Assembly (NCBI RefSeq): GCF_006345805.1
Contig: NC_043013.1
Location: 59,148,001 to 59,212,000 of the forward strand
Direction of reading: 5' to 3'
DNA length: 64,000 nucleotides
From: Octopus sinensis
Lineage: Eukaryota
How positions within the stretch are numbered: position 1 is the first letter of the stretch; every line of letters starts with the position of its first letter. Made by a program: the position numbers and the translations under genes. Below the pieces are notes generated by a model. That model saw only the letters and a list, made by a program, of their open reading frames with translations, made no database searches and was not told where the DNA came from. Positions 1 to 64,000 of the stretch are shown piece after piece.

Positions 1-394
1 TGACCCTTTTGTTAATTTGTCATCTTAATCTCTGAACAAATACCAAAAGACAGACCAAAGTGTGCATAAGTTTGCATATATGCATTGTGTGCATGCAAGC
101 ATGTGGATGTGTGTGTGTGTATGCATATATGTGTGTACCTGTATGCAGTGAATCATTTTTCTCTTTCCCACTCTCCTTCCATCTTGGCATTTCTTCTTCT
201 GTAAGTGTGTTTATTATTTTGTAATTATTACATTCACACTAGTTATATTAATGCTCTTTCTGTGATTTTTTTTTATCATAGTCCAGAGACATGTGTTTTA
301 GCCAGTTTGGACTTGGCTACACATTCTGGAAACTCCATAATAACAGCCAAAATAAACTATTTATATATAAACATATATATGTTATACAGGGGCA

Positions 395-745
395 ATAGAC
401 ACCACAGATACTCAGAAAACAGATTCCGTCACACTCAAGGGGGAGAAACTAGAAGTAGTTGATAGATTCCGCTACCTAGGGGACCAAGTTAGTAGCGGGT
501 GTGGATGCTCAGAGAGTGTTATCACTAGAATAAGAATAGCCTGGGCAAAGTTCAGAAAGCTTCTACCCTTACTGGCAACAAAGGGTCTCTCGCTCAGAGT
601 GAAAGGTATATTGTATGATACATGTGTGTGAACTGCCATGCTTCATAGCAATGAAACATGGGCCATGACTGCGTAGGACATGCATAGGCTTGAAAGAGAT
701 GAGGCTAGCATGATCCGCTGGATGTGTAATGTCAGTGTGCAGAGT
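395..745 (+). mobile_element. RTE-clade LINE reverse-transcriptase C-terminal fragment
   Basis: Broken translation GEKLEVVDRFRYLGDQVSSG...RIRIAWAKFR..LPLLATKGLSLRVKG...ETW. Same family as 8240-9575. Confidence 0.8.
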
Positions 746-769
746 AGAAAGAACTATTCAATCTATGGA

Positions 770-2090
770 ATACACCCATAAATGTTTTGTGTAGAAATAT
801 AGTTGTTTCAGTCGAAGTTTCAAATGCAGCTGAGGGAACTGAAGCACAAAATCGCAGTAAAACAAAGTGGAATGCCTGTATGTAGGTCAAAAAGAAATGT
901 ACCGTTTGCAGCAATAGATCTGGTTAACAAAGAACTGGAAAGACTGGGAAGTCCTGAGATAATTGTAAAAGAATGACCATGCAGACTGGGCAGGACTGAC
1001 AGTTTATGTGAAAAAGAAGAATGACAAACAAAGAGTTTGTACTGATTTTTCAAAAAGGGTGAACAAATTTTTAGTCGCACATACTCACATTTGTTTAAAA
1101 AATTAACACACACTGTGGCTTATATTAAATTTAAAAGTCTAGATTCTTGCTGAAAAGAAGAAAAAAACTCAAATACTTGGGACAAGTAATTGAAGACAAT
1201 GGAATGCAGTTTGTGTCAAGCAAATTAAAAAAAAATTGTGAAATGTTCACGGTAGAACATATAACTATAGCGCCATACCATCCCAGATCTAATGGACAGG
1301 TGGAATGCTTTGTTGATACCTCCAAAAGAGCTTTAAGAAAAGCAAGTAAGGAAAACATGGATGAGGTAGCTCTACAACAATTCTTAAGAATGTACCGTGT
1401 AACACCAAATCTGAATATACCAGCAGGAAGCTCACCAGCGGAGCTGATATTTGCAAGGAAAGTAGTCAGATTTTGATAACTTGCCACTTGGCAGGAAAAG
1501 AAAAAGTGCCAGGGAAGACACAGTAAGACTTTTTAAAGTTGGTGATAAGGTGTATGTGAGGAAATGGAAAGCATAACTTACAAGAAGGCGAAATTACCAA
1601 ACGCATAGGTAAAATGGTGTATTGGGAAAAAAGTAGAAAAGGCATACAAAAGAAACATAGGAACCAACAGGAAAAGAGATCTGTGGAAAGCGAACCCAAG
1701 AAGTTGGAGGAACCAATGGAATGGTTGTACGATATGTTCCAAGTATCAATGCCATTGCAGGCGATTGAACCTAGGAGTACAAGTGAGAAGCACAAAAAAT
1801 ACTGTGTGTAACTAAAAAGAAAAAAGAAGTCTAAAAAGGGAGGTTGGGGTGATGAAAAAATTATTGCTAAATAAAACTTAAGAGAGGAGATGTTGTAGGG
1901 AATTAGTAATAATAATGCACACTTCCCATGTGATGAGTGGAATAGCCAGTCACTATAAGTAAGGTGACGTTGGCCAGTATTGGGGAGTACATCATAGACT
2001 GTGTTGAGAGTCGTGTCTTACAGAGCTAATAGCAATACTACAATAATCGAAGTGGGTGTATTAATATACTGACATATAAAGGATACAACA
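770..2090 (+). mobile_element. Ty3/gypsy-like LTR retrotransposon 3' relic with polypurine tract and 200-bp 3' LTR
   Basis: Integrase remnant DNGMQF...APYHPRSNGQVECFV (1147-1476). Purine tract AAGAGAGGAGA at 1880-1890 abuts an LTR at 1891-2090 bounded by the inverted termini TGTTGTA...TACAACA. Confidence 0.8.
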
Positions 2091-2189
2091 GTTACAATGC
2101 AAGTTACGACAATATACACACACACACACACACACACACTCTCTCAAACACACACACATGATAAACAACAAGCCGCTCAAATGGGTCAG

Positions 2190-2900
2190 GTCATTTAAGT
2201 AGAGTAAACTTTTAAGAGTACTCTTGATGAAATCAATTCTAGAATAGCAAAGGCTACAAGTGCTTTTGGGAGACTTGCCCATCGTTTATGGGGTGTACAT
2301 GATGTCAGTCTGAAAACGAAAGTAAATGCGTACAAATCTTGTATTTTGAACACACTTTTGTATGGGACAGAAGCATGGTCTCCCTACATATAAAGAAACT
2401 TGAAACCTTCCACATGTCCTGTTTGCACAACATATGCAACATAAAATGGCAAGATAGGATATCCAATGCCTAAATCTTATAAAAATGTGATATTTCCAGT
2501 ATCCAAAGCATGATGATGAGAATTCAGTGTTGATGGGTCGGGCATGTTGTTTGAATGAAAAATGATCCCATTCCGAAAAGTGGAAGGATATGACGGCAAA
2601 GGAAGACTTCTCTTTAGGTATAAGGATAAATTGAAGCAATTATTAAAATCTCAACAGCTTGACCTGACATCTAGGGAAAGTCATTGCCTAGATCGATCTG
2701 CATGGCATAAAATGTGTCCCGATGCATCCAAATAATTTGAGTTAAAGAAAAGGAACAATAGAAGAAATATATCCCACAATCAACACTTAGCCCAATCCTA
2801 GGCAAAATCAAAATCATCAATGCCCCCATTGCAACTTCATAGCAAAATCCATGCCTGGACTTTAATTACATTCACGTATTCATCGTAAAAAGATGCAGCT
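2190..2900 (+). mobile_element. RTE-clade LINE 3' fragment (degenerate)
   Basis: EINSRIAKATSAFGRL...LLYGTEAW...NIKWQDRISN and a C-terminal CPHC..H..H zinc-finger remnant. Confidence 0.7.
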
Positions 2901-3015
2901 TCTTGGTTTTTTTCTTTTCAAGTATTGCTCTCTTTAACTTTAAGTCTTCTCCTTCAAACACTCATACATCAAACCCGATGATAGTGACCATCATGTACAT
3001 ATATATTATGCACTT

Positions 3016-3429
3016 AGGCGCAGTAGTGGCTGTGTGGTAAGTAGCTTGTTTACCAACCACATGGTCCCGGGTTCAGTCCCACTGTGTGGCACCTTGGGCA
3101 AGTGTCTTCTACTATAGCCTCGGGCCGACCAAAGCCTTGTGAGTGGATTTGGTAGAGGTAAACTGAAAGAAGCCCGTCGTATATATGTATATATATATAT
3201 ATATATGCGTGTGTGTGTTTGTGTGTCTGTGTTTGTCCCCCTAGCATTGCTTGACAACCGATGCTGGTGTGTTTATGTCTCCGTTACTTAGCGGTTCGGC
3301 AAAAGAGACCGATAGAATAAGTACTGGGCTTACAAAAGAATAAGTCCCGGGGTCGAGTTGCTCGATTAAAGGCGGTGCTCCAGCATGGCCGCAGTCAGAT
3401 GACTGAAACAAGTAAAAGAGTAAAAGAGA
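3016..3429 (+). mobile_element. tRNA-derived SINE family 1 (full-length copy)
   Basis: A-box TGGCTGTGTGG, B-box GGTTCAGTCCC, internal (TA/TG) microsatellite, 3' (TAAAAGAG)n tail. Other copies: ~7720-7980(+), 10285-10753(+), 12360-12750(-), 13008-13405(+), 17645-18000(-), 41960-42236(+), 43248-43695(+), 44537-44820(+), 46075-46575(-), 50547-50778(-). Confidence 0.9.
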
Positions 3430-3674
3430 TATCTAACTCCCCACCTTTATATATATATACAAAATAAGAAAATGGAGGAATACACTTTAATCAATAATCA
3501 ACTACCAGATAATACCCTTTCACATAATTTATTAACCAACTACATATGAACATCAAAATCAAGCATAATAATACAGAACAAAACAGTGCACATCAATGAG
3601 TAATATGATACAATAAGTACAATGCGTATAAATAAATATAAGTAAAAATAAATATAAATATAAATATAAACTAG

Positions 3675-3801
3675 ATCTTACAGCTGTTTCAGCCATGTAG
3701 ATATGAGTATCTCATTATGCTCATATTAGCCAGGTGTGTTAAGTTAACATGTGGTTATAAATGAGATACTTACATATATATCCCAACGCCTCTTCAGAGA
3801 T
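3675..3801 (-). ncRNA. Type I hammerhead ribozyme motif with extended stem II
   Basis: Minus strand: AUCU-CUGAAGA-[~100 nt, internal helix AGUAUCUCAUU/AAUGAGAUACU]-GAAA-CAGCUG-UA-AGAU. Palindromic stem III, GUA cleavage site. Confidence 0.75.
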
Positions 3802-4076
3802 TATAAAGTACAATCCAAATATGAATATAAGAGAAGGTACATCTATACAAGAATGAGTACATATACATAATATATAATATACACATACATATAAGTGTAT
3901 ATACACATGCACCTACATATATATAAGTATATACATAATAATATATAATAATATACATACATATAAGGTTACAGTTAGTCAAATCAATATATTAGAATAT
4001 ACATACACACATCCACATGAAAATGTACATATACAAAGTCAAGAGTTCATTGTATTAAGTTACAAAATGCTATTAA

Positions 4077-4110
<34 letters not shown>

Positions 4111-4343
4111 AATACCAGTAAAAGAATATGTGCATTCTGCCATTCACAATACATATTAGATGGAAAATATCCCATAGAATACATCAACAGCATAATATAG
4201 TAATATAATAACATAATAGCAATAATATAATACAATACAATACATTATAGCTCAACAAATACATATATAATGAAAAATATTCATTTACATCATCGAAAAA
4301 AACCAGAAGTGTGCATGCGCATACATACAAAATCAGAGTTCTG

Positions 4344-4386
<43 letters not shown>

Positions 4387-4768
4387 TAATATATATATAA
4401 ATCCCAAATTTTATTTCATTTGCTTTGCGAGAAGGACTGTTTCTATGAAGTCGCATATTTTCCTTGCCTTTGAAACGTGGAGTAGATGAAACAGGGACAA
4501 CTGATGAAGGGGAATATTCTTTATGTTGTATGTCTCGTTTCTCTGTTTGTTTGTTTTTTTTGGTGTTCGAAAAAAGTTCGTTTTCTATGTTTTTGCTTTT
4601 ATGTTTTTGTTTCTCATTGTGTTCAACGTTTTTTTGGATGTCCTGTACCCATATATGCATGTATATATACATATATATGTAGGTATGTACATATATGTAT
4701 GTATATATGCATATATTATATATTATTTATATTATTATATGACTGAATGCCATGCATCCTTTTCCAAG

Positions 4769-4813
<45 letters not shown>

Positions 4814-4989
4814 TTTCAAATTGAGATGGGGGTTGTAAATGCAACCCACCATGGGATACCATATATCCAATATACTGCTAGTGAGGTACCCAACAAAGTT
4901 AATACATAAATGTTAAGAATTGCGATACAATTAATTCATTTATTGTATTATATGGGCAAAGGTAAAACGTTTTACCACAAATTCATAAT

Positions 4990-5420
4990 ACAAAATAAGA
5001 AAATGGAGGAATACATCGAAATCAAATATCGATTACCAGATAATACTCAATCACATACTTTATTAAACCACCACATAAGAAACTATAAGGTTAAACATAA
5101 TAATGCAGGGTAAAGCAGTGTACATGAAGGAGTGTACATAAAATAGTAATGTTATACAATAAGTAGAATACGTATAATTGAACATAAATATAAGTACACA
5201 TAAATATAAAAATTGTACTATATTTATGTTCAATTATACGTATTCTACTTATTGTATAACATTACTATTTTATGTACACTCCTTCATGTACACTGCTTAC
5301 TCTGCATTATTATGTTTAACCTTATAGTTTCTTATGTGGTGGTTTAATAAAGTATGTGATTGAGTATTATCTGGTAATTGATATTTGATTTCAACGTATT
5401 CCTCCATTTTCTTATTTTGT
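4990..5420. repeat. ~200-bp-arm inverted repeat of a PLE-like terminus
   Basis: Arms ~4990-5192 and ~5219-5420 are reverse complements. The left arm is homologous to 3460-3665. Confidence 0.9.
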
Positions 5421-5462
5421 GTATATATATATGTATATATATATATACATATATATATATAT

Positions 5463-5539
<77 letters not shown>

Positions 5540-6010
5540 TGTATGTATGTATGTATGTATATATATGGTGAGAAGAGATCTTTACAGAGGGGGATGACAG
5601 GAGACCAAGACTCCAGGTGGCTTGCTGTTTTTTAGAAGACACATCAAGCTAAATAAAATCATGGTTGTCCTTGCATACAGGTATGACCCCTGTATCCCTC
5701 TCCAGCTGAGCATTCCTAATCTTGCAGGATTGTGGGTGCTGGTGTCATGTGAAAAGTACGTGTACCAGTCCCATGTAAATACACCCAGTGCTGTGGTGTA
5801 AGAGCACCGAGTACACTCTGCAAAGTGGTTGTCATTAGGAAGCGCATCCAGTTGTAGAAACTATGCCAAAACAGAGGAAGGAAATCTGGGCAGCTCTTCA
5901 GCTGGGCAGCTCTTCGGCTGGGCAGCTCTTCAGCTGGTCAGCTCCTATCAAACTGTCCTACTTATGCCAGCATGGAAAACAGATGTTAAATGATGATGAT
6001 GATAATGATG

Positions 6011-6042
<32 letters not shown>

Positions 6043-6588
6043 GATGATGATTATGAAGATGATGATGAGGATGATCACGATGATGATGAAGATGGCAGAA
6101 ACGTTAGCACACCGGGCGAAATGCTTAGCGGTATTGCGTTTGTCGTTGCGTTCTGAGTTCAAATTCCGCCGAGGTCGACTTTGCCTTTCATCCTTTCGGG
6201 GTCGATAAATTAAGTACCGGTTACGCACTGGGGTCGATGTAATCGACTTAATCCATTTGTCTATGTTTAGCCCCTTGTGGGCAATAAAGAAACAGATATG
6301 ATAGACTCTCCTGCCAAAGACAATATATGAGTGTTCAGCATTAACGAAATGCCCTGCACAAAGGATTTCTTTATAGTGATCAAAATTTGTGCCGTACATT
6401 TGCTCATTCTCTCCATCAAATCAACGTTACCGGAACAGGTGCACGGTGTGCCACGTGTCTGGTGCCAAAGTGATCATAGAACAATGTGAGATGTGTTTTT
6501 CTTATGAACACAATGCACCACCTAATCTAGGAATTGAAACCACAATCTCCTGACCATGAGTACAACACCCTAACCATGCATCCTCATA

Positions 6589-6619
<31 letters not shown>

Positions 6620-6713
6620 TACATGCATATATACATATATACATATATACATATATGCACACACACACACATATATATATATAATATATATGTATGTATG
6701 TATGTATGTATAA

Positions 6714-7710
6714 AGTTTTTCCTTGGGGCTGGCCAGATTGGAGCAATCTCGAGTATAACCAGCCAAAATTGCAAAGATAATCTGGAACTTGACTGAGGAA
6801 AGAAAACTCCAAATGACCCATCCTTGTTTTCTTTGTATCGTCTGTCTGAATGTTTTATTGCCCCTTTTTTGTATCACCTACAGTCTGGATGCTTTGCGTT
6901 CTTGTCCCATTTGTATTTTTTATATATAAAAATATAGTGCCTTACGAACACTTTGGTCTCTTATATGTAAGTATATATATATATATCTAAATTTTGTACA
7001 ACTCTATTATTCTTTCTATTCTTTCATTCTTTCTTTCTATCAGTCTTTCACACTTGCTTTGTTCATTCCACTTTTCATTCTTTCTTTCCCTCTCTCACAT
7101 TTCCTGGCTTCTCTTCATGGCTCACTTTCGCTCCTCTTTCACTCCTCTCTGTCCTCTTTATTCTTTCTCACTCCTCCTTAATTCTTCTATCTCTCTGCTT
7201 CTACCTCTGTCCCAAGTGACCGGTGTTCGGCCAAGCCTGACCTTTCTTTCTTGGTTCGACTACCATCTGTGCAGCATCTATATTCCTCCCTGTGCCTGTC
7301 AAATCTTATGTCCCTGCTATAAGGCTTTACTTTCACACACACCAGCTTAATTTAATTCATCCTTAGTCGAAAGACACCTGTTGTTATGTCCTGTTATTTG
7401 CATTTGTATTTGTGTACCATTTCTCCTTTTTTTTCCATCCTTGTTTTCGTATACATTCGATGCTTTCTTCCTAGGAATCTAATACTCTTAGCTTAGTTTT
7501 TCCTTGGGGCTGGCCAGATTGAAGCAATCTTGAGTATAACCAGCTGAAATTGCGAAGATAATCTGGAACTCGTCTGAGGAAAGAAAACTCCAAATGACCC
7601 GTTCTTGTTTCCTTTGTATCATCTATCTGGTTGTTTTGCATTCTTTTCTCACTTTTGTATTTTTTATAGTTAAAAATATAGTGCCTTACATACACTTTGG
7701 TCTCTTATAT
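6714..7710 (+). repeat. Tandem direct repeats (~6714-6965 and ~7495-7710), probable PLE-type termini
   Basis: Two related ~220-250 bp units begin AGTTTTTCCTTGGGGCTGGCCAGATT and end ACACTTTGGTCTCTTATAT. Flanked by microsatellites. Confidence 0.75.
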
Positions 7711-8239
7711 AAATATTAGTGTAGTAAGAAGCTTGCTTCCCGGTCACATTGTCCTGGGTTGAGTTCCACTGTGTGGCACCTTGGGCAAGTGTCTTCTACT
7801 ATAGCCTCAGGCAGACCAAAGCCTTATTAGATGGTTTGGTAGATGGAAACAGAAAGATACCAGATGTATGTATATATGTATATATCTATATATGTGTGTG
7901 TGTGTCTTTGTATCTGTGATTGCCTCTCACCCCACTACTTGACAACCAATGCAGGTGTGTTTATGATAGAATAAGTACTGTATTTTGGTTATATATACAA
8001 GGTGAAGTCAGAAATTATCAACATATCTTTATTATTGTGACACTGCCTTCTGCACATGCATGCTTATAGTTGGTCATGTGATCGAAGTTTGAGCCTGATT
8101 GTGCCATTTTTCTTTCTGGCTTTACAGTTTAAATGTGGCCATTCCACTAGCAATGTGCACCAAAGAAGAACAAAAAGCAGTGATCCGATTTCTCTGGAAA
8201 AGGGGTGTACGATCGACAGTGGAAGATACAGTGCTTTGC

Positions 8240-9575
8240 TGGCTAACAAACTGAATGGAAGCAAGGTCTAGAATCAAAGGGCCTTAGAGTTAGTCTAGAA
8301 AAAACCAAAGCCTTAGTAAGTAGGAAGGCAGAAAAATCACAAATTCCTTCAAGTAGATGGCCCTGCACAATCTGTAGAAAAGGTGTAGGTAGAAACTCCA
8401 TAAGATGCACCCATAAAAGGTGAAGTAATATCAGAGGAAGGTTAACAGGGAAACTAACTTTTGTATGTGGAAGGTGCACAGGTACAATAAATGCCGAAAA
8501 TGTGTAGAAAATAGACTCTGTCAACTGCCAGTGGGGCAAGCTAGAGGTAGTAGATAGCTTCTGTTATCTAGGTGACCCAAGTTAGTAGTGAAAGTGGATG
8601 CTCCAAGAGCATAGCCGTGAGAATAAGATTAGGATGGGCAAAGTTCAGAGAGCTCCTACTCCTGCTGGCAACAAAGGGCTTCCCTCTCAGAGTGAAAGGC
8701 AGATTGTTTGATGCCTGTGTGTGAACTGCTATGCAGCATAGCAGTGAAACATGGACCTATAACTGCTGTGGGCATGTGTAGGCTTTACTGGATGTGCAAT
8801 GTCAGTGTGCATGTTCTATAGAGTGTAAGCATCTTGAGAGAAAAGTTAGGCATAAGAAGCATCAGATGTGGTGTGCAAGAGAGATGACTGTGCTGGTACG
8901 GTCATGTGATGTGTATGGATGAGAACAGCTGTGTAAAGAAGTGCTGATCTCTAACTTTGGAGGGAACCTGTGGTAGAGGTAGACCCAGGAAGACATGAGA
9001 CGAGGTAGTGACACATGATCTTTGAACTTTGAGCTTCACAGGTGCAATGAGTAGTGACTGAGACCTTTGGTGATGTGCTGTGCTTGAGAGGACCTGTCAA
9101 GCCAAGTGCACCCATGCTGGTGGCATGCAAAGAACATCTTTTGAATGTTGGGCCTTACAGAGGCAAAGTGGCTGAGTTTCTTTTGAGTGTTGGGCCTCAC
9201 AGAGGCAATGACTAAGACCTTTGGCATTATGTCACGCTTGAGAAGAAGACCCATCAAGATGAATAAAATTGCAGTTGTGTCAGATACTGGTGTCATGCAA
9301 ATTGGCACCCGTGTCAGTGGTGCATAAACACACCCTGGTATCATCCAAATGATACCCATGCTGGTGGCACATAAAAACACTCATTACGCTCTTGGAGTGG
9401 TTCACATTAGGAAGGGCATCCAGCCATAGAAAACCATCAAGCTGTAGAAAACCTAGAAAACCATTCAGCTGTAGAAAACCACGTCAGGCTGGAATCTGGT
9501 GTAGCCTTCCAGTGAGTCAGCCCAGTCAAACTGTACAACCCATGCCAAATGGACAGTGGATGTTAAATGATGATG
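8240..9575 (+). mobile_element. RTE-clade LINE 3' portion with (GAT)n tail
   Basis: LESKGLRVSLEKTK...WPCTICRKGVGRNSIRC...LLATKGFPLRVKGRLFDAC. The 3' end with (GAT)n recurs at ~5810-6090, 11020-11270(-), 16960-17150, 18510-18705(-) and 34785-35026. Confidence 0.8.
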
Positions 9576-9898
9576 ACCTGAAGGTTCATGGCCTAGTCGT
9601 TAGGATGTTAAGCTATCGATCATAGGTTGTTGGTTCAATTTCTAGGCCAAGTAACATGTTATTATACCCTTGAGCAATGCATTTCATTTCATGTTGCTCC
9701 AGTGCCTACTGTGTGTTGGTGTAGCTCTCCCTCCCTGTGGTGGTCACCGCTTCTTTGATCCAATGAATTTAAACAAGAATGTGCTGAGAATGTCTGTGTC
9801 TGCTGTTATGATTGTGCTGTTGTCACAAACAATTAGTGAAAGAATCATACAAGTTATTAGGTCATACTTGTGTGTAACGCCTATGGTTATTATATATA

Positions 9899-9939
<41 letters not shown>

Positions 9940-11674
9940 TGTGTGTGTGTATGTATACATAAATATATGTACATATATATGTGTGCAAACAATTATATTG
10001 TTTGCATATTCATAATAATTATACACATACACATACATACATACATACATACATACATACATACATACATACATACATACATGCATACATACTTACATAC
10101 ATACATACATGCATACTTACATGAGTATGTATGTATGTTTTTATGCAGATAGGTGCATAAATGAAAACAAAAATATATGCAACATATGTTGTGGAAGTAA
10201 AATAAGTTTCTAATGGCTTGTGACCTGAATCTGTACTATTCAAAGTTTTGCAGTTGTAAAAACCTACCAGACAGTTCAAGTAAAGTAGCTTGCTTACCAG
10301 CCACATGGTTCTGGGTTCAGTCCCACTGCATGGCACCTTGGGCAAGTGTCTTCAAATATAGCCTTGGGCCGACCAAAGCATTGTGAGAGGATTTGTTAGA
10401 CAGAAACTGAAAGACGCCCGTCATATATATGTATGCATTTATGCATGTATGTATGTATGTATGTATGTATGTATGTATGTGTGTATGTATGTATGTATGT
10501 ATGTATGTATGTATGTATGTGTGTGTGTGTGTATGTTTGTGTGTCTGTGTTTGTCCTCCAACATCGCTTGACAACTGATGCTAGTGTGTTTACGTTCCCG
10601 TAACTTAGCGGTTCGGCAAAAGAGACTGATAGAATAAGTATTAGGCTTACAAAGAATAAGTCCTGGGGTCGATTTCTTCGACTAAAAGGCAATGCTCCAG
10701 CATGGCCACAGTCAAATGACTGAAACAAGTAAAAGAGTAAAAGAGTAAAGAGTACCACCATTGGGTATTCACCAATACACTAAGCTGTTCCTGAAAAAAA
10801 AAGGTGATATGAAAAGTTGTCAAATTTAGCTCACATACCCTGTATGTATATATATATATATATATATAAATATATACTGTGGTATAATGCCGGATACCAA
10901 ACTTCAAGAGAGGCAAGTGTGTGGAATATGAGCCAAGTTGTTGTAATGAAACTACATATTTATACAAGTGAATGGACAAAAGAAAGGAAAGGATACTCAA
11001 CAGGTTTAGTAGGAGTTCATCATCATCATCATCATCATCGTTTAACGTCCATTTTCCATGCTATCATGGTTGGACAGTTTGACCGGGTCTGGCAAGCCAT
11101 GAGGCTGCACCAGGCTCCAGTCTGATCTGGCAGTGTTTCTACAGCTGGATGTCCTTCCTAATGCCAACCACTCCGTGAATGTAGTGGGTGCTTTTACATG
11201 CCACCGGCACAGGTGCCATGGAGGCTGGCCACAATTGGTTGGTGCTTTTTACGTGCCACTGGCACGGAAATGTATTTGAGTAAAGTTTCCAAAATCATGG
11301 CAGTGAACCCAGATGTAAATATTTTCTTAGACAATTTCTTAGCATTAAAAACAAACCCCTTACTGAAAATATAAACAACAAGAATTTGGAAATCTAAACA
11401 TTTGAAAAGAAAGAATTATAAAGTTCTATAGTTATGTATTATTATTTTTTAAAAGTTTGATTCAGTTCCATACCATTTAAAGTTTCATGGGCCTCTAACA
11501 GAAGCTCATCTCTTTCATCTGAAGCCTGAAAGAGATGGGTTTCTGTCAGAAACTTTAAGTTGCTTGGAGCCAAATCAAACCGTTTTAAATACGACTAGAT
11601 ATATATATTTCATCATGTTAAACTGTTAATCCCAACAGATATTTTTTCTCTCTCCATTTTTTATGCCTCTCAAT

Positions 11675-11712
11675 CCTTTCTGTTGAAGAGCGTAGGCTCA
11701 AAATGTCGAAGA
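11675..11712 (+). ncRNA. Decayed minimal hammerhead-like motif (CUGUUGA core)
   Basis: CCTTT-CTGTTGA-A-GAGC(GTAG)GCTC-AAAA-TG-TC-GAAGA. Related to 38919-38956, with CpG-type decay of GAAA. Confidence 0.4.
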
Positions 11713-11814
11713 CTTTTTCATTCTTCCCAACCATTAAAAACTAATACATCTTCTTGTTGCTCTTTCACCTGTCTTTGTCTTTTGTTTTCAGTAAATTTGA
11801 ACTATATATATATA

Positions 11815-12045
11815 GGCGGTGAGCTGGCAGAAACGGTAGCACGCCGGGCGAAATGCGAAGCCGTATTTCGTCTGCCGTTACGTTCTGAGTTCAAATTCCG
11901 CCGAGGTCAACTTTGCCTTTCATCCTTTTCGGGTCGATAAATTAAGTACCAGTTACGCACTGGGGTCGCTGGAATCGACTTAATCCGTTTGTCTGTCCTT
12001 GTTTGTCCCCTCTGTGTTTAGCCCCTTGTGGGTAGTAAAGAAATA
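11815..12045 (+). mobile_element. tRNA-derived SINE family 2
   Basis: GGCGGTGAGCTGGCAGAA...GAGTTCAAATTCC head plus conserved GCCTTTCATCCTTT(T)CGGGGTCGATAAATTAAGTACC core. Other copies: ~6092-6295(+), 25890-26030(-), 47102-47340(-), 47487-47690(+), 53870-54085(+). Confidence 0.85.
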
Positions 12046-12880
12046 TATACATATATATATATATACACATATACACATCTACATATAGGTGCAGGAGTGG
12101 TTGTTTACCGACCACATGGTTCAGGGTTCAGTGCTACTGTGTATCACCTGGGGTAAGTGTCTTCTAGTATAGCCTTGGGCTGACCAAAGAGCCTTATGAG
12201 TGGAAACTGAAACTGATGGAAACTGGTATTTTTGCACCCGACATCACAAAATGCATCTGAATAAACATTGCCAGACAGCAAATAGAGACTCGGACATTGC
12301 TTAGAGAATAAGTTTTATTTGTGTGTAAATATATAGAACGCACTAGGGATTTTGACTCTCTTTACTCTTTTACTCTTTTACTTGTTTCAGTCATTTGACT
12401 GCGGCCATGCTGGAGCACCGCCTTTAGTCGAGCAAATCGACCCCGGGACTTATTCTATCGGTCTCTTTTGCCGAACCGCTAAGTGACGGGGACGTAAACA
12501 CATCAGCATCGGTTGTCAAGCAATGCTAGGGGGACAAACACAGACACACAAACACAAACACACATATAGACATGTACATATATATGACAGGCTTCTTCCA
12601 GTTTCCATCTACCAAATCCACTCAAAGGCTTTGGTCGGCCTAAGGCTATAGGCATAAGACACTTACCAAGATGCCACGCAGTGGAACTGAACCCGGAACC
12701 AAGTGGTTGATAAGCAAGCTACTTACCACACAGCCACTTCTACGCCTATAAATTTTGGGGAAAAAAGTGCAGATTATACTCGAGGATTTACAGTAAACAG
12801 ATATATGGGAGAGGAAACTGTCGATGGTGGTAGAGTAACATGTGTATGTTTGCCTGTGTGTTTGTGTGTATGGATATGTG

Positions 12881-12927
<47 letters not shown>

Positions 12928-13669
12928 TATTCAGAAAAAAAGAATGCCAAGGAACAAAAAGAGCAAAGGAAGTTAGTCAGAAAATATGAGTATGAGTATG
13001 GATAAATAAGTGGCTGTGAGGTATGTAGCTTGCTTACCAACCACATGGTTCCGGGTTCAGTCCCACTGCGTGGCACCTTGGGCAAGTGTCTTCTACTATA
13101 GCCTTGGACCGACCAAAGCCTTGTGAGTGGATTTGGTAGAGGGAAACTGAAAGAAGCCCATCGTATATATGTATGTATATATGTATGTGTGTGTGTGTAT
13201 GTATGTTTGTGTGTCTGTGTTTGTCGCCCCAACATCGCTTGACAACCGATGCTGGTGTGTTTATGTCCCCATAACTTAGCGGTTATGCAAAAGAGACCAA
13301 TAGAATAAGTACTAGGGGTAAAAGGAACAAGTCCTGAGGTTGATTTGCTCGACTAAAGGCGTTGCTCCAGCATGGCCACGGTCAAATGATTGAAACAAGT
13401 AAAACAATGATAAATAAATAAATAAATAGATTAATATAATAATTATAAATATGACTTGTAAGGCAGAGACAAAACAATAAAAATACTGAACACAGGCAAA
13501 ATGGTAGATGTGAAAAAAAAAAGAAGCAGTTACAAAATCAAAAAAGAAATATGTAAATGAAGACAGGTAAAATAAAAAAAATAATAAAAAGAAGAAAGAA
13601 AAACAGAAACAAAAAATAAAGATGAACAAAAGTGGAGGGGGGAGCAAAAAAGGAGATGATTGTTGTCTT

Positions 13670-15340
13670 GAGAACAGGTTTATGTGTAACTCAGTCTCTC
13701 TCACACCGGACACTATATCTACTAGGAAATTTACACCAGCAATGCTACAATGCCACCTTAAGAATGAACGCAACTATGCCTCTCCTGGTCTCGATAGTGT
13801 TACATACCTACTTCTCAAATGCGGTGGGTACTTTCTTCTAAACCAACTTTCACTATTCTTCCAATTCTGTCTTGACAATGATGTTACTCCAGAGCAGTGG
13901 AAAACTGCCAGTGTTATCCCTCTGTTCAAAAAGCGTGACCGCACATTGCCTGTCAACTATCGCCCCATTAGTCTTACTACCTGCATCACCAAACTGATGG
14001 AATCCTGTGTCAAGGAAACCCTCTGGAATTTCTGGAAGTCTCACAGCCTCATCCAGCTGTCACAATTTGGATTTATTCCTAACTCCAGCTGCTGTAATCA
14101 ACTCATCGAGTTTCTTGAGGACATTACCCAAATCACTGATCGCGGATCCTGGGTGGATGTTGTTTACCTGGACTTTGCTAAGCCTTTTAACTCTGTGCCA
14201 CACAAATGACTTATGGTGAAACTCTCTGCGTTGGGTGTAAGAGATGATCTCTATAACTGGTAGAAGTCCTTTATCGGCCAAAAAGAGGTTGTCACAGTTC
14301 TAGGACAGCACTCTTCACCCTATAAGATGACATCTGGTGTACCACAGGGATCTGTTCTTGGCCCCCTTTTATTTGTTGCATATGTTAATGACATAGATGC
14401 CAACTTAAAGAATGCCACAGTGCTGAAATCTGCAGATGATATCAAGCTGTACCTCGAAATAAAGAGGTCAGATCCTGTACACTATAGATCTCTATTGCAA
14501 TCAGACCTGGACACAATGCAGCAGTGGATCATGGACTGGCAACTCAAGGTGGCTGTGGACAAATGTACCACCATGCATTTTGGGAGGAAAAACCCAGCGT
14601 CTACTTACTCCCTTCACAAAACTAATCTCAAAAAGTCTTCGTGTGAACGTGACCTGGGCGTTATTGTCGACAGCGATTTGCATTGGACAAAACACATTGC
14701 TAAAATTGCCAAGAAGGCTTGAGGGTGTCTTGGCATCACTCACCAAGTCCTTTGTGAGCCACTCTCCGGCTATCTATCAGTGGCTTTATATAGCTATGGT
14801 GCGACCTCACCTGGAATTTGCATCGCCGGTCTCGAACCCCTATCTTGCCAAGGATATTAATCGTCTGGAAGCCGTTCAGTGACGTGCAACCAAGAGAATA
14901 CCCTCCATCAGGCATTTGCCATATTCTGAACGCCTTACTTCCCTGGGCATGGACACATTGAAACACCGACGTCTGGCAGCTGACTTGGCAGACACCCATA
15001 ACATTTTTAACCATCTTACAAACCATAACTCTGAGCACCTTTTCAAACTCCACCTGTTTAACACCCATGGACATGTTTACAAAGTCAGAAAACAGCACAG
15101 CTCCCATGACTTTCGGAAACATTTTTTCATGCTAAGAGTTGCTGAAGCATGGAACAAACTGCCAGCATCAGTTGCTAGTTGTCGGAGCACTGCATCCTTC
15201 AAAACTTCCATGCTTCCTGAGATTCGCCAACACTACACCTGATTTTCTCCCCTCCATACACATGCAAGCATGTATCTGACTCATACACTGTTCGCTTTCC
15301 AGACATTTGTACATTACTGTATGTAATTGATATGCACAAC
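13670..15340 (+). mobile_element. CR1/L2-group LINE ORF2 (RT) pseudogene, 5'-truncated
   Basis: SPGLD, NYRPISLT, QFGF, VYLDFAKPFNSVPH, SGVPQGSVLGPLLF, SADDIKL and FFMLRVAEAWNKLP motifs with in-frame stops. Confidence 0.92.
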
Positions 15341-15675
15341 AGAGAAAGCGGGTGAGTGGGAGGTAGGGTGTGTCTGATTTAAATATCAGGCTGACTGCAT
15401 ATTTTACCTGTGTGTAGTTGGATATTATTTTGATGTTGAACGGATATTTTGTGTGTCCTCTGTAGAAAAAGAGGTAAGTAAAGATATCCTTTTGGTTGGG
15501 ATGGTGGTGTTCATAGGGTTATGATACCCAGATGCTATTATATATATATATATATACACACACTTGTACATTTATGCAATATGTATGTATGCGTATGTCT
15601 ATCCTTCTGTCTCTCAATATGTTCATACTGTTGCATGTTAGGCATGTATCTACATATATCTTTATATACATATAG

Positions 15676-15713
<38 letters not shown>

Positions 15714-17343
15714 ATAATATATATATATATATATCATAATATCATCATCGTCGTTTAAATACGTTCTCCATGCTAGCATGGGTGGACAATATATATATAT
15801 ATATATATATATAAAAAAATACTCACACACACTCACACACATGCACACACACAGACACACACACATAAACAGCAACACAAATACATGCATACATGCATAC
15901 TGACAAACTATTACACACACATGTGTAAAAATAAAAATGGAGCTTCTATATGGTCACATAATGTGTTAAAAAATGCAGCCAAACCTCCCTCTAACGTAGT
16001 CCTAGATACGTTATTCCTGAGGGCAACTCTTTCAATTACAGATCTAATCAATCAGTACTGACCTAGGGATGTACAATAACAGATACGCTCAGACATGGGA
16101 GCAGATGGACCCTGAACAAAAGTACCCTAGGACAGTGTTCTGCATGTTAAATACCTTTTACAGCCGTGTCTCACACAAGTGTAAAATAGAGAGTAAGAAA
16201 AACTTTGAATAAGTAAGATAATCACTCACTTTTTCTCTCTACCTAATGTCAAAGATATGTAGTACATTTCTGTTATAATCTGAGTCCAGACTAAAAATTT
16301 TCAGTTCATCTTTGGTGTTACAAGAAGTTTTGTTGGTCTCTCGGTCAACTGTACCCCACACAATAATCAAGAGAATTGCAGAGTTAGGTGATCAGATGTT
16401 AGGGGTGACGTGGTTGCAGAAATTGTCCAACAGTGAGTGTATATGTTTGTGTGTCTGTGTTCGTCCCCCCAACATCACTTCACAACTGATGCTGGTGTGT
16501 TTATGTCTCCGTAACTTAGCGGGTCAGCATAAGAGACCGATAGAATAAGTACTAGGCTTACAAAGAATAAGTCCTGGGGTCAATTTGCTTGACTAAAGGC
16601 GGTGCTCCAGTATGGCCACAGTCAAATGACTGAAACAAGTAAAAAAGAGTAAAGAGTATACACACATATATACATAGATGGTTGTATGTGAGTGTGTGTC
16701 TGTGTGTCTTTGTGTTTGTTTCCCTCCTTGTTCAGCATAACAAGTGAGGCAATTTCTTTGACTAAACCCTTCAAGGCAGTGTCCAAGTAAGGCTGTTGTC
16801 CGATGACTGGAGCAAGTAACAAGTTAAAAAATACAAGATCCATCGATATAATTGCATTCTCTTTATTAGTGTCTTTAATTGCCAATCCATTATAATTTTT
16901 CAAACCAGTTATGCTGATGCTGGTAGCATGTAAAAAGCATCCAGTCAACCTGTATACTCTGTAAAGTGGCTGGCATTAGGAAGGGCATCAAGCTGTGGAA
17001 ACCAAACCAAAACAGACTATGAAAGCTGGTGTGGCCCCTGGGCCTTGCAAGCTCCTGTCAAGCCGTCCAACCCATGCCAGCTTGGAAAATGGAATTCAAA
17101 TGATGATGATGCTGATGATGATGATGATGATGATGATGATGGTGATGATGATTCAGTCGTTTTGAAGTTTGACTTCATCTATCTTTATCAGTTTCATCTC
17201 GAGAGCTGCGGCCATGCTGGGGCACTGCCATTAATTCTTTGTTTTTGTATAGTATTATATGATAAATTCAAAATAAGGTAACAACAAGAATCAAACCTTG
17301 TATTCCTATCCACTGATGAAAAATAGTTGCTTTTGTTTCTGAC

Positions 17344-17538
17344 AAACTAGTAATCATTATTTACATTATTTACATTATTTACATTTGACGGATATTTGTC
17401 CTCATCTTGTTTGTTGTTAACACAACATTTCGGCTGATATACCCTCCAGCCTTCATCAGGTGTTTTGGGGAAATGTCGACCCTGGGTTCTCATTCATAAG
17501 GGTTTTTTTGAAAGCTTAGTAAACTAGTAATCATTATT
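17344..17538 (-). mobile_element. Short retro-insertion with 18-bp TSD, carrying a hammerhead motif
   Basis: AAACTAGTAATCATTATT is duplicated at 17344-17361 and 17521-17538. The 159-bp insert ends in (TGTAAATAA)n on the minus strand. Confidence 0.85.
17419..17464 (-). ncRNA. Minimal type I hammerhead motif
   Basis: AACAC-CUGAUGA-A-GGCUG(10 nt)CAGCC-GAAA-UG-UU-GUGUU. Lies inside a TSD-flanked retro-insertion. Confidence 0.8.
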
Positions 17539-19271
17539 ATTCTTTCCAAATTATTCTACAAGTTGTCATTTTCTACAAAGTTCTAAAGCCTTATCTTTAA
17601 TTTCATTCTAATAAGATTGCCAAAAAGGTATTCACTTATTCTTTTATTCATTTACTGTGGTCATGCTGGAGCATCACCTTTAGTTGAACAAATCGACACC
17701 AGGATTATGGGGACGTAAACACACCAGCATCAGTTGTCAAGCGATGTTGGGTAGGGGTGGGTGTGGGGAACAAAGACACACAAACATATACACACACATA
17801 CACACACACACCTATATATATATATATATACATATATACGATGGGCTTCTTTCAGCTTCTGTCTACCAAATCCACTCACAAGGCTTTGGTTGGTCCAAGG
17901 CTATAGTAGAAGACACTTGCCCAAGCTGCCACGCAGTGGGACTGAACCCAGAACCATGTGGTTGGTAAGCAAGCTACTTACCACACAGCCACTCCTATGC
18001 CACTGTGATAATATATTAGGAATGACAAGATATGTTGATTGGATTCTTGCTGTTCTTCTTGCACTCCATGAAGTATCCTTAATTTTATTATATAAAATGA
18101 TACATCCCTTAAAATAAGGAATTCTTTCATCTGTATGTAGTAAGGAGACCCTATTGGAGTGGGGGATAACCTCTTAATAGAGAATTTCAGGTTAAGTTGG
18201 TCTAAACAATCATCATCCTCATCACCACCATCATCATCATCATAATCATCATCAATTGTCTGTTTTCCATGTTGGTATGAGTTGGATGGCTTGATAGTAA
18301 CTGGTAAGGCAAAGGGCTGCACCAGGTTCCGTAGCCTGTTTTGGTTTGGTTTTTAAAACTGGATGCCCTTCATAATGTCAACCCAACTTTTTATGTACTG
18401 GATGCTTTTCATGTAGCACCATCACCAATGTTTTTTTTTAAGTGGCACCAGCACCCCAACCAATGCTTTTTACATGGCACCCTGGTTTTAGGATGAAAAT
18501 TCTTAAACCTCATCATCATCTTCATCATCGTCGTTTAACGTCCGTTCTCCATGCTAGCATGGGTTTTGGACGGTTCGACCGGGGTTCTGGGAAGCCAGAA
18601 GGCTGCACCAGCTCCAGTCTAATCTGGCAATGTTTCTACAGCTGGATGCCCTTCCTAACGCCAACCACTCCGTGAGTGTAGTGGGTGGTTTTTACGTGCC
18701 ACCTGTACATTTACAATATATAATGGACTTGATATGGTGAAACCTAAAGAGAGGAAGCATTACACATTTGTACAGCAAAACAATTGAAGAAGCTTTTTCA
18801 ACTTTTAATATATGACTTATAGTTCTTTCAAGGAGTATTTTTTGAAGTTTTCCTATGAGGTTTCTTATATATGACATTGTTACTTGATACCATTGTATGT
18901 TTAGCAGATCAAAGGTGGAGAGGGATTACAGGTAATTAGATCAGAGAAACAGAATGTTTTGATTGCATATACACAGTTTTCAGTGCATTAATTACATAAA
19001 CACACATACACACACACACATACACATGGCTGTTGTTAATAAAAAGAACAAACAATTGAAGACCAGTGATGCGAAAAATCACTACAATTTCAAGGTGTGA
19101 CCTGAAGAAAATTGACCTGCTATTTCTAGCAGACTAAGTAACCACACACAATCTATTTCTTAAGTGGAGGGAAATAAAAACATGTCACAGGAAAAATAGT
19201 GAAAGTATAATATTTTATGTTTATGTATTTGTTTTGCAAGACTCTTGATGGGAAATCATGTGTTGAAACAG

Positions 19272-20045
19272 ATACAAGATCTGATTAATAAGTATACGGA
19301 CAGTGCCATAGTAACGAACTAAGAGGTAAAGATGTTTGGCAAAGATTGAGCTTGTACTCTGCTGTGCATGCACACTAAGTTTTAATGTTCTAGCTCACTT
19401 CCACTGTTTATAGTAGTGCTTGGAAGGAAGGTGTGTGTAGTGTATGATTTGTTGCATAGACTTGCTCAGAGGCCTTTAAGGTTGCAGAAGTGTATGGAAA
19501 GGAGTGTATGAGCCACAACAAGTGTACGAGTGGTTCAGACGTTTCCAAGATGGTCAGTAAAACGTCAATATTGACGAACGTTCTGGGAGACCAGCAACCA
19601 GCAGAACTGAGAAAAACATCACAGATGTGCATGCAGCTCTGAGGGGAAATTGTCAAATCACCATCTGCGAGTTATCAGAGGATGTGCACATTAGTTACGG
19701 TTCAGTTCAGTTCATTTGCACTGAAGATTTGGGTATGAGACACATGTCTGCCAAGTTTGTGCCAAAACTGCTTTCAACTGATCCAAAACACATTCAGGTT
19801 TCAGTTGCACAAGATCTTGATTGTGTCGAGAACGGTGAAAACTTTTTGTAAACTTTGCATAGGCCTCTGAGCATGTATCGTCAAGCTTTTGGCAGAATTT
19901 CATGCAGATTCTCGGCTAAACTTTCTCTGTCATGGTCAATCCGACGATCACACACTATACACATTTTCTCCAAGCACTGCTGTAAACAGTGGAAGTGAGT
20001 TAGAATGTTACAACTTCGTGCAGATACACAACAAGGTTCAAGGTC
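19272..20045 (+). mobile_element. Rearranged mariner-family transposon relic
   Basis: SGRP...ITICELSEDVHISYGSVQFICTEDLGMRHMSAKFVPKLL (mariner HTH plus WVP-like motif) on +. The extreme N-terminus MKFCQKLDDTCSEAYAK lies inverted at ~19850-19903. Confidence 0.75.
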
Positions 20046-20206
20046 AATCTGTGCATTTGTGTCCCATTATAACTAAACATAAACACACACATATATGTAT
20101 ATATATATATATATATATACATACACACATATGTATATTAGTGTATGTAGATTGTTAGTGATTTTTTCCTCCGTCTTAATTTTCGTTTGGACTACCCTCT
20201 GTTTCA

Positions 20207-20243
20207 TGTTTCTAAAGAAGAGCTTTGCTCGAAACGTTAAGCA
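20207..20243 (+). ncRNA. Decayed minimal hammerhead motif
   Basis: TGTTT-CTAAAGA-A-GAGC(TTT)GCTC-GAAA-CG-TT-AAGCA. Sits just upstream of a GIY-YIG fragment. Confidence 0.5.
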
Positions 20244-20299
20244 CCACTCTGTTCCTTTTGCTCCAAACCAAAGACAGTGAACGCCAGAGGATGACCCTA

Positions 20300-20482
20300 C
20301 GTATATCACAGATTGAAATACAGAAAAATAGCATTTAGCAAACACATCGACATTTGTGCCATTAACGAACAACCCAACTTCAGAATTTTCCCCTCTATAA
20401 ATTCAGGGACAATTCAACCTATAATCAGCGCATTAGCAAAGAATCATATTTTATCGCAAGATATAAATCCCTTTTGAATGCT
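20300..20482 (+). mobile_element. Penelope-like GIY-YIG C-terminal fragment
   Basis: ISKHIDICAINEQPNFRIFPLYK...RISKESYFIARYKSLLN, homologous to the 23165-23566 ORF. Confidence 0.75.
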
Positions 20483-20943
20483 TCCACCACAGATGACACT
20501 ACTACAAGTCTCTTAGAATAATACCCACACAAATATTAAAAACGATATATTTAGAACAGTCACTGCCCATGAATTTATTCAGAACAATTCCAATCACTAC
20601 TGCTATAACCACAACATGTCACTTTTAGGTCACTTGACCATTCAAGAGGACTTTACGAACAGCCTACTGCAGTCATACCACTCCCGTCTTTTTCTTCTTC
20701 TTTCTCTTCTTTTCTCCCCTTCGTCATCCTCCTCCTCTTTGTTCTTCGCCGTCTCCTTCCTTAGCTACTGCTACTTAAACAGTCAAAATCCAGAACCAAC
20801 ACCCCCCATATTAAATACTTCAATTGTTTTTCATACTTTACTCTACTGAGCCCGGTACTAAAATGTTCTTCATGATAAAATTATTTTAGCATTTTCTACC
20901 TTATTTCCCTTATAATATGAACTTGTGTGTTACTTTTCAACCT

Positions 20944-21080
<137 letters not shown>

Positions 21081-21182
21081 ACAGAACCGGTAAGATAACA
21101 AAATAATGAAAGAGACCTCGATATTATGTAAATAGAGGAATGTATCTGTAAATATAATATGTGACAATTATTCGGCAGCCAT

Positions 21183-21243
21183 GATAAAACTCCGAGTTTC
21201 GGATGTCGGGGCGGAAACCCACACCGCCATCTCTTCTGTTATC
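21183..21243 (-). ncRNA. Hammerhead motif, CAGAAGA core (PLE family A)
   Basis: GAUAA-CAGAAGA-GAUG...CAUCC-GAAA-CUCGGAG-UU-UUAUC. Confidence 0.6.
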
Positions 21244-22546
21244 GGGCCATCGAAAACAATTGTATGAAATGGACCGTTAAACACAGGGAAATTACTGTGT
21301 GATTGACTTTTATTAAGATAAAAGAGCAATTAGAATGACCACTAAGGGAGGAGAGAGAGTAAAGGCAAGGGAATAAAAATGATCATAGTATTCGCGTAAG
21401 CGCACACGTCCATACATACACATGCGCGCCCGCACACCCACGTAATGCGCCTATAAGTATATACTCATCCACCCTCACATGAAACACACACATGCTCACC
21501 CACACATTCGCCAAAAATTATATACATTCCCGCATACACGCTCGCACACACACACATGCGCACAAAAAAGATTCATATACACGTCTATATACGCACATGC
21601 ACAACAGGGCTAAATGCAAAATACAGAAAAATGTGTAAAAAGGTGTAAAAAATAAGCAATAAGAGTAAAACACGTTTATATACGCACGTACTCGCATGCA
21701 CGCACACACACACGTCTATATACGCACATACACGCACACACGCACACATCCTCACGCGCACACAGAAGATTTCATATACACGTCTATATACGCACAGGAA
21801 AAATGCAGGGTGGAAGGTAGAATACAGAAAAAATATGTGTAAAAAATATATGAGCAATAAACCTATAAAACATTATCTCTATAAATATGTAAAAAATATA
21901 TAATAATATATAAGAAATATAAGTAAAAAGTATAGAGAGATAAAAAAGCTTGAACGTGGACACAATATAGAAAGCAAATTCTATCTGTAATCTCGGGGGG
22001 ACCAAAAACGTAACAATATTTAGCCACGTGTGGACATTATCCGAAAAGTTCAGTTCTTGAATTTAGACATGTGCTGCTTTTCCAGATGAACCATCTTTCC
22101 ATATCACAAAGACTGCACTTCCCACTACCGTTGGTGCAGGGCTTACACTTGGCTAAAATATTCCAATGGATGTTGTAACTGACACCTTTATCTTTTAAGG
22201 ACCATATATGACTGGATAATTTGGTCGTTTTCCTTTTGTCACAGTGGCTGAAGGTCAAAGTGTGATTATTGAACCGGGCCTTAAAATTACCTTCTGTAAG
22301 GCCCACGTATTTCTTCGTCGAAACCGTGTCCTTAGTGGATATAGAGTCCACGGTGGCTTCATAAATCGTGGTCTCGGACATGCATTTTTACGCGAATACT
22401 ATGAACATTTATACTCCCTTACCTTTACTCCCTCTCCCCGCAATTAGCGGTCATTCAAATAGCTCTTTTGTCTTAATAACGGTCACACGCAAAGTAATTT
22501 CCCATTTTTTTAGCGGTCATTTTCATAGCAATTTTTTTGATGGCTC

Positions 22547-22607
22547 GATAACAGAAGAGATGGCGGCATGGGTTTCCGCCCCGACATCCGAAACTCGGAG
22601 TTTTATA
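22547..22607 (+). ncRNA. Hammerhead motif, CAGAAGA core (PLE family A, inverted copy)
   Basis: GATAA-CAGAAGA-GATG...CATCC-GAAA-CTCGGAG-TT-TTATA. Confidence 0.6.
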
Positions 22608-22616
22608 ATGGCTGCC

Positions 22617-22729
<113 letters not shown>

Positions 22730-22769
22730 ATATATATATATATAGTATAAATATGTTCCAAAAAGAAAA

Positions 22770-23993
22770 TATAAAATATAAAATACACGTGGAAATGTAA
22801 GGGGAAAATAAGAAAAATCAACGAAAATGCACATTGTACATAAAAAAAGAAAAGGCTTTTTATGAAAGGTAACGACATATATATACATTTAGATGGACTG
22901 AGGTAGTAATAAAAGTTATAAATTTATTATTATGAGATGATTAAAAAGTCAGAAAGGAAAGCATACCATGGTTTTGTCATAAGCTATTCATTGCTTTGAA
23001 TAAACACCGGCTAATGAACGGTGTCAGGACTAATAGTTCCTGAGTAAAAAGATTATTTGTAAGGGAGGTAAGTAGTTCTGGATTTAGTGCAGCTGTGTTA
23101 GATATAGAATTGTAATGTGAGTGGTGTAGGGAGTATATAGAGGTTAGTAGTGTTAATTGAAGGGTTAGTGCTGCTCTGTATTAAGTTGTGTGATCATATT
23201 TAATTGGGGAAGATATTTATTGATGAAAATTGCCTCTTTATTCAACCTTTGTTGCATTGTGGTGTTCTGTGAACATTGATAGAAGGGAAAGATTTGGAAA
23301 TTAGGATCAAGATTCACAGCACACCTTTCTATGTGTTCACTAACCTGTAACTGTCTGTATTGTGTTTGGCGGATTTGTTCTTTGTGGATGGTAGTTCTTC
23401 GACGGAGTGCTATTCCTGTTTGTCCAATATAGTGGTTGCCACATCCTAAGCATGTCATGACATAGATTAGATTTGCCGAGGCGCAGGTGAAATTTGATTT
23501 GATCTTAAATATTTTTCCTTGTTGAAGTGAAATTCTGGACGCTCCAAAAGGTGGGGGCATGTTCAATAGTTAGGATGACCACATTTTTTCACTTTTGGCT
23601 CGGTTGTTAGTGGATAAAGTCTTGCGCTGATTAATATTTTTTTCAGTGACTTCGGTTGCTTTTTGCTTTTTATAATTTTGTATGAGCTTAAAATTTCGTT
23701 CATTGTTTTGACTGCTGTGAGGACGGGAAGATTTTGGGTGATAATGTTGAAGAATTCGTTGTTTCTAGGGTTATGTGTGAAAATGTACGGGAGTATTTTT
23801 AAGTCTGGTTTAGTATTTCAGCTGGCTTGACTTAATATTTGTATATCTATTTCCTTAGCTCTTAATGACTTTTATGACTTTTATTACTACCTCAGTCCAT
23901 CTAAATGTATGTATCTGTCGTTACATTTCATAAAAAGTCTTTTCTTTTTTATTTACAATGTGAATTTTCTTTCATTTTTCTTATTTCCCCCCC

Positions 23994-23995
<2 letters not shown>
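22770..23995 (-). mobile_element. Penelope-like element with GIY-YIG and inverted pLTR
   Basis: ORF 23165-23566 FTCASANLIYVMTCLGCGNHYIGQTG..LRRR..H...E..FI...LN. Region 22800-22917 is inverted at 23878-23995. Confidence 0.88.
22958..22997 (-). ncRNA. Degenerate hammerhead motif with A3:U8 core
   Basis: AAAGCA-AUGAAUA-GCUUAUGAC-AAAA-CCAUGG-UA-UGCUUU. 6-bp stem I and palindromic stem III; GAAA has decayed to AAAA. Lies 3' of a GIY-YIG ORF. Confidence 0.55.
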
Positions 23996-24083
<88 letters not shown>

Positions 24084-24294
24084 ATATATATATAAGTTTT
24101 AAAATTACAGAAGAAATTGTTTGTAGGCAGTTTAGCTTAAAGTTAAAGCAATATGACCGATAATCACAGAGATGTGAGTTCGGGTCTCATAGCTGGTCGC
24201 GAACACATTTTTTTTGCAATATAAAGACGATCTGTCTTATTTTGCTATTCAACATTATTATTATGCGTTTGAGAATAAAAAGTATTTCTATATT

Positions 24295-24349
<55 letters not shown>

Positions 24350-26689
24350 AACATGTACATATATATAAACACAAACCCACACACATATATTTATGTGTAT
24401 ATATATAATATATATATATAGTATAATATATATATATATATATGTATGTATATGTATGTATATATAAACACGTCAAATATAATTAGTAAGATTATGAGAC
24501 AAGGAAGAAGACAAACGAACAATACATGATATTGAAAAAGCAAAGTAAAGCGAACGCTGAAACAACCTAAGAATATGAAATGAAAAAATTACAGTGGAAG
24601 AACGGGTACATTGAAAATACGCCGATGAAAGAAGGAGAAGCGAATTTAATATTTCGATTATACTCTTTATCAAAGAGGAGAGAAGGGAATAAGAAATGTA
24701 AGAGATAATATAAATAAAAACGAATTACATGGTAGGCTTGGTGTAAAGTGATAGGTGGAGTGTGGGATACTAGGACTAGAAATGGCGCCACAATCTGGTT
24801 GACAGTGAGAGAATGAGAAAGAAAATAAGTGGGGAGAGAGTAGGAGAAAGGTGAGGAAGAGAGATAGATGAAAGGTGATGAGTGTTGTGTGAGTGTATGT
24901 GTGTGTGAGAGAGAGAGAAGAACCACCGGAAAAGAAATGAGAAAACAAATCTTCAAACATGAAGCTGAAATTCAAGCCTTTTCATTGCATTTCTATAGGG
25001 TTAGAAGATTACCAATGGTTTCAGTTTGCTATCTCTGCTTGCGTTGTCTCTAAACATTGAAATTAGTCGATCTTTCGAAACTTTAAATACAGACATTGAC
25101 GATTCTTGGTGGTATTTTTTTTAATCTCCAAAAGAATTCTTCCCCATCCACATTGAAAACTTGTCTTCACATGTAATTTCCCCCTCCAGTAATTTTTCTT
25201 AAATTTTGTGGACAAAATTTTACTGCTTCATCCTCGGTGCTTCTTGATATTGTGCCAACCTGCTCTCTTCTAGCCCCCAAACCATCCACGGTTTACAGTA
25301 AGGTGTTTCCTTTACAGTCTTCTTTTTTCATCCTTTAGCGCTGTAAGGATGGAAAAAGCTTCTGTACAAATTGCAGTGGAAGTATCGCCGGGGAAAATGC
25401 TTAATGGCATTTCGTCTGTCTTAATGTTCGGAGTTCAAATTTCATGGTGGTCGAACTTTGCCTTTCGTCTTTTCGGGGTTAAGAAAATAAGTGTAGTCGA
25501 GCATTGGGATTCGTGTAATCAATTTAAACCTGCCTCTGAACTTACTGGCCTTGTGCCAAAATTTGAAACCAATATTCATGCTTAACCAGCAATCTATATT
25601 GTTAAAAATCTTTATTTGAAGAGTGACGCAATTTTTTTTATACTTCCTAGTCAAATAGATTGCATAGAATGCGCATTCATAACTCCATCCAAATATTTCT
25701 ACATCTCTTTCAAAATTGTACAGACGGATGAGAAGTTCAAATGAGTATTTTTCAAAAATCATTTTTAACACAGCGCCCATGGTCCTTTTTTTAGGACCAG
25801 AAGGACAATCCATCATACTTCTGCAATACCTGTATTTTTTTGAGATACCTTAAGTTAGTCAGCAAGACTGGAGTGTCTTTCAAATATTCTTTTCTACTCT
25901 AGGCACAAGGCCTGAAATTTTGGGGGAGGAGGCCAGTCGATTAGATCGACCCCAATACGCAACTGGTACTTAATTTATCGACCCCAAAAGGATGAAAGAC
26001 AAAGTCGACCTCGGCAGAATTTGAACTCTTTCAAATATTGTAACAAAATGTTTTTATATATTTAGTATCAGATAAAGTTGTATAAAAAAGTTTTAGATAA
26101 TAAATCAAATAAAACAATTTGTGGACTAATGTGTTAATGGTATTTCCAGCATGGTGCTACCTTATAATTCCATACATTTTCCCCAAAGTTATGGTTCCTT
26201 CTAGTTTCTTATTTAATGTTCCAGTTAGTGTACTAATGTATTTTGGTATGTTAAAAAAAAAAAAGGATGCCCAATATTCTAAAAGAAAGACAGAGAACGG
26301 AGCAGTCAAGGAAAGTATTCTAAGATGTCTCGTAAACATACACTTGTTAATAAAAAAAAATGGCGCATTTCAATTGCAGCAAATACGATGGTGCACTGCA
26401 AAGGAGAATGGGAGTTGCTGGCTCTCGCCGACAGTATTTGGCCTTTAGCTTAGCTGACAAATGCATTCATTGCTTTCAGACAGCACACATTGAGTTTTAA
26501 ACAAATTAAAAAAAAAAAATATTGCTTTTTATTTTTGCCGCTGAAAATTCTCATAGAGCTGTAAAGTTGTGAAAAACAAACGCTGAGAGTGAGAACTACC
26601 TGTGTATAATTGTATATTTTCATATAAACACTCATATACGTAATTTGAACATTAACCACAGTATTATGATTTTTTTTTTTTTTTACCAG

Positions 26690-26826
26690 GGAGGTATCTG
26701 AGACTATACAGAAGTGCAATAAAAGAGAGCAAAAGAATAGAAACCGAAGATGACAGCGGATACTGTACCGCCAGAGAGGAAGTTGGGGTTACTAAGGCAA
26801 TTTCTATATAGTCGGCACCATGATTG
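26690..26826 (+). CDS. SLC7A9: SLC7A9/b(0,+)AT-like transporter, first coding exon (frameshifted as assembled)
   Basis: Strong acceptor (T)14ACCAG ends at 26689 and donor GTAAGT starts at 26827. The 3' end reads YIVGTMI-G in phase 1 and joins exon 2 (GA TCT GGC) to give VGTMIGSGIF. Upstream, ATG 26750 gives MTADTVPPERKLGLL and a third frame gives AIS, so two 1-nt deletions are needed to restore KLGLLxAISYIVGTMIG. Confidence 0.7.
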
Positions 26827-26898
26827 GTAAGTAAAATATTTTGATATTCAAGTCCTACTCTCAGCAATTAGAATATTAGTCGAGGTCTTCATTTAAAC

Positions 26899-27222
26899 AA
26901 ATGATTCTCAACCATTTTGTTTTTACATGTGGACTCCTTTGATCACTATTCTATTCTAGCGGGCCCCGAAAGCCATCTGATGTTTAAATACTAGTTTTAT
27001 AGACGCTTCTTTCAAAATACGTATTTTGTTCTTCACACATCAACCAGTTTAGGTTGAACTACGTAAAATGTTAAAGAAAGAAATCAAGTTGTTCCTTGCA
27101 ATAAATACATCTATATGAACATTGTTTCACGAGCCCTTAAAATACTACTGTGGATCCTTAATTTACTATTTTGCTTGCGTGAGCTCCAAAAGTCTTATAT
27201 GGACCCCATTTGAGAACCACTG
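26899..27222. mobile_element. hAT/Charlie-like MITE
   Basis: Termini aaaTGaTTCTCAA / TTGAGAACCACTG with a degenerate 8-bp TSD ATTTAAAC/GTTTAAGC. Confidence 0.6.
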
Positions 27223-27480
27223 GTTTAAGCAACCTTGTAATATTTTTTACATTGTCTTTTCGATTTTCAGAATTATTTAATAGTTTGTTCAACTTCTTCT
27301 CGGTTGTTTCTGACTTGTTCTGAACTACAACAAGCATAGGCAACCTTTTATGAGAAGCAGATTGCATGAAACATGACTTGTCATCAAACGGGTCGCACTA
27401 CTGAAAATAAAAGTAATTTTCTTTGGCGTGCTATTCGGAAAAATCCGTGGATTGCAGGTTGTCCAATGACTGATCTAGAA

Positions 27481-27776
27481 CAATACTACTCAAAGTGGTG
27501 GTCCGCGGACCGGAACCAGCCCGCGAGCCATCAGCTGCTGGTACAACACGGCGAGTTTCCAGAAAAGAAAGAAACATCACAAAATGCTTATGTAATATTG
27601 TATTATTTGTTTACAAAATAAATATAAGATAAAAAAATGGTCAACTCTTATTATATTCATTATATATATTGTTTCCGGTATAAATTAATATTGCTAAGAA
27701 ATATTACTGGTCCCTGGCACACTGAGGGAAAGATAAAACTGCTGGTATTCCACATCAGATAGTTTGAGAAGCACTG
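27481..27776. mobile_element. hAT/Charlie-like MITE
   Basis: Termini CAaTaCTaCTCAAA / TTTGAGAAGCACTG. 8-bp TSD ATCTAGAA/GTCTAGAG, an NTCTAGAN-type target. Confidence 0.7.
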
Positions 27777-28144
27777 GTCTAGAGGATACTCATTGTTGAT
27801 ATGTATGACATAATGCAACAATGCATGGAGTAACGCGGTCAGTTGTTACACCGTTATGATGTTACAGACTATAGATATGCGATGTGAAGTAAGGATGCCC
27901 AATATTCTAAAAGAAAGACAGAACGGAGCAGTCAAGGAAAGTATTCTAAGATGTCTCGTTAACATTCACTTGTTAATAGTAAAAAAAAATGGCGCCTTAT
28001 TACTGCCTCCCTCCTCAATATCTGAAATGTGTGTGTGTGTCTGTGTGTGTGTGTAGGGTCAGGTTTTAGCCAGTCTAATTGATCCATAGACTCAGGAAAC
28101 TAACGAAAGCTTAATTTCTTTCTAATCCATTTTCCCTAATTTAG

Positions 28145-28246
28145 GATCTGGCATCTTCATTTCGCCGAAGGGCGTTCTTGAAGCCAGCAAGTCTGTTGGT
28201 TTGACCATGATTGTATGGCTTGGATGTGGTGTCATTACCATGCTCT
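28145..28246 (+). CDS. SLC7A9: SLC7A9-like exon 2
   Basis: tttag|GA TCT GGC ATC TTC ... ATG CTC T|gtgagt. Encodes (G)[33 protein letters not shown] with the TM1 GSG motif. 102 nt, phase 1-1. Confidence 0.95.
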
Positions 28247-29214
28247 GTGAGTACTTGCTTTATTTTTTTTTTTTGTTCTCTGTTTTTCTCTCGTTCTCTC
28301 TCTTTTTTTCTCTCTCCCTCTTTCAATCTCTCTCTCTCACTCTTTCTTACTCTTTAATCTATTTCCAGCATTCTAAATTCTTCAGTAATACACAATTTTA
28401 TCATAGTGTGTGTGTTAACTAAAGTACTGAGAAAATAGGCGAGTGAGAAATGGCTTTAAATGTTTACACCTAATAAACCTAGATCTAGCCACACTCTTTT
28501 TTTTTTTGCCTTTTCTACCTGGGTAGTTGGGTATTAAAAGCTGCAGAGAACTGCTGCAATCAAACACTTGTCTGACGATGCTGAAAAGAGCTCAATGTCG
28601 ATATAGGCGAAGAAACATGACCAGGAGACCTAGTTATGGATTCCATTGGTTATTTACGGGAATAAGAAAAGAACTGGGTCCTTCTTCGCTCAGAATGGCC
28701 TAGTGGGCTGAAACTCAGACCTGGGAACACGGGTTCACAAAAAGAACGACCCAGGTTCAAATCCCGCTTGAGACAAGATTTTGGAAAGTAGTAGGAGGAA
28801 ACCTAGGAGTCGTAAAGTGGGTGGGCCCGGCTCCCGTAGAGTGTCATGTATAAGGGCTGAAACGCTTGTTGGATGGGAGTTCTTCCTCTAAAGATCTCTC
28901 TAGCTTTGTGTTCACCCTGCGGCGAGTCTGTTCCTATTTTTTAGTTTCACGTGGAAGCTCATTATATATGTGTGTGCATGTTTGTGTTTATGCATGTATG
29001 TGCCTGTTTGTATATGTGCATGTGTGTTTATGTATATGTGTGTGTTTATGTATGTTTGTTTATATATGTATGTATGTTTATATATGTATGTGTGTTTATG
29101 TGTGTATGTACGCGTTTTTATGTATGTATGTGTGGGTGCTTATGTATGTATGTGTGTGCTTATGTATGTGTGCTGTATTGACTCTGCCAATTTGCTTCCT
29201 TCGTGTGTGTGTGT

Positions 29215-29250
<36 letters not shown>

Positions 29251-29351
29251 AAAGAAAATAAGATGACAAAGGAATTACATTAGCTTACAGCTGTTTCTGC
29301 TGCAAGACATAGTGGAGTCATAGTTAAGTGCTTTGTTTTGAAGCATATGTA

Positions 29352-29919
29352 CTGGCTTGTCCGGAAAGTTCGTGCCGATTTTTAAAGGAAAGAAAAAGGT
29401 CAATAAATACATGCCATTACATTTTTAAATCAATCAAATATGAACCATTTTGTTACACAATGTCTCTCCATCTTTCCTTTAACTTGAAAATACCCTCTTC
29501 CCAGATTTGAGGTGATTCCATGGCAAAGAATTCATCAAGGTATCTTTTTACATCATCTAAGGAATTGAAATTTTTACCATTAAGACTATTCTGCAGAGAC
29601 CTGAATAAGTGGAAATCCGAACGAGCAATATCTGGTGATTATGGAGGGTGGGATAACACATCCCAGCCGAGCTGCAGCAATTTTTGTCTGGTTCCCAAAT
29701 CATCAAAGTGCCGAAAACGAACTTTCTTATCTTCCATTTTAAAGGGTTACAGAATTAACACAAGTTATAGGAACATAAAACTTCTTCCACGAAAAGATAG
29801 CTTAAACTGTGCTCTAAATGGAGGTGTAGTCAAATCCTATTTTATGGACTCAACCATGTTCTAAAATAAGTCGAAATGTAAGCTACTATAAATCGGCATG
29901 AACTTTCCGGACAACCCAA
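29352..29919 (-). mobile_element. Non-autonomous mariner deletion derivative
   Basis: TIRs ..TTGTCCGGAAAGTTCGTGCCGATTT / AAATCGGCATGAACTTTCCGGACAACCCAA with TA flanks. Retains the transposase C-terminus. Confidence 0.88.
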
Positions 29920-32585
29920 TACATTGAGATCTCTACTAGGTTATTAATCTCACAATGCATGAATATATTGTCTTGTAATCTCACAATACAATATATATAT
30001 ATATATATGTGGGTATATATGCTTCTTTTCATTTTTTTTACTAGTTTTACATGTCTATTCTCAAGATTGTGTAGGTGAGATCTTTTATCTATTTTCTTGT
30101 TTCAGTCATTGGACTGTGACCATGCTGGGGCACCACCTTGAAATGTTTTTTAGTTGAACACATTACCCTCAGTACTTATGTTTTTTTTTATCCTTTTTTT
30201 TAAATTCGTGTAATTATTCTATCAGTTTCTTTTGTGAACTGCTAACTGATGATCTTCAATATACCAGCAGCAGTTGTTGAGCAATGGGTTGGAAGGTTGG
30301 TGACAAATAAAGACAGAAAAATAAACACTCTCATATAATGGGCTTCCACACAGTTTCTATCTACCAAATTTACTTACAAAATGTTGATTGGCCTGGGGTT
30401 TTAGTAAAAGACACTTGATCAAAGTGTTGTGCCTTGGCATTGAACCTGAAACCACGTGGTTGTAAAGTGAGCTTCTTAACCACAGTCATATTTGTGCCTA
30501 TATATATTATCGTGGTATCAACCAGACAATCAGATGTTGTTACACATCGCTAGTCACAATGTGCTTCACATCATTTTGGGCTTCCACACAGTTTCCATCT
30601 ACCAAATTTACTTACAAAATATTGATTGGCCTGGGGTTTTAGGAAAAGACACTTGATCATCATTTTAGCATTTGAACGATGCCACCCCACTGGTTGGGTG
30701 AGCAGACCGACATTGCATTTGATCAGAAGACTAATTCATCACGGGGTTAACAATTCACAGCTGAGTGAACTGGAGCAATGTGAAATGAAGTGTTATGCTC
30801 AAGAACACAATATGCAGAGTTGGTCTGACAAGTGAAATCAAGAACTCTCAATTGTGGGTCAACATCCTTTACCACTAAATCACATACCTTCATGTACGTA
30901 TTTCACCTTTTAAAATTTCTTAATATGCTTCTCATAGTCAACCACTCAGTTTGTAAAATCGACAATATAAGCCATTTTAAATTAGCTTGGGTAGGCAAAC
31001 AGGATCAATTAAATAAGATGTGCTTTGTTTTCTTACTTCTTTACTACTTCTTTGTGAGCCAAACGACATACAAGATTACTCAGCATTTACGAAGTTGCAT
31101 ACTGTTTGTGTACAATAGTATACAGGCCATTACTGTTGCATGCAATGGTAATGTGGTTGTAACATGGCTGAAAATATAAACAGGCTTGTTTCCATAGATG
31201 CAAGCATGGCTGTATGGGTAAGAAATACACTTTGTAACCACATGGTTTTGGGTTCAGTCCCACTGCACAATACTTTGTCCAAGTGTCTTATACTGTAGCC
31301 CCAGGCTGACCAATGTCTTTGGGTTAGAAAATGTCTGTGAATTTGGTAGATGGAAACTGTTTGGAAGTCTGCTATGTGTGTGTGTGTGTGTGTGTGTGGG
31401 TGATCTTTTTTTCCACCACTGCTTGACAACCAGTGTTGGCTTATTTATGTCTCTGGGAAACAAGCAGTTTTCAAAAGAGACCAATAGTATCAGTACCAGA
31501 CTTAAAAACGATAAGTACTGGGGTTAGTTTGTTTGGCTAAATACTTTCAGTCAGTGGCTCAGAATGACTGCAGTCCAATGACTTAAGATAAAAGCTAATC
31601 TCAAAGTCCTGGGTTCTATCCAACTGAGGGGCACCATGGGCAAGTGTCATTTATCATGACATTGAGTGACGCCAGATTTTGTGAATAAAAATATGAAGAC
31701 AGAAACTGTGTGAAAAGTTTTGGGGATGATTGTTACTTGTGATTTAATCCTTTGGTCTTCGGATTCCTCTGTCAGATGTAATGCTTATTTATTCCCATTG
31801 CCAAAACAGACCATGGAACCTGGTGTGACACCTGGCCTTGTCAGCTCCTGTCAAAATGTCCAATCCATGCCAGCATGGAAAACAGATAATGATGATCATG
31901 TTGATATTTTGAATTAATTATGCATTGTCTTGTAATTTTGAGATTTTGATTACGTGATTCGTTATTTTTAGAATGACATTGTAGGGTAGGTGTGAGAGGC
32001 TGGATCTGGTCAATTTGAACAGAAAACAGGTAGAATATTTGAGCTGGATTTGGATGGTTTCAATGTCAAAAGGATTAAAAATCTACCCTTGTCTTACACC
32101 ATGTCGTGCTCACTCTGTCCAAAGATTATTTTAAGGTACACATGTTTCTGTGGAATACTCAGTCACTTAAGTGCTAATTCAATGAGCAAGTAGTTTAATT
32201 GACTGAATGAACAAAGAGTCATCATTGAAGATATCATTGTTAGAATCTTTTTGTCTCGGAAGACAAGGAGTTGCGCATAAACTAAACCAGTCCGGGTTTT
32301 ACATTTCATGTCCTCTCCAGTTTCCTCTTCAGTTTTGCGCAGACCTATGCTAGATGTAAGAAAATCCTGGGTAGTCCAATCGTCAGGATTCTTCGATCGA
32401 CCTTGCTGATGTAGTCCGAAGAAGCGCAAAGCATTACGTTTGGCACCAGCTTGGTTGCAGGAGCTACTGGAAGAGTGTTGAGTCGAACACTAAACCACCA
32501 ACGGTGCTCCTCTCTGGATTTGTTTTAAGGTTGTCTCCTTTCCATAACCCTGGATAACCCTTGTCTTGTCAATATATATATATGT

Positions 32586-33243
32586 ATATACCAGAGATAA
32601 GGAAACCATGATGGTCCTCTGGCGGACATTCATCCTCAGCCGCCTGGATTACTGCTCACAGCTATGGTCACCCACCAGTGTAAAGTTAACAGCGGACCTT
32701 GAGGCAATCCAGAGAAGATTCACAAAGAAGTTTGTCTCTTTGGAACAGCTCAGCTACTGGGAAAGGTTGAAACAGCTAAGACTCTACTCCCTAGAGAGAA
32801 GACTGGAGAGGTATGCAGTAATATATGTCTGGAAGATCCTGGAAAGAATTGTGCCAAATTTTGGCATTGCAAGCTACTCCAATGCTAGAACGAGACGACA
32901 CTGCATAGTGCCAAAGATCCCAGCAATGCCATCACGCTTCAGGACCAGTTTCTTCAACAGCCTGGGTTTCAAGGGCCCACAGATTTTTAATATTCTCCCA
33001 AAGAGTCTGAGGAACTTGCACAAAGTAGATGTAGCAGTTTTAAAATCAAAGCCGGACATCTTCCTGTCGAGAGTCCCCGATGAACCAACCTCACGGCAAG
33101 AGGTGCAAATGAGAATAGCTATGTAAAACTCCATTCTTCACCAGGTGCCACATATTAGAGGAGGTTCTTCGTAATAACAGTGTAGCACAAAACGGCGGGG
33201 CATCAGCATGGCCGCAGCTCTGAGCTGAAACAAGCAAAACAAA
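32586..33243 (+). mobile_element. CR1/L2-group LINE 3' end
   Basis: FILSRLDYCSQLWSP...LEAIQRRFTK...LSYWERLKQLRLYSLERR...GPQIFNILP. 3' terminus CAGCATGGCCGCAGCTCTGAGCTGAAACAAG. Confidence 0.88.
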
Positions 33244-33265
33244 ATATATATATATATATATATGT

Positions 33266-33313
<48 letters not shown>

Positions 33314-33476
33314 CATATGTGTATATATATGTTATATATATTATAATATATATATATATATAATTATATATATATATTATATATATATATATATATTATA
33401 CATATGTGTATTATATGTATATATATATGTATATATATGTATATTATATTATATTTATATGTATATATATATATGT

Positions 33477-33566
<90 letters not shown>

Positions 33567-33755
33567 GATGAGTGTATTTTTACCTTGTTAACAATTAACA
33601 CGGAAAAATAAATAAATAGTTACCAGGGCAGCAAAAATCTCACAAGTAAAGATGTAACTCCTTGTTTATAAAGGTTGAAACTTCGTATTTACATTGAATA
33701 TTTTGAATAATATGAATAAAAAATGGGGTTAACGCAGGTTTAAACAAGTATTTTT

Positions 33756-33841
33756 ACTTTCGACACATGTTTCGAAAATTCCACTGATACTATTCAAAAG
33801 AATAAATGGTATAAACAATGCAATCTTCTCTTCGGGAAAGT
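33756..33841 (-). ncRNA. Hammerhead motif, CCGAAGA core, long stem II
   Basis: ACUUUC-CCGAAGA-GAAGAUU...AAUUUUC-GAAA-CAUGUG-UC-GAAAGU. GUC cleavage site. Confidence 0.7.
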
Positions 33842-34589
33842 GAAAAAACGAAACTCGTCAATACGACATTTTAGCAAAAAATGATGGATTTGTATAGCGA
33901 TAGACAGAACGCTATTAATATTGTTTAAAAAAACGTTATATGATATAACGTCATAAGTAGTTAACAGAAAGAGTAGGGATATTATAGTGAATGTTAAATA
34001 TAAAGGAAATTAAAGTTTAAATTATATATAATGATAGAGACTACTTATATGCACTAAATGTATGTTTCTGCCAATGCTTACATCTGTATGCTCGTTCTAT
34101 AACCGTGTTTACTAGAGTATTTTTAGAAAAATATAAAAAAGCTCAGAATTGCAGAGAAGACAGAATTTCTTGCCTTTGTCATATGGTATCGAAATTGAGA
34201 GGATCAACCATTCTAAATGAAATTGTTCATTGTGGTCTTTTAAATCCCAAATCAGTTTGCTGAGACCGGTACTATTCCGTTTATTTCTATCCCTAATGTT
34301 GAGTAATGGATAGAAATTCTTTTAGATAACTCTAACGATGTGCTTCCAATGTAAAATCGTACTTTATTACGAGTACTGATTATACACTGGTATATAGAAT
34401 TTTAATCTTAGAGTTACTTGACATAAATTTAATTCTATTGCAATTGACTTCAGATACAATAACCTTGTTATTAATATTTCTAGAGGGTTGGATGGTATTA
34501 GCTAAATTAATGTTAGTATTAGTAAATGTATTAATATTTAACAGTTTGTTATTATGAGAAGATATAATTTGCAAGAGATTTTTTTTTTC

Positions 34590-34677
34590 ACTTTCCCGAA
34601 GAGAAGATTGCATTGTTTATATACCATTTATTCTTTTGAATAGTATCAGTGGAATTTTCGAAACATGTGTCGAAAGT
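34590..34677 (+). ncRNA. Hammerhead motif, CCGAAGA core (inverted copy)
   Basis: ACTTTC-CCGAAGA-GAAGATT...AATTTTC-GAAA-CATGTG-TC-GAAAGT. Confidence 0.7.
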
Positions 34678-34722
34678 AAAAATACTTGTTTAAACCTGCG
34701 TTAACTCCATTTTTTATTCATA

Positions 34723-34760
<38 letters not shown>

Positions 34761-35023
34761 TATTTACATATATATACATATAAATGTGCCGGTGTCACGT
34801 AAAAAGCACCATCCGATTGTGGCCGTTTGCCAACCTGTGCAGGTGGCACGTAAAAAGCACCCACTACACTCACGGAGTGGTTGGTGTTAGGAAGGGCATC
34901 CAGCTGTAGAAACACTGCCAGATCAGACTGGGCCTGGTACAGCCTTCTGGCTTCCCAGACCCCAGTTGAACCGCCCAAGCCATGCTAGCATGGAAAACGG
35001 ACGTTAAATGATGATGATGATGA

Positions 35024-35123
<100 letters not shown>

Positions 35124-36433
35124 TATATATATATATATATATAAATGTGGCTGTCCATGCATACAGGCATGAACTCTACACCCTTCTCTCAGTCAGGAGA
35201 TCCTAGTCTTGCAGGTTCCTGGGTGTTGGTGTCATGAAAAAGCACCCAGTACTCTCTGTAAAGTGGTTGGCATTAGGAAAGGCATCCAGGCATAGAAACC
35301 ATGCCAAAACACGCAAGTGGAGCCCAGGCAGTTCTTCTGCTGGCAAGCTCAAGCCAAACCATCCAATCCCTGACAGTATGGAGAATGGATGTTAAAAGAT
35401 GAAAATATATATGTACGTGAATGTGTATGATGGTTGTAAATGAGCATCACTGTCATACAAGCGATGTTGTTCAATTCCAGTATTCCATGGAAACAAGGAG
35501 AGTAACTGGCCATAGAAAATCTCCTCCAACAAAAACTTTCTATTCCATGTGAGTATGGTAGTCATTAAATAATGAAGGAAAAAATCAGGAACTCATGAGG
35601 AGAGCACAGTCAAACGCAAGTATTTGACTGGTTCAATCTTCCAAGGTTTATAAAATAAAGTACGTTATCAACTTTGGAAGGATGAAAGCTAAGTTGATCT
35701 AGGTGGGATTTGAACTCAGACTGTAAAGAGCTGGAATAAATGCAAGTAGCTGGGTAAAAAATTAGTTTTTTATTGGTCCGGGTTGGTTATCTTATCAAAT
35801 CTGAAGGCTTGAAAGACAGGGGTAAACCCAGCAAATTTTGAACTTAGAATGTAAAAGTGACTTGATTGCTTATTACAATATATCTAACCCCTCATTCATC
35901 CTAAACATTAACCCCTTCCGTCAAACCCACCACCTTTCTTGGTCTTCCTTAACCCTTTGGCATTTAATCTGACGATATTGAGCACAAATATTCTACCTGT
36001 TTTATGTTAAAACTGCCCGGATCTGGTCTCTCTCACCTACCCTGCAATGTCATTCTAAAAATATACAAACGCACCATTGAGGTGTTGAAGCTACAAGATA
36101 ATATGTGATTAATTCAAGACAATGTGAATAAATAAGCATTACTTTTGACAAAGAAACCTGAATGCTGAAAGGTGTATGATTACTATTTCATTGGCTAATT
36201 TATAAATGTTTTATTAAGGCATAGTCAATTCAGTTTCCAATGATAGTAATAGTCTTCCCCAAAATTTCAGACACAAGGCCTGGGAAGTGGGTTAGTCGAT
36301 TAAACTGACTTCAATTCCTGAAAGAGTGAAAGGCAAAGTTGATCTTGGCAGGATTTGAACCCAGGATATCAAGAGCCAAAAGAAATGCAGCAAATCATTT
36401 TATCTGATTCACTAATGATTTTTCTACCTTGTA

Positions 36434-36470
<37 letters not shown>

Positions 36471-36504
36471 TAATAATAATAATAATAATAATATAATAAT
36501 AATA

Positions 36505-37955
36505 ATAGATAGGAAAACAAGAAAAATAATGACAGGATCTAGGATGCATCACCCAAAATCTGACATAGAAAGACTATATATACAACGTATAGAAGGTGGT
36601 AGAGGCCTTATACAGCTGAAAAAACTACTATAAAATAACCACCGTAGGACTGCAAAAATATCTACTTCAGAAGGAAGGAAAACTGATCCAGATAGCAGCA
36701 AAACACGAGCAAAACAAAAAACTATTCTCAGTATTTAAGGAAGCTGACAAATACAAACAAGAAATCATACCACCTAATAAATATGAAGAAGAAGAAGAAG
36801 AAGAAGAAGAAGAAGAAGAAGAAGAAGAAGAAGAAGAAGAAGAAGAAGAAGAAGAAGAAGAAGAAGAAGAAGAAGAAGAAGAAGAAGAAGAAGAAGAAGA
36901 AGAAGAAGAAGAAGAAGAAGAAAAGAAGAAGAAGAAGAAGAAGAAGAAGAAGAAGAAGAAGAAGAAGAAGAAAAGAAAAGAAGAAGAAGAAGAAGAAGAA
37001 GAAGAAGAAGAAGATGAAGAAACAACAAAGCTATAAGACAAATGAAATCCAAACTAAAAACAGAACAGCAACGAACCATGATAAACGATGGCAAGAAAAA
37101 CCCCTTCATGGTAAATACTGGACTAAACTAAACGCAAAAGAAATAGACAAAGAAAAATTCCAGCAATGGTTGAGAAGCTCAGGACTCAAAGCAGAAACAG
37201 AGGGATTTTTAATTGCAGCACAAGACCAAAGCCTCCCCACCAGAAATTACCAAAAACATGTAATGAAAAGAAATATAACAAGTAACTGCAGAATATGTGG
37301 AGATGGACAAGAAACAATAAATCATATTATCTCTAGCTGCCCAGTCCTGGCTAAGAAGGAATATATTCACAGACATGACAGAGTTGGAACCTACATACAC
37401 TGGAAGCTATGCCAACATTATGGAATAACAACAGAAAAAAGATGGTATAGGCACACACCAGAAAAGGTCACAGAAAACGAGAAAGCAACCATACTCTGGG
37501 ATATGCCGATACACACAGATAGAGAAATTAAGGCCAACAGACCAGATATAGTTGTCAGAGATCATGAAGAAAAAAAATGCTTTCTAATTGATGTATCAAT
37601 ACCGGCAGATGACAACGTTTCTCTAAAAGAAATGGAAAAACTTTCAAAATACAAAGACCTGGAAATAGAGGTAACCAGAATGTGGAATCTAAAAACAGAA
37701 ACAATTCCTATCATAGTAGGTGCATTAGGCATGATAAAAAAATATTCAGACAAATACATAACAAAAACACCAGGACTTACAAACACATATAACATACAGA
37801 AAATTGCACTACTAGGCACTGCACACATCCTACGCAGAACACTTTCCATACAGTAACCATCAGAAAATCACAACAAATCACAGCACATACCTAAGGCACA
37901 CAGAGCTGCGCTCGGTAGTGAAGTGAAAGCACGCTATAAAAATAAAACTACTGAA
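36505..37955 (+). mobile_element. R4/Dong-like RLE non-LTR retrotransposon (5'-truncated) in (TAA)n
   Basis: IDRKTRK...HPKSDIERLY..R.EGGRGL, CCHC knuckle CRIC...ETINHIISSC, RHD, and PD-(D/E)xK-type RPDIV...LIDVSIP...K.SKY. (AAT)n tracts on both sides. Confidence 0.9.
36785..37020 (+). repeat. (GAA)n microsatellite, ~235 bp
   Basis: Near-pure GAA array inside the retrotransposon coding region. Confidence 0.97.
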
Positions 37956-38026
37956 TAATTATAATAATTATAATAATAATAATAATAATATTAATAATTT
38001 TATAACTATTGTGTCTTCTTTTACAG

Positions 38027-38269
38027 CTTCCTTATCATATGTAGAATTGGGAACCTTTATTACTAAGTCTGGCGGAGAATTTGCATATATCTTACACGGT
38101 CTTCCAGCAGTGTTGGCATTCTTGTGCAGTTGGTGTACGGCTTTAATCATCAGACCGTCAGCAATCGCTGTGAGCAGCCTGGTTTTTGCTGAATATGTAG
38201 CTTCTCCCATCTTCGATTCATGTGGACCACCAGTTGTCTTTGTGAAATGTTTGGCTGCAGCAGCAATCA
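38027..38269 (+). CDS. SLC7A9: SLC7A9-like exon 3
   Basis: ttacag|CT ... ATC A|gtaagt. Encodes SSLSYVELGTFITKSGGEFAYI...IIRPS...FAEY...PIFDSCGPP...LAAAAI, including the Cys that links LAT light chains to the SLC3 heavy chain. 243 nt. Confidence 0.96.
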
Positions 38270-38402
38270 GTAAGTTCATTGACGCATGATAACAGGCTTG
38301 CACGCATACATACATACACACAAGTGTATGTATGTATGTATGTATGTATGTATGTATATATATATATGTAAATGTAATATGTGACAATTATTCGGTAGCC
38401 AT

Positions 38403-38463
38403 GATAAAACTCTGAGTTTCGGATGTCGGGGCAGAAACCCATGCCGCCATCTCTTCAATTATC
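38403..38463 (-). ncRNA. Hammerhead motif, UUGAAGA core (PLE family A)
   Basis: GAUAA-UUGAAGA-GAUG...CAUCC-GAAA-CUCAGAG-UU-UUAUC. Confidence 0.65.
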
Positions 38464-38635
38464 CGGCCATAGGAAAGAATGCTATGAAAATGACTGTTAA
38501 ACAAAGAGAAATTACTATGTGATTGACCGTTATTAAGACGTCATTCTAATAGCTTTTTTGTCTTAATATTGGTCAATTACACAGTAATATCCCCTTGTTT
38601 AACGGTCATTTTCATAGCATTCTTTCCGATGACTA

Positions 38636-38696
38636 GATGACTGAAGAGATGGCGGCATGGGTATCTGCCCCAACATCCGAAACTCAGAGTTTCATC
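38636..38696 (+). ncRNA. Hammerhead motif, canonical CUGAAGA core (PLE family A)
   Basis: GATGA-CTGAAGA-GATG...CATCC-GAAA-CTCAGAG-TT-TCATC. Stem I shows a compensatory change relative to the GATAA/TTATC copies. Confidence 0.8.
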
Positions 38697-38819
38697 ATGG
38701 CTATTGAATAATTGTCACATATTACATTTACAAATAAATTCCTCTATTTACATAATATCAATGCCTCTTCCATTCTTTTGTTGTCTTACCATTTCTATCA
38801 ATATAAATATATATATATA

Positions 38820-40790
38820 TAACGGGAAGGTTTACAAAAATAAACAAAAGACGAAGGCAGGTGGGGTACAAACAAACTAATGTAATAGTATAGCGCTCAG
38901 GAATAGAAATAGAAAATGTCTTTTATGTTTCGAGCCTATGCTCTTCGACAGAAAGATACACAGAAAAGAAACAAGGAGAGAAAAGAAATGCGTGTAGGAG
39001 CTAACGATCCAAAATGGCGTTCTGATTTCAGGCAGAAGTCAGAGATCAGACGTTAGACGCTAGAGGGATAGTAGGCGAGATAACAGGGTCAAGTGACCTC
39101 ACCCCAACATGAAGGTGCGTGTGTGTATAATAGAGTATGTATGTGCGTGTGAAAGAGGGCTGGTGGTCTGGACGTGTGTATGTATGATGTGATGTGTAAT
39201 GTCGTATGGTGTAGTGTAGTGTGGTGTGATGTTGTGGAGAAGTGGGGGCGAGAGTGGAGAAAGCCCATGTGGGGTGTGGGTTCGGCTGGGGGTTGGGGTA
39301 GAGTGGGATTTGTGGGGAGAGTGAGAGGGGGAGAGAAGAGAGGGGGAGAGAAGAGAGAGGGAGAGAAGAGAGGGGGAGGGAAGAGAGAGGAGGGGAGTGG
39401 AGAAAGGAGATGAGGGATAGAGGGGAGGAGGAGGAGAAGGGAGAGGAGAAGGAAAGAGAAGAGGAGAAGGAAGGGGATGGAAAAGGAGGGGAGAGGGAGA
39501 GGAGGAGGAGTGGAGGGAGGGAGGGAGGAAGGGAGGGGAGAGAAGGGAAGTGAGGGAGCAGAGAGAAAGAGAGAAGGGGAAGAGGGAAGAAGAAAGAAGA
39601 AAGAAGAGGGAAGAAGAGGGAAAGAGAGTAGGGGTGAAAAGATGAAGGACTGAAGAGAAGTAGGAGTCAGGGGAGGTTAGATGAAAAAGGGGGGTTAGAT
39701 GAAAAGGGGGGAGAGTTGAGACCAAATGGCGTAAAAGAGCGAAGAGAGAAGATTAATCCCTGTTCACGGCGCAAGCGGGAATCCGGATGGCCTCTGTGCA
39801 AGGACAATCCGAACAGAAACAGGTGTTGCAAGGAGTGACCGGTGGAGTGGAAATGGCATGAGACCGGGGTGTCATTGGCAAGGCGGATGTCTCGGAGGTA
39901 TTCCGCGAACCGGTCAACCAAGCGGCGTCCCGTTTGTCCGATGTACAGGGAACGGCAGAAATAGCAGGAGATGCAATAGATAATATTGCTGGAGGTACAG
40001 GTGAAGGAGTTGATGATGCTATAGGGTCGATGATGGGTGCCAGTTAGGAGGGTGGTGTTGGAGAGGTAAGGGCAAGTGCGGCAACGTGGGCGGGAGTAGG
40101 GGAACGAACCAGGTTGGGAGGTAGGGTCAGGGAAGAAGCTGTGGACCGAGAGGTCTCGTAGGTTATGGGCTCGTTTGAAGAAGGAGAGGGGTAGGTTAGG
40201 GAAGAGGTGTAAAGTGGACAGGTCGAACTGGAGATGCCGTAAAGCTCGAAGAATGGTGCGTTGGAGAGATAGAGTGGTTGGGCGGTAAGTGAGGGTAAAA
40301 GGGAGGCGGGAGACTGCAGGGCGGGTTCGGGAGGAGAGAGCAGATGCACGGTCTACGGAACGTGCTCTGGCAAGGGCGGTGTGGATAGTGGTGAGGGGGT
40401 ATCCACGTAGAATGAAGTGGCGAGCCATGCGTTGAGACTGAGTCTCAAAGTCATGGTCGTCACTGCAGAGCCTACGTAGACGGAGGAATTGGGAATAGGG
40501 GATGGAAAGCTTGGTGTGTTTGAGGTGGGAGGAAGAGAAGTTTAGGTATGAGTGTGAGTCTGTGTGTTTGTTGTGAATGGAGGTGGTAAGAGTGGAGTGA
40601 TGAATGCTGACCGAAATGTCAAGGAAGGAGACAGAGGTGTTGGAGATAGTAGAGATGAAGTGGAGGGGAGGATGGAAGGATTGAACGAAAGAGAGGAAGG
40701 AATCTAGATGTTCACGGGAGAGTGAGGTGGCACCGATAATGTCGTCAATGTAACGACCGTATAGTTCGGGAGTGGGACCAGTGAAACTAG
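38820..40790 (-). mobile_element. Penelope-like element, 5'-truncated, RT plus GIY-YIG ORF
   Basis: The ORF ending at 39667 has RYIDDI, FLDI, SHLKHTKLSIPYSQFLRLRRLCSD, RGYP and FTCTSSNIIYCISCYFCRSLYIGQTGRRL..RF.E. It is followed by a low-complexity 3' region and a terminal unit with a hammerhead-like motif. Confidence 0.93.
38919..38956 (-). ncRNA. Minimal hammerhead-like motif with CUGUCGA core
   Basis: UCUUU-CUGUCGA-A-GAGC(AUAG)GCUC-GAAA-CA-UA-AAAGA. Lies in the 3' terminal region of the PLE ORF at 39667-40790. Confidence 0.55.
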
Positions 40791-41470
40791 AGAATATCTG
40801 TGTATGTGTAAGTGAAAGTATGTTTGTGCTTAAGCACACATATACACGACGGTATGTATATGTATCAATTCAAACTTGTGTATGTATACTGGTCTCTATA
40901 GATGCCAATAACATCGTTACACTGCTTATTTCGTTTTTTCCCCACCCCTCCTTCGTTTCTTTTTTCTCTCTCTCCCTTTCTTTCGTTCCCCCTCCTTGCC
41001 CAGTATATGAGAATTGCTACATAGATGAATTTTAGCTTGCGTGCGAGACGGTTTGCGTGAATATATGTACACATGCTTTTATGTGTATATTTAGATTCAT
41101 ATTCATACGTCTGTATATGTATGTATGGCGTTTACGCGCATCCTTTTGTGTATGTTGATATATATATGTAGATTTTAATATAAATATGTATTGCAGTATT
41201 TATAACAGGTTTAATTTCTATGCATTAATTTGCACTGTCTTCATTAACGTCAATGGTTTTTCCTCGGATTTTATAAATTTTATAATTTTTATATATAATT
41301 TTTATAAGTTTTTTATATATATATACATATATCTTTGACCTTTTTGTTTATCGCTCGAAGATTGACCGTTTTTTCTAAAGGGCCAATCAAACAAGTCCAT
41401 TTCTTTTTAAAGGTGTAGCGTTTGTAAGAGTATAGATTGAATTGATATATCAGTTCCATTCTAGCAAAAA

Positions 41471-41508
41471 CTGTCTGATGAACGGCAACGAGAAACACAG
41501 AGTAACAG
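41471..41508 (+). ncRNA. Minimal type I hammerhead motif
   Basis: CTGT-CTGATGA-A-CG(GCAA)CG-A-GAAA-CACAGAG-TA-ACAG. Stem I extends with CAAAA/TTTTG; GNRA loop; stems II and III are weak. Confidence 0.65.
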
Positions 41509-41875
41509 ATTTTGTTGAATTTTCTGCTGCTTAAAATAAAGCATATTACTCTACCACTGGTATTTGAGTACTCTTTTTTCCACCTTGTTTCACATTTATG
41601 TGTTTACTCCGGTATATATATATATATATATAATTAATTAAGAGTAGAAATTGATATTTATCAATTAAAACCAGTGGTCTAGCATATTAAAAAAGAATCC
41701 GAAGATTAAAATATTTATATATACCAATTAAGGACTGAACACGAAAAGTGGACAGTCAACATGCTAGATATAGACGTCAAATCGCCATTCTCCACAAAAG
41801 ATTATGTTCTCAAATCAAACTCAGCACAAAACCAAAGCAATAAACAAGTGACAATATACGAAATAAAATAATTAT

Positions 41876-41939
41876 CCATGTACTGATCAGTTTCGGCTAT
41901 TATTATCCGAAACGATAACTGTAGCATTCATCAGCATGG
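41876..41939 (-). ncRNA. Type I hammerhead motif
   Basis: CCAUG-CUGAUGA-[GCUA..UUAUC..GAUAA..UAGC]-GAAA-CUGAUCAG-UA-CAUGG. Palindromic stem III. Confidence 0.8.
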
Positions 41940-42010
41940 CTCGCTATAAATGCAAGTGAGTATGTATGTATGTATGTATGTATGTATGTATGTATGTATG
42001 TATGTATGTA

Positions 42011-42047
<37 letters not shown>

Positions 42048-42569
42048 TTGTCCACCCAACATTGCTTGACAACCGATGCTGGTGTGTTTATGTCCCCGTA
42101 AACTAGCGGTTCGGCAAAGGAGACCAACAGAATACATACTAGGCTTACAAAGAATAAGTCCTGGGTTTAATTTGCTTGACGAAAGGTGGTACTCCAGCAT
42201 GGCCACAGTCAAATGACTGAAACAAGTAAAAGAGTACATTAAAAACATTTTTATTTGTTTTATTGTTGAAATTACTTAAAATTGTTTTTCATATCTTTTA
42301 CTTTAAATAATTCTTTTATCAGTTTCAAATTGTTTTCAGTTTTTCAAAAAAATTATTTTATATACTTATCTAGACATTTTTAGCAATTATTCAATTTTGA
42401 TTATAATTTCATTCCCCACTCTACTACCATTGCCATTACCATCACCAGTATCCCCCACCTCCCCCTCCACCAGTTCAGCTACCACTGCCACCATCACTAC
42501 CACTAGTCCCATTGTTGTCAATCTCCATTGCTATCAATAAAATGCTTTCTTTGTTTTGTTTATGTCCAG

Positions 42570-42695
42570 TTCTGATCACAGCAATCAACTGTTATAGCAC
42601 TGATTTCGCAGCAAGCATTCAGGTGGTTTTTACAGTAGCCAAAATCACAGCCCTCATCATCATCATCATTGGTGGTTTTGTAATGATGGGAAAAG
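42570..42695 (+). CDS. SLC7A9: SLC7A9-like exon 4
   Basis: tccag|TT CTG ... AAA G|gtaatt. Encodes ILITAINCYSTDFAASIQVVFTVAKITALIIIIIGGFVMMGK. 126 nt. Confidence 0.96.
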
Positions 42696-42801
42696 GTAAT
42701 TATAAGCAAAAATTTTGTCTTTTTTGTTTTCATTTTTATTGTATGCATGTATGCTTCTGCAAGACTGCAGTCACATAGCTTAAATACATAAGAGAAATAT
42801 A

Positions 42802-42845
<44 letters not shown>

Positions 42846-42983
42846 CGGAGATGTACTCGCATAGCAAGTAATTTGATCTGTGATCGTGTGCTGAAACGAA
42901 AACAATTGCAGCGTGGAAGGTGTTTGTAAGCCATTTAAGAAACACACAAAAGCCGTTCGATTCACTTCAACATTTAAGTTTAA

Positions 42984-43033
42984 TTTGTCAAAATATTTTC
43001 GTCGCTAAAATCCGCGACCTGTTCACTGACAAA
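42984..43033 (-). ncRNA. Hammerhead motif with G3:C8 core (antisense arm copy)
   Basis: Exact reverse complement of 43054-43103. Confidence 0.7.
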
Positions 43034-43053
43034 AATCCGTGCTGCATCTGATT

Positions 43054-43103
43054 TTTGTCAGTGAACAGGTCGCGGATTTTAGCGACGAAAATATTTTGAC
43101 AAA
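43054..43103 (+). ncRNA. Hammerhead motif with G3:C8 core
   Basis: TTTGTCA-GTGAACA-G-GTCGC(8 nt)GCGAC-GAAA-ATAT-TT-TGACAAA. 7-bp stem I, 5-bp stem II, palindromic stem III. Confidence 0.7.
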
Positions 43104-43207
43104 TTAAACTTAAATGTTGAAGTGAATCGAACGGCTTTTGTGTGTTTCTTAAATGGCTTACAAACACCTTCCACGCTGCAATTGTATATATATATATTAT
43201 ATATTAT

Positions 43208-43239
<32 letters not shown>

Positions 43240-43417
43240 CACTTATACAGGAGTGACTGTGTGGTGAGAAATTTGCTTGCTTCTGGGTTCGGTCCCACTG
43301 CATGGTACCTTCGGCAAGTGTTTTCTACTCTAGCCTTGGACCAACCAAGGCTTTGTAAATAGATTTCATAGATAGAAACTGAAAGAAGCCCGTTGTATGT
43401 GTTTGTATATATATATG

Positions 43418-43481
<64 letters not shown>

Positions 43482-43798
43482 CATATGTATGTATGTCTGT
43501 ATCTATGTGTCTGTGTTTGTCCCTCCACAATCGCTTGACACCGATGTTGGTGTGTTTATTTCCTAATAGTAGTTTGGCAAAGGAGACCAACAGAATACAT
43601 ACTAGGCTTACAAAGAATAAGTCTTGGGGTCAATTTGTTTGACAAATGGCAGTGCTCCAGAGTGGCTGCAGTCAAATGACTGAAACAAGCAAAAGAATAT
43701 ATAATAATAATATGAGGGAATATATTCCAAACTTAAAGGGAAAATTTCAATTTAGAAACACTAAATCAAATTCACAAAATATAATATATATATTTTTA

Positions 43799-43876
<78 letters not shown>

Positions 43877-44041
43877 ATATAAATTAGAAAAAACACCTTT
43901 TATCAATTCAACAATGAAAAAATTAAATTATACCATTTAGAAAAAATTACATCTTATAGAAAAATTAAATATAAGATAAAACATATACCAATGATTAAGT
44001 AATGTGCAAAATAATAAATAAAACGTATATATTTGGTAAAA

Positions 44042-44120
44042 TAACTACACGTGTTTCGTGGCTATATTTAAGAAATGATAACACTAAAATCAATTCAATA
44101 TATAGCCACTCTTCAGGTTA
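44042..44120 (-). ncRNA. Type I hammerhead motif (best canonical match)
   Basis: UAAC-CUGAAGA-GUGGCUAUAU...AUAUAGCCAC-GAAA-CACGUG-UA-GUUA. 10-bp stem II, palindromic stem III, GUA site. Confidence 0.85.
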
Positions 44121-45001
44121 AAGATAAAAACAATATAATAATTAATTAAATAAAATAATAAATATACGTATATAATCTTGTAAAATACGAAATATCTTAA
44201 CAAATATATTCTTGTGTAAATAAAAAAATAGACTAAAGAGGTATAAATATTTATTATATCTATAAAAATATAATTTTAACATATATAACAAAAGAATAAT
44301 AAACTATAATATATCATTACTTGAAAATATACAATTAATTACATTATTTAAAACATAAATATGTATATATATAAAGTAAAAAATATGCATTAAGGGAAAA
44401 CTAAAATACTATAATTTAATCTATATTCATTAAATTAAATTATTAATTAATTAATTAATTTATTTAATAAGCATCTAAATTAAATCTTATTCTAATTAAG
44501 TAATGTATACAAAAAAAATTCATTTTAAGTAATAAGCGCAGGAGTGGCTGTGTGGTAAGTAGCTTGCTAACCAACCACATGGTTCCGGGTTCAGTCCCAC
44601 CACGTCGCATCTTAGGCAAGTGTCTTCTGCTATAGTCCCGGGCCGACCAATGCCTTACGAGTGGATTTGGTAGACGGAAACTGAAAGAAGCCTGTCGTAT
44701 ATATGTATATATTTGTATGTGTTTGTGTGTCTGTGTTTGTCTCCCTAGCTTTGCTTCACAACCGATGCTGGTGTGTTTACGTCCCCATCACTTAGCGGTT
44801 CGGCGAAAGAGACCGATAGAATTTGAATAATATTTTGTGTGCATCAGAAGGCTCATTAGGACATTGGACAAAATACCTTGTGGTACTTAGTCACACCTGC
44901 TTGATGGGTTCACTATCTGATGAAGTTAACCCATCTCGATCTCGAGAAAATAAGCAGAACCAGCTAGCTGAATTTTCATAGACAGAAATGGCATGAAAAC
45001 T

Positions 45002-45032
<31 letters not shown>

Positions 45033-46301
45033 TCCCCTCTCTCTCTCACTCTCTCTCTCTCTCTCTCTCACTCACACAGTTAAACACATGTTTTTTCTCT
45101 ATGCTGGCATTGGTTGGGTAGGTCTTCTTGAGCACATTTGTTGCATTTCTTTATCTCCTTTGTTAGAAACTTGGTAACATCTTGCTTGCCCAAATGCAGT
45201 CGGTTGAAAACTGCATTCTGGATACCAGTAGACTTCAGGGGTTCTTCAAGAGTCAATGCACACCTTATCAGAGCTTCCCTGTCATATATAGTATCTTCTC
45301 AAGTGGGAAAAAAAATTAGCATTTATTTAATACAATTGAGAGGCAAATGTATTCCCTCTTATTTATGCTTGTGTTTCCTTTTCTCTTTTTTTATCCCAAC
45401 TTTTAAGTGAATTCTCTTATTTATGCTTTATTTTTATCATGTTTTTTTTAATCCTATCTTTTAAGTGAAATATACTAAATTTCTTCCTCATGAAATATCC
45501 TTGTAAAAGAAGGGAACATCTTATGTGAGAGTATGTCTTACATGCCAAATGGGGGACTCTCCCATCGAAGACGATGTATAAGTGTTCAGCTTTTACCGAG
45601 TGACTTGCACAAAGGATTTGTTGATCCCTTTCGTTACCGTATTTATTTTGAGATGCTCTGTGTTTCTTTCAATTATTCTAAATATTAAAAAAATTTAGCA
45701 AAATAACTTAGTTATGATTAAGCTAATGTTAGGAACATAGATTGTGACTTGATGGAAGATTTTGATTAAAAACTTATAAAAACAAGACATTTGTACTACA
45801 GAGCCAGAACCGGTTTCAGCTGATTTGGTAACGAAAGGGTTATAGTGATCAAATGTATGAGCTGTGCATTAGCTCTCTCTTTCCATCAATTCGACACATG
45901 CACTGTGTACCACACATCAGGTGGCAAAATGATCGCAGAGCAATGTGAGATAGTGTTTTGTTCAAGAACACATTGCATCATCCAGTCTAGGAATTGAAAC
46001 CATGATTTTGCGATCATGAGTGCATCACTCTAACCACTAGGTCATGTGCTGTCATTATATGCCAAATACCTCTTTTTACTCTTTTACTCTTTTACTCGTT
46101 TCAGTCATCTGACTGTAGCCATGCTGGAGTGCCACCTTTAGTTGAGCAAATCAACCCCAGGACTTATTCTTTGTAAGCCTAGTACTTATTCTATCGGTAT
46201 CTTTTGCTGAACCACTAAGTTACAGGGACGTAAACACACCAGCATCGGTTGTCAGGTGATGTTGGTGGGGGACAAACACAGACACACAAACATATACGCG
46301 C

Positions 46302-46428
<127 letters not shown>

Positions 46429-46606
46429 GCGACGGCCTTCTTTCAGTTTCCGTCTACCAACTCCACTCACAAGGCTTTGGTTGGCCCGAGGTTCTAGTAG
46501 AAGACACTTGCCCAAGGTGCCACACAGTGGGACTGAACCAGAAGACACTTGCCCAAGGTACCACTCAGTGGGACTAATAATTTTTTTTTATTATTATATC
46601 CTTTAG

Positions 46607-46706
46607 GTGAATTCTATGACCTCCCAGAGGGTTTCACAGGTTCTGAGACTTCAGGATCAGTTATTGCTTTGGCATTTTATGATGGATTATGGGCTTTTGA
46701 GGGATG
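46607..46706 (+). CDS. SLC7A9: SLC7A9-like exon 5
   Basis: ctttag|GT GAA ... GGA TG|gtgagt. Encodes GEFYDLPEGFTGSETSGSVIALAFYDGLWAFEGW (TM6). 100 nt; not shown in the ORF track. Confidence 0.95.
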
Positions 46707-47383
46707 GTGAGTAATTTTGTCTTAGTTTTATTCATTATTATGTTTATGTGTGTTTTTTGTGTTTATGTTTTATGTTTGTTCTCTCCCTGTCGTTGCTTGG
46801 CAACCAGTAATGTTTTGTTTACATCCTTGTAACTTAGCAGTTTGGCAAACAAGAGCAATAGAATAAGTACCAGACTAAAAAAACAAAAGAAAGTAAGTTC
46901 CCGGGGTCCTTTCGTTTGACTGTACCCTTCGGGGTGGCAGCCTCTCAGTATGGTTGCAGTCCAATCACTGAAACAAGTTAATAGGAAAAGATGAAGATGA
47001 TGTGCCATCAGACAAACATCATCATCATCATCATTGTCGTCACTACTATCATCATCATCATCATCATCTTCATCATAACTGCCATCATCAGTATGCTAAC
47101 ATTTCTTATTTCTTTACTACCCACAAGGGGCTAAATACAGATGGAACAAACAAGGACAGACAAGCGGATTAAGTCGATTACATTGACCCCAGTGCGTAAC
47201 TGGTACTTAATTTATCGACCCCGAAAGGATGAAAGGCAAAGTCTACTTCGGCAGAATTTGAACTCAGAATGTAACAGCAGACGAAATACCGCAAAGCATT
47301 TCGCCCGGCATGCTAATGTTTCTGCTAGCTTCCCACCTTAATATTGATAATGATACTAATAATTATCATTGTTATTGTTGCTG

Positions 47384-47439
<56 letters not shown>

Positions 47440-48064
47440 GTTATTATTATTATTATTATTATTACTATTATTATTATTATTAATATGGCAGCAAGCTGCC
47501 AGAATCATTAGCAGACCCAGTGCTTAGCAGCATTTTGTTTGTCCTTCGGTTCTGAGTGCAAATTCCACTGCAGCTGACTTTGCCTTTCATCCTTTCGGGG
47601 TCGTTAAATTAATTACCAGTTGTGTACTGGGGTCGATCTAATCGACTGACCCCCCCCCCCAATTTCAGGCCTTGTGCCTTAGTAGAAAGGATTATCATTG
47701 CTATCATTATTATTATCATTATGTAATGAGATGGCAGAATCATTGGCATGCTAGACAAAATGCTTTGCAGTATTTCGCCTGTCGTTCCATTCTGAGTTAA
47801 AATTCTGCCAAGGTCAACTTTGCTTTTCTCCTCTCGGAGTCAATAAAATAAATACCAGTGAAACACTGGAGTCAATGTAATTAATAGTCCCCTCGCCTAG
47901 TAGAAAAGATTATTATTATTGACCTAGTGGTTAGGGTGCTGTACTTATGATCATTTGTGCAGGTCATTCAGTAAAAGCTGAACACTCATAACTTATCTTC
48001 AATGGGAGAGTCCATCATCATTATTATCATTGCTATTGTTATTATCATTATTATTATCATTATT

Positions 48065-48622
48065 GAGTGAGAGAGCAGTACATGCCATCAAATTGACACT
48101 GGGGTAAAATGTACAAAGCCTAGTATACCCATCATGACTACCCGTCTGATAAGGGTACACTAGGCACATGCATCACAACCATATGTGCGCAACATAGTGA
48201 TCTCATATCAAGATAAATAATGCATGACCTTGCAGGTAGGGCCCAGTTAGACTTTTCTTTTGGTTGAGTAGACCATCCCATTCAAAAGGTCCCTGAATAA
48301 CGATTGTTTAAAGATGTTGAACAAACCACCCATGTTTCCAAAGGTGAATTATCCAAAACTCTAAGAATTCCTCTCAACACATGGCTATGATGCTCCCCCA
48401 CTATTTCTGCTCGTGATCAGAGATGCACATATCATCAGCCACTAAGGGACATGGTCAACTGGTTAAGGTCAAAAAGCTGACAAGCAAATCTGTGGTATTG
48501 GGCAGAATATTTGCTGTAGCTCATCTTTTATACAAAGACAAAACAATGTACATGATAACACTTCCAATCAGTTAAGATCAGTAGTCATGGGAGCCACAGC
48601 CTGGTACTGAATCAGGGCATGC
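48065..48622. repeat. Unclassified interspersed element bounded by (ATT)n tracts
   Basis: Complex ~560-bp sequence between ATT-rich microsatellites; no ORF recognised. Confidence 0.4.
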
Positions 48623-48646
48623 ATTATTATTATTATATTATTATTA

Positions 48647-48686
<40 letters not shown>

Positions 48687-49336
48687 TATTATTATTATTA
48701 GATTGGAGTTTGTTGCTCAGGTGGTCTACATCATTTCCATTTCTCTCTCCCTCTCTCTCTCTTTATCTTTTTGTATTTTGCCTAGCCTTCCTACTCCTTC
48801 AAGACAAGAGGCTCTGAAGTGATTCTTACTATGCCACATGTTTCAACCAGGCATTTGGCCCTGTATTGTCAATCTTAAGCCCTTTTGTACACAGTTCTAT
48901 TATGGAACTGTAGGGTTATGAGTGCTTGGAAGCCCATTTTAATACCTCCTAACCACATGCAGCCTCTTATTAGGGCTGCTTTCACTATTAACCCATACTG
49001 TGATACAAAAGTGATGACTAGCCACAGATTTGCCTCGTTTCTGATATCTTTTATTGTCACTCTTGTATTTCTTTGCTCCCATGTATTGGGGGTACAAATG
49101 TACAGCCAGATGTGTGTCCCAAACTTTCAGCCCGTGTTTTGGATGATTCTTTAATTTCAAAAGTATAATAGGATTTAACCCAAAAGAAAGCAAAGAGAAA
49201 AAATGTATACTTGAAAGGCACAGGAGCCTCTATAATTAAATAATTTATAAATTAAATAATTTATGTCTATCTCAAAATTAATTATTAATAACTTCCACTT
49301 TTTCTATCTTTTCCTTTTTTCTTTTTTTCAAAACAG

Positions 49337-49381
49337 GAATAGCCTCAATTATGCCATAGAGGAACTTAAAAATCCATACAG
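49337..49381 (+). CDS. SLC7A9: SLC7A9-like exon 6 (45 nt)
   Basis: aacag|G AAT AGC ... TAC AG|gtttgt. Encodes (W)NSLNYAIEELKNPY(R). Splice phases match both neighbours. Confidence 0.93.
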
Positions 49382-49594
49382 GTTTGTACAGGCTGCAAAT
49401 TTTCTACTTGAGATTTTCATTATATTTTCTTTATATGATATGTTAAGAATTTACCATTTTCTCTCTTTTGTTAATTTTAATTTAAGAATTTTTCATAGGA
49501 TACAGAAGCTCTTATTCTTTGTAGAATAAGAGTGTCTGAAAATAAACATGTACATACACACATCTGTGCATGTATGTATATATGTGTGTGTGTT

Positions 49595-49662
<68 letters not shown>

Positions 49663-49665
<3 letters not shown>

Positions 49666-50546
49666 TTGCGGCCAAAATGTTCAGAATGGCATTGTTTTCG
49701 TCAGAAAGGTAGATATAAGTTTTTATCAAAGTTGTTTTATATTCTATAATTTTCACAGACAATAAATACGATATTATTTGTTATTGTCTGAGAATTTGAT
49801 GCAATTTGAGAGGATAATACAAAAGTTATGGATGATTTAGTGATTTACTGCAAAACCCATGGCGGCCAAAATGTTTTAGTATATTTAACCGTCGAACTCT
49901 AATGTTTTGAATTTGTTTACGTGACAGTTCGTTTACTAAACATTAGTAAGAATATCTGCAGTGTACTTTGTTTACATAATGCCACTTACTCCGTTACCAA
50001 TTCGTCAGCAGATTATTAAGCTTCGAAAGAAGGATAATTTAAGTATTAGGTCTATTGCAAAGATTGTTAACAAGACAAAAAGTGTTGTTCACGGTATTCT
50101 TAAGGTCTACGATGATTGTGGTTCGTGTGAAGCAAGAAAGTCTACAGGTAGGCCAAGAAAAACGATCAAGGGAGAAGATCGTGCTATGGTAAAGTTGGTT
50201 AAAAAGGACAGATTTAAAACTGCTGCTGCTGTTTTTCGGGAAATGAGCATTGTACTGAAGAAAACTTTATCTCGAAAAACTGTGTCTCGTCGTTTAGTTG
50301 AACATGACCTACAAGCAAGAGCACCTGCAGTGAAGCCACTGATCAGCTCCAAGAATAAAAAGTGTCGTCTTACCTTTGCAACCGAACATGTGTTGTGGTC
50401 TCAAGAAAAATGGCAAACGGTGCATTTCAGTGATGAATCTAAGCCTATGTTATTTGGCTCAGATGGGAAAAGCAGGTGAAAAATTGTCACCTAAATGCCT
50501 TGAGACTAATGTTAAATTCGGTGGAGGAAGTGTCATGGTTTGGGGG
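49663..50546 (+). mobile_element. Tc1-family transposon left part (IR/DR type), internally deleted and cut by a SINE
   Basis: Starts CAGTTG after (TA)n. GCGGCCAAAATGTT is repeated at 49668 and 49862. ORF from ATG 49979 has a paired-like HTH, GRPRK and W..VHFSDES, followed by VKFGGGSVMVWG in another frame. Confidence 0.9.
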
Positions 50547-51069
50547 ATGTCAAGCGATGTTGGGGGGGGGGGGCAAACACAGACACACACACATATATGT
50601 ATATATACATATATATGACGGGCTTCTTTCAGTTTCCATCTACCAAATCCACTCACAAGGCTTTGGTCGATCCGAGGCTATAGTAGAAGACACTTGCCCA
50701 GGTACCACGTAGTGGGACTGAATCCGGAACCATGTGGTTCGTAAGCAAGCTACTTACCACACAGCCACTCCTGCACCCATATATAAATTCATTTAATCCA
50801 GATGATAATGCTCATCCCATTGCCATACAAATCTGTCCTTTGAGTAAATCCACTTGAATCCAGTCAGATAAATATCTCACTTAAAAGACATTATTGACCA
50901 AAATGTAACAACAATATTATTAATGAAGAACTGCTGTCCAAATAAAGTACTTAAAGGCAGCAAAACAGGGCAATAGACCCCTTTTTCATTGAGAGAGTGA
51001 TATTCTGTCCAGTTTAACATCACAACACTACTCTTGAGTATCTTTATAATAATGAAATTATTGTATACA

Positions 51070-51940
51070 GTGCTCAGGTGCACCACAACTTGTCAAAAGT
51101 GCGTATAGAATATATACAGTAATGTACAAATGTCTGGAAAGTGAACAGTGTATGAGTCAGATACATGCTTGCGTGTGTATGGAGGGGAGAAAATCAGGTG
51201 TAGTGTTGGTGAATCTCAGGAAGCATGGAAGTTTTGAAGGATGCAGTGCTCCAAAAACTAACAACTGATGCCGGCAGTTTGTTCCATACTTCAGCAACTC
51301 TTAGCGTAAAAAAATGTTTCCGAAAGTCATGGGAGCTGTGCTGTTTTCTGACATTGTAAACATGTCCACGGGTGTTAGATGGGTGGAGTTTGAAAAGGTA
51401 CTCAGAGTTATTGTTGGTAAGATGGTTAATAATTTTATGGGTGTGTGCCAAGTCAGCTGCCACACGTCGGAGTTTCAATGTGTCCATGCCCAGGGAAGTA
51501 AGGCATTCAGAATATGGCAAATGCCTGATGGAGGGTATTCTTTTGGTTGCACGTCACTGAATGGTTTCCAGACGATTAATATCCTGGGCAAGATAGGGGT
51601 TCCAGACTGGTGATGCAAATTCCAGGTGAGGCCACACCATAGCTATATAAAGTCTCTGATAGATAGCTGGAGAGCGGCTCACAAAGGACTTGGTGAGTGA
51701 TGCCAAGACACCCTTAGACTTCTTGGCAATTTTAGCAATGTGTTTTGTCCAACACAAATCACTGTCGACAATATTGCCCAGGTCACGTTCAAAAGAAGAC
51801 TTTTTGAGATTAGTGTTGTGGAAGGAGTAAGTGGATGCTGGGTTTTTCCTCCCCAAATGCATGGTGGTGCATTTGTCCACAGCCAGCTTGAGTTGCCAGT
51901 CCATGATCCACTGCTGCATTGTGTCCAGGTCTGATTTCAA
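51070..51940 (-). mobile_element. Second copy of the same CR1/L2-group LINE 3' end
   Basis: Highly similar to 14500-15340 (LDTMQQWIMDWQLK...MLPEIHQHYT) on the minus strand. Confidence 0.92.
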
Positions 51941-51972
51941 ATCCAGAAACTTTTCAGCCCCCACCCCTCGTG

Positions 51973-52028
<56 letters not shown>

Positions 52029-52125
52029 CACATGCACACACACATACACACAAGACATTTCCATGCCAAAAAATGTAAGTTATTCCTCCTTTGTAAAATA
52101 TATGTATTCTGATATTTCGTTATAG

Positions 52126-52249
52126 AAATTTACCTCTGGCAATAATAATTGGGATTCCCCTTGTCACCGCTCTGAATATTCTAACGAATGTCTCATATCT
52201 GGCTGTTATGACAAAACGGGAGCTCTTACAGTCAGCTATAGTCGGTGGG
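52126..52249 (+). CDS. SLC7A9: SLC7A9-like exon 7
   Basis: tatag|A AAT TTA CCT ... GGT GGG|gtatgt. Encodes (R)[41 protein letters not shown]. 124 nt; not shown in the ORF track. Confidence 0.95.
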
Positions 52250-54819
52250 GTATGTTGTTCTTTGTTTTCCTATCAAACTAAATATTGAATGTATTGACAT
52301 TGAGGATAAATGCATTTACACCATGCATTTTATTTTAAGTTTCTCTGCCTCCACAGTCAAAGATGTATGGCACCTTACATATACACACACACATGCACTA
52401 ACATACCAAGATATATACTCCTGCTTTTATTTTTTCTTTCTTCCGTCTGACTTTCTGAAAAAGAGTGTAAGCTCAAAATATTAAAGACACTTTACTTTTC
52501 TTATCTCTCATTGTGTGCCAAACTAATTATCATTATATTCTGTTTTCACTTTGTCTTGTCATTATTCTCATCAATAATATTCAACAGTCCTTTGCTCAGT
52601 AAACTTGTGGGGACTGAGGAAGCTGGAAGTAAATGAATGGCTTGTGAAAGCTGTACAAACCATGTACAGGGGTATTGACAAGAGGGTGAAAGTTAGCAAC
52701 AGTGAAAGCACGTGGCATAGTGGTAAGAGTGTTGCATGCATGATTGCCAGATTACAGGTTCAGTTCCTGGAACAGGTGACATGTGTTCTTGAGAAAAACA
52801 CTTCAAGTTTCTCTAGTGCTATGTGGAGACTGGCATGTAAAAAAGTATTTCCATATTCTCATATTGACTGGCATGTGAAAGAGCATCTATATTTCCTCTG
52901 CATGTCATAAAAGGTGACTAAAAGAGGTTGAGGTAGTATTTGAACACTGGGGTTGTTTAATTGACTAAGAGGGTAGTGAAATCAGTACTTGATCTATTTG
53001 AGAGGGCTTACTAGAAACTGATGAAGAAATTTAAAGACCTGTACCATGTTAAGCCATTGATTAGCAATGAAATGTAGATTGGGGAAATGGAGACACTCAT
53101 AATATCAAAATAATTTCGAACATCAAAACACAATGAAAAAATGTAATGCAGTGCTTGGCACCTGATACACAGAACAGGATGAACAAATTACATAGAACTC
53201 TGTTACCTTTGGTGCTCTGTTTTACATGGGTTGCCATTTCAGAGCTGTGAATGTTGGTTTTAATGTTGGGCAGTTATTTACTGGTATTGGTGACATAGCC
53301 ATTGATTGTACAGTAGTTAAAAACTGTTATCTAGTAGCTCAATATGATACAATCTAAATAATAGTCTGCTTGTTTGTTTGACCATTAGACTTTAGTTAGT
53401 TAGAGAGGTGGAGTAAAAGTGAGAGGGGGCAGGAGAAGAAATGTGAGTAGAGAAGAAAGAAGAGAGGAGTATAATAATACACTAAGGCCAAATGCATCAC
53501 ATGGTTAGTTGAAGGGAGAGGTGAAGAGTGAGAGAAAAAGATGAGAGAAAAGTGCGAGAGAGAAGTGGTAATGATGTACTGTAGGGTGGGGAAGGAAAGG
53601 TGAAGAGAAAGAGAGAAATGTTATGAAGAGGGGAATTACATGGTTAAAAAGTTTGTTGAAGAAGAGAGGAATAGAAATTTGAAGTTCTTAGCAGAGGGAA
53701 GTTTTAAAATCATATAATGTATTATTGGGACAGGAAGTGAAATAATTTGGTAAAATAAAATTAAAAATCATCCTTTCTTTCTTAAATAGCTTCTCTTATC
53801 TTTTTTTGTTCTGTGGAATTTCCACAGATCCCAATAGTATAATACATAATATAACATTTGATTGAGGAAAGGCGGTGAGCTGGCAGAAACATTAGTACGC
53901 TGGACGAAATGCTTAGTGGTATTTCATCTGTCTTTACATTCTGAGTTCAAATTGCACCAAGGTTGACTTTGCCTTTGGTTCTTTTTGAGTCAATAAATTA
54001 AGTATCAGTTGCGTACTGGGGTCGATCTAATCTGCTGGCCCCCACCCCAAAAGTTTCGAGCCTTTTGCCTAGAGTAGAAAAGAATATTTCATGAAACACT
54101 TCAAGGTAGTGAGCAGCATGGCCCGAGTCCAATAACTGAAATAACTAAAGAGTGAATAGATATTTCTGTTCATCTGACCACCTGTCTCTATTTGTTTACC
54201 TCTATCTCTATACAGGATGGCTCAAAAGTAGGTTTACAGTTATTCAAATATCTCTTTCACATTCATATATTAAAAGTTTAGATCTTTATTAAGAAAAAAA
54301 TATGAAACCATTATTCTTTGCTAATTTAGTTAATTGTAAGATAGAAATATAAATGTAATAAAATGTTTTAAAAGAAATTTAAAGTGCCCGTGTGATTAAC
54401 TGTAAATCTATACACTGTATATCTGGTTATTTTCATCTATCTCTATCTGTCTGTCAATCCGCCTGTCTGTCTCTGTCTATCAGCTTCTCTCTCTGTGTCT
54501 ATCTGTCATTCTATCTCTCTCTGTCTATCAGTCACTCTCTCTATCCATCTCTGTCTATCTATCAATTTATCCCTGTTCCTCTATCTACTGTTGTCTGTCT
54601 TTTTCCGTAATAAATTTTTTAAAATGTACACAGTTACAAAGTTTATATTTATTTACATGACATTCAGGTCTGATAGTTCCTGCACCCCACCACAAGGTTT
54701 GGATATGATCTATGTTGTTTTTGTTCTTCTTTTTAATTAATCAGTCAAACACAAAACAAAAAACAAATAAAACAAATTCTTCAAGATGCAAATTTCTAAA
54801 GAATACTTATTTTTTCCAG

Positions 54820-54923
54820 TTATGGGCTGATCGAGTTCTTGGGGTTGCTGCCATTATAATACCAATTTCTGTGGCCATGTCAACGTTTGGGGCAGTAAAT
54901 GGAAATTGTTTCACATGTGGGCG
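54820..54923 (+). CDS. SLC7A9: SLC7A9-like exon 8
   Basis: ttccag|TTA TGG ... GGG CG|gtgagt. Encodes LWADRVLGVAAIIIPISVAMSTFGAVNGNCFTCG(R). 104 nt. Confidence 0.95.
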
Positions 54924-55134
54924 GTGAGTATAAGTTTCCAGCCCATATTTTGTTTCATCTCAATAATAGTAACGACGTTGATGACGATGGTTATATTAAT
55001 GAAGATGGAGGTGGGGAGGATGAGAAAGTGACGATGGTGGTGTTGAAGATGATGTCAATGATGATGGTAATGGCAGTGAAGTTTATTACATGATTATCAA
55101 AATATTTTCCTATTTTCTGCATGTAGGTCCTTGC

Positions 55135-55400
55135 ATTTTATCTGGAGCGATGTAGTTTGTCCACCGATGCGACGAAGGCCATCTAGTCATCCTGGGGTGG
55201 GGGTGGACTTGTTTTGTGAGTCTGCAGATGGCTAGTGAGGCCAATCTGCGTCCGAAAGAGTCTTTGACAATGTGGACAGGGAATGGTAGTGTCTGCTACA
55301 GGGTTGTTAGCTCTGTTCTCCCTGGCTTGTCTGCGGTCTTCTGCAGCAGTGATCCTATTGGTCTTGCATGTGTTGGCATCCTTGTGGACAGCTGATATGG
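55135..55400 (-). mobile_element. RTE-like LINE extreme 3' end
   Basis: Terminal C2H2 finger IPCPHCQRLFRTQIGLTSHLQTH followed by a stop. Confidence 0.65.
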
Positions 55401-55727
55401 GTCTCAAATGCTGATAGAACGCCAGCAATGTTATGTACTGGAGTCAATCTGATCAGTTATACCTGTTCTCCAAAATGTGAGGTCTTGGGAAACATTATCA
55501 TATGGGAAGGATCTAGATAGAATATTCCATTTCATATAAATTTGTTTATTATAAAGATAGTGAAGAAAGGAAGAGAGGAGAGAAAATTACTTCTGGTTCT
55601 GATGTCTTGTTTACGTAGGTAGTTCATCATCTCACTTGTTGAAAAGAATATCTAACAATTACTCTACATACGTGCGTGTGTGTATATATACGTGCGTGTA
55701 TATATACGTGTGTGTATATATACGTGC

Positions 55728-55763
<36 letters not shown>

Positions 55764-56199
55764 GTATATCTGTAAGTTTTATCATCTTATATTATTCTAC
55801 TGGATTTGGAAAATTGTTGGCAGATTAATTCAGAATTTGATCTTTATAATGCTATTCTCGTATACTTGTAGTTACTGTTATATACATCATTATATTAGAA
55901 TTAATATTAATTACATATCACAAATAAGATGTTTTCATTATACTAAATAAATAAATGTATTAATACTTCCATTTCATTTATTAATTAATTGATGATAATT
56001 ATAAGAACGATAACAATTATAATAGATAATTAGTTTTATTTCACTTAAATAAATTTAATAACCAAAATATTATAGTATTGTATAGTTTATACCTTATATT
56101 ATTATTACAACAATATTATTTTGTTAATTCTCAAAGAATCATAAAATACTTGTTTTGTTATGTTACTTAATTTACTTATCTATAGTGTTCTCCCTTCCG

Positions 56200-56249
<50 letters not shown>

Positions 56250-56251
56250 TA

Positions 56252-56796
56252 TTGGGTTGTCCGGAAAGCTCGTGCTGATTTTTAAAGGAAAGAAAAAGGT
56301 CAATAAATACTTGCCATTACATTTTTAATCAACCAAATACGAACCATTTTGTTGTACAATGCGTCTCAATCTTTCCTTTGACTTGAAAATACCCTCTTCC
56401 CAGAATTGAGGGGGTTTCATGGCAAAGAATTCATCGAGGTATCTTTTTACGTCATCCAAGGAATTGAAATTTTTACCATTAAGACTATTCTGTAGAAACC
56501 TGAATAAGTGGAAATCCGAAGGAGCAATATCTGGTGAATATGGAGGGTGGGGTAACACATCCCAGCCGAACGGCAGCAATTTTTCTCTGGTTCCCAATTT
56601 TTCTTATCTTCCATCTTAAAGGGTTACAGAATTAACACAGGTTATAGGAACATAAGCCTTCTTCCACGAAAAGATAGCTTAAACTGTGCTCTAAATGGAG
56701 ATGTAGTCAAATCCTATTTTATGAACTCAACTATGTTCTAAAATAAGTCGAAAGGTAAGCTACTATAAAACGGCACGAACTTTCCGGACGACCCAA
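56252..56796 (-). mobile_element. Second copy of the mariner derivative
   Basis: TIRs TTGGGTTGTCCGGAAAG.../...CTTTCCGGACGACCCAA with TA TSD. Encodes WDVLPHPPYSPDIAPSDFHLF (YSPDLAPxD motif). Confidence 0.92.
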
Positions 56797-56879
56797 TATA
56801 TATAAACATTTGTGATATTGTATGTGTTGTTGTTACTGTATTTACTGTTACAATAAATGTCTCATCTTGTAATCTTTAG

Positions 56880-56976
56880 ATTGACTTACGCTGCAGCCAG
56901 AGAGGGTCATCTCCCACAGGTTCTCTCCTATCTTCACATCAGGAAGAAAACTCCTGTCATCTCCCTTATATTCTCA
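56880..56976 (+). CDS. SLC7A9: SLC7A9-like exon 9
   Basis: ctttag|A TTG ... TTC TCA|gtaagt. Encodes (R)LTYAAAREGHLPQVLSYLHIRKKTPVISLIFS. 97 nt, ends in phase 0. Confidence 0.95.
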
Positions 56977-57103
56977 GTAAGTCAAGCATATGATACCTCT
57001 GTATTCTCAGATGTTCATTCTGTTGTGTTGTTAAATTATGTGTGTATATACATACATATATACATGCATACATATGCGTGTGAGTGAGTGACTAAGTGTA
57101 TGT

Positions 57104-57144
<41 letters not shown>

Positions 57145-57578
57145 CGAGAGAGAGAAAGAGGGTAGTGAAAATAAAGAAATTCCTGGGCGCTGGAAGGCTG
57201 AGAACACAGCTTAGAAAATCAGGTAAATGCCCTTAGAAGTGACCAGCAAGGCTCCAATTGGTATTTGCTGCCTTGTAAAGGTGTTGATTCAATTTTCTAA
57301 GCTGTCTTCACAATCTTCCTGCATTCACAAATTCCTTTATATTCTATAGAATATCAACACATTGGGGCTTATAAGTTTGTTTACGATGTATGTGTGTATG
57401 TATGCATGCGTATGGTAAAGCTTTAACATGTAGAAAAACACTTGATCAGTGAAGTGATTAAAGATAATCTTTAAAAAAAATCCCCACAAATCTTGTAATT
57501 ACAGCTACCCAGGGCGAAATAATAATTTATCAATAATGAGACCTATTGAGTCAAGTACGTCAACATCAGCATCAAAAT

Positions 57579-57678
57579 NNNNNNNNNNNNNNNNNNNNNN
57601 NNNNNNNNNNNNNNNNNNNNNNNNNNNNNNNNNNNNNNNNNNNNNNNNNNNNNNNNNNNNNNNNNNNNNNNNNNNNNN
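57579..57678. other. Assembly gap (exactly 100 N)
   Basis: A run of 100 N is the usual placeholder for an unsized scaffold join. The gene strand flips across it. Confidence 0.99.
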
Positions 57679-58088
57679 TGAACTCAATATGAATGCTCTT
57701 ATCATTCGTACAATTGTAAGTTCATGTGCTGAGAATGAAATCCCAGTGAGTTGATATTCGAGCAAGGAAAAATGTATGAGTATAGATGATAGGGTGAAGT
57801 GTTAATATTAGTTAATGAAATTATGCCATGTTTCAAGTTGTTCAGAAGATTCTTTCACTGAAAAATATTGTTCATTCAATTTTACTGCAGAACAAGTATA
57901 TCGTTATGTTTAGGCTTTTTTGCCTCATTTTTTTCCCTCCACTTTTCAGTTGAAAATAAACCATAGCTGCTCAACATTTTACACTCAGGCTAAAGAGTCC
58001 AACGTTGAGATTTGGTTCAGTATATAATATCTCCAAGAAAATTCCAGTAAAATGATTAAACACACGCACACAAACACTCACTCACTCT

Positions 58089-58139
<51 letters not shown>

Positions 58140-58281
58140 GAGTTATCCAGAGAAATTCATTTCATTTTCATATTGTTGAGTATTTGCTTTTTCTTTTTTC
58201 TTTTTTTTTCTTCCTGAAACTTTCATGGAATTAAAATTTAATTCCAAATGGCAGAATATTTGTTTTTACCAATTTTGATGC

Positions 58282-58370
58282 TTAAAGCTTGTTGTCTTTG
58301 GAATGGTCAGGTGGCTTATATTTTGATGGAGCAACACACGCAAACTTTTGAATAAATTCAGTAAAGGCTT
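58282..58370 (-). CDS. SLC7A9: SLC7A9-like terminal coding exon 12 (opposite strand)
   Basis: Minus strand atttcag|AA GCC TTT ... CTT TAA. Encodes (E)AFTEFIQKFACVAPSKYKPPDHSKDNKL*, resembling the LAT C-terminal T..xQ....V.P motif. Phase matches exon 11. Confidence 0.88.
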
Positions 58371-58419
58371 CTGAAATATAGAAAAATAAGTACATAGGAT
58401 GAGTATAGATGTACACTTG

Positions 58420-58466
<47 letters not shown>

Positions 58467-59153
58467 TTAAGTAATACTCTCTTTACACTTTTACTTGTTT
58501 CAGTCAGCTGACTGCGGCCATGCCGGAGTACCGCCTTTATAGTCGAGCAAATCGACCCCAGAGCTTATTCTTTGTAAGCCTACTAACACAGAGTGTATAG
58601 GGTGTTTTTTACGTGTCACCAGCATCCACACCAATGCTGATACCTTGGTTTTAGTATCTCATTTATGTTGTGGTGGGTGTATCTTCTCGAGTATAGAAAT
58701 GCACCACATATCCCAGTCCTCTGTCACCTCCTTTGTAAGGTTCAGCATTCTAAGATCTCACGGTGATTAAAAAACCGGTATATATAATTGAGGCAGTATT
58801 TAGTAAAAATAGCCATCTATGTATTATACTTAAGCGAGGTCGTTGCCAGTGCCACTGGACTGGCTCCTGTGCAGGTGGCACATAAGAAGCACCATTTGAG
58901 CGTGGCCGTTGCCAGTACCGCCTGACTGGCCCTCATGGCGGTGGCACGTAAAAGCACCCACTACACTCTCAGAGTGGTTGGCGCTAGGGAGGACATTCAG
59001 CTGTAGAAACTCTGCCAGATCAGATTGGAGTCTGGTGCAGCCATCTGGTTTGCCAGGCCTCAGTCAAAGGTGGTGCCCCAAAATGGCCACAGCCAAATGA
59101 CAGAAACAAGAAAAAGAATGAGAAAAGATAGGTAAAAAAAAAGGCACACTTAC

Positions 59154-59322
59154 CCATGCATGGCAACTGGACTTTGAAGTGGACAAAAATGAAATAGAAG
59201 ATAAGTCCTCCGATGATTAAAAGGAAGGCGTAGAGGAAACCCAAATCGGGATTTTGTACAATTGGTGCTACCACCAGATATACGGAGATGATGAGCATTA
59301 CAATTGGTACAAGGATGAAAAC
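59154..59322 (-). CDS. SLC7A9: SLC7A9-like exon 11 (opposite strand)
   Basis: Minus strand ttttaag|GTT TTC ... ATG G|gtaagt. Encodes VFILVPIVMLIISVYLVVAPIVQNPDLGFLYAFLLIIGGLIFYFIFVHFKVQLPCM. 169 nt. Confidence 0.93.
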
Positions 59323-60454
59323 CTTAAAAGAAGATAAAGGGGAAATTCTTAAAATTAATCTTGGTTTCATTGAAAACAAAAGGGATTAGCAGCTGAAAAA
59401 TTTGATGAGAATTGTAATGTTTTATCTTTTATCGTGTATTTGTTTTAATCATTAGGCTGTGGCCATGATGGGGCACTGCCTGAGAGAACTTTAGTTCAAT
59501 GACTCAACCCCTGTGCTTATTTTCTTAAGCCTGGGCCTTATTCTATCAGTCAATTTTGCCAATGTTACATGGATGTAAGCACACCAACACTGGTTGTCAA
59601 GTGTATATCTTCGTGTCTCTGTTTGCCCCTCCCCTCCACCACTGCTTGACAACTGGTGTTCGTGCTTCCATTCCCATAAGTTATCAGTTTAGAAAAAGAG
59701 ATTCATAGAATAAGTATCAGGTTTCGAAAGCAAAACAAGTTCTAAGATCAATACATTGGACTAAAAATTCTTCAAGGCAATGCCCCAGTATGGCCACGTC
59801 TAATAACAAAATCCATTTCAGAAAAAATTAAATAGAAAGATGTCTAACATGTGTTCTGAAAATGCAATCTATAAACAGAAAAGCAACGACACGCAGGGAC
59901 ACAGCTTGCTTACCGTTGCTCCATCGGTTATGATGGTGAGTGTTCCAGTTGATCCAATCAATGGAAGAGGCTGCACATGAAATTGCACGTGCAAGTGGAT
60001 GAGTACACCACAGACATGCGTACCCTTAACGTAGTTCTCAGAGAGATTCAGCATGACAAAGTAATGTGACAAGGCTGGCCCCTTTGAAATACAGGTATTA
60101 CTTATTTCTTGCCAGCTGAGTGGACTGGAGCAATGTGAAATAAAGGGTCTTGCTTAAGGACACATAGCGCTGCCAGGAATCGAACTTACAACCTTACGAT
60201 TGTGAGCCAAATACCTTAACCACTAAACCACGTTCCTACACAGGGACACAACATGATTTAACGATTAAGAAGTTCGATTTGTAACTATGAGGCACAGACA
60301 TGGCTGTCTGGTTAAGAAACTTCTCAACAAACGTGGTTTCAGGTTCAATCCCATTGCATGGCATTCAAGGAACATATCTTCTACTGCCAATCCAGGATGA
60401 CCAAATCCTTGTGAGTTTTACCAAGTTCAATCAGAATCTGAAAGAAGCTCTTCA

Positions 60455-61090
60455 TGTATGTATATATTTGTATGAATGTATATATTTGTATGTATGTTTA
60501 TATCTGTATGTATGTATATATTTGTATGTATGTTTATATTTGTATGTATGTATATATTTGTATGTATGTATATATTTGTATGTATGTTTATATCTGTATG
60601 TATGTTTATATTTGTATGTATGTATATATTTGTATGTATGTATATATTTGTATGTATGTTTATATCTGTATGTTTATATTTGTATGTATATATTTATATG
60701 TATGTATATATTTGTATGTATATATTTGTATGTATGTATATATTTGTATGTATGTATATATTTGTATGTATGTTTATATCTGTATGTATGTATATATTTG
60801 TATGTATGTATATATTTGTATGTATGTATATCAGTGCTTTTCAAACATTTTGCTGGAGCGGAACCCCAAGAAAACATTCCACTGGCTCGAGGAACCCCTG
60901 TGCAATAATTTAATAGTCTTATGCACACATATCTGCTCAGGAGAATTAAAAATTACTGCCGATTTTAGCAGTTTTGTAACTTCTTGCGGAACCCCTGGAC
61001 TGTACTGGCGGAACCCTGGTTGAAAACCACTGATGTATATATTTGTATGTATGTATATATTTGTATGTATGTATATATTTGTATGTATGT
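60455..61090. repeat. 18-bp minisatellite (TATATTTGTATGTATGTA)n
   Basis: More than 20 tandem units; explains the YLYVCI-repeat ORFs. Confidence 0.95.
60832..61032. mobile_element. hAT-like MITE inserted in the minisatellite
   Basis: TIRs CAGTGcTTTTCAA / TTGAAAACCACTG, perfect 8-bp TSD ATGTATAT, repeated internal GGAACCC motifs. Confidence 0.85.
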
Positions 61091-62281
61091 GCTCAGTTCC
61101 TTCTTTACTGATCAGCAGGTATTGTCTAAATGATGCAATGCGACATTCAAAGGCTGTTTTCACTGACCTTCTGCCTCTGCCACCATCACTTCATCTCACA
61201 TAAGAGGGCAACGCCTGGCGGACAGGTGTGACAAAGGTCGATAGACACCAGCAGCTTGCTGCAACCAGCCTCATAACTTCCAGTAAATGTGTTGAGTGCC
61301 TTTCTTTCGTTTATCTACTCATTCGTGGGTATGTGTGTGAGTGTGTGTATATATATTTATATATATATATATAGTTCGATTTGAAAACCCCACTAGAATG
61401 GGAGAAAGCGCTAATATATGATATAAGTTATATGATGTATAAAAACATGTAATATACAAATAAATATCTGTAAATATAAAACCATTCGAATTTCTGAGTA
61501 CCTCATTTCTTCTAATATAAAATACCTGTACATCATCTCCAAACCTAATATATTTATATATATATAAATATATACATATATGTATGTATGTATGTATGTG
61601 TATGTATGTATGTATGTATGTATGTATGTATGTATGTATGTATGTATGTATGTATGCATGCATGTATGTATGTATGTATGCAGGTATGTATGTATGTATG
61701 TATGTATGTATGTATGTGTGTATGTATGTATGTGTGTATGTATGTATGTGTGTATGTATGTATGTATGTATGTATGTATGTATGTATGTGTGTATGTACG
61801 TATGTATGTATGTATAGGAGAGTATTGTAGATCGCTTGAAGCATTGTGTATTGTTTGTAAAGAATAAAACGTTTTGAATGGTACAACATTCAAAGTACTG
61901 GTAGTCAGTACTTTTCTGGCTTTCATGTTCCAAATATTGGCACTAGCACTGGTACTACAAAAGCATTATGAGATATGGTTTTGTTAAATGCAGACAGCTC
62001 TGAGTTTCATATTTCCCATAGTCTACAGAAGTACTCTTTTGTTATTCTGACTTTACTCTCTGCACCAATGTATGTAAATACTCTCATCGATTTCATATGC
62101 ATGTGTGTGTGTGTCTCCTCGTCTCAATAACATGATATTTGTAAATGAGCATCCCTGTCATCCAAGCAGTGTTATTTATTCCTAATGTTCCGTGGAAATA
62201 TATCTGCCCATAGGGAAATATTATCTTGCTTCAAAAACAGGTGAGGATTGGTAACAAGAAATATATCCACGTCTGCATGTG

Positions 62282-62330
<49 letters not shown>

Positions 62331-62342
62331 TTGTCTACTTAC

Positions 62343-62492
62343 CTTGAAAGGTCTGGGCTCATCTTTCTTTGTAAACCTCATTACTATAAGCGATAAGAAA
62401 GCCAGTCCATAGAAAAGCCAGGCAGTAAAACTGAAGAAATCAATTAGTGAAGATATTTCTCCTGGTATTATCATGATCAAAGCAATTATTGC
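62343..62492 (-). CDS. SLC7A9: SLC7A9-like exon 10 (opposite strand)
   Basis: Minus strand ctgcag|GCA ATA ... TTC AAG|gtaagt. Encodes [50 protein letters not shown]. 150 nt, phase 0-0, continues exon 9. Confidence 0.93.
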
Positions 62493-63219
62493 CTGCAGAT
62501 AAAGCAAAGAATTCAGTATTAGGACAGTTCTAGTACAATAGGATGTTATAATTGTTTGGAACAGACATGGAAACAAAGGAGCTCCATCCATGACGAAGCT
62601 GTTCAATTTTGTTTCTTTTATTTCTTTTACCAGTTAATATATTTTTTCTGATACAGATTTTATTTAAAGGTCATTAGAGAGAGATTTGAGATTTGGAGGA
62701 GACATGAGGCTCCCTCATTGGTTCCAAAACAGGGCCTGGATATGGCATCACAAATTTCAGCAAACAGAACTAAAACATGAAATACAATCATTCAATAAAA
62801 CTGGGTAAGATAATTCACTAAACGCTTGCAATTTTGATAGATTTGCATCTTTGGGGAGCAAAAAGTGTACAGTATGTACATCATATGTTACACACATACA
62901 CATTCTCTCTCTCCCTATTTACATAATCAGTCGTTCATATATCTGAAAATGAGGCACATTCTAAAGCATTATAGCAGAAATATATTTTGTAAGAAGTTAA
63001 ATGTTACGGGGCTGGTCATAAAGTGACCATTGGTTTCGTACCTATAAAGTGCTTAGCAGCATAGGTGACTCTGATGTATCGCCTCTATGACCACCCATGA
63101 CACTTCTTTATACATACATAAGACTTTTCTATTTCTATTCCTGAGCGCTATACTAATACATTTGTTTGTTTGTACTCCACCTGCCTTCGTCTTTTGTTTT
63201 ATTTCCCTTTATATATATA

Positions 63220-63283
<64 letters not shown>

Positions 63284-64000
63284 GCTTCTGATAGTCGTCC
63301 CTTGCCATGGTGGGTGCCTTTCTTACGTTTGTCTACTCACTCCGTGCACTGGTACCTTACAGGTGAGATCCCGTGCAAACAGTTGTGGTGCATCATAGGT
63401 ACATATGTGTCATCTCATATAACTTGTCACAAGGTATATAATTCTTTATTTGCTGTTTCACTTATTTACATATCAATCCATTTTAGAAGTTGTCGTGTGC
63501 TGCACATTTATACAAGGAACTGTGAAGGGGCTTTGAGGCTTTGAACAACACACTACAAGGTGTGTACCTGAATGGTAAATCATTACTTATATATATTGAT
63601 ATTTAGCAGAGGGAACAGAATGACTCAGGGACCAAGAATTTCATGTGTTGGCACTGATCAGCCACAAAACTTTCGGCACTTGAGTCACTCTGTTACTTCT
63701 GCTAAATATTAATAAAAATACACATATACTTATATTTTGAGTTCTATTTTCCTTGTTTCCATCGCCATACCTTTGTATATATAAGGTGCAATGGTTTATT
63801 CAAAACCTGACCAGAACCATCTGGCTTATTTCTATTCAGCTTTCAAGCCTCACAGCAGAGCTTGGCTCAATGCGGTGCCATCACTTGCAACTGGCACTCA
63901 GCTTGATAGTGACTACCAGTGCATTGGCATTTCCTTGAGGTTTGGTCTCCAGATCTGAGAGCCTCATGGATGTTACTTCGGATCCACAGTGGATTCTTTC

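Follow-up and report, generated by a model that had tools for sequence, protein, structure and literature searches.

The motif that occurs twice in the window (the whole 64,000-nt stretch of Octopus sinensis DNA analysed here), at 6714-6808 and 7495-7589, is very probably a self-cleaving hammerhead ribozyme whose parts follow one another non-circularly and whose catalytic core is interrupted between A9 and G10.1. A repeat that is itself non-autonomous, and that Naiad-type Penelope-like elements (PLEs) probably mobilise, carries it at the 3′ end. Every core nucleotide is present, as are stems I-III and a brace helix, and all of these are conserved or covary. The chain enters the motif at stem II and leaves it after CUGAnGA, and Naiad elements end in the same layout. 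The first-pass annotation of this DNA placed the two repeats correctly and suspected an unrecognised structured RNA or ribozyme. The motif is indeed a conserved double pseudoknot absent from Rfam and probably self-cleaving, but it does not lie outside the hammerheads. The statement that it does not fit the hammerhead layout must be withdrawn, because all core elements are present; only their order is non-circular, and the core is open at the A9/G10.1 step.

Both copies belong to one insertion (6714-7712, + strand) of a non-autonomous Penelope-like repeat, subfamily F1, which comprises about 1.3 tandem units of 781 nt, is 5′-truncated and has TA-rich microsatellite on its flanks. The two motif repeats are spaced by 781 nt and show 90% identity over 143 nt; each is followed by a U-rich 3′ tail, which extends from 6809 to about 6990 behind copy 1 and over 7590-7712 (+ strand) behind copy 2, where its end is TA-rich. 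Relatives of the repeat have a fixed 3′ end, variable 5′ ends, inverted 5′ copies and partial tandems with units of about 776-830 nt, and their insertion targets are TA-rich microsatellites. As proposed earlier, the motif occupies a tandem terminal repeat of a retroelement. Head-to-head inverted copies with breakpoints at or near the predicted cut site (see below) are located at C1:88925339-88925394 and C1:14537481-14537564. Neither the window nor 90 family loci contain an element ORF. A coding role for the motif repeat was excluded, since ORF conservation is absent from the window and these 90 loci, and the element bearing it is non-autonomous, as it lacks an ORF for the N-terminal GIY-YIG endonuclease and reverse transcriptase.

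Walking outward from divergent copies led to five subfamilies, F1-F5. In the 2.7-Gb O. sinensis genome, 6,929 anchored family copies were counted, the upstream stem II strand being missing in 1,187 of them. The proposed search for family copies and a parent element was thus successful in its first part, with thousands of copies, while no autonomous element bearing exactly this ribozyme sequence was found in the genome searches. The element body includes a short GUC-GAAA-GAC hairpin (7366-7375, + strand) with a GNRA loop that reads GUAA in F2 and F5. This GUC-GNRA-GAC hairpin, which precedes the ribozyme by about 120-200 nt, is retained in four subfamilies with a divergent surrounding body (window 7366-7375; loci L034, L220 and L256). 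Elsewhere in the window, a minimal Penelope-type hammerhead of canonical order lies at 17416-17465 (- strand), its stem II sequence being identical to that of the split-core motif, and similar minimal hammerheads are present in loci L034 and L037. A near-perfect long inverted repeat occupies 4990-5420 (arms of about 200 nt, 97-100% complementary, spacer of 26 nt), and a decayed coding-like stretch to the right of the element (8000-9000, + strand) looks by eye like a LINE remnant.

The architecture is given below in the hammerhead position numbering. Copy 1 (6714-6808, + strand) opens with the 5′ strand of stem IV (6714-6720), which pairs with 6802-6808 and closes the gap between A9 and G10.1; it is 97.1% paired, with one-sided changes only and one mismatch in F4. 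The CCUUGG linker ahead of G10.1 (6721-6726) may form a mini-hairpin where the Naiads have a full hairpin (V), as its sequence and a by-eye comparison with Naiad tails suggest. The 5′ strand of stem II (helix a, 6727-6732) begins with G10.1 and pairs with 6759-6764, whose last base is C11.1 (97.0% paired). It is followed by the 5′ strand of brace helix b (6733-6739), which pairs with 6779-6785 and corresponds to the helix through which stems I and II interact in type-SGC and type-CSG hammerheads. The GGA strand of a kink-turn-like loop (6740-6742), which faces a 3-nt bulge at 6773-6775 and GAU at 6776-6778, leads into the 5′ strand of stem III with H17 (6743-6748; helix c comprises 6743-6747/6768-6772 and is 98.6% paired), and the cut is predicted 3′ of C6748 in the triplet AUC. 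The 5′ strand of stem I (helix d, 6749-6754) pairs with 6787-6792. The G12-A13-A14-A15.1 position (6765-6768) reads AAAA in copy 1 and GAAA in the family, and the core C3-A9 is CUGAGGA (6793-6799), N7 being G, A, U or C among copies. In copy 2 (7495-7589, + strand), the predicted cut is 3′ of C7529, CUGAGGA is located at 7574-7580 and GAAA at 7546-7549. The annotated helices a-d and their order a-b-c-d-a′-c′-b′-d′ were borne out by pairing, with a U-U mismatch in helix d of copy 2.

The helices can be mapped onto the hammerhead because family copies show GAAA after a′. CUGAnGA lies directly behind the 3′ strand of stem I, UC stands before d, and G10.1-C11.1 is placed at the base of a. In the family majorities GAAA sits between stems II and III, the A15.1-U16.1 pair is present in 88/88 copies, and the UH cleavage site between stems III and I is AUC or AUA, the majority H17 being C or A and never G. 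What is missing is the covalent step from A9 to G10.1: since G10.1 lies 72 nt upstream of A9, the core is not contiguous. The strand preceding GAAA has no partner 3′ of CUGAnGA that is common to all subfamilies. A canonical type I-III hammerhead formed by CUGAGGA and the downstream GAAAA was also tried and rejected, as it has no stem II or stem I. Our verdict, on the arrangement of these parts, is that the motif should be regarded as a hammerhead variant and not as a new class, although it falls outside the contiguous-core criterion of all six named permutations.

A kink-turn consists of a 3-nt bulge followed by tandem G-A and A-G pairs between two helices. In the loop between helix b and stem III, four G/A positions are fixed and the 3-nt bulge is variable among the five subfamily majorities, and this loop appears kink-turn-like. 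The same sequence pattern is met in the O. sinensis Naiad family.

The core of both window copies is damaged. In copy 1, G12 is replaced by A at 6765; copy 2 has U in place of C11.1 at 7545, a U-U at the first pair of stem I and A in place of the kink-turn G at 7522. The two copies are predicted to be decayed and inactive. Neither matches the structural descriptor, copy 1 being missed by its strict and relaxed versions alike. Most differences between the window copies represent CpG decay, as had been suspected, and the covariation comes from other subfamilies. The hammerhead was overlooked partly because copy 1 had lost G12 and because the closing helix proposed earlier buries CUGAGGA.

To the genome-wide search, the core pattern in permuted order gave 5,211 matches in O. 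sinensis and 0 in the reversed control, and the full descriptor matched once in 100 simulated 64-kb windows scanned on both strands. Among the metagenome matches listed, 0 of 121 loci passed the structural descriptor. The covariation set consisted of 88 F1-F3 copies, one of 89 being excluded for a large 5′ deletion. In these copies 96.3% of the five-helix structure (a-d and the outer closing helix) is paired, against 19-48% in slid controls; two-sided cells, which tally sequences and not events, number 137. Two-sided changes affect 3/6 pairs of stem I in the 88 copies, and a fourth in F5 brings this to 4/6 across subfamily majorities. Helix b is 93.2% paired, with two pairs changed on both sides in the 88 copies (3/7 per subfamily majority), though one pair is broken in 26/88 and F3 and F4 have a mismatch. 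Stem III of F5 has a paired one-base insertion in both strands, and the 5′ strands of F5 stems I and III were predicted from their partners ahead of retrieval and then confirmed. The covariation that the first-pass annotation had called for is thus found in stems I, III and b across subfamilies. Stem II hardly varies and has no two-sided change at the subfamily level within F1-F5; in the O. sinensis Naiad family its sequence is wholly different and still paired, so the covariation of stem II comes solely from the comparison with Naiad families. For stem IV, the weak points are that its changes, opposite a U run, are one-sided and that two registers are possible.

The core is fixed at 13/13 positions as compared to 37/60 of the others in the five subfamily majorities (p 0.004), the core positions having been assigned after F1 and one F2 copy had been viewed. 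The positions that are allowed to vary do vary: N7 is represented by all four bases and H17 by C or A. Copies with an intact core and intact stems make up 7/38 in F1 (a sample biased toward the damaged window copy), 16/30 in F2, 14/28 in F3, 14/14 in F4 and 15/22 in F5.

The Naiads were concluded to lack canonical hammerheads, and the portions of Craig et al. 2021 (PMC8557442) covered here present no ribozyme structure for them, although eight Naiads, one from Octopus, bear the label HHR_half_core. These portions also describe 5′ truncation, partial tandems, inverted 5′ copies and (TA)n targets as traits of Penelope-like elements and Naiads. The window family shares with the Naiads the 5′ truncation, the partial tandem and inverted 5′ copies, the (TA)n targets and the layout of the 3′-UTR ribozyme, whereas the window element lacks an ORF and does not resemble the tail of the Octopus Naiad in sequence. 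In the supplement of the same paper, the split layout was recognised by eye in at least 11/54 Naiad consensi (10 clean, 1 imperfect), a lower bound given that 58/62 places were viewed for CTGATGA and 10/43, 10/23 and 10/25 for other cores, and that line breaks conceal some. These 11 consensi come from one ctenophore, three Acropora, two Octopus and five that are placed only by file order, the imperfect one being among these five. In the consensi viewed, stem sequences are unrelated and pairing is perfect, A9 usually being followed at once by stem IV and G10.1 immediately preceded by a hairpin. Six nematode Naiad records of the supplement have an unbroken CSG order that appears intact by eye. 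In the parts viewed, one record ahead of Naiad-1_Pfla has CUGAUGA and stem I with no fit for GAAA or UH, and several arthropod Naiad tails (supplement parts 16-19) carry a different motif around CCCCUGA, possibly twister-like.

Near-identical copies of the published Octopus Naiad tail are present in the O. sinensis genome, where its motif has 379 matches, with the same layout as in the window family and unrelated stems. This motif is located 0.8-1.4 kb behind 9/15 Naiad ORF ends. Comparison of the F4 unit with 20 Naiad 3′ regions showed no sequence similarity, and a genome search with the Naiad upstream stretch matched an unrelated repeat. Since neither an autonomous carrier nor sequence similarity to Naiad tails was found, we infer the Naiad partner from the architecture and the target site.

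The + strand of the two window copies folds better than shuffles (z -2.0 and -3.1, as compared to -1.4 and -0.5 for the - strand), in accordance with its earlier designation as the structured strand. Nested folding, with pseudoknots beyond its scoring, pairs the CUGAnGA core with upstream sequence in 8/8 copies (mean 0.57-0.99), and the model thereby offers a competing fold that would bury the core and count against the split-core reading. Such folds would suit an RNA of hammerhead shape that has lost its cutting activity, or that needs a protein or dimerisation in order to cut, its fold being recognised by the PLE reverse transcriptase as a signal for binding or packaging. Most genomic copies do retain the uncut ribozyme, and Penelope-type minimal hammerheads are described, in the part of PMC4209133 covered, as having low activity in vitro and functioning as dimers. 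We nevertheless consider this explanation unlikely, because not only the helices but also the catalytic positions stay fixed in different subfamilies and phyla, with N7 and H17 varying, because 5′ ends step up at the predicted bond, and because the length of stem III is sufficient for a monomer.

Another possibility is that the motif has no relation to hammerheads and represents a new class of ribozyme or structured RNA, in whose fold the closing helix CCUUGG/CUGAGG takes part. This helix is present in the minimum-energy fold of both window copies, and an Rfam match at the motif is absent, as anticipated, for the window (E<=1), an F1 copy (E<=10) and an intact young copy (E<=10); elsewhere Rfam returned only microsatellite-driven miRNA matches below gathering. 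Comparison with the twister, HDV-like and pistol layouts, already considered unsuitable in the first-pass annotation, revealed a different strand order and no match to an Rfam covariance model. However, the closing helix is not conserved. Its outer part stands, being included in the 96.3%-paired structure, while its inner part, UUUCCUUGG/CUGAGGAAA, is 83.3% paired, which equals the shuffles: two of its nine pairs are broken in 60 and 30 of the 88 rows, and the N7 pair in 32. In addition, each hammerhead core element is in its exact place beside the right stem, and the nematode Naiad records viewed show the same architecture with block C unbroken. A new class is therefore very improbable.

An indirect indication of cleavage is provided by the 5′ ends of family copies. 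The predicted cut is between motif positions 35 and 36, and cut RNA would give rise to copies starting at or just after 36. From the 1,187 copies without the stem II strand we took the first 100 by genome order and dropped 5 with internal deletions; the 5′ ends of the remaining 95 are distributed as 10 at 17-31, 12 at 32-35, 22 at 36-40 and 51 at 41-47, chance matching extending an end by 1-3 nt in about half of cases. The scaled density of ends rises from 8 per nt upstream to 52-87 per nt after the cut, and a downstream control window with another anchor has <=10 ends per nt genome-wide. The largest peak, at 41-45, coincides with TA microhomology. Copies starting at the cut are short and run from it to the tail. 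In the O. sinensis Naiad family, where 30/44 copies were examined and 8 dropped as internal indels, 14/22 truncated copies begin at or after the cut (p 0.012), which is a weak bias. The pile-up resembles the footprint expected if the RNA was cut after H17. It is hardly credible that the ends only mark places where the reverse transcriptase stalled or where microhomology joined copies to (TA)n, with some other reason for the conservation of the helices: 51/95 ends do fall in the TA-rich linker, and ends of the Naiad family gather additionally at an AT spot that lies upstream of the cut, but the excess persists without the linker (34 ends past the cut vs 10 upstream, p 9e-8), stalls are expected at the 3′ side of the fold, where ends are rare, and this explanation bears on one line of evidence only.

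Three RNA runs of a related organism, all unstranded, cover an F1 copy with no pile of ends at the cut, the reads coming from many decayed copies, and a circle-closing joint was found in them 0 times. Reads of the F4 unit number 0, 0 and 1 in these runs. F4 (loci L220-L225) is a young subfamily with 776-nt tandem units of 95-100% identity, and its absence from the RNA of the related organism points to a probably recent lineage-specific burst. One run, guessed to be RNA, has contigs whose depth changes stepwise near the cut; this was not counted as evidence, and none of the motif carriers among the matches listed is registered as RNA.

Returning to the split-core hammerhead, one can suggest how it would operate. 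Stem IV and the small hairpin would hold A9 next to G10.1 in a four-way junction, while the kink-turn would bend the extension of stem III back, so that helix b could brace the tips of stems I and II. A cut after AUC or AUA would trim read-through or tandem transcripts, and the downstream RNA would begin at stem I with a defined 5′ end. The Naiad reverse transcriptase/endonuclease may then insert copies of such RNAs at (TA)n sites, starting from the U-rich tail. Cutting is presumably incomplete or delayed, because most copies keep the uncut ribozyme before the tail.

In a broader form, which we hold to be reasonably probable though less so than the hammerhead identity itself, this would be a seventh natural hammerhead wiring: an active one, in which the chain passes through the A9-G10.1 step and any sequence, up to a whole retroelement, may hang from the core. 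It would represent the ribozyme that Naiads have seemed to lack, in hosts ranging from ctenophores to molluscs and crustaceans; it would interconvert with the nematode CSG form and set RNA 5′ ends in vivo. If this is true, the stated rule that hammerhead block C is uninterruptible is broken, non-circularly permuted hammerheads are for the first time at hand from animal chromosomes, and the conclusion that Naiads thrive without hammerheads is overturned, self-cleavage becoming again near-universal in the Penelope-like life cycle. Ribozyme counts in invertebrate genomes would be too low, since standard descriptors and Rfam miss the split-core form. With thousands of copies, some of them young and intact, and with 5′ ends at the predicted bond, the role of PLE hammerheads becomes directly testable.

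The literature covered, apart from subscription papers and with the supplementary alignments of Eckert et al. searched by keyword only, contains no description of the split-core form or of a Naiad hammerhead that we could find, and the passages seen of the 2026 retrozyme preprint (bioRxiv 10.64898/2026.07.22.740005) and of a 2026 NAR paper do not mention the split-core form. In the parts consulted of Eckert et al. 2023 (PMC10085705), block C of the hammerhead is assumed to be uninterruptible, and insertions next to CUGAnGA in known alignments do not exceed 1-2 nt, a limit against which the predicted activity with a broken A9-G10.1 link has to be weighed; according to the section of PMC4209133 seen, the A9-G10.1 step tolerates an extra base. 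Type-SGC was obtained from metatranscriptomes only and type-CSG from metagenomes only, as two sequences, and the distance from the brace helix to the tips of stems I and II was flagged as a puzzle (PMC10085705, parts consulted). As far as these parts describe them, both types share with the window motif the cyclic S-G-C order, the helix bracing stems I and II, the double pseudoknot and the full core, the linker between stems I and II being 4 nt in the window motif and typically 3 nt in SGC and CSG. In contrast to them, the window motif has a split block C, with the 5′ strand of stem II at its 5′ end and CUGAnGA at its 3′ end, and resides in an animal genome in thousands of copies. Peculiar to it are stem IV and the hairpin at A9/G10.1, and the kink-turn-like loop that leads from stem III to the brace. 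Since it departs from the criterion of three uninterrupted blocks, we do not class it as SGC, CSG or GCS. With the non-LTR retrozymes and the minimal type I hammerheads of PLEs (PMC4209133; bioRxiv 10.64898/2026.07.22.740005; passages covered) it has in common a non-autonomous tandem repeat, one hammerhead per unit and ties to PLEs. These hammerheads, as described there, are of type I in canonical order with a tiny stem III, whereas the window motif is pseudoknotted and has a stem III of 5-6 bp.
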